From Lama guanicoe (Eukaryota), in the NCBI GenBank assembly GCA_013239625.1, contig MU053629.1:2073567-2137566 (forward strand): a DNA stretch of 64,000 nucleotides, in the 5' to 3' direction. The translations under genes and the position numbers were made by a program. How positions within the stretch are numbered: position 1 is the stretch's first letter; each line of letters opens with the position of its first letter. Shown piece by piece: positions 1 to 64,000 of the stretch. The notes under the pieces are model-generated. The model saw only the letters and a program-made list of their open reading frames with translations, was not told the DNA's origin and made no database searches.

Positions 1-590
1 GAGAGAGGAAGCCATATAGATACCTAGCAGGAAGAAAGTCCCAGGAAAAGGGGGTGGGCAAGTGCAGAGATCCAGAAGCAGGAACAACAAGGAAGCCTCT
101 GTGGCTGGAGTAGAAAGTTGGGGTAGAGTAATAAGAAAAGGCTTCAGAGAGGAAATGGGGCCAGATTGTCTAGGGACCTGTAGGTCATAGTGAGAACTTA
201 GGCTTTTATTCTGAGATGAAAAGCCATTGCAGAGTTATGAACAGAGGAGTGACCTGATCTGATATATTTAAAAAAAAAATAGCTCTGACTGCCATGTTGA
301 GTACGGACAAGAGGGAGGTTAATGGTAGAAATGGAGAGACCAGTTAGGGGGTTATTGTCGTAATCCAGGGAGACATTGTGATGGCCTGGACCAGGGAAGT
401 AGTCATAGAAGTCTTAAAGTGGTGAGATACTGGATATCTTTCGAAGGTAGAGTTAACAGGATTTCCCAGTGAGTTGGTTATGGATTTTTTGGCCTGAACA
501 ACTGGAAGGATGAAATAGCTGTTTATTTATTTTAAAGGGATATGAGTAAGAGAGGAGCAGGCTTGGGAAGGAAATCCAGGACCTTGACTT
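1..590 (-). mobile_element. LINE-2 fragment (continues at about 1555-2100 after L1 insertions)
   Basis: Purine-rich L2 antisense motifs (ggcttttattctgag, gagaccagttagggggttattg, gatggcctggaccaggg). Confidence 0.7.
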
Positions 591-1530
591 TTTTTTTAAT
601 TTTATCTTTACTGTGGTAAATATACATAACGTAAAACTTAACACTTAAACCATTTTTAAGTGTACAACTCAGGGGACATTAAATACATTCAGTGTTATGT
701 AACCATCACCACTATCTACCTCTAGAACTTTTCATCATCCCAAGCAGAAACTTCGTGCTAATTAAATAACAACTCCTCTTTCTTTCTCCCACCAGCCCCT
801 AGTAACCTCTATTCTACTTTCTTTCACTATGATTTTGTCTGTTCTAAGTACCCCATATAAGTAGAATTCCTTTGTGTATGGTTTATTTCACTTAGCATAA
901 TTTATTTTCAGGGTTCATCCATGTTGTAGCATGTGTTAGAATTTCATCCCTTTTTAAGGCTGAATAATAGTCCGTTATATGTATATGCTATATTTTGTTG
1001 GTCCATTCATCTATTTATTGATAGACATTTGGATTGTGAAAATGATTGGCTTTTGTGAATAATGCTGCTCTAAACATTGGTGTACCAGTATTTGAATCCC
1101 TGCTTTCAATTCTTTTGGGTGTATACCTAGAACTAGAATTGCTGGATCATATGGTAATTTTATGTTTAACTTTTAGAAGAACCACAAAACTGTTTTCCTC
1201 AGCAATTGCACCATTCTGCATTCACACCATCAGTTCATGAGGATTCCAGTTCTTCACATCCTGACCCATGCTTATTATTTTCCATGTTTTTTGTTTTTAT
1301 AATAATCATCCTAGTGAAGGTAGAGTGGTATCTCTTTGTGGTATTGACTTGCATTTCCAGGACTTTTTTTTTATTTTCGTTTGATTGCAATTTAATTGAC
1401 ATATAACACAGTGTTAGTTTCAGGTTATACAACATAAAGATTAGATATATGATCTATATAATGCAAAATGATTACAATAGGTTTAGTTAACACACTCTCC
1501 TCTCTCCATCACCTCTCATAGCTACAAATT
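590..1530 (-). mobile_element. Old L1M 3' fragment (about 590-1360) followed by a second L1 3' end (about 1361-1530), inserted in L2
   Basis: Poly-T head, then antisense L1 3'UTR/ORF2-end motifs (ttcacttagcataat, ttcatccatgttgtagcatg, gaattgctggatcatatggtaat). Confidence 0.8.
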
Positions 1531-1554
1531 CAGGACCTTATTTTTTTAACTTTG

Positions 1555-2100
1555 AGACTGAAGGAAATCACCAAGGTTGTGAGTATGAGAGAGAAGAGGT
1601 CTGAGGTCTGACTCTTGAAGTACTGCAATAGGGTGGGGATATGAGGAGCAGTCAGTGAAGAAGCAAAATCAGGAAGAGAATGATATCCTGGAGGCCAGAT
1701 GAGGAATGCGTTCAAGAGGGAGGGAGAGAAGAATTCTGTCAAGTTCTCCATCTGTCGCGTAAGATGAGAACTGAGAATTGATCATTTGATTTGGCAGCAG
1801 GGAAATGAATGATGACCTTTACAAGAATAGTTTAGGTGGAGTGATGGGAGTGAAAACCTGTTTATAGTGAATTCAAGGAAAAGTAGAAGGAAAGGAATTT
1901 GAGGGAGGGTGTACAGATAATCTTTGAATGAATTTTCTTATAAAGAGATTCTGAGAAATGGGGTAGTAACTGGAGGAGTATGCAGCATCTGGGGAGTTTG
2001 TGTTTTATGGCAGACATTACAGATAGTATATTTGTTAATGCATTTGATCCAGTAGAGAGAGAACATTTATTCATGTGGAAGAAAGAGGAGAAATGGCTTG
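1555..2100 (-). mobile_element. LINE-2 fragment (continuation)
   Basis: Motifs gtaagatgagaactgagaattgatcatttgatttggca and gtggagtgatgggagtgaaaacctg, typical of L2 antisense. Confidence 0.65.
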
Positions 2101-3293
2101 CAGTTTTGGATAAGTATTGCTGTGAAGTTCAGGCAGCTTTGTCCTCTGCCTTGACACTCTGTGACAGAGAAGAGAGAGCAGGGAAATGGAAGAGATGTGA
2201 ACTGTGACTGTTGCTGCTTTGGCCTCTCTTAGAATTAGGTTTAAAGATCTTGATGGCAGCCTCTAGTTTTATTCATACTGAACTAACAGCTGGATCCTGC
2301 TTTTCTTTGAGTTCTAAAAATCCAGGGGATAAGGAAAGAAGAAGGTTTACCCTTCCATCTTTAGGCTTTCTTTTCTACCGTGAACATTTTGACCCTGCCT
2401 GTGAATATAATTGTGGCTGATACTTGATATTAAGCTGTGTTTTATCAAAGTACACGCCACACCTGTCCCCCACAAAAGCTGTGGTATGTGGGCAGGTCTA
2501 AAAGCCACTGAGAATCCCTTCTGTTTTCTTCACAGTATTACTTACCACCTAGGTCAGAGTGGTGAGTAAAGAAGTTTAACTGTTTATGCTTCTACTAGTT
2601 ACAGAAACATTTGAATTTTCTTACGATTTTATTGAAACCTCCATTTCTACTTTAGAGCCTTAGATCTTCAGAAGATGCATTTTAGCAGGTGAATGAGAGT
2701 GGAAAATAATTTCATACTTTTGATGGTAGTTACTAGGAGAAAGGCTCTTTGGGTAATGAAGTCTGACCTATAGTCATAATTAGCTTATGAGTTTTATTTA
2801 TCGAACATGACAAACACGAGACGTCCCAAGATAGGAAATAACGAAACACCAGGTCAGTCGGGCATTGCTAGAGAGCACTTTCTGCCAAGCCCTATTTTTC
2901 TTAAATCTTCCACTGGTTCACTTGAGTTGAATCTGAGGATTCCTGATGTTCCTGAAGGAGACCCCTGAATCTCCCAACTCACAGCCGCTTATATTGAAAG
3001 AGTAGTCAGTTTTGATTCTTCTGTGAAGATGTCAAGCATTTTTTTTAAGAAGTTATTTCTATTATAGGATGTCACAAATGGTGGGCCAAGGACTGTATAA
3101 GAATACTGTGCTAGAGCCTGGGGAAAGTTGAAGGTTTGTTCTTGCTTGTTGAGCATAATCCTCTTTACCTGCCTGTGAAATGGAGAGTACTATATCATTA
3201 GAATGTGGAGTGGGTTCTGGGACATCCTTTGAGCTCCTTGAAATTCAAAATTTGTCCCAACTAGCCTGAACTTTTTATTTTTATATTTCACAG

Positions 3294-3396
3294 TATCCAG
3301 ACATGAGTCAAGAATCTGATTCTCCATTTGTTTTCATCTGCGCAAATCCCCAGGAAATGATTGTGAAGTTTCCTATTAAAGGAAATCCAAAAATCT
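3294..3396 (+). CDS. TRIP4: TRIP4 (activating signal cointegrator 1, ASC-1) penultimate coding exon, part of the C-terminal ASCH domain
   Basis: Acceptor ttttatatttcacag|TAT, donor ATCT|gtaagt. The 103 nt translate as YPDMSQESDSPFVFICANPQEMIVKFPIKGNPKI plus one base (T), which I recognise as the TRIP4 C-terminus. The phase-1 end matches the next exon. Not called in the ORF track. Confidence 0.95.
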
Positions 3397-6300
3397 GTAA
3401 GTCACAAGCTTCAATGGTCTAATTTTATTTTGCTCTTTGTCTTAATCTCACTTGTTTAACTTTAAATTTTTTCCTCTCTTTTTACCCTGTTCTATGGCAT
3501 ATCAACTATTTGGAAGATTAATAAAATTCTGTTTAGCAATAACTTTAATGTAAGGTTAACTGCAGTATAGCCTTTCCAAAGTTATTGGTATGTGAGTGCG
3601 TCACTCTATAAACTTCCATTTAGGACCCCATTACAGTTGAAATCCTATTTTTCAGCCAAACGAGAATGTTTGCTCCACTGTACTGCGCTCATTAAAGGAA
3701 GTATTAAGCCAGTGCCTGTGGCAGCATTGTCATTTATCTATTGTTCCTCAATATTCAATCCAAGAATAAGACCTAACTTTTTAAATGTCTGTTTTTGAGT
3801 GTCTGTTTTGGAGGCACCACTTCCCACTATTCTCTTGATTACTGGTTCCTAGAGCTCTGCTCTAGCCCTCTTGCTTTTCATCCTTTTTGAAACCTCTTGG
3901 TATTTCCTTTTCTGTAGCTCCTGCTTTTCTGAGTTTGCGATAATAGTATCCTCTGCATATTCACTTCTCAGGAAGTGCTTGTTGACTTTTACTCTTTCAA
4001 CTTCCGACTCTTCTTCAACTCCCAACTTCACTTCCTCTGTCTAGTCCTGCAGCAGCTGCTTCTGTTTCCAAGCAATCTCAAGAAACACACAGTGGTGCCA
4101 TCTCTGCCTAACTTCCTTTTAAAAACAACATCAGCAACTCTCCCATTTGCTCATGTCAGTTGCGGTTTTGTGCCTCTGTGACGTTGCTTTCGCACTGTGT
4201 GACCTGGACGATTCCGGGGCATGTATAGTTGTTGACCTGTGCACAATACCACCTCGCCCTGTACCTTGGGGACCAGCTATTTTATTAAGCCGTTCTGCAG
4301 AGAAGTACTACTCAAACTGTAATGTGAATAAAAATCACCTAGAGAACTGTTAGAACACAGGTTCCTGAGCCCTCTCCCAAGAGATACTGATGTTGTTGGT
4401 TAGCTGACTGCTATGGATAATACTGTTTTTGATCACAAAATGAAGTTCTTGGAGTATGAATTTAGATTAATGTGTATTTACTGCAAAATTCAGGCAACCC
4501 TCATGATTTATGAAAAATGCTCCTGAGATTCCTGCAAGTCAGAAAATTCGTACACAAATTATTTGCTTCAAACTGTACCCCAGCTGGTCGCCAAGTGGCC
4601 CTGGAAATTGTTTTTCCTTCTTCTCCACTATTTAAGATTTAAGTCTCCATTTCCTCTTCCTCTTTTTTGGTTGTGGAGTTTTACCCCTTCTTACTCTGTT
4701 CCATTCTTACCTTACTGTAGGCACTGATGGCAACACTGGTGGTAGGAAAATGTGGTTGGTCTTTTCTCCCAGACCCACGGCTGCTTGATCTTTAGTCCCA
4801 GTTACCTTTTCTTAGCTTCCTCCCCTATCTTGGTTTTCATCTGCTGCTTAAGCTCCTGTGAGAAAATGTTCTGTGTAAACAGAGTTTTTATACTTCTCTG
4901 AAATGTTTCACTTCAGTACTTTTCTCTACCCAGAGACCCACCTTCAGCACACATACGGCCTTCGTTTTTTACCACAAGGTTTAATAGGGGGTGGGGGAGA
5001 GTGATGGTCTCAGGACAGAGCTTTTCCCTGTTGTTTCTGTTGGTTAAAAGCCTTGAAAAGCCAAAATGGACTGTATGCTTATTTCAGGCACAGCAGGGCT
5101 GGAGAGAAATTGTGAGACTGGAGCTTCTTCCTTGGTAGACCAGACACAGTGAAGCGTGGGTCGGAAACAATAGGTAGTAGGAGGGAGGGGGAGAATAGAT
5201 TGACCAATCCCTGTGTGTCTCAGAAAATTTCTAAAGGGGGAGCCAGCCTACCTGAGGATTTAGTCTTGTGTGTAGTTTCTGTTTCCTATAATTCCTCATT
5301 CCTTTTTCCTTCATTCCTCTTTACTATCTTTAAAAACCTTACACTCTGTCAGAACTTCCTTCCCGTAGGCCATAGTGGCCACCTCCAGTAGGTGACAGCT
5401 GGAAAAGTCTTTAGTCCCACTGCCACAGGGGAAATCACATACTTGGCTTTTAATTTGGAATGCTTCACATTTTCTGCTAGAATATTGTTACATGAAGTGG
5501 CTAAGTTCCATGGTATTAATGATATTAATACTTCAGTTACAGCTCTGTGCCTTAAATATTTTTTCTTGTGGGATGGCTTAGGAACCTAGCCACTTTTTAT
5601 AGATTAGTTCTTTGGGAAATATATTCCAAATTCAAAATTTCTGACTTGCAAACTTTTAGAATACAACCCATTTACATGTTATATCACATGTGTGTGTATA
5701 TGTATATATATGTACATATATATGCCTTAAATTAAAAGTATATATACATTTATCACTTCCTGAAGATTTGCTTTATTGTTTTAGCAGCTGCATAGTATTC
5801 CATTTTAAGACTATGTCATTTCTTTTTTTTTTTTTAATATATTTTTATTGGTAAAGGCATATATTTTAATTCATGTTTTTGGACACATAAACTTGAGCTT
5901 GCTTGACTTGAGGATAATCATGTTTCTTGAAATTGAAGTAATTCAGAAAAAAAGCAACGTGTAGTATGAAATCACTTGGCTGTGTGTCTACTCAAATTAA
6001 GAAATGCAAAAAAGTATAATAGAATATATAGGTTGAATGCTCAAAAAGATGAAGGAATTTTTTTTCTTTACGTGAACTACATGCTTTTTAAACTCATGCA
6101 GATTCTTCCTTATATCTTATGCAAAGCATGTGGAAATCCCTATGAGAGTAACATCGATTGATGGCAAATAGTTTTTCCCTTTTAACTTCTCCCCCATCTG
6201 CTGCACATGCATTTGATTTCTGTTAGGCACGATGATTGAGGATGTGGTTTAACACTGAAATGCTGTGTGTACTAAATGTAAAAATATTGGGGAAATACAG

Positions 6301-6859
6301 AAACTAGGCATTATCACTTTGCTTTTAAGAGTGTGCTCTGTATTACTATAGTTAACTGTCCAGATCCCAAGTCTTAAAAGACCAGGCTAAACTAGAAGTT
6401 AGAGTTCAGAGTTTAGGCAATCTGAGGGCATCCTTGATAACTGCTTCTTCATGCAAGAAGTCCCAGTCGCTTGTCTTCATTGCCCAGCTGACCCAAGAAT
6501 TGCCACTATCGGCAGTCACTATGGTAGATGTTAGAGATGTAAAGAAGTTTTTACTTGTAAGGCGCTCACAGGTTGCTGGCATATGTATGGTTTTTTTAGG
6601 TAACCAGGGGATGAAAGACTTTCTGAATCCCTGGGAATGCCCTGGAAATCCTTCTTCTCTATCTCTTTTCTCCTATCAGTTTTCCATTTTATCACATCAT
6701 CACTGAAGCCAGAGATCAGTTTGCCTACCATTGAGTGCTTTGCTCAGATGAGTTGATCTTGTCTGAGCTGGCCTCACATGAGGGCTTTCATAGACTGGGA
6801 TTTTATGAAAATTATATTTGAAGTATTATTATATAGTAAAGCTTTGAGAATATGAAGAA

Positions 6860-8222
6860 GGTAATGTCTCTTTTTAATATGAGGAACCTGAAATAAATAT
6901 AGTTAAAAGTCTTGCCTAGAGTTATATGGTAAATTAAAGGTAAAACTGACACCATAACTAAGAAACACAACTCTGAAGCTTTAGCATAAATAATACGACT
7001 ACCCTTACTTTTTCAGAGCGCTTAGAGCTTATGAAGTGCTTTAACATATATTATTTCAATTAGTTATTTGATAAACTGTTTCAGTGTCTATAAAATACTT
7101 AATACAGTGCTTAGTCTATAAAAAGCACTTAGTGTTAGCCCTAATCCTCTCAACAACTTGGTAAATTAGTAGGAATTTTTCATTATACAGTTGAGTAAAC
7201 AGGTGTACAGAAGGTGTATTTTGCTTGAGTCTTTCTACCTCCAGGTTTCCTGCTCTTTTCACTTTATCATATTGTCTCAGAAACACATTATTTACATTTC
7301 ATTTTTAGGCCGCAGTTTCATAGAGCTGCAAGGGGCCTTTGGTACTCTGTAACCCAATTTCCTCTTAGCATTGAAAGGTATAGGTATGACTCGGTGACTT
7401 CCTAAAGGTTATAGAGCTAAGTAGTCTTAGGACTAAAGCTAGGACCTGGGTCTTCTAACTTATTCAGTACAGAGAACTAGAAGTCTGGAGTCCTAGATGA
7501 ATTCTAAATTCTGTCCTAGCTTGTCCTAAAAACCTTAATGAAATGCAATACCTTTTTGTGCCTCTGGGTTCCACCACCTTTACAGTGAATACTCTTTATG
7601 TTTATCTGATAATCTGCTATTTTTGGTTACTTAGTAGTTCCTGTAATGTAAAGATTTTGAAATTTGTGGTGTCCACTGTGTTTGTTTACTTCACTTATTG
7701 AGCACCTACCATTTGGCAGTCTCTGTGTCTTAGGCATACAAAGGCAAACTTGCCTTGTAATAGGACTCTGCCAGATTGCTGGCACATGTTTGGATTTCCA
7801 GCCAGGCAGCCTGGGGGATGAAAGAACTTCTAAATCCCTGGGAATACTCTGTGCTCCAAAGCCCAAATTAAAATCAACATCATTGTAAGTGTTGTGGACG
7901 TCATTCAGGGTATCACTTAGTGATGGTTTCTAAGGAAGCACAGAAAAGGAAGTAATGTTATTCCAGGGGCAGGTGTAGCCTTGGAGAGATGAGGAAGAAG
8001 AAAAAAAAATTAAGAAAACAGGAAAACTTGTTAGGTTGAATGTATTTTTCTCCCTGTCTCCTTGTACAGTAGTCAGGACATGCATTCATATAGTTGGACG
8101 AATGAGGATATTCCAGTCCAGAGGGACTGAATGACTTGCCCCAAGTCATGCAGCTAGCTAATAACAGACAAAGGAGGACTGGAACGTGGGTCTCCTGACT
8201 TCTTGCCCACTGCTTTCTCTCC
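6860..8222. mobile_element. Cluster of MIR fragments (about 6860-6990, 7010-7270, 7290-7470, 7470-7580, 8080-8222)
   Basis: MIR core motifs such as tgaatgacttgccccaagtcatgcagctagctaataacaga and gaggaacctgaa...cttgcctagagttata. Confidence 0.6.
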
Positions 8223-9217
8223 TAAACCTGATTGCTGCAATAAGTGAAAATGACAACATAAAGGGGCAGTGGTTGTGTGTATAGGCCTGTAGAAGACCCA
8301 GCCATTGTTGAAGGGAGGCTCTTTGTTTTGTCCTGTTTGTTTGTTTGGTTAGTGCTGAGGCTGTGCTGAACTGTTTCTGTATCCAGCATCAGCATTGCTA
8401 TTGACTTAAATAAGGCTTTTTTGTGGGAGAAAGCAACCTGCAAGCGCTATTCTCAGATGAGGAACTCTCTTAAGATTTTCTTCATGAGTTGGATGGTTCC
8501 TAAGGCGGCTACCACTGAACCAAACTTTATCCTGGTGGATCTCACGAGTCAGAGGTCAGAGACCACATCAGTGAAGTACCTCTCATTAGGGTCACCTGGG
8601 ACTGGAAGGTTGCTTGTTTTCTAACTTTAACACTTAGAAGAGTCATACGGCCTATGACCTTTGCCCTTCTTAGCTGGTGATAGGGGCCCTTTGTCAGTAA
8701 AGCATTCATGTGGATTCTACTCCACTGTTTCAGGTCACTCCCCCTATTAAGTCTGAGGCAGCTAAGGGGTGAGTTGAACTGCTTTTCTCACTGTGAGGGA
8801 GGTTCATGCATTATGCTCAGCCAGTTAACAGGTCAGAGGAATGGGTTTCCCACTGTGTGAAATGCCTTCCTTTATTGTTATGTGTGTGTTCTTTAAAAGT
8901 TTGCCTTAGCATCAGACACTCTGGAAAACATGATGTTTCTTTTCTAGTAGCTACAGAATTAGAAATATTAACTTCCTAGATTCTTTAGGCGAATACTCGG
9001 TGTGTTTGTGTGTGCACGTTTGTGTGACCCTGTACAGTGTTCCCACTGCTTCCTCATTCTTACAAAACGAAGCTCTGAAGTTTGAAAGTGTCTGAGTCCC
9101 GAAGCAAGATAATTGAATGTGACAGGAACACAGTAACCAGAAGACCTGGGAGGCCATGAAAGATTTGCATTGCAAATATAAAAAATAAATAATGAGGCTT
9201 CTTTTTCTCCCTTACAG

Positions 9218-9285
9218 GGAAACTGGATTCCAAGATCCATCAAGGAGCAAAGAAGGGGTTAATGAAGCAGAATAAAGCTGTCTGA
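9218..9285 (+). CDS. TRIP4: TRIP4 last coding exon (coding part)
   Basis: Acceptor ctttttctcccttacag|GG completes the split codon T|GG (Trp), then KLDSKIHQGAKKGLMKQNKAV and TGA at 9283-9285. Matches the known TRIP4 end; TRIP4 lies directly upstream of ZNF609 in mammals. Confidence 0.95.
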
Positions 9286-9520
9286 CCCAGGAGAAAAGGA
9301 GCTATACAGCATAGTGGAGTTTTGTGTACTAAAATTGCTATCCATTGGTCCTTTGGATTTGAAGCAGTAGAAATCTAAAGGCTTGGCATCAGGCTTGAAA
9401 CTCTCAGAATTTAAACTCTTAACAAAATCTGTATATTTTTCTGAAAGAGTGGGATTCTTACTTTATGTAGTGGGTCAAAATCTTTGAATACATTATTTAT
9501 AAAAACTTCTTTTAAAAATT
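9286..9520 (+). other. TRIP4: TRIP4 3' UTR (end approximate) with variant poly(A) signal TATAAA at 9498-9503
   Basis: No AATAAA/ATTAAA seen in this interval. TATAAA is followed about 20 nt later by U/GU-rich sequence (ctgtatctttgacattttttc). Cleavage site is inferred. Confidence 0.6.
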
Positions 9521-12500
9521 CTGTATCTTTGACATTTTTCTCAGAATGATACAGAAGAAAAAGGAAAAAGTTGGAAATTATTTTCCTCTTTTGGGCTTGG
9601 ATTTGCCATTAGGAAAATTCTTAACCTAGATTAATGATATTTTAAGGGACCACTTGAATTTTAAAGTATTTTTTATTTGTTTGTTTTCCCCAGAGCGATA
9701 GCCTGGTAGAGTGTTAAGATATTGTTAAGACTATGTTTAATACAAACCTGTGATGGGACAAGAAGTTTTTTTTTTTAACAAGTTTGCTGCTCTAGTCCAA
9801 CATCTCTTCAAGTGAACAGTCTTTAAAAGCTGAGTAACTTTCGTTGGCAGATTTTGGGGGGCAGGGATGGGAGGAGCCACACCTAAAGAGGTGCTGCCAC
9901 TTTGTTCTTTGGTTTGAGACGTTAGTACATAAGAGGATCAGACGGGATGAGATGGAGCCACCTGCTAAAGCAGCATGAAACTGCCTTATTTATTTTGTTG
10001 GGATTGCAAACATATCACTTGGAGCAATTAGAAACAAACAAAAATAAAATCGCTTCAGTAAATGCATACAAATACCCCCAAATGCTGAAACCAAACCCTT
10101 TAAATCATCCATACCCCAGGAAGCTTTGAGCTTTGGAAAAATAGAAGGGTGGTTTGAAATGAGATTTTTACCAGTCATTCTGGCCCCACTTAGTGAAGCA
10201 CTTCTTTTTTTTTCTGACGTTGTTCAGAAGAACTGTCAGAATCTCAGTTGCTGGCATCCTCAGGAAATTCATGGTCTTAAATGTGTACGTTCTGCTTTTT
10301 ATAAAGCAGCACCACCACACGGGGGAAGTTGGATTCCCTCCAGCAGTTGTGTGCATGACTTAAAAAAGAGAGCACAAGGGAGAGAAAAAAAGTGCCCTGT
10401 GTTATGAAAAAGATTAATTTCCCCTTTCTTTAATCCTTCATATTCAGCGTTTATTTGCATTGAAATGCCTCCACTCATTATGCATTGATGTTCACTCAAC
10501 TGTGAACCCTGCTTGTTGCATAGCTCTGGGGACTGGTTTTGTGGGGGCTTGATCACTTTGGATTCCCAGGGAAAACCCACCCGATTCTTGTTCTGGTGAT
10601 GCAGGCATGTAGCATTCTTTTTCTTCTGTTCAGTTCTGTAGAGAAAGTGGAAAGGACACTAATGGCTCTTCTTTAGGGAAAAAAAAAGTCTCCCCCCAGC
10701 GTCCTGCAGATCCTAGTATTATTAAAGAAGCCACACTGGGTTCACTATGCGGTTAATAGTTTACCAAGCAGTAGCAACTTGAATTCTGTGCTGGAATTGT
10801 CTGGTTTTCCTAATACCAAAATAAAACTGGAAGGCAAGAGGTGAAGAGCCTAGGGAGGAAAAAAAAAATTATCTTTCTGCCTTTTTATTCGAACGACAGC
10901 CTGAGCACAGAGGAGTCTGGATTGATTTTTCCACCTGGATAGATTGTGTGTGCATGCCTAAAAAAAAACATCGGGAGATGCAAGAGTTCAGGTTATGCAG
11001 CCATTCTGTGTGTTGTGATAAGAAAGTTTACAAGAACTTTACAAGTTTATGAGAACCCACCTCAGCATCCAGAATATGCAGCTGGAGCCACATGAGTAAA
11101 TGGCAGAGTAACTTGGAAACTTCTCTTTTTCATGGTCAGACTGTGAAAGCCTGTCTTCAGTTCACGTGGTGGTGGTATAAGGTCTCTCTTTTATTTGCGG
11201 AGACACCCAGGAGGAAGTGTGGGAGAGACTTGGGGGTAGATGGCCCTCAGTTACTCAGTGATGAATAGCCTGATTTAAAGCCTAGTGGAAATTCTTAGCA
11301 GCCTGAGTACAGACTTGCCCAGGAATAGCCTTTCAGTACTTTATAACACTTTGCACTGACCCTGTAACTCTGGAACATCTTGGCCTGAGGGAAATTTTAC
11401 ATTTCTGAGCTGGTTTTCGTCTGCAGCCTAAATACCGGCACCCCCTTTTGGATGGCTGGGATCAGTGGCTCTCAATTTGTATCGTAGCTAAAGGATTCAG
11501 TGTTTTTGTTTTTGTTTTTCTTGGTAGGAAGCAGTCTCAATTATATAAGCTCAGAGTAGGATGTATATGAAACTGAAGACTTTTTCTGTCAGGATTTAGG
11601 AGGCTTTGGCCTTACAGACAGATGTTTGGACTGGAGTAAGTGGCTAGGGGGTTGGGGGTGGTGGGAGGCTGTAGAGTTGCTTGCTATAGTTAATCTTGAA
11701 AAAGAGAACTAGATATCCTTTCTTTTCTTTTTTTAAACTGGAAGTTTACAGAAACGCATTTTTCCCCTAGGGAGTAGGTGTGAAAGTTTTAGACTTTAAA
11801 GATTGCTTTTTACAAATAATTACAAAGCTATGGCTTTTTATGAGTTATAACTCTAAATCTCTTTCCATTTTAACTACTGTCTCTACTAAAGCCCATTTAT
11901 GTGGATTTTATTTTGTTTGGTAAGTTTTTTTTTTTTAATACCTTTGCTTAGAGGTCGTAGCCAAGATTGAGACAGTATTGGGGTTGTTCTCTTGCCCAGC
12001 TAGAAAAGGCCAGTAAAAAAGCAAGCATCTATTAAACTAGAGAAATCAGCTAACTTCAGTTTATTAGGCCTGGGGGAGGAAAGAAAGTCCTATGATGAAG
12101 GATTTTTTTTTTTTCCTTGAGATTCAAATAGCAAGTACACATCTGCTGCTCTCAACTTCTGTGAATGTGTTTGGAGGGAGGTGATCCATATCACAGGCTC
12201 CAGCAGCATCAAGGGATCTAGCATGTGGAGGGCTTTCTACTTCTCTCACACGGAGAAGAAAGAACTTAGCTCAGTGCCATCCTCTGACACAAAGAGACTT
12301 GTGTAAATGTCTGTCCATTTATGTGTGCGCTCCTAATGTGGATTAATTCATGGGGTGAAGTTTGGTAGACTGATCAGATTTCTGATGTGATAGTGGAGAG
12401 TCCAGAAAGAAAACCTAGTAAATATTGTACCCTAACTTGGAGTCAGGTAAATAAGGTGGGGCGAGAAGGCGACTGAGAATCCATAGATGTGTCATAGGAA

Positions 12501-12569
12501 GGGAGTGAGGTGTTGGAACAAAGGGCAAAAAATGTCAGTACAGAAGATTTGAGAAGAGTCTGGAGCTAT

Positions 12570-12755
12570 CCTGTCTAACCTGGTAGCCACTAACGACATG
12601 AGTTATTTAATTAAATGAAATTAAGAATTCAGTTCTTCAGTCATCTGGTACCATATTCAAGTATTCAAATAGCTAAACGTAGTTAGTGACTTCTGAATTG
12701 GACAATGCAAATACAGAGTATTTCCATCATTGCCAGAAGTTCTATCAGACAGTGT
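12570..12755. mobile_element. MER3/MER33-like hAT-Charlie MITE
   Basis: ctgtctaacctggtagccactaacgacatg...aattcagttcttcagtca...gaagttctatcagacag resembles the MER3 consensus. Confidence 0.65.
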
Positions 12756-12765
12756 TTGTTTAGAG

Positions 12766-13090
12766 TAGGGGTCCGCACTCTTTGTACAAAAAGCTAGAGA
12801 GCCAATGTTTTAGGCTTTACTAGGCCGTAGGGTCCCTCTTATTATTCAACTCTGCTACTGAAGTTCAAGTGAAATAAATCCATAGATGATACATAAAAGA
12901 ATGAGTGTGGCTATGAGCCAATAAAACTTTATGGACACTGAAATTTTAATTTCATGTAATTTTCGCATCACATAATATTCTTTTATTTTTCAGCCATCCA
13001 AAAATGTAAAAACCATTCGTAATTCATAGGACATACCAAAATTGGCACTGAGCTGGATTTGACCTGTGGGCCGTAATTTACCAAACCCTG
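12766..13090 (+). mobile_element. MER58B-like hAT-Charlie element
   Basis: Termini (t)aggggtc...aaaccctg, internal gagtgtggctatgagccaataaaactttatggacactgaaat, and degenerate 8-bp TSD gtttagag/gtctaaag of the NTCTAGAN type. Confidence 0.75.
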
Positions 13091-14599
13091 GTCTAAAGGG
13101 GCAGGAAACCAAAACTTAAAAGATTCTTTTAATGTATAAGACATCAATTGCTTGAAAATTTTTAGTGGGTCTTCTAGACTTGAGAAATTTCTCTGTCTAA
13201 AAATTGGAGTGCTCTGTAGAAATGTTTACTTTCCTTTGTTCCCTATATTTGCAGTCTAGGCTTCTCCAATGATAGTCATACTCTTCAATAGGAAATGACT
13301 ACTCAAGTCTTAACCCTTAATTAAGTCACACCTAAGTCTAAGACACTAAACGTCTCTCTTTCTCTGCCTGCAAGTAGCTGAGTCTTCACCTGTAACATCA
13401 TCCAGTACAGATTAGAGAGGTTTGCTGTCACCTGGGTTCAGTTTTGTCCTTGTACTGTCTGAGGACAAGCTGAATATTGGTGAACAAATGGAAGATTATT
13501 CTTCCTAGGCCAGACAGGCTTAGTATTCTTTAGCCATTACCCCCTGACACACACACATACCCCTTTTGTATGTGTATATGGAGGTGGAGAGTAAAGGGAT
13601 TTTATTATCTGGCTCTATCCTCAAGTCACATACTATACTATCTTGAGTGGCACTGTAGAAGGATGCCCTTTTCCTAAAAAGGGAAGAGAGGAAAGAGAAA
13701 TACTGCAGAGCTAAGATGGTCAAGGACACAGGAAAGACATAATTGAGGCTAAACACTGGGGAGCCTTGAGGATTGAGATAAATTTGTTTGCTCTGGAAGG
13801 AGGTGGAAGTTTTAGGGAGGAGGAGGTGAAGAGTATGATATTTCACAAGAGGTCGGTGGGAAAGTTCACTTAAACTAGGATTGAATGCCTACCGTGTGCT
13901 GTGCAATCAGATGAATGGCAGATAAGATTAAAAAGTTACAGTCATTAGAATGGTGGGTTGGAAAAGGACGGAATAGGGGACTTAAGATAATAAAAAGCAA
14001 CAAGATTTGGTGATAAAGGATGGTTTGGTGGAAAGGGTTTAGAAGGATTAGCAATGGGTACTTTGAAGAGGAAACCTAGTGATAATCCTAAAAAAAAAAA
14101 AAGAAACTGGAGAACAAAGGATAAAAATTTAGGGGGTTGATAACTTCGCTGAACCAAGGGATAAAATGGATGAAGCCACCAAGAGCTGTGCTTGCTCTTC
14201 TGTTCTTTGTGGATGTCCACGTTCAGACCCCTAACCGCCCTTTCCTCTCCCCACGGTTGGACACCTACAGAATTGGTGTCTTCCGTGTTTAAGATATGAT
14301 ACTTCCCCAGAGACCTCTCTGCGAGGAAGTCTGGTCCAGCGAGAGTTCTTTGCACGAGGAGAGAGCGTTAGGTTCGAGCTCTCCAACCCAGGTCTCCTCG
14401 AGTTTATCTCTGTTTTAACCGGCTCGCCGGGTTTTCCAGCATTCCCAGAGCTACGAGTCTCTAATCCGGGCTCCGTGTGACCGTGCATTCCGAGACCCAG
14501 GATTTGGCTCCTTCATCCAGGTTCCGGGTTTCCCTTGTGCTCTACTGCTCCAGACTCCACACTAGCCCGGAATCCAGATCCGAGGGCCCGGTAGTCCAG

Positions 14600-14869
14600 T
14601 GTCCGGGTCTTCCGGGCGGCCCTGGTTGTCCCGGATCGCGGCGGCGGCGGCGGTGGCGGCGGCTGAGGGACCCGCGGCCCCGGACACAGCGGCACCGGCC
14701 ACGCGGGGCGGAGCGGCGCGAGGAGGGGGCGGAGAGCCGGAGCCGAGGCGGGGTGGGGTGGGGGGGAGGGGCCGCGGGAACGGATGGCGGCCTGGGCCCC
14801 GTAGCAGTGGCGGCTCTACGGCCCGGGGCCCAGGCGGCGGAGGTGGCGGCTCCCGGGACCGGCCGCGCG
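14600..14869 (+). other. ZNF609: ZNF609 non-coding exon 1 (5' end approximate)
   Basis: GC-rich leader ending in a consensus donor GCG|GTGAGT (GT at 14870) inside the CpG island, upstream of the first coding exon. The TSS cannot be fixed from sequence. Confidence 0.75.
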
Positions 14870-14906
14870 GTGAGTCCGGAGCTTTGTGTGGAGCCGGGGC
14901 TGGGGG

Positions 14907-14956
14907 NNNNNNNNNNNNNNNNNNNNNNNNNNNNNNNNNNNNNNNNNNNNNNNNNN
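14907..14956. other. Assembly gap (50 N) flanked by G runs
   Basis: Run of N in the GC-rich start of intron 1; true length unknown. Confidence 1.
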
Positions 14957-17900
14957 GGGGGGGTCGTTGCGTGGGTGGGGGAGGGGGCGTCGAGGGGCGC
15001 GGGGTGAAGTTCAAAGCGTGGCCGGGGCCGGTTCAGGCTGAGGTTAGGGGTGCCCGAGAGGGGATGGAGGTCTCGCCAGGTTGTGGGGACAGGCCAGAGA
15101 GTTTCAGAGGCGAGTCTGGGTATCTTGAGGGGGCCCAGGGCGAGTGGGGCTAGTCAGGGAGTTAGTGGGGTGCAGAGCGAAGGGCTGGGAGCAGGACGTG
15201 TGCGCGGCCCAGGAGGTGGGGAGCAAGGTGGCTGGGAGTGTGCAGTAAGTAGGTTGTGGGTGTGTGCTCCTTCCAGTCTTCAGGTCACATTTACTCCTGT
15301 CCTTTTCTTCAAGATGGAGGGATCCCTGGGCCTGGCCCTTAACTGCTATCCTTGTACCCCCGGGAGGGTTGGTGACCCTGTCCTGTTTGGAAAACCCATG
15401 CTGCCCTCTTTTCCCTTTATGTGTAATTACGGTTGGATCATCTCTGTGCTTTGCTCAGATTCTCCTTCCTCCCTCTGGGGTTGAGGAGGAGGAGACACAT
15501 CTGACCAATTAATGTGTGTTTGTGAAACAGGCAGCAGCAAACAGTCATTTCAGCTTCTAGGAATTAGGCTCACACAGGGTGGAGAGAGATCAGACCCCTT
15601 CAGGGGGAATATTTCTGAACAAATCACAGATGATTAAATTCTCAAAGAAACAGCTTTCTACCTAAATGAGAGTGAGAAAGATGGGGTAGAAAGCCTGTCT
15701 GTTTCCAGCCATGTGTCCAGAGCCCCAGGGGTTGAGGAGAGTCCCCAAACCCCCACAGGCCTCTCTTTTCTGTATTAGGCTTTGCTCTGCAGCCTTGAGT
15801 TAATTTCACCCCTGCTGCTTTGTCTTGGGGGAGGGAGTGCTGGTTTAGGCTGTTGTGAGGAGATGACTGTTCTGCTGCCACACACAATAGTCGTGTCATT
15901 TTATCGGGAGTGCTACCCCAGGGCTGAGAACTGCTGCTGCAGAGATAAACCGGTCCCTCTCACCCGCCTATTGTGTACACAGTGAAGGTCATAGGTTCAA
16001 GTCTTGTCTGAGAGCTTTGGATATGCTCCATCTCCCAGGCTCCTCAGTGCCATTTTCTTCCTTTTCCAGACTGGGGCTTGCCATTGGAGGAGGCCAGACA
16101 GAAAGGCTCTTCTTTTTGAGTGAGGAACAATGCAGAGCTCATTGGCACACATTTTTCAGAAGAATAGGGAATGCCAGCCATGTTGTGCCTGCCTCTTTGG
16201 CTAGCCTGTACTAAGTTGTGGAGGGATGGTGGCTGGGAGACTCAACCCTGATGTTTGTGTCAGATCTTTAAGGAAGACGACTCCAAGTGGAGGGTTTTAC
16301 TCTTGTTTGAGCCAACATATTTAATTCTCATTCTTATAGAGGTAGGACACTCATCCAAGGATTTTTGTTTTATTTGTTTAGGAATACCACTAAAAACCTG
16401 TGCAGGGTTAAGATGGGGAGTCAGGAACCAGGTACCTTTTTAATGGTGACTTCCTGGTCAGAATAATTGCATAAGAAAAAAGCCACAGAATTTGCCTATC
16501 TGGGTAAGGGTTGTGGAAACAAAACAACTTTCCTTTTAATCTTTGATTCTGATGAAAGGAGGTGACTTGCTCATTGTGCAGAAAGTCCATATGTGTTTCT
16601 GTATTAGGGGGAAATTTGCCAGAGAGATGAATATTAAAAAAATCATTTGAGGTCTTAGAGGTTGTTAATGAGGGAAGAATGAGGACAAGCTAGAAGGAAC
16701 CCTATCCTTGTATATATCGCATAGAAGTTCCCAGATGGTATTTAGGTACTATAAATTGGGTAAAAAGTTTTTTGGGGCTGGAAATGAGGTTTCCATTTAG
16801 GACATTAAAGAAGACTTAAAAAGAGATGAGAAATCAAACTTATTGTGAGAGGGCAGTGGTACACAGTATACACTGTACGCGATAGCCAACCATTTCCTGT
16901 AGGATATTGTTGAAGAAGAACTTTAGCCTTTAGTTGTACTAAAGGTCTTTCCAAGGTTCTGAGTCTGACTGTGTTGCCACCTTTATCTCTTTATTTCAGT
17001 GAGTTTCTTAAAAATGATGCCTTGCCACTTAGGTGTTGGGCTTTGTTGGGAGGGAACAGGTTGTTCTGACCTTCATATTTCTTGTTGACAGGACTGTCTC
17101 AAGGTCTTACTAGAGGTGTTATCTGTCTTTAGACTGTTTCCAACTCTTATGTCCTAGGTCTCTGAGTGAAGCCTCAGCTAAATGAGTCCAGAGCTTTTTG
17201 CTCTTGGGCTTTTGGCATTCATTTCTGAATCCTGTCAGGTGACAGTGAAGGCAGAAACCTCAGATTAAATTTGCCCTGATTGGATTTAGTGGTTTCAGAG
17301 TTGGGCCCTTGCCACGAGTAGTCCTATGAATCTTCCGACTGTGACCATCTTTCAGAGAGCACTTTGGATTTTTCCTCCAGCTTCTTGTTAGAAAATGTTT
17401 CCTTGTGAGAGGTCTAGATAGCTGGGCAGATTAGTGCTTATTTTGTGAGGATATGGAAGCATAATTTTGGCTCCTGGTAGTAATTACATTGCAATTAGCA
17501 TATAGCAACTAAATGACTGGAACAGGATAATTTGTTGAGGGGTTTACTGATTGCTCTGTCAAGTAGAAGTGCCACTCCTTTCTTATTTCACTCAGAGCAC
17601 CAATGCCTGGGCTCAGCCATGGAGACTTAAGTGCAGGAACGATGTGTGGTCTCCAGAAGTTCTCGCTCTGTTCTCACTCTCGTCACTGCCAGGTACCATA
17701 GCACCTTCTAGTGCCACTTTCTCCTGCTCCAAAGGTAGCTAAGCAATTGTTAGTTCCCTTCTGGAAAACTAGTCATGGATGGGAATACTGCCAGACAGAT
17801 GGGGCCACTCTGAGATGAGGCAGCCGTATGTTGTGTGGCAAGTTTTCTTTTAAGCAGCTTAATTCTTCTGATTTTTAAAATTTATTTTCCTTTAGAAAAA

Positions 17901-20489
17901 CAAAAAAACCCCACCAACACTGAGGGGGGGGAACCCACAAAATACAAAATCACACAGTGTACTAAATATGCCTTCATGATCTCTCTCATAAAATTTGGCT
18001 ATGACAGGCAGAATGAAGATAGGCGGTGCTGATTGGCAGGTTCTGGGCCCACTAAGTGTCAGTGAAGGACTCTTCTCACTGGGGAACAGGTAATTCACCA
18101 AAGCACCTGCCTAGCTGGGCTTGTGGAATTGGTAGCAGCTGTGCAGCTGCAGAGGGATTATTGAGCAGGTGGTTAAAAGAATCACATGCCACAGTGACAA
18201 GAAAATACTTGGTCTTCTGTGGTTTAGGTTCAGTTCATATGTGTGAAATTCCTCTTTGTTTCACATTTCTTAATGCCTGATACTGGTTTGTTAGTGAGAT
18301 GGTAATGGAATACAGAAAAGAGATTCTTCCTTCCCTGTGTTTCTTTTAGGTTACTGAGTAGCATGCCTTAGACATGGTCCTCAGCCCTATTGTATTTCTG
18401 TGAGTTCTGGCTTTATGCCCTGTGAATGGGAAGGAAATAATGGTAATTCAGTGTTTCTCGCACTTGTTTATTAGGGAGAAATGGGAAAGAGAAAATTCTT
18501 TGCTTTTAGCGTGGTGAAAAAGATTTAGCCCACTGGGAGGATATCCAGCAGGTTTTATGCGAGGGATGTTAATTGCCTTTTTGTGTTAGGTCTACCTGAC
18601 ATGCCTTACTCAGGACATTTGCATGTGTTTTTATTTTATGAATGTAAGTCTCCACATGAAGTTTTTGTCTCTTTGGTTGTTTTATTCCATTTTCAGTTTC
18701 TCCTAGCACCTTTATCATTCTTTTTTCTGGCTTTGAAATTAACATCACTTGTTAGAATCAGATCACCAGACGGTCACAACATGTTAAGGAAGTATTTCAA
18801 CTAAATATTTATCTTAAAAACAAGTATAGTGTTTCCTATAACTTGAAGGAGGACTTTCTATTTTGAGATTTTCTGCAAATTTCCAGATTTTTCTTCTCAG
18901 TTATTATCATCATCTTCTGTTAATATGATTTTATTTTTCTTTCACGTGTTCATGCTACTATAGTAGCAGTGCCGTAGAGCCTAAAATTTAGAAGCAAGTA
19001 ACTTGGTGTTTATTTTCTGACTTTTTTAGTGTCCTGCAGTCATTTTCTGTATTAGGCTAAGCTGTGTGCTCCTTCTGTTGAAAAACACACACACGCAATC
19101 TAATTGAATTCACACGGTATTAATAAACAGTTGATTGACAGGAAATAAGTGATATTAACTGTTTTAGAGTTCAGAAGTCTCTTTTCCAAGTGGAGTGAAG
19201 GCTCTGATCTGTTAGATCAGAGATGTGGGTGAATGGATGGGTGGATGGATGGATAGATTGGTTTAGGGGAAAGGGAGGCAAATTATGTGACTTTGATGCC
19301 AGGACCGGTGGGCCACTGCAAAGGTAGGGACATTTGCAAGAATCTGTTTAAAACTAGTTTGTAACCTAGCTTTAAGTAGGAGTCTGGTGGTTATCTGTAT
19401 AGTATTCACTTCTTTATTTCCCCATATGAGCCATCATAGTTGGTTGTTTGTTTTAAACTGTTCACAAACCACCACATATTTTCCTAGCATTCTCAGTAGT
19501 TTGCTTCCTCATGCTTTCCCTCCTCCCCCATCGCCCATTCTTGTTCTGTGCTCTGAAGACTTCTCTAGCAGCTTGGAAACACTCTAATTACTGTAGCTAT
19601 TATAGTCACAACCCAGATCTTCCACCTCCTTCCCACTCACCCCTTTCTATCTTTCTTGCCCCTCCCTTTGCTCTAGCAGCAGGAGTTGAACTGCAGTCTC
19701 ATGAGCGCAGTCAGATCTGTGAATGAGCTTTATATCTTGTCAGGGAAGAACTCCAGATCCAACAGGGCTGATTTTCATGGTTCTCTTGCTGTTTGTTCTT
19801 GGATCAGAGTCCCAGAAATAAGAGATGACAAATACCTATTAGGTCACATCTAATCTATCACTCAGGAGCAAACCTACGATCTTTCTCTTGTCTCTGTGAG
19901 AAGTTTCTTCTTCTTTATGTTGCAGGTGAGAGCTGTCTGATGCCGGGCAAGCTCTGAAACTGCCTTCTTTTTATTGTGCTCTCTGGTCATTAATGTCAGG
20001 CCAGCTTTGCTCTCTTGGATTTTAATTCTTATCTCATTTTCAGGATTACTTCCTCCCAGCAAAATCTTTATCCCTTCAGCTTCGGTCCTTTCTTCTTGAT
20101 TGTTGGCACCACTTTTGTGTGCTCCTTTTGTACCATCAGTTGTCTGTGCCAGAAGTTACCACTTTTCAAACCTTTGCCACAAGGGTTATTGTGGCATCCT
20201 CTTGAGGAGGTGTGTTTGATGAAAGCACAGGACACACATCTCAGCAGGTGGTAGTTAGTAGGATGGCTCAGAAAATATGCACGAGGTTGTACTCTTAAGA
20301 AAGTCCTGTATTGTATGAACGAATACTGTTTCTTTCTCTTTGATTTGGGGCACTTCCTGTTCTAAGCCTTGGTTCTCTTCATATGGATGGATTTTATTAT
20401 TTTTGTGTGGCTTAGTTACAGTTCCAATTAAGTTATTTTCTGATTTAATAGTATAATATGTTTTATTTGTTAATGTAGCTTTTCAAAGC

Positions 20490-20650
20490 TTAGAGGAAAA
20501 AGCACAGAACTGGGAGTCATAAAACCTAGGTTCTGATCACTGTTTTGCCTCTAACTAGCTGTGTGACCTTGTGCTAGTCACGCCTGTGTTTTTCACTTTA
20601 CTTATATGTAAAGTGAGCACATTAGACAAGATCTTCTAAGGTTTCATTTA
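20490..20650 (+). mobile_element. MIR
   Basis: agcacagaactgggagtca...cctaggttctgat...ctaactagctgtgtgaccttg MIR 5'/core motifs. Confidence 0.7.
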
Positions 20651-21334
20651 GTGTTGAATTTTATGTTAACAAGATTGTGATGGAAGAATGAGACAAAAGT
20701 GGTTGACCTAAGTGAGCAGTTTTCTGTTGTTGTGTCCGTATTCAAAGGGGCTTAGTTCCTGGGGGTTTGATTCTCACTCCTCTTTGTTATGTTTGTAAAG
20801 TTTATGCTCTGCTTTATTTTTTTTAAACTAAGCTGTCTTCTTTTGGAGGGTCTTTGTACCCTGCTTCTGCAGGTTCACTAGTTTGCCGGTTGTGTCCTTT
20901 TCTAGCCTGCTCAAGCAGGCCAGGGTGGGGATCACAAAGCTGCAGAAAAAGAACCTGAGTTTGTGAGAAGGAAATGAAACCTGGAAGGATTTGCCTGATA
21001 TCAATAAGAAGTAATTTTATGCATTTAGTTAGGAATCTAAGACCTTTAAATCTCTTATATCTGAAATCATGAGCCAAATGGAACTGATTGTGGAGGTGGG
21101 TTAGGCATTTTTCCATTTTTGACCAGTTAGTGGAAAACCTACTTTGAATTAACTTTTTGGAATTGAGTAAGAGTTGCCCACTGTTTTGTTTAGGAAATAA
21201 AATTGTTATTTTTAATGCTCAAAATGCAAAATTTGGTGAAGTTTGACCAATGAGGGGATTTTCTGAAATACCCTCTAAAAGGGACTAAGCAATGGAAATG
21301 GTGGATGACTGTAGGAACTTTGAAATTGGCAGTA

Positions 21335-21544
21335 CAGGTGACCCTTGAACAATGCAGGGGTTAGAGCACCCCCCATCCCAACGGTAAAATAAAAAATCCT
21401 CATATAACTTTACAGTTGGCCCTCTAGTAGCCGAGGTTCCAACCAACTGTGGATCGTGTAGTACTGTAGTATGTATTTATTGAAAAAAATCCAGATATAA
21501 GTGGACCTGGGCAGTTCACATCTGTGTTGTTTAAGGATCAACTG
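21335..21544 (-). mobile_element. Tigger2-family (MER28/Tigger2a-like) non-autonomous TcMar element
   Basis: TIRs CAGGTGACCCTTGAACAA ... TTGTTTAAGGATCAACTG flanked by TA on both sides. Confidence 0.8.
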
Positions 21545-22049
21545 TAATTTTAGGAAATCTTTGCTTTCAAGCAGTTTAAAGGAATAAAATTGCATAACCT
21601 AGTTGTTAATTCCCCAAGTTAAGATTTTTACTAGTATTTCTCAGTTAATTTTTGGATTTGGAACATCCAGTAGCAGCTCTTTATTGAATGTTAAGAGGAT
21701 GATGGTCATTTCGTCTTTCTTTTTTTGGTAGGGGGCAGGCAGTGTTAACATAGGAAAATCACATGTTTAACCTATCTTTGAACATTGGAAGAAATATTCA
21801 TTGTTGTTAAATTTGTCCTTAAGACATCCACCAGTCTGTAATAGAAAAATTTGGTGGGTGCAACTATTGTTTATTTTTGACTCATAAAAAGTCCTGGGAG
21901 TGTTTTGCTTTATTCCCAGCCATCTGTAGCAGATTACTGATTTTCAGGTAATCTAAAGGTTATTTTGGGAAGTGCTTCACTTTAATGTGAGATTTTTTGA
22001 AAGACTTAAGTTAGAAATGTAAGTGGCTTTTGTAGGTAAGTTTGTTCGT

Positions 22050-22118
22050 TTGTTCTTTCTTTCTTTCTTTCTTCCTTCCTTTCATCCTTTTTTCCTTTCT
22101 CTCTCTCTTTCTTTCTTG
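22050..22118. repeat. (TTTC)n / CT-rich low-complexity tract
   Basis: ttctttctttctttctttcttccttcctttcatcc... seen directly. Confidence 0.85.
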
Positions 22119-22959
22119 TAGAATTTTTATTTGGAAAGTGGCCAGAGTAGGTGCCGTGCAGCCTTTGGAAATCAAACCATACCATGCTTGAAATCCAGAT
22201 CTGGCAGTTATGCCACATTGCATGCTGGTACCACATTGCATACTGGTACTTGTAGTTTCTTGGGCTGTAGTTCAGTATTTATCGAGGAAGGCAGAAGTGT
22301 CTGCTCTAGTCTATGTACAAAGTAAAGCCAGTGGGTTTTGGGTATGTTACCAGGGTATTCCTAGTAACATTCCTAGATGAGGACTTTGGATTTGGTTAGG
22401 ATGAACTTTTATTCATGTGAGCAGAAATGAATGTTCAAGAATGTGCCTTGTAACTTTAGTTACAAATTCTGAGGTTTGGTGTGAAACTCAGCATATATCT
22501 TTGTTGTGGAACTACTGCATCTAGAGCAGAGTCTTAAAGAATGGCATCAGAAATGGAACTGTAGGAAGAGGAATTGGAATTGTGAAGTTCATAGGGTGTA
22601 TGAATCTGAAAGGTATAGAGGAAGGGGGAAATTTTTTCTACTTAGTGTCTGCTTTCAGATGTACCTCCAGTCCATCATTTCTGAAACTTACCGTTTTCTC
22701 CCCTAAGCGTTGTAGTTCTTCCACTTGCCATGATACAAAACTTTGGCTTTGTATTTGTTTCTTTTTTCTTCCTTACCTCATCTAATCATTTACTAAATTT
22801 GAATCATTTAGATACCTTATCATTTAGCTTCACTTTTTCACCTGACCTCGTTCAGGCCTTTATCTGTATATTATTGCAGTAACCTCATGGTTAATGCTTC
22901 TTTCTGTGTTCCGTGCTACAGACTGCTGCAATATTATTGTAATTTTTATTTAGTTAATA

Positions 22960-23407
22960 CAGGCATACCTCACCTTACTGCACTTTGCAGATACTGCATT
23001 TTTTTCAAACTGAAGGTTTGTGGTAAGCCTGTGTTGAGCAAATCTCTTGGCACCATTTTCTCCAAGAACATTTCTTCACTTCATGTCTCTGTGTCACGTT
23101 TTGGTAATTCTCAAAGGTTTTAAACTTTTTCATTATCACTATATTTGTTATAGTGATCAGTGATCTTTGATGTTACTGCTGTGACTCACTGAAGTCTCAG
23201 ATGATGGTTAGCATTTTTAAATTAAGGTTATGTACTTTTTTTTTTAGATATAATGCTATTGCATACTTAATAGACTACAGCATAGTACAAACATAAGTTT
23301 TATATGCACTGGGAAACCAAAATAATTTGTGTGGCTCTGTTTACTGAGATACTGTCTTTATTGCGATGGTCTTGAACTGAATCTGTAACATCTTCGAGGT
23401 ATGACTG
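22960..23407 (+). mobile_element. Tigger1 internally deleted derivative
   Basis: TIRs CAGGCATACCTC ... GAGGTATGACTG with TA TSD; internal aaactgaaggtttgtggtaagcctgtgttgagcaaatct matches Tigger1. Confidence 0.85.
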
Positions 23408-23409
23408 TA

Positions 23410-24810
23410 CTTATTGAACACATATGTGCCAGGCCAGACATGATCCCTGTCCTTTCAGGACTTACAGATCTACTCGGGAGACCAGTGGTCAACTAATGAA
23501 TGTATGGTTAGGAACTGAAGTGCTCTGAAAGGAAAGGATTTGGTTCTGGGAGAGTGTGCAGCAAGGAACCCCAGTGTAGACTTTTAAATAGAGTTCCGAT
23601 CATTTCACTTCTTGCTGGAAAACCTTTAGTGGCTCCTTATTGCCTGATATTGCCAGCACCCAAGATCCTCTATAGCCTGACCAACCCTGGCCTCCTTCAA
23701 TCTTATTTCATTTATTTCTTGTTCTTTTTACAGTCATTCCTTCTGCTTATCCTATACTGTTCAGTCTCAACACCTTAGTTTTTTTCTTTTCTTTTTTGTT
23801 GCAATGCCCTTCCCTGCTCCAAGGTTTTAAGCTTCATATCTAACCCTTCCTTTAACCTGCCAAAAAAATTTCATCTCCTTCCTGAAGACTTTCTTAACTC
23901 TGTTCTTCCCACCAACCTATATCTCCAGAATTGATTTCATAGCCCTCTGTTTCTCTTTGACTTTTTGCAAGGATCTCTGTCACAGCATTTTATCACACCT
24001 TGTCTTTAATTATAATTACATGTGAATATATTTTCTTCCTCTCTCATTCTAAACTCATAAGACACCTGTGTCTCCTCTGTTCCCTATGGCTTCCAGCCCA
24101 ATGCTTTGAATATAACTTTATGCTCAATGCTTGCTGAATTGAATTGGAATTTGATTTTTGAAAACAGACACTTACTGTGATTTTTTTTCAGACCTCCTTT
24201 TATGTTAAGGTAGCTTCTGTTCAACACATTTTATCCCAAACTGAATAACCTAGGAGTAAGACACAGACTATGAAAGCCTTCAGAAATCCTTCAGACTCAA
24301 GGACAAGCATTTGTCGCCTTTAGTGCCTGCAGCAGTCTGTGGTTCCATATTTCCTAGATGATGGAAGACTTGCAGGGACGGGGAGAGGTAATATGTGGCA
24401 GACAGAAGCAATGTAGGTCAGTCACGGGAACCAGACTGATTCTGTTAGAGGAATATAGGCATTGTTGGGCCCTCTGGGTGTTGTTGACCTCCAAGAGGTC
24501 TTTTTAGTTTTTCTTATTTACTTCTTTCACTCCATAAATATTTATTGGATCCCTACTATATGTGAGGTCCTGTCCTACTTCTTAAAATCTATCAGTGAGC
24601 AAGATAGACAAAAAAATCCTGCTTCCGTGGATCTTGTTTTTTAACAAAAGGAAATAGAAATAAGCATAACAAATAAATAAATATATAGCATTAAGAGGGT
24701 GATAAATGATATGGGAAAAAATAGAGCAGAGTAACGGGAATTAGGTGTGTGGAGGAGGGGTAGGTGGGAGACGTGGGAGGTTTGCAGCTTTAAATAAGAT
24801 GGTCAGAGTG
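23410..24810. mobile_element. LINE-2 fragments (antisense about 23410-23550, sense about 23590-24145, antisense about 24520-24810)
   Basis: L2 3'-end motifs (atgctcaatgcttgctgaattgaat; cactccataaatatttattggatccctactatatgtg). Confidence 0.6.
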
Positions 24811-25369
24811 GTGCCAGTGTGTTACTGGGTTGTTAGGCACTTTCTTGAAGTTGCAGAGTGCCCTCCTGCCTAGCAGGGAGGAAGAGGCTATGTCTGCGGT
24901 TGTTCCAAAGAGTCTAGCTGACACTGAGCGGGAAATACGTTCTTTCCTTCTGGCTGCTCCTCTGGCTGGCATTCCTGGAAGTTAATCATGGTGAAAATTG
25001 CAGTCATGTCTGGAAGACGCCAAGGGTAGAACTGGAAGCCTCGTAGCCAGTTCTCTGAGGAGAGGGGCTTACTCTTCTGCTGACTGGGCCTGGGGTGCCT
25101 AGAGTAATGGGTGAGTTAGGCCTCTGAGTTTTCTCCTTCCTCAAAGGGAAAAGCCCAATATTGTGACCTTCCCTTTTTCTAGCGAGACCTCAGCAACTTT
25201 ATTTGGTGTAGCTCTTTAAAAATAAGCTTTCAAGGACTGTACACTTTGCTCCCAGCCTAAAAATTGAATTTTGACTTCCTCTCAATACCTATCTAGCTAT
25301 GTTCTGAAAGTCTCAGTACCTAATTCATTAGCCTGAGGATGAAGATGTCTTCTGATGTCTAGATGCTCT

Positions 25370-25523
25370 CTTTTTTTGTTTTAATTTTTTAATTTTTAAA
25401 AAAAAATTTATTTTGGGGGGAAAGTAACTAGATTTACTTAGTAATTTATTTTTAGGGGAGGATTGAACCCAGGACCTTGTGTATGCTAAGCATGCAGTTT
25501 ACCCCTGAGCTATTACCCTCCCC
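25370..25523 (-). mobile_element. tRNA-derived SINE of camelid type
   Basis: Reverse complement reads GGGAGGGTAATAGCTCAGGGGTAAACTGCATGCTTAGCATACACAAGGTCCTGGGTTCAATCC: Pol III A-box-like TAGCTCAG and B-box GGTTCAATCC, followed by an A-rich tail. Lineage call is from recall. Confidence 0.8.
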
Positions 25524-28500
25524 TCTCTTGTTGGACTTGTGTTTTGTAAATTTTCGTATAATTTCCTTACTTGCTCTTTTCTACCCCTTGTACTACTTCA
25601 TGATTTTTCCTGTTACTGTTCCCTTTTTTCTTTACATGAAGCTGATAAACAGAAATACCTTAGGCTAGACTGCTGTTTTGGTAATTGGCTGGAAGCTAAA
25701 ATTCCTGCCTAATATATAAGAGATGGAATGTCTAATTTTTGTCCTTGGGTTATGTAGGATACAACTTATGGATGTCAGGCTCTCAGCCTGTGCGTTACAC
25801 TGTATGCTATTTGAGGTAGCTGAGGTGCAGGGTACCTGTACATTCTGTTTTTAGTTTTTTTATACCATCAGGCTGTGCACTTGCAGGACACAAGGAGACT
25901 TATTTGCCAGCCTGTAAAAATGTACTCTTGCTGATGTATTATTTAAGAATAAAGGTTCTTAATGACCTTGGAGTTGATGCTAAGAAAAATCTTACTTTTA
26001 GGCAGATAGGGTTCTAATCGTTAGGTGAGATTCTAGGCCGATTTCACATTACTCTTCTTGATAAGGATTTGCTGCCTATCAGACTTGAAGTCATACATTC
26101 TCACCACATATGCTTAAGTGGTACAATAACACGTTACTGATATTGTGAACTTTAAAGCCAGTGACTGTTAATTCAAATGTGTGTTTTTGTTTTTGTTTTT
26201 CTTCAGTGGTTGAAAGGATCTCAGTTTAACTGAGTTTGCTTTATTAGTAAAAGTGCTTTCACATAGCTTGCCTTGTTAGTGAAAGTTGTTTTTTCAGTAG
26301 TAATGTTTCTGTGGTTTGTATTAGTAGGCCGTTCCAGTCCTAGCAGAGCTAGAAATCCTAGCAGTGCGGATTTCAGATGAGTTCCATAACACTGTCTGAC
26401 AGAGAGGGAAATGGAGGCCAGTGTCTGATAATATTCTTTTTCTTATGGAGCCTTTGTATAAAAAAGAAATTCACTTTTACCAAGGTCACATTGGGGTAGG
26501 TGATGTAACAGTGAAGTGACATTTTCTTCCAAGTCTATAATATATTTTACCTGAAGTTGTGATTGAAGCATTAGATTTATTTAAGTGTTACATAAACATG
26601 GTGAGTGCCATTTCTGGCATCCTTATATAATTTTTTCCCCTTCTCCTTTCTTGGTAGGCAAAATAATGGTATAATGATTTAATTCACATCTCAGGTACTT
26701 GATGGAAGGAGACTGTTGAAATGTGGTGCTGCTAGGCTCTTCACTTCACAGAAATGATATAGACTGCAAGAGATTACATTTTTATAAAGATTGGAATCCT
26801 TGCTTAAATAAAAGTGTCATGGTCCTAATCAAAATAATGTGACAGTTGAAAATGTTAAAGGAGATTGGAGAAGCTGCAAAATTAGGCCAGATAATAATAA
26901 TGTGAAGTTTATTTACCTTTACATACATTGGTTAAATACTTTATGGAGAGCAAATGTGAAGATGTGGTTTTGAGTGAGACAAACTACTTCATAGAGTTGG
27001 CAGTTTTAGAACCCACAAAGCAAAGAAATAACCTGGATTTTGCTTTGAGGAACAAATAAGAATTGATAAAGGTTTCTGTAGGTCAACACTATTTGAGAGT
27101 AATCGTATCTTGATTAAGCTCAGCATTCTTCAGGGAGAGGAAGAATAAAATCTGTCATATGGGGATTCAGTTTTAAGAAATTGAGCTGCAGTCAAGTATG
27201 TACGTTAGGTAAAGTGGGAAGAAAGATTTTAAAAAGCAAATAACCCACTGGAAGTTTAAAGACTTAAAAACTATTTTATTGTAAAGCAGAGGATCAAAAG
27301 GACCATACTAGACAGATGGTCATTTGGCATAGTCTCAGAGACTGTGGAGAGGAGAAAAGCATTTTTTTAAAAAAATTGGAAACATAAAATTCAAGGCCAG
27401 AGAAGCCCCCAAAGTAATAATGGTTAGTTACGTGCTACCTAGAAATTAGATGAAAGAATAAAAGATGAATTCGATAAGCTCTTTGCACAGCTGATGGTAT
27501 GAGTTTTATGTTTGTTTTTGCTTTTTTAAAAAGACATTAAAAAGGGAAAGGCAGCTAGGAAATAGGTAAGACTGCCTGATCATGGTGTGAAAGATCCATT
27601 CAGGGATAAAAACATTAGAGAATTTCCACTTCTGTTTTTTGCCCCCTTCCCAAGCAGAGTAAAGCTTCTTGGTCAGATGATGATAGGTGCTTGACTCTTT
27701 TTTTTTTTAATTAGGACATGAATTAATCTTTTTTAATGCACAAAAAGTATAGAAAAATGTATAGAAGCCCCAGGAATTATCCCAGAAATTAGTATTTCAA
27801 ACATGTTTTTCCTCCTGACTGCCAAGGCTTTTCTTGATCAGATCAGTACACTTAATAAGATTAAATTTATCTACCCAAGAATTTAGAAAGAATTCAAGGA
27901 TAAACTGTAACTTTTAGTGAAAGTGTATCACTTCAAGTTGTAAGTGGCATGGTCATTACACTGAGAAACTGGGGTAGATTTCAGATGTGATTCTGTTCAT
28001 AAGAAAGGTTTGGAGGTGGAGGGAATAAAATCTATATTGGAAAATTGGTGAAGTGTAAATCAAAAATTGAAATGACTTGGTATCATTCATATAACTTACT
28101 GGGGCCAACGTGATGGTTACTTTACTTAAGGAGAAGTCACATATGACATTAACAGTTGTGTATGGATGGAGTTGTTACCAGTGGGCGTTGTTTAGTTTTG
28201 AAAGACTTTTTTAAAACTCAAACCAAAGACTATTTAAAAACTTTTTTCTTGGAATGGGAGAAAATGTTTTGTTGTGCATTAGCAAACTGACTTTCTGATA
28301 GTAAACACTTCTGTGTAGGTCCACAGCCCCTACTTTGCAGTTCTGAAACACCAAAGCTCTGAAAATGAAGTTTTCTTGTAAGGTAGGCACAAACCTGACT
28401 TCAGCTAATGAGGCTATTTATATTCCTTTTTTGTTCTATTTCAGGTATGTATTTATTCATTTTGTTGTAGGGATATTAATGAGTTTGATGTCAGGGTGCT

Positions 28501-29179
28501 GTTCCAGTTTCTACTGAAAGTATTATACAGTGTATGGTATATTAATTATCTCAACCTTTTTTAGGTGAGATAACTGAGACTCAAATAAGTGCAGTGTCTT
28601 GCCCAAGATTCTTATACATCTAGGGGAGAGTAAAGGGCAGAATTAAACTTTTCTTGCCTCCTCCCTTGCACCCACAAGTTTCTCTCCTGCTTCTTCCCAG
28701 TTAGTAACCTCCCAGACACTATCACTTTTCTGACTTTTGTCATCTTTGATTCATAGGTTTTTAGAATGTGATAACTGGATGGTTTATGTCTGATAGAACA
28801 TATCATACATTTAAGTATGTGGGCTCCCAGAGGTTTGTTATGTCCATGTCTATGATTTGTGGACTAGCCTTATCTTGGGTAGCAGTTGTGCATGGTTGAG
28901 ACTGAAGGCTGAGAATACTCTGGAGCAATAAGGCTTTTTTTAAGAGATCTGGCAACTGTATTGTTTTGTAGCTTTCCCTCTAGACTCTTAATAAATCTGT
29001 ATCCTTGATCTAGAGAAGAGAGAGGAATCCAACACTCTGATCTAGTAAGTTTGAAGACTGTCAGGTAATCGATCCAGTTTATAACTATTGACAAATTAAA
29101 CTCAAGTAAGAATGGAGAGGAGAAATGGCAGCCTGGACACTGTTATGATTCTGCCTATTGAAGAAAGCAGTGTTTATTC

Positions 29180-29465
29180 CCTCATTCATTGACCAAAATA
29201 TTTATTGAGGGAGGACTGAACCAAACACTGTTATTAGGATACAGTGCTGACCAGAGGAGACACAGCCCCTTGTCCTCAGGGTGCATGCAGTCTAGTGGAG
29301 GAAACAGTTGTGAATCAAATCAGTACACACACTGGGAGGTAGAATGTGAGCAGGGAATGTCTTTGAGGTAAAAGCCGTGAGACAGGAAGGTAGGCATGGG
29401 GTGCAGAGGACAGAGTGTGGCCATGAGGTGAAGCTGGAGAAGTTGATAGGGCTTAGATATCCTAA
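29180..29465 (-). mobile_element. LINE-2 3' fragment
   Basis: cattcattgaccaaaatatttattgag...gacacagccccttgtcctcagg...gcagtctagtggagg. Confidence 0.65.
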
Positions 29466-31249
29466 AGGGTGTGGTGTGTGAATTCCACCATTTTTTTAAT
29501 GGTTAGTCTAACAGTGTAGATACGATTTTTGATAGAGAAGTTTTCTTTGTACACTCTTTAGAGTTACTATAGAATAGTAATTTTTAAGTAAGAGATTTAG
29601 GAAGGGAGGTGAGGTCTAGAATATAAAAATCGAAATAATTCCTTATGTTTCCTGAAAAATGCTTAGGTTTTTTTCCTTTCCCTCATCCCTATGAATCTGA
29701 CCCATATTACTCTTGTTTGAGAGATGAGTAGATTGAGCTATACAGAAACTTTGACACAACAGTTCTGTGTGGAGGGCCAGTTTATTAGGTCTCCTGATTC
29801 CTAAACTATCTTCACCATTCACTTTTTTCTTGAGAATTTGACGTCACCTCTCTCTCTTTAGTACAGAAAGTTTACCTCTGGGGCAAAGAACTAAGTTATA
29901 AAGGGTTACATAGCCCTTCAGTTTTTAGGAGAGGGGAGATGGTAGAGCTTTCTTGTTTACCTTAGATGATCTTTACCTTCTACTTCTTGGCTGTCTTATA
30001 CACAGACCATGATAAGAGTTTTCTCTGTAAACCAGTTCCACCAAATGAATCCCTATAGGGTTATTTACATGAACTATTTAGCCTATTGTGAGATGAATGC
30101 TGGCACAGAGCAGTGTCAGCAAACACCAAGGCTCTAAACCTGAGCCCTGTTGAATAGCTATGTCTAGTCGAAGTGTCAGTTGCTTATGTAAAATGAAACA
30201 GGTCAAGCCTCATAACCTTTGAGAACAGCAGCCTGTGAGAATGATAAAACTATTCATGAGATGCAGCATATAAACACTCAGGGACTGAGAGATGCTACAC
30301 TTTTGCTGTTCTGTCCTTAGGTGACACATGGTCAGATGAGACCTGTTGAATTGGATCCATCTTCTCAAATTGGCACTGTTAGTCTGTCTTTATCTGATCC
30401 CCATTGGAGATATAAGCTGAGAGCTATGGTACTTAAAGAGATGACACAGTTCCTTTGTTACAGTAATTAATGTAATAAATTAAGGGAGAGACCCAAAGGA
30501 AAGTTGATTGTTTCTCGTTAGAGTCCTAGTTGGAAATTCAGTTGATTAGTGAGCTCTCATGGAGTGTGGCAGGTGGAGAGGGAGATGCCTCTTATCCCAG
30601 CTCGGTAAACTCAGAGTCACCAAGGATGGTTTACATGCTGTACTAGCCTCGCCTGAGGCTGCCTAAGTACCATGTGATTTCAGGGTAGCATCTGGAATTC
30701 AGGGAAAATGGTATAATATGCTTTTCTTCTGGCAACTTTGTTTTATCCCATTGGTTTATTGACAGTTCCCTTGGGCATCAAACCCTGTGAACCTCAAAAA
30801 GTTTAGATTTGAAGGCCTGTCAGAGGGGTCAGCAACCTAGTAGATTGGAACAGTTGGTAAAAGAGATAGTCCAGATGTTAAAACCATGAACCTTGAGATT
30901 GGTACCTTAGCCCTGAGGGATTTTTGAAGCAAGGTGGAATCTTTCTGGCATGATAGTGTAGGGTTTTATGAGCTACATCTGAAGGTAGGACTAGCCTAAA
31001 GGGAAAGCTGTTCGTGAGAGAAGACAGGATTGCCATTTTCTTTCATGGAACTCAAATAGATATCAGTACTACCTGTAATTTAATTTGTTAACTTTTTAAA
31101 GTATTTTTTCTTTATTTTAAAAATACTTTAGATTTCTGTACCATATATAACCATGAAACAGTTCTCTTTAAATTCAGACACTAAAACATTATGAGACTCT
31201 TTAGGTCATTTTATATTTCTGAGTTGTCTTTTCCAGATTTGGATCCTCC

Positions 31250-31415
31250 TAATAGAACCATGATGGATTCTCCCTCCATTTTATAATAGGAAAATTAATA
31301 TTTAATGAAGCAACTTGGCTAACCACCTGGCTCAGGTCAGTGGAAATTTGAGTCCAGAAATCACATCTCTTGATTCTAAGCTCAGTGCTCCTTTTTCTAC
31401 ACCATACTGCCTTCC
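31250..31415 (-). mobile_element. MIR (antisense)
   Basis: ctccattttataataggaaa...gcaacttggctaa...tgattctaagctcagtgctcctttttctacaccatactgcct. Confidence 0.65.
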
Positions 31416-34400
31416 TAGAATTAAGTATAGATTTTTTTCTCTTTGTCCATACAGCTTTTGGTGGGAACTAGTTAGCCAGACTAATCACCCTCGCGTTCAA
31501 AAGTGTGTGACCTGTGTGGTCCCAAGCAGATTATACACGCTCAGACACAACTGTCGCTTGCTCAGACCAAAGCCTATAAGAAGATTGATCCAAAACCCAT
31601 AAGAAGAGGGGAGGACAGATAAATTTAGTGGTGCAGCATTGGACAATTTGCTGCTTAGACCAGATTAGCTGTAGGTAGTTGTCAATTAAAGAGGAAAATA
31701 TATACAGAAGCTCTTGCAAGTTGACAGTGCCTTGTGGTCTCTGTAAGGTATTGGTTATCCTGATTCTGTACTTTTTCTGCCGTGGGGGTAAGAGGTCAGT
31801 GCTTTTCATTTCCAGCTACCGTGTTAGTTACCCTACCTCCTGTGGTTAAACATCTCTTCAGTGACCTGTCAGAGAGTTGATTATTAGCTGTATAAAGCCA
31901 GGGATGCTGGAGGGAACAGATGGAAAGTAGTTTGGCTGCTGCAGCCAGGCTGATTAAAGAATGCTTGGCAATTTTTCAGTATATCTTTGGAAAGGTACCA
32001 CCAAAGTTACTATGAGACCTGCTGGGTTTGGAAAGCTGAATTTCTGAGAAGTCACCTGGTTGAAAAGTGGTCCTTATGAAAACTCTTAACACCCTCAGAA
32101 ATAGGAGGACAGTGACTCTGTAAAGAACATCAGGACCACTAAATATCATCCATCAGGATATGCTTTCTTTGTTTGCATCCTGGTCATTCAGAAATCTAGG
32201 TAGTTTTCTAGTAGGGAAAGCACTTTTTCATAGATACATTAATAGAATTTTAGATTTGAAGAAGGCCGTAAGCGTGTCCAGACACACCCCTACCACATAT
32301 AGAGGAAATCTTTATCTAGTTTGCTTGACGGGTGATTATGCTTTTTCTGCTCACTACTTTCAGTGATAAAGATACGGTTTCATTAAGCATTGTGGGTCAT
32401 TGTTGGAAATCTCAAGTTACTAAACTTTTTCCTGAGTTAAACATCCGTCTTTCTGTAACTTCTGCTAGCTGGTTCTGTTTGTGCCCTAAGTATCACAGAA
32501 TAAGTTTCGCTCTTCCACATTGGAAACATCATATACTTGAAGGTAACCCCCTTCAGTTAACTCCTTTCCAAACTTAAGAATACCAGGTTCTGAGACCTTT
32601 CCTCTTATGAAATGGCCTCTTGGTCTTGGTCTTTTATTATACCCTTGGGCATTCCTTTATTCAGTGAATATCTCACTTAAGATTTGGAACCTGGAAATGA
32701 GTATAGATCACAGATGTTCTTTTCCTCTCCAGCTCCCTTTTAAGAAGAAGCACAATTAGAAAGAAAATGTGCTGGAAGTATTTCTTGCTTACTAGGAAAA
32801 ACAGAACAATTTGCCATGACATACGGAATTGGTACAAAAGAAATTTGAAGAAGTGTCTTTCCTTACTGGTGTTAAGGCTGAGACTTTTGAGGTTCAACAT
32901 TATTAGAAGCGTTGATTTTTGCCTCATCTCTTTAAAGAATGTCTGCACTGTTGCTCTTCACATTACAAAAAGCAGCTGGCATTTGTTTATAAGAAATTAT
33001 TTGAATTTATGCTACACTGAACTGAGTTTAGTACTTCAGATAGTTTTTTAAATTTTTAACAAAATGGTTATATTTGTGTTCTTACCTAACTGAAAGTCTG
33101 TTGTTTTTACACGTGACAAACAGCTTGACTCAGCGTAAGGCCCCTGACAGATAACCTTTTCTCTTCAAAATTCTGTAGATTTTTCATTCTCTTTTAACAC
33201 TTAATATTGCAGAGCAGTCTGAAGTTGGGCTAATTTTTGCCCTTTGTAATTTAAAAATTTTGCCAGAATGTATGCAAGTTTGGCTTTTTAAATTGATTTT
33301 GCTGAAAAAGTAGTGAACATTTTCAAGATCTTTTTTAGCTCAAAATATTATTCATTTATTATTTCTTGATGGGTTGCTTTTCTCCCATTTGTCCTAGTCT
33401 CCTTCCAGTTTTGCTTTCAGTGCTGTTGAATACTTTTTCTTTCAGTTTCTCTTATTTTTTTCTTTTTCTTTTCCTTTGCCTTCTGGAAAAATATCTCAAG
33501 TTTTCTTGTAGTTTACTAATTCATTTTCCTCAGTTTTAGCTGTGTGCTTTTTAAATTTCTGTATGAATTTTACTTGGTATTGCATATTTTTGGTTTCCTT
33601 GCCTCTTCCTTCTTTAAAGATACTACATTCTTTTGTCAAAGTTCATACCTTTTCATTTCAGCCTAGTAGCTTCTTTATGCTTATTCTTCCTTACTGTCCT
33701 GCTCTGTTTACCCTGCTGCTTACAGTAGGTCAGCCAGTGCAGTAGAGTGAGAACCGTCAGAGTCTCTCAGTGAGCACTAAAATTTTAATGTCATAAATTA
33801 TATCCTTTCCTTACTGTACCCTCCTAGAGTCTCTTTTCCATTACCATTCTGTTTTCTAGAGGAAGGGTTTTTATTTCTTTGTTTGTTTTTTAGAGGAAGG
33901 TCTTTTGGCAGTTGTATTGTTTATCCAAGAATAAACAAGCATGGGGTAGTTCTACTGGTTAAATTACATGCTGATGACAGTGCCGCTCTAGAGGAAGTAG
34001 GTAAGCCTCAGATGAAGGTGGGTTATACTCTCAGCCTAGCCACAGTCGCAGAGATTGCAGGAGTAAGAAATTAAGATGTTGGGAAGAACTGTGCTGTAAT
34101 AAATCCTCTGTAGTACAGATTCAATTGGCATCCCCATTTTTAGAAGGACCCTCTGCCCTCATAATAGAATTATTTTCAGTACCATGTTCCACTGCCTTAA
34201 TTCACTCTCATTTGCTGCTGTATTCCCAGCACCTTGTTTAGCGCCTGGCACAAAGTAGGCAGTTTATACACTTTTTTTTTTTTTGGAATGAATGAGTGTA
34301 TAGTATAGAGAATTCCAAACATTTTACTAAAGATTTCTTCAGAATTCAACATCATTTTCAAAGGTATTATTTCTCTAATTCTTGAAGAATTATGTTTACT

Positions 34401-35186
34401 TTACCTTGTGGCTGGCATTCTTTTCATAGTTCTTACATCATGTTTCCTCTCACACAGTTTTCCATCCTTTTATGAAGTAAGATCTATGTGGACTCAGTGC
34501 CAACCATAGTTGGTTGCCGTTGGCACTAAGCGTTCTACTTGGGTAAAGGATGTATTTTCTTCTTAGATCTGTAGCTAAATGGCAGATTAATGTGTGCTCC
34601 TTTCTCTCTTAAAACCCTGTTGCTATCAGGCATTTACTTGATATAGCTCTGCTGTCTTAGGATGACATCTCTTCTTGTAACTGCACCCTTGTTCTGTGAT
34701 GCTGCCTTGAGAGAGTAGGTGAAAAAGTACAATTTGTTTTATCTTTGTCCTATCTGTAGCATTTCCCTGTTAAGATATTTACTTCATAGGATTCGTTATG
34801 TCACTACTGGTTTCCTCTTCGCTCCTTTAGCTTATGAGAGTTGTATTCTAAATGGTTATAGAAAGATGGTAAACAGAGGAGTGAGCAAGAACAGCACTCT
34901 TTTGCGTTGTCATGAAGTAATACCTGGATGGTACATGTTGGCTGCCAGGTTTTCTAGATGGTAAACTCCCCAGGAGACTGGAGAGGTATAAATTGCCCTT
35001 TTTACCACCCAACCCACCCAGCCCCCCTTTTTAGGCTCCTCTGTACCATGTGGTGAGGCCCTGGTATTTATCAGTACAGTGCCACCAGTCTTATACTATG
35101 AGAGTGTGAAGACTTATCCTACAATCCAGTGTTAGTTTTTTTTTTTAGTATTGTTCAGTTATTGGTAGTGTAAATTTTGACTCTCC

Positions 35187-35224
<38 letters not shown>
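35187..35224 (+). repeat. (GT)n microsatellite, one interruption
   Basis: Seen directly, about 770 nt upstream of the exon-2 acceptor. Confidence 0.95.
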
Positions 35225-35225
<1 letters not shown>

Positions 35226-35997
35226 TTCTCGGGTATTTTAGTTAGAAGTGGGGAAGATTATATTAAATTCTGCTATTTAGACATAATTTGAAACCTAGAG
35301 TTTAGTAAGTCTGGTTTAACTTAACATAAGCTGATTGGTTGATTCTTTTCTGAGAATTGTCTCTTCTAATTTCAGTTTTTGCCCCCGATCCTGATACTGT
35401 TTTTTCCCCTGTTCTGTTTGCTTTTCTCTTTTTTTCTTGCTTACCCACAATGAAACCTCCTCCGCCATCACACCCCCTCACCCCAGGCAACAGTGAAATG
35501 ACAAGGAATCTGTATTACTGTTAGTAAGGACAGGCCCTGTTAGTAGAAGGCTTCCCTTGGTCCAATGTTCTGAGTTCCTGATAATTTAAGAACAAGCAAG
35601 GAGGAAAGAAATGTGTGTAAACTTGTGCTAGAACTTGAATCCGGGATGTGCCTGCCAGGGCCTGTATTGACTGAGGGAGGCTTGCCAGCTGGCAGTGGTA
35701 GTAGAAATCAGCCTCCTGGGAATGGGAAACTAACTCTAGAGGATTCCTAGTTAAGACTTACCACAGAATCTATGAGCACTTGGAAATACCGTGCTCTCCC
35801 CTGGGGAGACGGAGTGGGAGTCACCTTTTCCCTTCGTCCAATGTGACTTGGTTAGAAATACAACTGAACCTGTTTGTCTTGTCCATTGTGATGTGATAGC
35901 CCCATAGGAAGGATCTGTTTTGTGTGGGAGTTTATTTCAGGCTGTCTCTTTGCCTGTATTGTTTCCTTTAACAGCTCTTTAAATTTTCTTTTTCCAG

Positions 35998-36871
35998 CAA
36001 TGATGTTGTCCACTGGGCATGTACTGACCAATGTGGCAGGTCTGAGAACATAGCTGAAGCTGAAAATAGGAAAGCTGGGGGCAAGGAAGAGCCTTGAATC
36101 TTGAGGTGGGACGTTGACTCTAAGATGTCCTTGAGCAGTGGAGCCTCCGGAGGGAAAGGAGTGGATGCAAACCCGGTTGAGACATACGACAGTGGGGATG
36201 AATGGGACATTGGAGTAGGGAATCTCATCATTGACCTGGACGCCGATCTGGAAAAGGACCAGCAGAAACTGGAAATGTCAGGCTCAAAGGAGGTGGGGAT
36301 ACCAGCTCCCAATGCTGTGGCCACACTACCAGACAACATCAAGTTTGTGACCCCAGTGCCAGGTCCTCAAGGGAAGGAAGGCAAATCAAAATCCAAAAGG
36401 AATAAGAGTGGCAAAGACACTAGCAAACCCACTCCAGGGACGTCCCTGTTCACTCCAAGTGAGGGGGCATCTAGCAAGAAAGAGGTGCAGGGACGCTCAG
36501 GAGATGGTGCCAATGCAGGAAGCCTGGTTGCTGCTATTGCTCCCAAGGGCTCAGAGAAGGCGACTAAGGCATCCCGCAGTGTAGCCGGCTCCAAAAAGGA
36601 GAAGGAGAACAGCTCAACTAAGAGCAAGAAGGAGAGAAGCGAAGGAGTGGGGACTTGTTCAGAAAAGGATCCTGGGGTCCTCCAGCCAGTGCCGTTGGGA
36701 GGACGGGGTGGTCAGTATGATGGAAGTGCAGGGGTGGATACAGGAGCTGTGGAGCCACTTGGGAGTATAGCTATTGAGCCTGGGGCAGCGCTCAATCCTT
36801 TGGGAGCTAAACCGGAGCCAGAGGAAGGGGAGAATGAGTGTCGCCCGCTAAAGAAAGTCAAGTCTGAAAAG
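35998..36871 (+). ncRNA. ZNF609: circ-ZNF609 orthologue: 874-nt single-exon circular RNA (ZNF609 exon 2) with a 753-nt ORF
   Basis: Acceptor aaattttctttttccag|CAATGA at 35998, donor after 36871, length 874 nt. Back-splice GAAAAG|CAATGA gives 249 codons + Gln + TGA = 753 nt. These equal the values I recall for human circ-ZNF609. Expression in this species is inferred, not shown. Confidence 0.85.
36125..36871 (+). CDS. ZNF609: ZNF609 first coding exon (exon 2), residues 1-249; CDS continues beyond the window
   Basis: MSLSSGASGGKGVDANPVETYDSGDEWDIGVGNLIIDLDADLEKDQQKLEM...RPLKKVKSEK is the ZNF609 N-terminus. AUG context AAGATGT, in-frame upstream stop TGA 36095-36097, phase-0 donor AAG|gtaaga at 36872. 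Confidence 0.97.
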
Positions 36872-39800
36872 GTAAGAGGTGGCCAGACCTGGCTGCCCAC
36901 TGCCAGTCAGAACTGCTCTGGACTAACCGCCAAATGCTATGTGTACTCTGTGGGAGGCTCATTAGTTTGTGGGTAATGACCAATTACAAGGTCAGAGCAG
37001 CTGGTAATGGTAATGTGGTTTTGTTCCAAATTAGGGATTCCCTACAGATTCTTTAACAGCAGGCCTGGACATTGTGGAGAAGAATATCTGTTGTTGGGGG
37101 CAGCTGCTTGATAGAATGAATTTTCAATAAGTCAAGGACCTCCCACCTTGTTCTTGTCCCACCTCAGACATTTGTTACCAGAGGCTGGCATCAGCCTTGA
37201 TGTGGTTCCCAGCTTGACTGGCATTTCATCCTTATAGTCATTGATAAACTTAAGAACAAATTGATAAACCTAATATGCTTTCAGATGAGTGCTATTCTTA
37301 ATGGGATAAATGGTGCTGCTGGGTCTCTGAAAGAGAAAAGGGTTAAATAAGTTTCATGACATGATATCTACCAAGTGTTCTATTGGTGGCTGCCAAAGAG
37401 CAAAAGGACACAGTTTGGGGCAGATAAACAAGGGAGCAGGAGGTACTGATTATACTATGAGGTACGTAATCAGGTTTTATAAATTAATGTTGTGACTATG
37501 AAAGTTTGGCCTTGAAAGAGATTCTTTGGCCACAAAAGTATAGCTCTTGGCCAGTTATCTCCCTCAATGATTGGAAATCAAGGTATCCTGGTGGTTTAAT
37601 AGCTGCCAAACGGTGTAATGATACCTTGCCTTCTGCTTGACTTGGAAGGACAGGTGCCTGCAGCCCCATGAGGGGTTCTCCTCCTCTGGGAAGATGATCT
37701 TAGTTCATCTCTTAGTAAATGGAGCTTGCAGGGCTGGAGCAGACTGGATATGAGTCTAGGGTCAGCTCAGGCTGCCTTAAACTTCTGCAGCTTACGGTTT
37801 CCTGCAAAGCAGCTGGCCAGGTGATGAGCTGTTCATTGGCTCTTGATTTTCTGCTGTGTTCTGCTCACCCAGTGCTTTCAGCTGATCCCAGCAGATGCAG
37901 TATAAATTGATTTCTCTGTAATTACATCAGTTGCAACAGGGAATGCCTATTTCCATATGTAAGTGTTCATAAATAGAGGCTGGATATGTATGTTTGCATG
38001 GTGGTGTCCTCTTGCCGGGATTCCAGTGGTAGCTTGCACTTTATTTGCTGTAGGTATTTTGGTCTTTGCCTCTGGCACATCTGTCGCTCTTAGCAACATC
38101 TGGACTTCCCTGGTAACAGGGCTGTGAATTTTTTTCCACTAATAACACAATGGTTTGTTCCCTTTTACCAGTGGCAGCTGCCAGAGAGGCTGCCTGTGTT
38201 TAGGTGGCAGATGCTACAGTCCACCTCAGCAGAGTCACATTCCAGCTGGCTACTGGCATGGCGCATCCTGTGCTGGCTGTGATTTACCAATTTTCTCTGA
38301 GGTGCAGATGGATAATACTGTTTTAAAGAGGCCTAGGAGTACCAGGAGTTCTTGCTTCTGTTCCAGGCCCATTAGACTGTTCCCTACATCTGGCTTCAGT
38401 AAACTCTTGCCATATATCCATGTTCATAATCATTGTTCCTCCTGTGCTGAAAAGCGGCCACTTCTGAGGGTGGCCTTCATTTTCCTTTCTGTTTAGAACT
38501 CTTGACTCGTTGCAGTCTTCTAAGCCAGGTAGTGTTTTGTGGGTGAAGGGATAATGATGCTTAGATTCATACTGGATTTAAGTCTAAATGTCCATGATAG
38601 TCTCCCAACAGAGAAGAAAATGCAACCCATTTTCTCATACGGGTCCAGGGCTGGATGAGTGGTTGCGCTTCAGATTATAACTGGGCTGAAAGATGCAGTT
38701 AACAATACACCTTGGTTCCAGGGAGGATTGTCCCTTAATGTAGTTGTGTTACATACCTTGTCTCCCCAAAAGACTGAGAATAGAGCAGTGGAATGGAAGA
38801 GAAAAGGAAGAGAGACTGTTTTTGTTCTTGGAGGGAAGATAAAGTTGCTGAGAAGTACTTTTAGAAGAGAAAATTTGCTGTGCAATTTGATATTTCTGTA
38901 AGCAAGAAGCTGCCTTCTCAATTCCTTTCTCTGTTTCCTTAATTCTTTTGAACATTCTGATTCTTGGGGTGCCTTCCATAAAACATCTGACCATTGAAAT
39001 AAATAATTTAAATAAATGAAAGTTACTTGGAGATGAAAAACACTGTGCAGGGAGACAAGAGTTTCTGGAATGGGAGAGAAAGAGAAGATGCAAAAGGGAA
39101 AGGGAGGCTAGGAATCTTGGCGAGGAGCAGCTTTTGAGAAAGAAGAACCCCAGGGTTTGGGGCATAAGAGGTGCTCAGTCAGTGCTTGATGATTAGTACT
39201 ACAGCTTATAAGCCCAGTCTTTGAAAACTTCTGTAAGATTTCCTCTCTGAGATATGGACTTGCCTATGGCATAACTGGTTTGGAATGTTCCTTCCGTGTA
39301 GAGACAACCAACAGAACCAAAACAGCCAAACAGCTGTTTTGATATAATCTAGGAATTACATACTCTGAGCTGGAAACTGTCACAAAGAGGGAAAACTCAT
39401 AAAATTTGAAGTGTCTTGGCTGGAGTCTACCCCCAATCCCCACCCCCTTACCCCCTTGGAGACAGGAGAGAAGACAAATGCAGTTTGTTGTGTAGGATAG
39501 AATTGTCACTTGTCTACCTCTAGCTAATGAGGGATATTTGAATATTCAAATTATCTGCCCCAAAGCCTTCTTTCTTATCAAGGTAGATATCTTAGTTAAT
39601 GGCTCAGCAAATTTCTATCAGCCAAGAATGTGGACTTCCCTTTGTGAGATCCCACTTTTGCTCCACTACCTCTGGCAGGGCTCTCTGTGCTGTTTCCTTG
39701 AGTCCTAGGAGAGACCAGAGATGGCTCTTAGCAACTACTGCTGCCCTGAATTGTTATTGAGCGCTCCTGCCTCATACTTCCTGCCAGCTGAAGAGATGGG

Positions 39801-41374
39801 GGAGGGAATGTTGAGGAATAAACAAGACAGAGCCTTCTGGCTCCTGTCTGTTCCCTTGCCTTTGGTTTGATTGATAGGTTGTTAAATTAGGGATGGAAGG
39901 GGAGGTAGGAAAGAGGGAGAGTGCCTGTCTGAATGTCCCCAGCTTAGTGCTCACCTTGCCACTCTGACAGGCAAGAAAAAAGAATTTACAGACTACAGAA
40001 GGCAGTGATCTGTCTTTGTCGGCTCTGAGTTGGGGCTTAACCCAGGAGTTTAAGGTGAGACTCCTTTTTTTTTTTTTCAAATCGTATAAAGCAAAGCTTT
40101 CGTGGCTAAAAGATCTAGATGTTTGCAACCAGCTCTCCTTGCCTTTTTAGCTGTACTTTTGATCTTGCAAGGTAGAAACACTGCACTGTGCTTTCTCCAT
40201 GTCTGTGTCTCAGCTTCTACTGCTCTCAGAATGCTGCATACATGTATTTAACACTTCCCCCATTAGTTTTGGATACAAAGAAAATGATAAAGTGTGCTCT
40301 TTGCTCTTTCGCCTTCTGATCATGCTTGCTGTCATATCCTGTGTTCTAAGAGCATCTTCCTTTGCCCTTGGATTTGTTTTCTTGCCCTAGTTTATGCCTT
40401 CCAGCTCAATTCTCTCGTGTTGCAATCCCTCATTGCTCAACCAAGGTCAGGTCTCTTATTTCTTCTGATCCAAGGCTTTCTCTCTTAACGCCTTCATCCT
40501 TCACTAGCTGTTCTTTCTCAGCTATTGATGACATAGCAGTCAGCCCTGCTTCCTGAAGCCAGATGTCCTCAAGCATTTTCCTTCATGGAAGAAATTAGAA
40601 GGAGTTGATATTTATGTAGGACAGAGATGCATTCTGTAACTACAACGAAGTCTGAGCTTTATTTTTCCTTCAGCATCTCTGTTTCCCATCTGGGTGTTGT
40701 AATTCAAGGAGGGCTCTGAGAAGGATTATCTTGTCCAATCTCCTCACTTTATAGAAGAGGAAACTGCGAAGGGGGAGGTCATGTGACTTGCCTAAACACT
40801 CACAGGTAGTGCAAAGCTAGGTTTTTGTTTATAGAGTTCTTATGGAATATTGTTACTCTCGGATTCTTAACAAATCCTTCACTTTCCCCACATTAAAGAC
40901 TACAGCAGAAACATTGGATGTAAATGTCCAGATGCTCTTAAGACCATTGTCATTTGTTTTTTACATCAATTTTAACATTGTAGATACTCAGTAAACAAAG
41001 GATCTTTGAGTTTAGCTTTCTTGGGTAAGGTGATGTTTACAAAGACCAAATATTAATAGCTGACCTGAGCCTTCCCCATTATACATACAGAGGGAAAGTT
41101 GCTTTTAAACTGCTACTTTGAGCTTGACTTCTTGAGGATGTGTGTATGTGTTCTGAAATATTGCATTCAGTCAAATTTTCATTGTAATCATCGAGGCATT
41201 AGCCAGTTCTCTCTTTATTTGGCAGTTGCAGATATGGAAAACAAAACAAAACAAAACCAAACCAACCCTGCCTTTGTGCTTCTTGGTCTTATCACTAGTA
41301 GACAGACCTTAAATGTATTGTGGGTATTAAACTGTTTTGTAAAGAGATATTGTTGTTGGATACCATTATCATCT

Positions 41375-41800
41375 TTCATTAATTCAGTATATTAATTGAG
41401 TACTTTTTTTAAAACTATTTCTTTCTGTAAACTTCTTTTTTTTTAATTGAAGTACAGTCTATTACAGTGTGCCAATTTCTGGTGTACAGCACAGTGTCCC
41501 AGTCATGCATATACATACATGAGTGTATTTTAAATCCCAGGTGTTGTGCTTAGTACTGGGTATACACTGGTGAATAGAACAGAGGTGGCTCCTGCTCTTT
41601 GAGGAGCTTACAGTGTACCATCTAGAGCAGAGTTCTGAAATTGTGTTCTGTAAAACCATGTGCATCACATCATCTTAGTGTTAAAAATGCAGATTCTTGG
41701 ACCCTAGCCCAGATGTGCTAAACAGGTTTTAGGAGTGGGGGCTCAGAAATCTGTGCTTCCAAAAAGACTCCCCAGATAATTGCTATATACTTTAGTGTTT
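41375..41800. mobile_element. L2 3' end (antisense) interrupted by a short young L1 3' end (about 41435-41520), followed by a MER5A-like element (about 41625-41800)
   Basis: tttttaattgaagtacagtctattacagtgtgccaatttctggtgtacagcacagtgtcccagtcatgcatatacat (L1 tail); aaaaatgcagattcttggaccctagcccaga (MER5A). Confidence 0.7.
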
Positions 41801-41924
41801 GTGAATTTCCTTTAACCATTGTTAATTTTCTTTATAAGGTGGGCACTGGGAGCCACTTCTAACCTGAAACACCAGTCTTCTAAACTTAAATTGCACATCA
41901 ACTCTTTTGTATAAATTTATAAAC

Positions 41925-42140
41925 TGTGGAGCTGGACTGGACTACCTGGGTTTGTATCCCAGCTTTGCCACTTATTAACTGAGTGGTCTTGAACAAGTTA
42001 CTTAACTGCTCTACCTCAGGTTTATCATCTGCAAAATGAGGAAAACAATAGTTCCTAAATAGGGTTGTTGTGAAATTAAATGAGTTAATTCATATAAAAC
42101 ACTTAAAACAGTGCTTGGCACACAGGGAGCATTCAATAAA
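41925..42140 (+). mobile_element. MIR (sense, near full length)
   Basis: tacctgggtttgtatcccagctttgccacttattaactgagtggtcttgaacaagttacttaac...catctgcaaaatgagg...cagtgcttggcacacagggagcattcaataaat. Confidence 0.85.
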
Positions 42141-43834
42141 TATTAGAACAAAAGAAAAACATGATTTGAGTAAAAATATGTCTCATTTTGCTCTAGGCAA
42201 TAATGCGCTGAAATATAACAACATTCCACCTATACAAGAAGCCCAGTATGAATAGATAAGCATGTTGGCTAAGACTTTCAGCACTGTGCTCAGAAGTGCC
42301 AAACCTGGACTGGGAAATTTGCATGCTCGTAATATGTTCTAAAGGCCCTGATATTTATAGTGGAGCTTGGTGGGGTAGAAGATGAGAAATTGGCTTCAAA
42401 GGATGTTGAAGTGGCCTGTTGAATTTCTGATTTCATATGAATTGCGTTTCCTTTCTGGCCATATCCCCGGTGTGGGGTTGGGTGTGTTGGATAGATGTTA
42501 CCGTGGGTTTGCCAGCATGTGCAATCTCATGTATGCTGGAAGAGCACTAAATGTTTTTGTTTCTACACAAGAGTGCATGGAAAATCTACGTCCTAGCCCT
42601 TAATCTTCCTCCCCCAGTGTGAACTTGTGTTTTTGCCATTTGGGTATAAGAGCTTGTACCAACAGAGCTCATCCAGGGAGGCAGCAGGCTTGGGCTTTCA
42701 GGCTGGAGGTGGCAGTAACATGCACAGCTGAGATCCTGCCACTGCTGGCTGTCGGAGCCCTCCTCTCTGTGGTTTTCACTCTTCAAGCCATGCTTGAGTA
42801 ACCCGCCTCCAGAGCTGCTGACAGGGCCGTGTTCAGAGGCCTTGGAAATTACACTGTTCATTTCCTTATCATCTCCTGACCTGCAGTGCAGAGCCTTCTG
42901 GTGCAGGAACAAGGCAGAAAAAAATCCAGACGGCTCCCAGCCAGCATGTGTCAAGGGCTACAAAGAAGGAAATTGGACTTGCTCACTTAAAAACCACGGG
43001 GTTAGGCTTTGATTTCTGGTTCCTGCCGAGAGTTATTTGTGTGTGCGCGCATGTTCTACCTCTGTGTATGTGTACAGAATGAATCTGTGCATGGCAAAGC
43101 TGGGGAGGAGGAGCATCTGAAAGTAGAGCAGAGGGAAGGTTGCCTTTCTCTTTAGTTAATTTCCCAGTTGTGCCATTGGGATGGGCCTGGAAGGATTAGC
43201 ATCAGGAAGGTGCCAGGCTATAATAATATTTGAAAATATATTTCTCTAGGTACAGTTTAGTCATGGTTGAGAGCACTCACCCAAGTAAGAATAAGAAGCT
43301 TCCTGGACTGGCTGAGGAGACATTCTTAGTGAATCCTATTCTCTGAAGTTGTTCGTCCTAGGTGACATAGGAAGTACAGACTTTGGGGCAGCCTTGGGTA
43401 AGAGGAAAAGCTCTTTTGAGATGGAGGATAGTGTGATAAAGTAGAGATAGGAGGAATTTATAGGGTTTTGTGGTTTTTTTTTTTCTGTTTACAGGGCAAA
43501 ATTCTGTTACATTTTCAGAACCTGTTGTTGTGTTTTTAGTGTTATGAAACAATCTACTTCTTTTTTCTTTTGGCATTTTTCTTGCCCTAGGAGACCCAAA
43601 GAAAACACCTTTCAGTCTGAAGAAGTAGTATGTGGATGGTAAAGTTCTTGAGCAGAGTTTACGATCATTCTGACCTTAATTTTCCTTTTTCTGGATTTCC
43701 ACTGTGTTAATGTCATTGGTGACATTGGAGCCTTTGTGAAGTGGGGGGAAAAAGAAGTCTTTTAGCTTGCAGGTCCTGGAAATGTTTTTAAGTCCTAAGT
43801 GTCTCTCTCGTTGGAAGTATTCTGCAGAGAAGTG

Positions 43835-43957
43835 TTTGGTGGGAATGTAAATTGGTGCAGCACTGTGGAAAACAGTATAGAGGTTTCTCAAAAGACTAAA
43901 AATAGAACTACTATATGAACCGACAGTTCCATTCCTGGTTATATATCCGAAAAACAG
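43835..43957 (+). mobile_element. Short internal L1 ORF2 3'-end fragment in sense orientation
   Basis: ttggtgggaatgtaaattggtgcagcactgtggaaaacagtatagaggtttctcaaaagactaaaaatagaactactatatga is the conserved L1 ORF2 C-terminal region. Confidence 0.85.
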
Positions 43958-44224
43958 TTTGTTTTAACATTAGCTCTCCCATTGATCATGATACACACTA
44001 TTTGAGATCCGCTGTTGTAAAGCACGTTTCCCTCTTAATAACGAAGATCAAACTCACCAAAATCTTTAAGGGGTACAAAGTAACTCTGAACAGTTAGATA
44101 TGATTTTTTTTTCCCCTGAGTGATGGTCAGAAATATCTTTTCTCTTTTTGGGCAGCCTGACAGAAACCTAAAATTGGAGAAAATACTTAAGGGTTTGGGA
44201 CTTTGAGAGCAAAAGAAATATTCA

Positions 44225-44395
44225 AATTATTTATAACTTTTCTAAGCCTCACTTTTATCATCTGTGATGTGGAAGTGAATAGTAGTACTGACCTCATAGA
44301 GTTATTATGAGGATTAGATTAGATAAAGAAGGTTAAGTACTCAGCACAGTGACAAGTATATAATAGTAAATACTGTATAAATGTTAGCTGTTGCT
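44225..44395 (+). mobile_element. MIR (sense, 3' half)
   Basis: tctaagcctcacttttatcatctgtga...tactgacctcatagagttattatgaggattagattagataa. Confidence 0.75.
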
Positions 44396-45089
44396 GATAT
44401 AGTGTTATTAGCTATGAGGTGCAAGGCCATTGTGAGATTAAGGGGTAAGGCTATCCTTAGGGACTTTGAAGAAGTAAGCCCCTGGAAGTTATAATAGCGA
44501 GTATTCTAAATCCTACTGATTTCCAAGAGGGCTTGGGGAGATATTGATTCAGAGCATTAGGAACCATTAAGGTTTGTGATTTTATCATTTGATTGGGTTT
44601 GTTGGACTCTTATTGGTACCAAACTGATCTCAGGTTAAAAATCTTGCTTAGCTACTTCCCATTAAAGTCAGTTTCTTTGGTATACACTCAGGCCTTCTGA
44701 ATTATTTTTCTAAGGATTAAAATAACATAATTGTTTTAGTTTAGAAAGTATTTTTCCTTCTGTTAGTCCTCAGAGAGTGCACACTTTAGCCTTTTGAAGA
44801 GGTTAAAACTACAGGTCAAAAGAGTCAGAAGAACAAGGATTGAGACTTCTTTTTTTGTGTGAATTTGTCACTAGTTGCAGGAAATAAAAAAGCAGTTCTC
44901 AGATTTTTAGGAGGTGGTGAGTTTTCAACTTGAAATATTGTCCATTGGGAGACTACAATTCGACTGTGTGTCTGAAAAAAATACTAATTGAGTATTTTTG
45001 AATTTGAGACCACTGGGTTCCAGCCTCAGTGACAAATACTAGATTGGTTTAGATGAGCCAAACCTGACCATTGAATCCTTTCTTGGCCT

Positions 45090-45913
45090 TTTAAAAAACG
45101 GAGGTATCGTTGACATAACATATTAGTTTCAGGTGTACAACATAATGATTCAGTATTTGTGTATGTTGCAATATAATCACTTCAGTAAGTCCAGTTAACA
45201 TCCTCATTGTTACAAAATTTTTTTCTCTTGTGATGAAAATTTTTAAGAGTTACTTTCCTGTGTACTTTCAAATATGCAACACAGTATTATCCATAGTCAC
45301 CATGCTATACAATGCAGTCCCATGATCTATTCATTTTGTAATTGGAAATTTGTACCTTTTGACCACCTTCACCCATTTGATCCACCTCTCTACCCTCTAC
45401 CTCAGGAAACCACCGGTCTGTTCTCAGTGTCCATGAGCTCAGGTTTTTGTTTGTCTATTTGTTTTTAGATTCCACATATAAGTGAGACCATATGGTATTT
45501 ATCTTTTTCTGCCTGGCTTATTTCACTTAGCATAATGCCCTCAAGGTCTATTCATGTGGTCTCAAATGGCAAGATTTCATTCTTTTTATGGTTGAATAAT
45601 ATTCCTCTGTGTGTGTATATATACAGACACACCACATTTTCTTTATTCATCCACTGATGGACATTCAGGTTGTTTCCATGCCTTGGCTATTGTAAATAAT
45701 GCTGTGGTGAACGTGGGGGTACATATGTCTTTCAAATTAGTATTGTTGTTTTCTTTGGATAAATATCCAGAATTAGAATTACTAGATCCTATGGTAGTTC
45801 TGTTTTCAATTTTTTGAGGAATCTCCAAACTGTTTTCTATAGTGGCTGCATCAATTAACCAACAGTACATAAGGGTTCCCTTTTCTCCACATCCTTGTCA
45901 ACTCTTGTGGGGG

Positions 45914-45950
<37 letters not shown>

Positions 45951-46075
45951 TCTCCAATAATAACCATTTAAACAGGTGTGAGGTGCCATGTCATTGTGGC
46001 TTTTATTTGCATTTCCCTGATGATTAGTAATGTTGAGCATATTTTCATGTACTTTTGGCCATCTGTATGTCTTCT
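45090..46075 (-). mobile_element. 5'-truncated L1 containing (TG)16 at 45917-45948
   Basis: Antisense L1 3'UTR (ttagtttcaggtgtacaacataatgattc, tagattccacatataagtgag). The minus-strand ORF 45643-45870 gives ORF2-like residues (KDICTPTFTTALFTIAKAWKQPECPSVDE). Confidence 0.9.
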
Positions 46076-46344
46076 CTTGGCCTCTGTTTTTGTTTAGTAA
46101 TGGGTTCTCTTTATTGTAAAAAGTTTTTTATAAACTGGTGCCCACCACACTCAGCTCAGAGTTCATATTCCTAGTTTGTATGATTCTTAAGAAGTTAAGT
46201 ACTTAACTCTGCACTGAATCAAACCTTAGTGAAAGGTACAGAGAGTCTTAGTCTAGAAAGGAGGTGTACATATTCATCATATACTAATCAAAGTAGCGTG
46301 AGGTTAGAGAAATTACCATTCAGGATGAAGAGTCTCTTGGTGCT

Positions 46345-46510
46345 GAGGCTTGTCAACTGGAGGTGCACATCAGAATCCCTTTTGAAGTTTTTACAAAGTT
46401 AAAGTGTCCCCCTAAAGTAAAATCTTTAGGGCTAGGAACCCCAAGCATATACATAGTCTTTAAAATTTCAACAGGTACTTTTAATATACCTCTTGGTTAA
46501 AAACCACTGT
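46345..46510. mobile_element. MER5-family hAT relic
   Basis: gtgcacatcagaatccc...caggtacttttaatatacctcttggttaaaaaccactg. Confidence 0.55.
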
Positions 46511-49500
46511 CATTGCAGGAAGGACTCTGATTTCACTATAGAGACTCTGTAAATCCCTGCTACTCACCCTTAGACAGGGAGCTTTTAAAGCTGTCCTTGC
46601 TTTTTGCCATTTCCAGATGGAGCTGTGCACTGCGGTTTAGATATCACATGATCCTCAAGTGTTTTACAGTGTGCTCAAGATTCTCCTCTAACTCTTCTTT
46701 TTCATTGCTCAGTTACTGTGTTGGGGTCAGTCATTTAGGAATATAGCTATAATGAATCTGACTTCTCATAACCCCTTAATTAGGAGAACTAATTAATAAA
46801 TTTTTGATGGTTACAGCCTTTAAAGTAGAACATCCATATCAGTGTTACTGATTCAATTTTAAATTACTGTTCCAGAATTTTTAAGGCAAATTTGAGTAAA
46901 ATTCCTATGACTAGATACATTTTGCCATAAATAGGCAACTTGTGGTATTTTTTTCTGTGTAAGTTAGAAGTGAGCAGAAGACAGGTTTAGATACTCTAAA
47001 TTTATTGCTAATCCAAAAGCAGCTTCTTTTCTCTTTAATTGGTGAATATATTTCTGTGCTTATGTTGGACAATAGGTGTTCTTAATTTTCCAGAAATCCA
47101 TGACACCCCAAAATAAAATAATGCAGCTTCCCAGTAAAGACCTTACTCATGAGCCTGCTTCTAGACACATTCAAATTAAACATGCTGTTTTAAGAAGAGA
47201 GAGCATCACTTCACAGAAATAGTAGGGGTTCCCTAAGTTCTTTGCTCTTTTTGTAAACAGATTATTTCTTTGAAGTCAGGAAGAGAATTAAATGTTTTTG
47301 AGTATCCCTCCCTGCTGGGATTTTAAGTCTCATACCTAAGGGAGCATAATTAGAATGCTTATTGTTGTCAGAAATGAACCCATACTTGAATATGCTGCAA
47401 ATTTGTAAAGTCACTATGGAATGTCGTGTTTGGGGCAAAATTACAATTACATAACCCTAAAATTTCATATAATAAAATTTAAAACACGGTTTTTATTACT
47501 GATACATGTATTATCTGTGCTTTCAGAATTTGTTAATCTATACTTTAAATGGATCTTTTTAAACCTTGGGATATCTCAAATGCATATACCACTGCAAAGA
47601 GGAGAAAAAATTGGCAAATGTGGGGAAGAAGTCATCATACAAAGTGACTACGCATTTATATACACCATATTAGACTGGATCTTAGTTCTATCAGTATGCA
47701 GATTCCTAAACATCTGGTAGAGTGTCTGTTTTAGATAAAATATGCCATAAGGCATTTTTCATTTTGTTTATACATATGTGCTTAGATTGAGAATGTGGGG
47801 ACTTGAAATCAAACAAGCTGATTGCTTATTACAATTTCAGAAAAAGGTTGAGAAATTCTTTCATTTTTGTTTGCCTCTAGTATCTCTCCTCTCCATTCCC
47901 ATCTCTTAACAAGGATCAGGTTCTAAAATCAGAGTATGGAGTACTTGGTCAGAAAGTACCCTTGAAAATTACTTAGAATGATGCCATGTTGGAGATTGAC
48001 ATACTGGTTTCAACACATTTTTTTCTTTAGCATTGAAACAAGCCATTATTTCTTCAGTTGAGGTCTCATGTAACAGCTGGCTTGTGTTTAAGGACTGTAT
48101 TGATGAAATATATGTATTTGTAAATAGGAGAATTACCCAACCCTGGCAAAATGCTTATACTCTGAGGAGACACATGGGAATGGGAACCAGATAAGTGAAT
48201 AAAGCCAGTTCAAGTCTCCCGTCTCTGGCTCCCTCCAGACTGTATACTCAGTGGGTGGAATAACTGTGAGGCCTAAACCTTTCACATTCGTCTTTCTTTT
48301 TTCTTTTTCTTTTTTGCCAGTCACATAAAGTTGATTGATCGTATTAAATGTATATATCCAGTATATAAAAGTATTTTATGACAGAAGAAATCTTGGGATC
48401 CAGATTCTCTCTGTAGTGGAAATTTACAGGTCCATGGATTGAGTCCAGCCTAATATAATGATTATTCTTTGGTAGCATTTACTTTTCATTCCTAACTTTC
48501 GTCTTCTTCATAATACCCATGAAATCCTTCTCTTTAGATTCCCCTGACCGCTGAAGAAATAAGACCATTTCTGTATGCTAACCTCAGGCCTTACCCTGGA
48601 GTTACAACAAGAACCGTCCTAAGGGCAGGCAAACTGAAGAACAGAGCTGTTCTCATCCTACCATCATATATCCTTGAAACTAGTTTCTCTTTCTTAGGCT
48701 CTGTGCCTTTGAGAACTTCTTTGAGCTACTCTTCACTTTCTTTCCTTTTCTGACTTTCATTTGTAATCTAAATCACGCTTTTTAAAAAATCCTGTAGTTT
48801 TAATAATTTTTTTGTTATGTTTCAGAGTCATTTTTACATTTGTTATTGGTCCTGTCTTAACCAGATGGGTTTATATTTAGTTATGGAAATTTAGAGAGGG
48901 GCTTTTCTCCTCCTCCCCTATTGAAAATAACTAACCAGGAAAAAATAGTCATTTTTGTGTGTTCTACCATGAGCATTCATTACAGTCTGGGCATAGCATT
49001 GGTTGTATCAAGAAGGCCACTGTACTATTGACTGTAAGTTTTTACCCATAGTTTGAAATTGCTGATTGCTGCTAGTTAGAGATGATACTGCTGTGAATAG
49101 GATACCTTATTTGAAAGCTTGGTGCCAGTGCTATGCTTTTAGCTGTGTGCTAGTGGCACTTCTTGGACAGAACATTGCAACTGTCCTATAGGACTGGAGA
49201 GACAGAAGTTTTCATGTTGAAGAGCTAAGTAAAAATAATTCAGGGTATAGGCCAATACATCACTGAAGAAAAAGAAAAGTACCTTTTTTTCTTTCTTTTT
49301 TTTATTGAGTTATAGTCATTTTACAGAAAAGTACCATTTGCTTCTCCCTGTTGCAGTTTGGCCAGGGCAAAGCTCCCAGTAATGGAATTCTAAGTTTACC
49401 GATTTGGGAAGCTCTAGGTTTTTGCCTTTCAGCCTTTGTGAACTGGAGCTTCTTTTCAAAGCAGGGTACAGGATGGGATGACTTAAAGGCTTAAAATAAT

Positions 49501-50788
49501 GTCACTTCCCAACTCTAATCAACCCTTTAGAACTGAGCAGATAGGTGTCCTCAAATGTCACACACCCAGGAAAAGACTGACTGTTGTTTAGAGATGAAGT
49601 TAGTTAGGGCTTTCCCTAGCTTCTGCTGGATCAGTGACCTGAGGTGGCATTCAGAGCAAAGTCTGGGAAGATAATGCCTGAATGACATTTTTATATCTGA
49701 CTAAAATTTTCAGATTTTTCATTTGTTTTTATTGCTAGTCACATTTCATCTTCCATTTCATATATAATAACCAAAAAGCAGGAGGAAAGGGCAGGCAAAT
49801 CCCACTTTAATTGTTCCCATTCCCTTGTCCTCACAGAGCTTTGATATTGGTAAAAGCTTGTTGAAACGAACTGGGAGCAGCCTGAGAGGTATGTTTGGAA
49901 GGTTGTGGCAGGAAAGAGCTAGTAGGGTTGGACTTTGAGATGGTAGGGTGGGGAATGAGTGCTTTAAATATAAACTTTGATGGTTTTTATTTTTAACAAC
50001 AAGTAAATCTTAGTACTTTCCCTGTTACCTGTTTACTTGCTCCTGGCAAGCAAAACAGCAAATGGCTGGTTTATCACCCTTTAGGGATGGTTTTGGCCAG
50101 GAATATGAGATTAGAGTAGTTTAGGAGTTGATAGCAAGAGATGATACCTTTGACCTAAATAACACCTCCCAAGAAACAAACTTTTAAAGGAAACTTAGAT
50201 TTTGGTGTGGTGCTTACTTAGTAAAAATTATCTTTTCTTAAATGTTCTTGTATTGATCTTATCTTAGGGGAAAGATTACATTTATCCTGCTTATCTTATA
50301 TTCTTCTACATCTTTCAAAACCATTTCCAAAGTTCAGCTTGCAGAGTGCTGAACAGTAAGTCTAGTTGGAGAGACAGAATGGAATCAAATGACCACTTGT
50401 GTATCAGGGTCAGGGTCAGAGAAAATATCCGTGAAGAAGTTTGAGTAAACATCTGAAGAATGAATAGTAGTTAATTTGCCAGAGAGAGTTAAATGAACGA
50501 ACAACCAAGTGGAGATGTCCTTTAAGGTCTGGAGGTTATGAGAGAGAACTGGAAATCTAAAGATGTATTCACATGAACAGATAAATGGTAATTGATGCCA
50601 TAAAGGTGGATGAGCTTACCCAGGGAGAATGTGTCTGTTGAATGAAACAAAAAGAAGGGGAGCTAGGATAGATCCCTGAGGAGCACCAAGAATGTAGCTA
50701 ACTGAGATGGCATGTTTGGCAGTGCTTCCCGTGTAAAGGAGAGCATATAAAAGTACAACTGGGCACACATGTCTACAAAAACATTTTA

Positions 50789-51084
50789 TTTAAAAAAATT
50801 TTTTTATTGAAGTATAGTTGATTTATAATGTGTTAGTTTCTATTATACAGCAAAGTGATTCAAAGATATATGTATTACTCTTTTTCATATTCTTTTCCAT
50901 TATGGTTTATTATAAGATGTTGAATATAGTTCCCTGTGCTATATAGTGGGACCTTGTTGTTTATCTATTTTGTGTATAGTAGTTTGTATATGCTAATCCC
51001 AGACTCCTAATTTATCCCTCTCCTACCTCCTTTCCCCTTTGGTAACCATAGTTTATTGTCTATGTCTGTGAATCTGTTTCTGTT
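50789..51084 (-). mobile_element. 5'-truncated L1 3' end with 15-bp TSD
   Basis: TACAAAAACATTTTA at 50774-50788 and 51085-51099 flanks ttttattgaagtatagttgattt...tgaatctgtttctgt. Confidence 0.9.
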
Positions 51085-51669
51085 TACAAAAACATTTTAA
51101 AATTCTCTGAAAGGGGTTATAGAACTTACTTGGTTCTGTAGTTATATTTGGTTTACTGGAGTGAATCATGCTTTAAGGAAAAGTTCCTTTCCCTATTTTT
51201 TTAACCACTTTCAATATTTTTTTCTACTTTTCACAGCCTCTTCCGAATAATTCCTAACTTCCATAATGGAATTAAAATGAAAGCACACACTTTGCAGTTA
51301 GGCCTATATTTGAACCCCAGCACTGCCACTTAATATATGTGGAATCTTTCAGATTACCTCTCTGAATCTCATTTTCCTTAAATTTTTATATGGATTTAAA
51401 GTATACTGTAAGTGCATAGTTTACGGGACCTGGTAGTTGTAAGCCAGCAACAAATGTTTGTTCTGTTTTCTTTTTTCTTCCTTGCAGCCTCTCCTGTTTT
51501 TCCAGACAGGTGAGTTTTTTCATCTGTGATCACTGAGGCTCTGTCCCACCTCCTCAAGACACCAAATAACAGCAGCTTTTCTACTAGGGCCAAAGAGTTT
51601 TGCATTTTAGTGATGAAAGTCCTTTCTGGATAGGAAGTAGAAGGCGGGTTTCTGGGTTGTTGTAAATCC

Positions 51670-51860
51670 AGGGTTTTCGACAATGGCACCATTGGCATTT
51701 GGGGCTAGGGGCGGTCCAGTGTAGTATAGGATGTTCAGCAGCATCTTTGGCTTTATGCTCTAGGGGCCAGTTGCATTCCCCCCAAGTTGTGATGACCAAA
51801 AATGTCTCCAGACACTGCCAAATGTCCCCTAGAGGGCAAAATCCCATTTAAGAACCATTT
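51670..51860 (+). mobile_element. MER20 hAT-Charlie element
   Basis: taggatgttcagcagcatctttggc...caagttgtgatgaccaaaaatgtctccagacactgccaaatgtcccctagagggcaaaatc matches MER20. Confidence 0.85.
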
Positions 51861-54015
51861 GCTAAAATACTTTTTTCTTGATGTGGGTATTACTTACATT
51901 GCTGTGTTTATGTGATTTTATGTTTATGAAAATGCACTGAGTTGCAAAATACATGCAGCTTTCTGTTGTCAATGTTGTTCCCCCCCCTCCAAAAATGTTT
52001 TAAATCCTTTTTCACCAAGGGCAATAGACTCTAACCCATAACTGTGTCTGAGTATGTCTAGGTTTTCAGTTTCCCTCAATTCCTGAAAGATGTGGTAGAA
52101 TTATGAGGAGAAAAGGATTCTTGGTAGGATGGAAAGGTAGCAAAAAATAACTAAAAATCTGGCTTCCAAATGTCCCTTTTCAACTCCTAGTCAGTGGGGT
52201 GTAGAATGCTACCTAGGATGGTTTCCATTACAAGATTTCAGAAATAAGCTCTGGACACAGGACATAGTTGAACTACCAGCAAAACAGGTATCTTCCTTCT
52301 CACTCTCTTCTGTACTGTGACAGCAAAGGAGAGGGTCACCTGATTTTGGATATTTCCACTCTTGTGACCCCCTTTTTGATGACCACTGAAGTTACTTCTC
52401 TTTAATATAAAATGTGCCAGTGTTTCTCTACTTTGTATGGGTGGGTAAAATGTCCTTCCATGGTGGATGGTGTTGACTGCTCTCTGAGAATATAGTCCCC
52501 AGAGAAGTCCTTGGATAGGGCCTAAGCTGGAAGCAGTAGGTAACCCCGCCTCTGTCTTGAGAGGAGTCCAAGAAAAGATTCCGTTTTGAAGTCTGAAAGA
52601 TCCTGTAAAGAGAGGGCAGGCCTTGGGCCAAGCAGCCTTTGAGGTGGTAACCAGCTCATAAACAAGAACTGGCATGTGCCAACAGAATCTCTCATCCTGG
52701 CTCCGGAGTTGGCTGAGGAGAGAAATGTGTGGAAGGCTCTGTAAGTGGGAGGATTGTTCTTGGCTTTGGCTGTAGTGTGGCTGGAAAGGGAGCAGGGAGG
52801 GAGCTTGGACCTGGTCTCCGAGTCTGGGCATTGCCCTGAGAGGAAGGTTTTTTTCCCCTTCCTTGTCTTGCTGCTGCTGTTTTTGTTGTTGTTTTCCCCT
52901 CCCCCACTCCCCTTACTATTAACATTTCAAGGTACAGGAAATGATTGGATATTGAGTGTTTTTGCAACTCTTCCAGCACAGCCTATTGATATTCTGATCT
53001 GCCAAGATGAAAGCCAGAAGGGATTTAACTAGGTAGAATCAAGGCTCATAACTTTTATGAAAGTGCCCTGAGCAAGGTACCCTCAGTTTATTTGAAAGTG
53101 TTTGTTTTACTAAAATCCCATCATTCCAGCCTGTTTTTTTTTTTTAAGAGGATTGATAGCTATCGTGGCTAAACCAAGGAGACCAGTAAGACCTGAAGTT
53201 GGCAGCAGTGTTAGCCATCTGAGACAAAAGGAGAGCGTTGGTATGGGAAAGAAATGCAGCTATGCCTCTGGACCCCTGTCCCCTCATTATTCTTTACTGG
53301 CCCTGGCAGCTGCCAAAGCTTGCTCAATAGAGTTGTGGGCTGGGGATTGTTTCTTAATCCCTGCAAGGAGTACCAAACTTCAGCTGTGTTATCTAGGCTC
53401 TGAGCTTCTGGCACTTGGCTAAGGCATCTGGTGACTCTAGACAAAAGCCTATTTTGTCAGTGAGAAGATTGGGGCAGAGTGCAAGCATTGTTATCTCTGA
53501 CCGCCCGCAGGGCAAACCGTCTACTTGGCAAGTGGGAGAGTCTTGACCTTGTGATTTATAGCAACTTGTCCACTTGGTTTTAGGTTTCTTTGAGATTATT
53601 TTCTACTATACTGAAGTTTCCGCATTCGGGCACTGAAATCTACTATTAATGCTTTTTATTTTTAAGTGTTAAGTATCATAAAAGTAGTAAGTGCTTTATT
53701 ATAAGGCATTTGGAAATGCAGAAAGGTAAAAGGAAGAAACAATTTCTACCATATGTACTTTCTTAACAGAAGAATTTATTTAATGTTGTGGAACAGGCTG
53801 AGGTTCTGGTTTATTAGGGCTGGCTTGTGCATGTCTATATGTCATGAATCTCAACCCTGTTCTCTTAAGCATCTTTTATTTTCTCATTTGAGAACTGACC
53901 TACATTTGATGAAATCTCACTCTGGAGTATGAAACTATTTTCTATATTTAAGTTTCTATAGCTTGTCTCAGGCCAAGTTTTTATCTTCATCTGTGAGTGC
54001 CTTTAGAAGGCCAGG

Positions 54016-54108
54016 TGTTTTTTATTTTTTAATGGTGATACTGGGGATTGAACCAAGGACCTTATGCATGCTAAGCACACCCTCTACCGCTGGGCTCTAC
54101 CCTCCCTC
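54016..54108 (-). mobile_element. tRNA-derived SINE of camelid type (short form)
   Basis: ctggggattgaaccaaggaccttatgcatgctaagcacaccctctaccgctgggctctaccc, same family and orientation as the copy near 25450; imperfect TSD ccaggtgttt/ccagggtgttt. Confidence 0.8.
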
Positions 54109-55289
54109 CAGGGTGTTTGTTTTTTAAATTAGTGGTGATGAATGAATGTGGAGAGGGGAATAGTTCCGTTATTTTTAAAGACTAGATGTTGACCTGCTTT
54201 CTCCCCTTTTTGGAATGAGGTGTCTGTGGTGTCAATTAACATAATAATTTGCTTTCATTGATGAGCTAGTCAAGAAAGTCTTTTGAGGTTTCTTGTTGTC
54301 TAAGGAGAAAAGGGCTGTTTTTCATGGAATCTTGAGACAAACCGAACTATAGGGGCTTTTTCTTTTCCCCAAGAGCAACATTTTAGTTAAGGTGACCTCC
54401 CAGACAGTCTACAGAAATGGGAGGAAAAAATCCACTTCTTTTTCTGTATCACTTTCTATCTGGATTTGTATTAACCAGCCTGGCGCTTCTGCTTATTAGA
54501 TGTTTACATAGATACTTAGATTCTCATTTAACTCTTAGAGGTTTGTGGTAAGGAAAATGGAAATCTTGTCTTAAGTAGGGAAATACATTTTGGACTTATT
54601 TTGTTCCTTTTTAATGTTAAAATGAAACAAGGGCTATCAGACACTGGTGTCTAAAAGTCTTTGACATTTGCAATATCAGGTCCCAGAAGAGACCTTTATG
54701 AATATCCCTTATGATTTTTTGACAGGACAGAAATTGGGCGATATGCTAGTTGGGTATATTTTAATTTATATTTTCTGAAAGTGTGCATTCTATACTGATG
54801 GGTTATTGTTGTAGATTTTATTTAACATGTACTCTCTCCATACAATAGGGGAGAGGGAGCTTCCAGTCAAAATAATTACTTGAGCAGCTCTGAGATGAAT
54901 CTTTGGAACTGTTGTTAGTGCTCTGAGTCTTTCAAACTTTGGTTTGAAGAAATCAAATCAGAACTGACTACCTAATAGTAGACTTTGACCAAGAGCCTGA
55001 CTTAAGAATTTAAGGAAATCTGGGAAAATCTTTGAACATCTTTCATGTGATTAACTTAAATTTCATTTGAATGAAACGTTGAGAAATGTTGTCTAGTAGT
55101 CCAAGCAGAATTTCTGCTTTTTGCATGTTTATCATATGGCCTTAATGTTTCTGGCTTTACTTACTTGTTCTCGAAAAGGAGAATTAATCTATTTCCAGAA
55201 CCCATTAATGACTGATAGAAAATTTGGGGGGAAGAAGTAAGCTAAACAGGTGTTATATGGGAATTTTTTTTCCTTATACAAGTTTTTAA

Positions 55290-57260
55290 AAATTAAGATA
55301 GTTACATTTATTTTTTCAAGTGCACAACTCAGTGCTTTTATATTCACAAAGTTTTTGTACAACCATCACTGTTACTTAATCCCAAAATATTTTTGTCACC
55401 TCCTCATTAGCAGTCACACACACACACACACACACTACCAGTCTCCACCCCCACTACTGTCACCCACTAATCTACTTCCTGTCTGTGGATTTGCCTATTC
55501 TGTACATTTCATGTAGATGGATCCGCACAATATGTGTCTGGCTCCTTTTACCTAGCATAATGTTTTCAGGGTTCATCCATGTTGTAACATGTATCAGTAC
55601 TTCATTCTGTTTTATTGCGAAATAATGTTCCATTGTATGGATATACTGCATTTGTTTATCCGTTCATTATTGATAGATGTTTGGGTTTTCACTTTTGGCT
55701 ATTATTAATAACGTTGCTATGAACATTCATGTACAAGTTTTTGGGTAGGCATATATTCATTTCTCTTGGGAATAGGCCAATGAACAGAATTGCTGGGTCA
55801 TATAATAGCTTAATGCTTAACTTTTAGAGAAACTGTCGAACTTTTTCCTAAAGCAGCTGTACCATTTTCCACTCCTACCAGCAGTGTGTGAAGATTCCCA
55901 TGTCTCCACATCCTTGCCAGCACTTGTGATTATCCATTTTTTGATAGTAACTATCCTGGTGAATGTGAAGTGGTATCTCATTGTGGTTTTGATTTGCATT
56001 TTCCTAATGGCTAGTGATTTTGAACATCATTTCATGTGCTTATTGACCATTTGTATATCTTTGGAAATATGTCTATTCACATTCTTTGCCTATATTTTAA
56101 CTGAGTTATTTGTCTTTTTATTGTTGAGTCTTTATTTATTCCAGATACTAGTCTAGCCCCTTAACAGATATATGACTGACAAAATTTTCTCCCATTTCTG
56201 TGGACTATCTGTTCACTTCCTTAACAGTGTTCTTTGAAGCACAGAAGTTTTAAATTTTGAGGAAGTTCAATTCATCTTTAGTTCAATTTCACCTTAGTTG
56301 CTTGTGCTTTTGGTGTCATATCTTAAAAAAAAAAGTCATGAAAATTTACATTTATAGTTTCTTCTAAGAGTTTTATGGTTTTAGTTTTTATATTTAGATC
56401 TTTGATCCATTTTGAGTTAATTTTTATACATGTATGAGGTAGAGGTCCAACTTCATTTTTTTTACATGTGGATATCCAATTTTCCCTGTACCACTTGTTG
56501 AAGAAGCTGTTCTTTTCCCATTGGATTGCCTTGACACCCTTGTAGAAAATAAATTGACCATAAATGTATGGGTTTTTACCTGGGCTCTTTGTTCTGTTCC
56601 ACTAATCTATATGTATATTCTTATGCCAGTATTGCCATCTTGATTACTTTAGCTTTGTAGTAAGTTTTGAAATCAGAAATCGTGAGTTTTCTAGTTTGTT
56701 CTACTTTTCGAGAGTTTTTGCATTCTGAATTCCTTGCATTAAGATACGAATTTTAGGATCAGCTTGTTGATTTCTGGGAAAGAAAAAAAAAGCCAGCTAG
56801 GATTTTGACAGAGATTGCATTGAATCTGTCACATAATTTAGAGAGTTTTGCAGTCTTAACAGTTTTAAGTTTTCCAATTCATGAAGATGGGATCTCTTTC
56901 CATCTATTTAGATCTTTAATTTCTTTCAGTGATGTTTTGTGGTTTTCAAAGTACAAGTCTTGTACTTTTGTTAAATTTATTCCTAAGTATTTTATTTTAG
57001 ATTTTAAGTAGAGTTGTTTTCTCAATTTCATATTTGGGTTATTTATTGCTGTGTATAGAAATACAACTGATTTGTATTTATTGATCTTGTATCTTGCATT
57101 TTTGATGAGCTCATTTATTAACTCTAATAGTTTTTGTGCATTTTTAAGGATTTTCTATATATAAGATTATGTCATCTGCAAATAGAAATACTTTAATTTC
57201 CTTTCTAAAATGGATGTCTCTTTTTTTCCTTGCCAATTGTCTTGGCCATAACCTCATTTA
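55290..57260 (-). mobile_element. Old L1M (L1MB/MC-like) 3' fragment, about 2 kb, with (CA)10 at 55415-55434
   Basis: Antisense L1 3'UTR and degraded ORF2; minus ORF 55817-55999 [21 protein letters not shown] is the L1 ORF2 C-terminal motif. Confidence 0.9.
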
Positions 57261-57539
57261 TTGAACATCCAGTTTGCTAGCTATGTCTTTGAGGATACAA
57301 GTGTAAAAAGACTGAAGTCTTTGTCCTCAGATGAGTTTACACTCTGTGCCAACAACCTCAATTTTTTTTTTTAATCTGTGAAGATGGAGGTGGTGGGCAT
57401 ATGTTGATTTGCATGAGTTAAGGCCCTGCTTATTTTCAGAGTTCAGTATGGTTTCAGTGTCAAGACTGGCCTTATATGTAGATAGCATGAGTCCTACTTA
57501 CGTGTCAGTCTCTTATACTCTTATTTTTTCAAACTACTG

Positions 57540-59890
57540 TAGTCACAGCAATGACTCCCAAATCTTCGTCCTCTGCTCTGACCTCTTTCTGAAGTTTGGC
57601 CGTGGTTTCCAGCTGCCTAGCAGATTTCCTTGATTGGTTGTCCCAAATATACTTAAAATTTACAGTGTCCAAACAAAATTGTTCCTATAGCTCATGCTTT
57701 CTCAGGTTCAGTAGTGAGAATATTTCCTTCTGTTTATCCAAACTGGGAAACTTATGAGTCATCCTTACCTTTTTCTCTCTGCTCATATCTAGTGTATCAC
57801 AAAGGCCCTTTGAGAGACTATCTCCTATACAACTCTTGTTATGTCCCCTATTCTCTGTACTTGTTGCCACTTCTCTTGTTCAGACCCTCATCATTTTTTT
57901 ACCTGGACGGATTCTACTCTCATCCCCTTTGTTTCCCACTTGGTAAATGAATTGTCACTGAGGACCCAGCTTAAATATACTTCTTTATGGCATATTCTTG
58001 TTAGCCAACTCCTAAGACTTTGAGGTGAAATTAAACACCTTTCTATTAATATTATGGAAAATTTGAATATTATGTAGGTATTAATAATGTAAGTTGTAGA
58101 ATCATACAGACTTGAGTTTGAATCCTGGCTATTAATAGCTATATGACCTTGAGCATATTACATAGCCTCTCAGAGCCTCAGGTTCCTATCTTAAAGTAAA
58201 GCTAGTAATTATGTCATAGAGCAGAAGTGAAGATTAAAGGTAATGATTATAGCTATCATGGCCACAATACATTGAACATCTGTTACTTGCTAATAAGCAT
58301 TGAGCTAAGTATGATACTTGATACAAATTGCTCATTAAAATCAGTTTGCTTAGTGCCTACGGTATAGCAGACATTCAGTAAACAAAAACTAGTGTTTTCT
58401 GAGTTGCCTTCCACTAAGCAAGAACCATGCCTTGTCTTTATGATTGACAGCATAGTAGATCATCAGTAAACAGTTGTTAAATTTGAATTTATTTAGTGTG
58501 ATTTGACAGAATGCTAGAAGGTCTTATAAAAGAGCATTCCCTGCAAACTTGACTGCAGTTCCCTTGGGATTTAAAGGTTTTGAGTTTCCTGTTAAAGTAC
58601 ACATACCCCTGGAGAGAGATAATACCTTGTGCTGTTGTCAACAGCTGTTCTGCGGGAATTAGTTGTTTATCAGCTGCTTTCTAATCTGCGAAAGGATCTT
58701 GCCGGACAAGACAGAGTAGGGAAGAAAGGGGAGAGGAAAAGACAGCACACAGTATCATGGGGAACAAAATTGCTATTTCCCATTTACCTCAGAATTACTG
58801 ACTCTTTTCTAATTTGTAATAAACTTCACGCCACCTAATATACGCGGGCAACGTTTGGTAACCTTGGTTCTGCTGTAGGCCCACAGGATTAGACCATGAA
58901 AAAGTGAGTCATTTCTATTACTTGAAGGTCTGAATTAGTTATCACTTTGTGACATTACCGGCATGATTGCAGACTCACTCCCTGTATAGAAAGTTACTAG
59001 TTTCATATTGAGTATTGAAAAAGAATATTCTAGACATGGTCCCTAATTTTCACCAGCTGTTTATAAATGAATGCCACTCTCGCCTACCATATGAACTTCC
59101 CAGAGGATTACTGAGCACAAGATGGGATGATAAACGTGAAAGCACTGAAAAGGCTACACAAACGCAAATTGTATTATTCCAGACTTGAACACATGACTTT
59201 GGGAAAACCATTTAACTTCCTAGGCCTCAGTTTCCTAATCTCTAAAATGAAAGACTTGGAAAAAATTGTTTCCAAGGCTCCTATCAGTTCTTAAATTCTG
59301 GGAGACTTCATTCTGTCTTGCCTTCTAACTGATGTCCCTTGCTTCCATGCAGTCTCAACATACCAGCCATAGTTATTCTTTGAAAACTTGTCCAGTCAGT
59401 ATCATTTCTTTCCTCAGAACCCTCCATTGGCCCTTCATTTCATTGAGAGAAAAAGCCAATGACTTGTCAAGGCCCTGAAAGATCTTCTCCCTGCCATCCT
59501 TCTGTGTCCTTATCTATTTTCCCCCTCTCAGCTTATTTCCAGCTGTTCCTTGAACATCTCAGACATGCCTTAGGGCTCTTGCACTGAAAGTTTCAGCTTC
59601 TAGAATTCTCTTTTCCCAGATAGCAGCATTGTCAACTCCCACATCTCCTTCAAGTTTTTGTTCAAACATCACCCTGTTTTAAATTTGCAACAACCTCTGC
59701 ACTGCCTCCCTGACTCCTTTACCCTGCCCCATTTTTTCTCAAAACAGGTGTTGCCTTCTAATTTACTATGTGCATACCTAATTATTATGTTTATTATTTA
59801 TTGTCTGACTCCATCTGCTAGAATATAAATTCTATTCACCCTTGTTTCCCAAGCACCTTTAATCGTACCTGGCCCATATTTGTTAAATAT
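57540..59890 (+). mobile_element. LINE-2 fragments (about 57540-58000, 59320-59890) with MIR fragments (about 58090-58250, 59180-59300); repeat-free gap around 58500-58950
   Basis: CT-rich L2 sense motifs (aatgactcccaaatc, gctgttccttgaacatctcagacatgcc) and MIR core (gagtttgaatcctggct...gaccttgagca). Confidence 0.65.
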
Positions 59891-60874
59891 GTGGATGGGC
59901 TGTGCAGTGTGGTGAATACTAATCTTATTTTTAGCTGATATTAGCCTCAGATGACTCATTTATGAAAAGCTGGTTTTGATCTCTTATCTTTTATGTTAGA
60001 GGCTTTCCTCAGATACTTGATAGTCCTTGGCTGTCTGCTCATGTTTTAAACATCTTTAAGATGGTGCACTGAATGATTGATTGGAAGCTGAGTGCATCAA
60101 CAGAGCATATTACAGTGGAATTCATGGTGAGATGATTGTTAAGTTGGCAAACCCTAGATTTCCGTATCTTTAGGTCTTTCCTCATGGGTTTACCATATTC
60201 CTTAGAAAAGCTTCTTCTAATACTCCTGGATAGAAAGGACTTAGTGCCAGATTTCTTTGTGCCAAGTGGGGGAGGAAAAAAAAAAAAACTGGGGGCCTCA
60301 GCCTTCAGCATTCAGTATTATTAAGTCCACATTTAATCTTCTTGTTTCAGGTATGTTCCTCATGTCCTGTCTCCCCACCCTACTCCCCGCCCATGCCTGG
60401 AGCACCCTAGTCCAGAAATCCTCTGTTTGACCCTTTCCAGAGAGTAAATCTCTATAGTCTTCTGAGTTGCAGAGGGTATCTGACTGAGAAAAGGGATTAA
60501 GGATATAACTGCTTCTGAAGTAATTTTCAATCAGTCTTATTCATACTAAATCATCAGGCTACCACCCACCCACCCTCAGCTTGAGTTATCTGGTGCCACC
60601 AGTTCCTAAACTCTTGGAGGGGAAGACTCTGTGGTGTTGATTGGCATAGTTGGAACTTTTCTCTGTTGCAGGGTTTGTATTCAACATTCTTTTCTTATGT
60701 TGACTTGGTCAACATACTTTCATTTGCTTTCTAGATTTTAGACTATTAACTGTTGCCTCCTCTTCTTCCCTTCCTTGTGGGTTTGTCTCTTAGGAAATCC
60801 TTCAGTGTACTTTTTAGTGTGGTTTTGTCTACGATATTTGTTGGCTCTACTTTCTTGTCTGTCATTTGTCTTTT

Positions 60875-63560
60875 GTTTTTAATTGACATTTTTATTGAGG
60901 TAATTGTAGAGTCACATGCAGTTATAAGAAATAATACAAAGATCTATTGTACCCTTCACCCAGTTTTCCCCAATAGTAACATTTTACAAAACTATCATAT
61001 AATATCAAGATATTGACATTAATACAATCTACCAGTCTTATTCAGATTTGCCTGGTCTTATGGGTGTGTGTTTGGTGGGGTGGGTTGCTGGGCACTATTG
61101 TACTTGTTTCTATACAGTCTTATCACATGTGTAGGTTTGTTTTTCCATCACCACTATCAAGATTCTTACCTTTCCATCACCACAATTAGCATAATTTTCT
61201 GAAGATTCATCCAGGTTGTTGTGTTTATCAGTAGTTCATTCCTATTAATTGCTGAATTTGTATGATATGGGCATGTATATGTCATAGTTTGTTTAACCAG
61301 TCAGCTGTTGAAGGACATTTGGACTGTTTTCAGTTTTGGGCTATTATGAAAAAAGTTGCTATGAACATTCATATACAGGCTTTTCTGTAAACATAAGTTT
61401 TCATTTCTCTGGGCGAAATGCCCAGGAGTGCAATTGCTGGATCATATAATAATTGTGTATTTAGTGTTTTAAGAAACTGCCAATTTTTTTTTTTCCAGAT
61501 TGGAAGTACCATTTTACATTCTTACCAGCAGTGAAGGGGAGATTCTTTTTTTCCCCCATCTTTGCCAGTATTTAGTATTATCACTATTTTTACTTTAGCC
61601 ATTCTGTTAGTTTGTGATATTTTGTTGTGGTTTTGATTTACATTTCCCTACTGCCTAACAGTGTTGACTTTTCTCATGTATTTGTCATCAGTATATCCTC
61701 TTTAGTGAAATGTCTCTGTATGTCTTTTGCCCATTTTATAATTGTTTGTTTACTGTTGTTTTTAGAGCTCTTTATATATTTTAGATCCAGTCTTTTGTGA
61801 GATATATGATTGCAAATATTTTCTCTCAGTCTGTAGCTTATCTTTTTAATACTCTCTATATGAGCTTTCACAGAGCAAATATTTTTAGTTTTGGTGAGGT
61901 CCACTTATCAATTTTTCTTTTTATAGATCATGTGTGTTTTAAGGAAATTCTAATTTTTTTAATAAAGTATAGTCAATTTACACTGTTGTATTAATTTCTA
62001 GTGTACAGCATAATAGTGACTCATTTGTACTTACGTATATATTCCTTTTCATATTCTTTTTCATTATAGGCAATAACGAATTTGTGTTTTTTCTGTATAT
62101 GTATATATATATATATATTTATTGAAGTATAGTCAGTTTACAATGTTGTGTCAACATTACAAGGTACTGAATATAGTTCTCTGTGCTATGCAGTAGGACC
62201 TTGTTGTTTATCTATTTTCTATATAGTAGTTAGTATCTATAAATCCCTAATTCCCAATTTATCCCTCCCCACCCCCTCTCCCCACTGGTAAGCATAAGTT
62301 TGTTTTCTATGTTTGTGAGTCTGTCTCTGTTTGTTTGTTTGTTTTTTAAGATTCCACAAATAAGTGATATCATACATTATTTTTCTTTCTCTTTCTGGCT
62401 TACTTCACTTAGTATGACGATCTCCAGGTCCATCTGTTGCTGCAAATGGCATTTTTCATGGCTGAGTAGTATTCCATTGTGTGTGGGTATGTGTGTATGT
62501 GTATCACAACTTCTTTATCCCATCATCTGTTGATGGGTATTTAGGTTGCTTCCATGTCTTGGCTATTGTAAATATTGCTGCTATGAACAATATAATCTAC
62601 ATGTATTATAGATCATGTTTTTGTTGTCAAGTCCTAAGAATCTTTGCCTAGCCCTAGATCCTGAAGATTTTCTCCTATGTTTCTTCTAAAAGTTTTATAG
62701 TTTAATGTTTTATACTTAAGCCTGTGATCTATTCTGAGTTAATTCTTATACAGAGTGTGAGGTTTAGGTTGCAGTTTATTTTGTGTGTGTGCGCCTATGG
62801 ATGTCAGTTGCCCTAGCACTATTTTTGAAAAGGTTATTCTTCCTTCATTGAATTACTTTTGCACCTTGGTCAAAAATCATTTGAGCATGCTTGTATACGT
62901 CTATTTCTGGGTTCTCTGCTCTGTTGCATTGATCTCTGCATCTACCCTTCTGCCAGTTAGTACCACATTGTCTTGTTTACTGTATAAGCCTTAATGTAGG
63001 GTGAGTGATTCCTCTCACTTTATTTTTCTTTGTCAAGATTGTTTTAGCTTTGGCTTATCTGTATCTGCAACAAACCTTGCTCAGATTTTGATAGGAATTG
63101 CACTAACTTTAGCTTATCTATATCTATAACAGACCTTTGTAGGATTTTGTTAGGAATTGCACTAAGGGGAGAATTGACATCTGTCTTTTAAGTTTAGTTA
63201 AGTGTTTTTGGTCTTATAGAAGTTTATATAATGAAATTGGTAGGTTTTCTTTTTTTAAAAAGACTCCTGAATTTCATGTCTAATTTAAATAGAACTTCCT
63301 CTCCCCAAGATTATAACACTATTAACCTGTATTTTTTTCTTTACTCGAAGCATTTTGGTTTTAAAATTAGTTTTTTAAACCATCTGGTATTTATTTTGGT
63401 ATCCTGTAGAAATCTAATATTCTTTTTTTTTTTTGAACCCAATTGGAAAGTCAATTGCCTCATCATTTACTGATTATTATTCATAGTTTTTCATTGATTT
63501 GAGATGCCATCTTTGTCATAACCTAAATTGTTATATATATTTGAGTTTGTTTCTGGGCTG
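60875..63560 (-). mobile_element. Old L1M fragment with nested younger L1 insertions (about 61934-62605)
   Basis: Antisense L1 3' end ttttattgaggtaattgtagagtcacatgcagttataagaaataataca. The nested element is flanked by TTATAGATCATGT at 61921-61933 and 62606-62618. Confidence 0.85.
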
Positions 63561-63644
63561 TCTTGTCATTCCAGTAATCTATTACATCATCATATCACAC
63601 ATTTAATGATCTGTTGTGAGCCTATGAGACATTGTAATGTCTAG

Positions 63645-63900
63645 GAGGAGGCATATCATGATAGTTAAGAGCTTAACTTGGTGGTTAGACTGCCTTGTTG
63701 AATGCTAGTTCCACCTTTACCAGCTAGATGACTTAGTGCGAGTTATTTAAATTCTCAGGAGTTCAATATCGTCTGTAAAATGAGGATTATAATGTTACAT
63801 ACATTATAGGGTTATTGTGAGGATTAAAAACATTAATATATGTAAAGCTCTTAATGCTATGTAACATAGTAAGTGTCATGTAAGAGTTAGACTGTTGTTA
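63645..63900 (+). mobile_element. MIR (sense)
   Basis: atagttaagagc...ttagactgcc...gtctgtaaaatgaggattataat...agggttattgtgaggattaaa. Confidence 0.8.
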
Positions 63901-64000
63901 ACAGGGCAAAGTTGTGCTCACATTCCTTCTTTCTAGACTAGCTTTAAAAAGATTTTTTATTCTTCCTGAAATCCAGTTCAGCTGTTGATTGGAATTACAT

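Follow-up and report, generated by a model that had tools for sequence, protein, structure and literature searches.

Genetic Organization of the ZNF609 Exon 2 Locus

The 64,000-nt stretch of Lama guanicoe DNA analyzed here (hereafter, the window) contains the second exon of ZNF609, which is the first coding exon of the gene and would constitute the whole of the predicted circ-ZNF609 (35998–36871, + strand; 874 nt, with canonical acceptor and donor). Both splice sites are strong: the acceptor reads ...TTTTCTTTTTCCAG/CAATGA (slashes mark exon boundaries), of the AG/C type, with the exon starting at position 35998, and the donor reads GAAAAG/GTAAGA, with the last base of the exon at 36871. The main ATG lies at 36125, exon position 128, and opens 747 nt free of stop codons up to a phase-0 donor; these 249 codons (36125–36871, +) encode the N-terminus of ZNF609 and are common to the linear mRNA and to the predicted circle. 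In the unspliced genomic sequence the same frame continues into the intron (KSEK-VRGG..., 283 aa). The sole other in-frame ATG (36275–36277, +), corresponding to Met51, would yield a product of 200 aa.

Joining the end of the exon to its own start by means of a script resulted in ...KVKSEK-Q-stop, that is, an ORF of 753 nt for a product of 250 aa, closed by a Gln codon and a stop codon (CAA TGA, 35998–36003, +) that fall in this frame only after back-splicing. The predicted circle keeps 121 nt untranslated (36004–36124, +), which are part of the 5′ UTR of the linear mRNA, and it lacks an endless frame because 874 mod 3 equals 1. A first-pass annotation of this DNA had given the same exon length, AUG, number of codons, donor phase and initial CAA TGA, all of them correct on recount, and the script reproduced the junction product that it had proposed, including the length of the ORF and of the protein, the untranslated remainder and the 200-aa product from Met51. 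Additionally, a short upstream ORF (uORF) of 17 codons (MMLSTGHVLTNVAGLRT-stop; 36000–36053, +) starts at exon positions 3 and 6 with two ATGs that overlap the TGA (CAATGATG), so that its AUGs overlap the UGA of the circle (CAAUGAUG); 71 nt separate its end from the main AUG at 36125. On the opposite strand, an ORF of 123 aa (35968–36339, −) overlaps the start of the exon and is probably a chance frame facing the coding region.

The 249 deduced residues are 98% identical, with 100% coverage, to the ZNF609 proteins of other mammals (clusters with a 1328-aa protein from Equus and a 1411-aa protein from a primate), and identity of this N-terminus to fish ZNF609 drops to about 50%. In a tblastn comparison, residues 1–250 of P0003 map onto this exon, which is single-copy and matches at 100% in the animal's own assembly; the exons encoding residues 249–1391 follow downstream on the same contig, and a ZNF608-like paralogue is found on another contig. 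As judged from its identity to full-length mammalian ZNF609, the exon is real and conserved beyond chance, and the host gene is, on sequence grounds, the ZNF609 orthologue. No family was recovered from Pfam with the 249 aa or from Rfam over the whole window. A circRNA-derived or processed pseudogene, i.e., a DNA fossil of the circle, was ruled out since the exon is single-copy in its own genome.

Both flanking introns are very long. The first 27 kb of intron 2 occupy the remainder of the window (36872–64000, +) out of a total of 108,136 nt, and exon 3 starts 81 kb past the window, at an acceptor (...CTCTGCAG/ATGGAGTC, reading MESPVSTP) situated 108,136 nt past the exon 2 donor. A CpG island (14250–15250; GC 0.63–0.69, CpG o/e 0.84–0.98) is the probable site of the ZNF609 promoter and exon 1, implying that intron 1 is likely about 21 kb long. 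An assembly gap of 50 N lies in the middle of this island (14907–14956), and exon 1 may be incomplete in the assembly. Intron 2 also contains a candidate alternative exon of 53 nt (49837–49889, +), with acceptor ...TCCTCACAG/AGC and donor GAGAG/GTATGT, which reads SFDIGKSLLKRTGSSLR in phase with exon 2 and, given its length, would shift the frame if included before exon 3; it can be compared with P0251, from the RNA assembly of another mammal, which links ...KSEK to SSDTGKSLLK.

The Layout Matches That of the Published Circ-ZNF609

The human circ-ZNF609 is described as consisting of the second exon, with an ORF of 753 nt whose stop lies 3 nt past the junction (PMC5387670), and a review lists it as 874 nt long, with the start at 128 and the stop at 6 (PMC9353708); likewise, Ho-Xuan et al. 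(2020) mention one extra residue past the junction and two in-frame AUGs (PMC7544230). Compared with the circle from human and mouse (Legnini et al., 2017), that predicted from L. guanicoe corresponds to the same gene and exon, with the same 874 nt, AUG at 128 and 753-nt ORF, and is also alike in the stop ending at exon position 6, the single extra residue and the second in-frame AUG. The sequence layout is identical throughout, and the coding organization of circ-ZNF609 that had been proposed from the sequence is intact, at the same coordinates as in the published human circle (PMC5387670; PMC9353708). As the values 874, 753, 128 and 6 equal the published human numbers, this is a known feature in one more mammal: the architecture has been known since 2017 and is carried here by an orthologue. 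Among the titles and the opening lines of abstracts retrieved from the literature on circRNAs, ZNF609 and camel, we found no report of a camelid circ-ZNF609.

Proteins Bearing the Junction Occur in Diverse Mammals

We sorted 153 proteins of similar length from a public protein collection (P0121–P0273) by the residues that follow the motif KKVKSEK. Most of them (89) continue into the intron (V...) and three into exon 3 (ME...), 28 lack the motif and 16 have other tails; the remaining 17 end in KKVKSEK-Q followed by a stop and comprise 14 distinct variants. All 17 originate from RNA-assembly contigs, known by their length only, the longest length being 904 nt. Logan assembles with k = 31, so that we take 904 nt to be 874 + 30, as expected of a closed cycle of 874 nt, bearing in mind that linear repetition of exon 2 or trans-splicing could leave the same cycle in an assembly graph as a circle would.

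The 14 variants fall in three clusters at 90% identity, whose named members are bat, pangolin, pig, hamster and muntjac, and differ from the L. guanicoe product by 3 to 21 residues. No variant is identical to this 250-aa product (for the nearest cluster, the listing covered 15 of 19 members), which has private residues S116, T147 and T165 with respect to the nearest junction-bearing variant. Residue 204 is Met in the rodent-like variants and Val in L. guanicoe; this Met204 could correspond to the third in-frame AUG that Ho-Xuan et al. mention. Neither genomic DNA nor the linear mRNA can give rise to a K-Q-stop end, so that, on this indirect evidence, the junction is widespread in mammals together with its Q-stop and the exon length of 874 nt, which is what these sequences add to the published layout.

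The Stop Codon Past the Junction Is Not More Than Expected by Chance

The first-pass annotation had emphasized that the stop codon is created only by back-splicing. This is true of the sequence, although it overstates how special the stop is. Past the junction, the frame of the circle contains stops at codons 2, 10, 16, 20, 22 and 24, i.e., six in the 42 codons of the UTR, and the chance of a stop in random sequence is about 9% within two codons, 1 − (61/64)^2, and about 87% within 42 codons. The occurrence of a stop after the junction is not more than expected by chance and, with the next stop eight codons further on, loss of the TGA would add only eight residues. An early stop is, in fact, generic, as the ORF of any first coding exon, once circularized, comes to a stop within the 5′ UTR. 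A search for orthologous DNA in a metagenome scan retrieved only two fish-like ZNF609 loci, L001 and L002, with 49–53% identity, and none was found in a scan of genome contigs; from their predicted acceptors, with the tails read by eye, the hypothetical back-splice stop would be codon 14 in L001 and codon 15 in L002.

The ZNF608-like paralogue from the same genome (L004) behaves similarly, with a hypothetical back-splice stop at codon 7 from a predicted acceptor. It resembles ZNF609 in its N-terminal domain (55% identity over residues 7–135), in having a phase-0 donor after ...KTEK and in the stop shortly past the hypothetical back-splice. Conversely, the exon predicted for it measures 1107 nt (mod 3 = 0), six residues (EKVDLD) precede the stop and, with the acceptor as predicted, there is no ATG at the start of the exon. 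We know of no evidence that this paralogue forms a circle.

The exact Q-stop is kept in 14 of the 14 distinct mammalian variants. Besides selection for termination, the conservation of CAATGA has at least two other explanations, namely a conserved UTR and the ATGATG starts of the uORF. It is conceivable, if tentatively so, that CAATGA was kept for the linear mRNA, through uORF control of ZNF609 translation and the context of the splice site, and not for the circle. In agreement with this, the TGA lies within ATGATG, the tandem starts of the uORF adjoining the acceptor, and in both fish-like loci, otherwise dissimilar in this region, an ORF of 11–12 codons opens with an ATG at exon position 7 (read by eye). 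Legnini et al. also describe the part of the UTR inside the circle as more conserved than other parts of the ZNF609 UTR (PMC5387670). However, the paralogue does without an ATG at its predicted exon start, and the uORFs discussed in the available text of Ho-Xuan et al. derive from the FLAG tag (PMC7544230). A role of CAATGA in the linear mRNA would, in any case, be compatible with the formation of the circle as a mainly regulatory RNA, which is the explanation that we prefer (see below).

The overlap of the uORF with the junction stop also allows for a far more speculative scheme, in which a ribosome ending at the junction UGA would re-initiate on CAAUGAUG, run through the uORF, re-initiate at AUG 36125 and cycle on the circle. 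If true, such cycling would need neither a cap nor an IRES after the first loading, and would account for the invariance of the Q-stop as well as for the ancient AUG with which exon 2 begins, and which the fish-like loci share; we consider it most improbable.

The Flanking Introns Lack Useful Bracketing Inverted Repeats

Comparison of the 36 kb of the window upstream of the exon with the 27 kb downstream gave no reverse-complementary hits at E ≤ 1e-5. Within 5 kb of the exon there were no inverted pairs above chance, the best being 18 nt at 89% identity (E = 0.89), and a second comparison agreed with this. When the whole of intron 1 was compared with all 108 kb of intron 2, only two weak inverted hits appeared (121 nt, 74%; 65 nt, 82%), located 10.5 kb upstream and 69–87 kb downstream; there is also a microsatellite pair, with (TG)n 770 nt upstream and (CA)n 18.5 kb downstream. 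Core motifs for QKI near the splice sites (one per side) and m6A-type motifs were at background density. The first-pass annotation had placed this circle in a context without Alu elements, a statement that can be broadened, since there are no useful bracketing inverted repeats of any kind.

A repeat family is present in the window as four direct copies with 66–72% identity (873–1356, 45506–45895, 55533–56001 and 61183–61463), whose common orientation makes pairing across the exon impossible. The two introns differ in their content of self-inverted blastn hits at E ≤ 1e-5, with none in intron 1 (21 kb) and 49 in intron 2 (108 kb); interspersed repeats are strikingly scarce in intron 1, which may be rich in regulatory sequence.

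Circularization of exons driven by inverted repeats (Alu/SINE) was reportedly described by Jeck et al. in 2013. The locus from L. guanicoe is like those cases in having a single exon between very long introns, and unlike them in that the reverse-complementary bracketing pair is absent. From introns with nothing to bridge the splice sites it could be argued that, in this animal, the exon is not circularized or is so at noise level, as would fit the 18-nt best match close to the exon, the weakness and distance of the two whole-intron hits and the background density of QKI cores. This is nonetheless very unlikely, given that junction-closed 874-nt contigs are found for 14 variants in clusters with bat, pangolin, pig, hamster and muntjac, and that L. 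guanicoe has kept the exon and its two splice sites unaltered, between long introns (about 21 and 108 kb). As those lineages are devoid of shared primate Alus, the circle appears to be independent of any lineage-specific repeat. In this respect, circZNF609 is described as requiring m6A for its efficient biogenesis and as being bound by YTHDC1 (PMC10076346, citing primary papers).

Conflicting Evidence for Translation of the Circle

Published results on the translation of circ-ZNF609 are conflicting. Legnini et al. report its association with heavy polysomes, tagged protein from the two AUGs and a splicing-dependent IRES-like activity of the circle UTR (PMC5387670). Conversely, Ho-Xuan et al. 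(2020) found neither endogenous protein nor an IRES nor any dependence on METTL3; constructs unable to form the circle still yielded the proteins, and the apparent translation was traced to linear by-products that the plasmids generated by trans-splicing (PMC7544230). We looked for a structured IRES in the 121-nt UTR from L. guanicoe and found no sign of one, its predicted fold having z = +0.85, with 158 of 200 shuffled sequences at least as stable.

The fullest interpretation of the locus would be that the circle is formed and that its cap-independent translation, starting at AUG 36125 and at AUG 36275, yields zinc-finger-less ZNF609 isoforms of 250 and 200 aa with functions of their own, CAA-UGA being a selected terminator. 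It is consistent with the intact ORF, with the polysome loading, tagged protein and IRES-like activity reported by Legnini et al., and with the retention of the Q-stop and of the 874-nt length in all 14 mammalian variants. However, the ORF of the circle is the start of the linear CDS and its conservation is thus uninformative about the circle; likewise, the proximity of the next stop means that selection on the UGA need not be invoked, and the distance to the stop differs in the fish-like loci and in the paralogue. Together with the results of Ho-Xuan et al. and with a UTR fold no better than that of shuffled sequences, these considerations make this interpretation unlikely as a whole. Considered separately, it is unlikely that the circle gives rise to a meaningful endogenous protein, and the existence of a zinc-finger-less isoform derived from it is weakly indicated.

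Other proteins of the collection consist of exon 2 plus tails of 3–9 residues (STS, SLS, NSGLIAAIS; P0123, P0272, P0242 and P0241, from other mammals), and two of the short products of this kind come from annotated genomes (pangolin and bat). A search of intron 2 of L. guanicoe for an exon reading STS-stop or SLS-stop with a pyrimidine tract gave no match. As linear transcripts of other mammals join KSEK to STS, SLS, SSDTGKSLLK or NSGLIAAIS, a nearly identical zinc-finger-less protein could arise from linear RNA.

Interpretation and Significance

Our preferred explanation, which we consider probable as a whole, is that this locus represents the orthologous exon 2 of ZNF609, that the circle is made from it and acts mainly as a regulatory RNA, and that back-splicing here is independent of repeats. 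In the linear mRNA, exon 2 provides residues 1–249 along with a portion of the 5′ UTR and is joined by a phase-0 splice to exon 3; other mammals also back-splice this 874-nt exon, from the donor to its own acceptor, into circ-ZNF609. Since L. guanicoe retains all that is required of the sequence, namely the two splice sites, the length of 874 nt, the AUG at position 128 and the initial CAA-UGA (positions 1–6), the circle is very probably made there too. Its ORF would close one codon past the junction, with a predicted product of 250 aa, and the circle would function chiefly as a regulatory RNA, translated at a low level if at all; the published circle, which is m6A-dependent, is said to bind CKAP5 mRNA and to control proliferation (PMC10076346, citing primary papers). 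The Q-stop would be a by-product of a stop-rich 5′ UTR bearing a uORF, with selection as a terminator not being required. In the absence of inverted repeats, back-splicing here cannot rely on intronic pairing, and would more likely result from the very long flanking introns and from exon-bound factors, such as those of the m6A/YTHDC1 route.

Several observations run against parts of this explanation. None of the 14 junction variants equals the product from L. guanicoe, with its private residues, and the assembly-graph cycles are compatible with repetition of exon 2 or trans-splicing. That the circle is mainly non-coding is our judgement, in view of the polysome loading and tagged protein reported by Legnini et al. 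(PMC5387670), and the presence of the exact Q-stop in 14 of 14 variants is also the outcome that selection for a terminator would produce. As for the first-pass annotation, its interpretation holds for the identity of the exon, the layout of circ-ZNF609 and the lack of Alu elements, but not for the special character it gave to the stop created by back-splicing.

Taken alone, the finding is of small importance, as it corresponds to a well-studied circular-RNA locus that is intact in one more mammal. Nevertheless, the public 874-nt ZNF609 cycles, with at least 14 mammalian variants, constitute a cheap comparative set with which to study selection on the junction codons. Likewise, L. guanicoe retains the exon with no bracketing inverted repeats over 21 and 108 kb of intron and, if the circle were confirmed in this animal, the locus would lend itself naturally to testing whether back-splicing can proceed independently of repeats.
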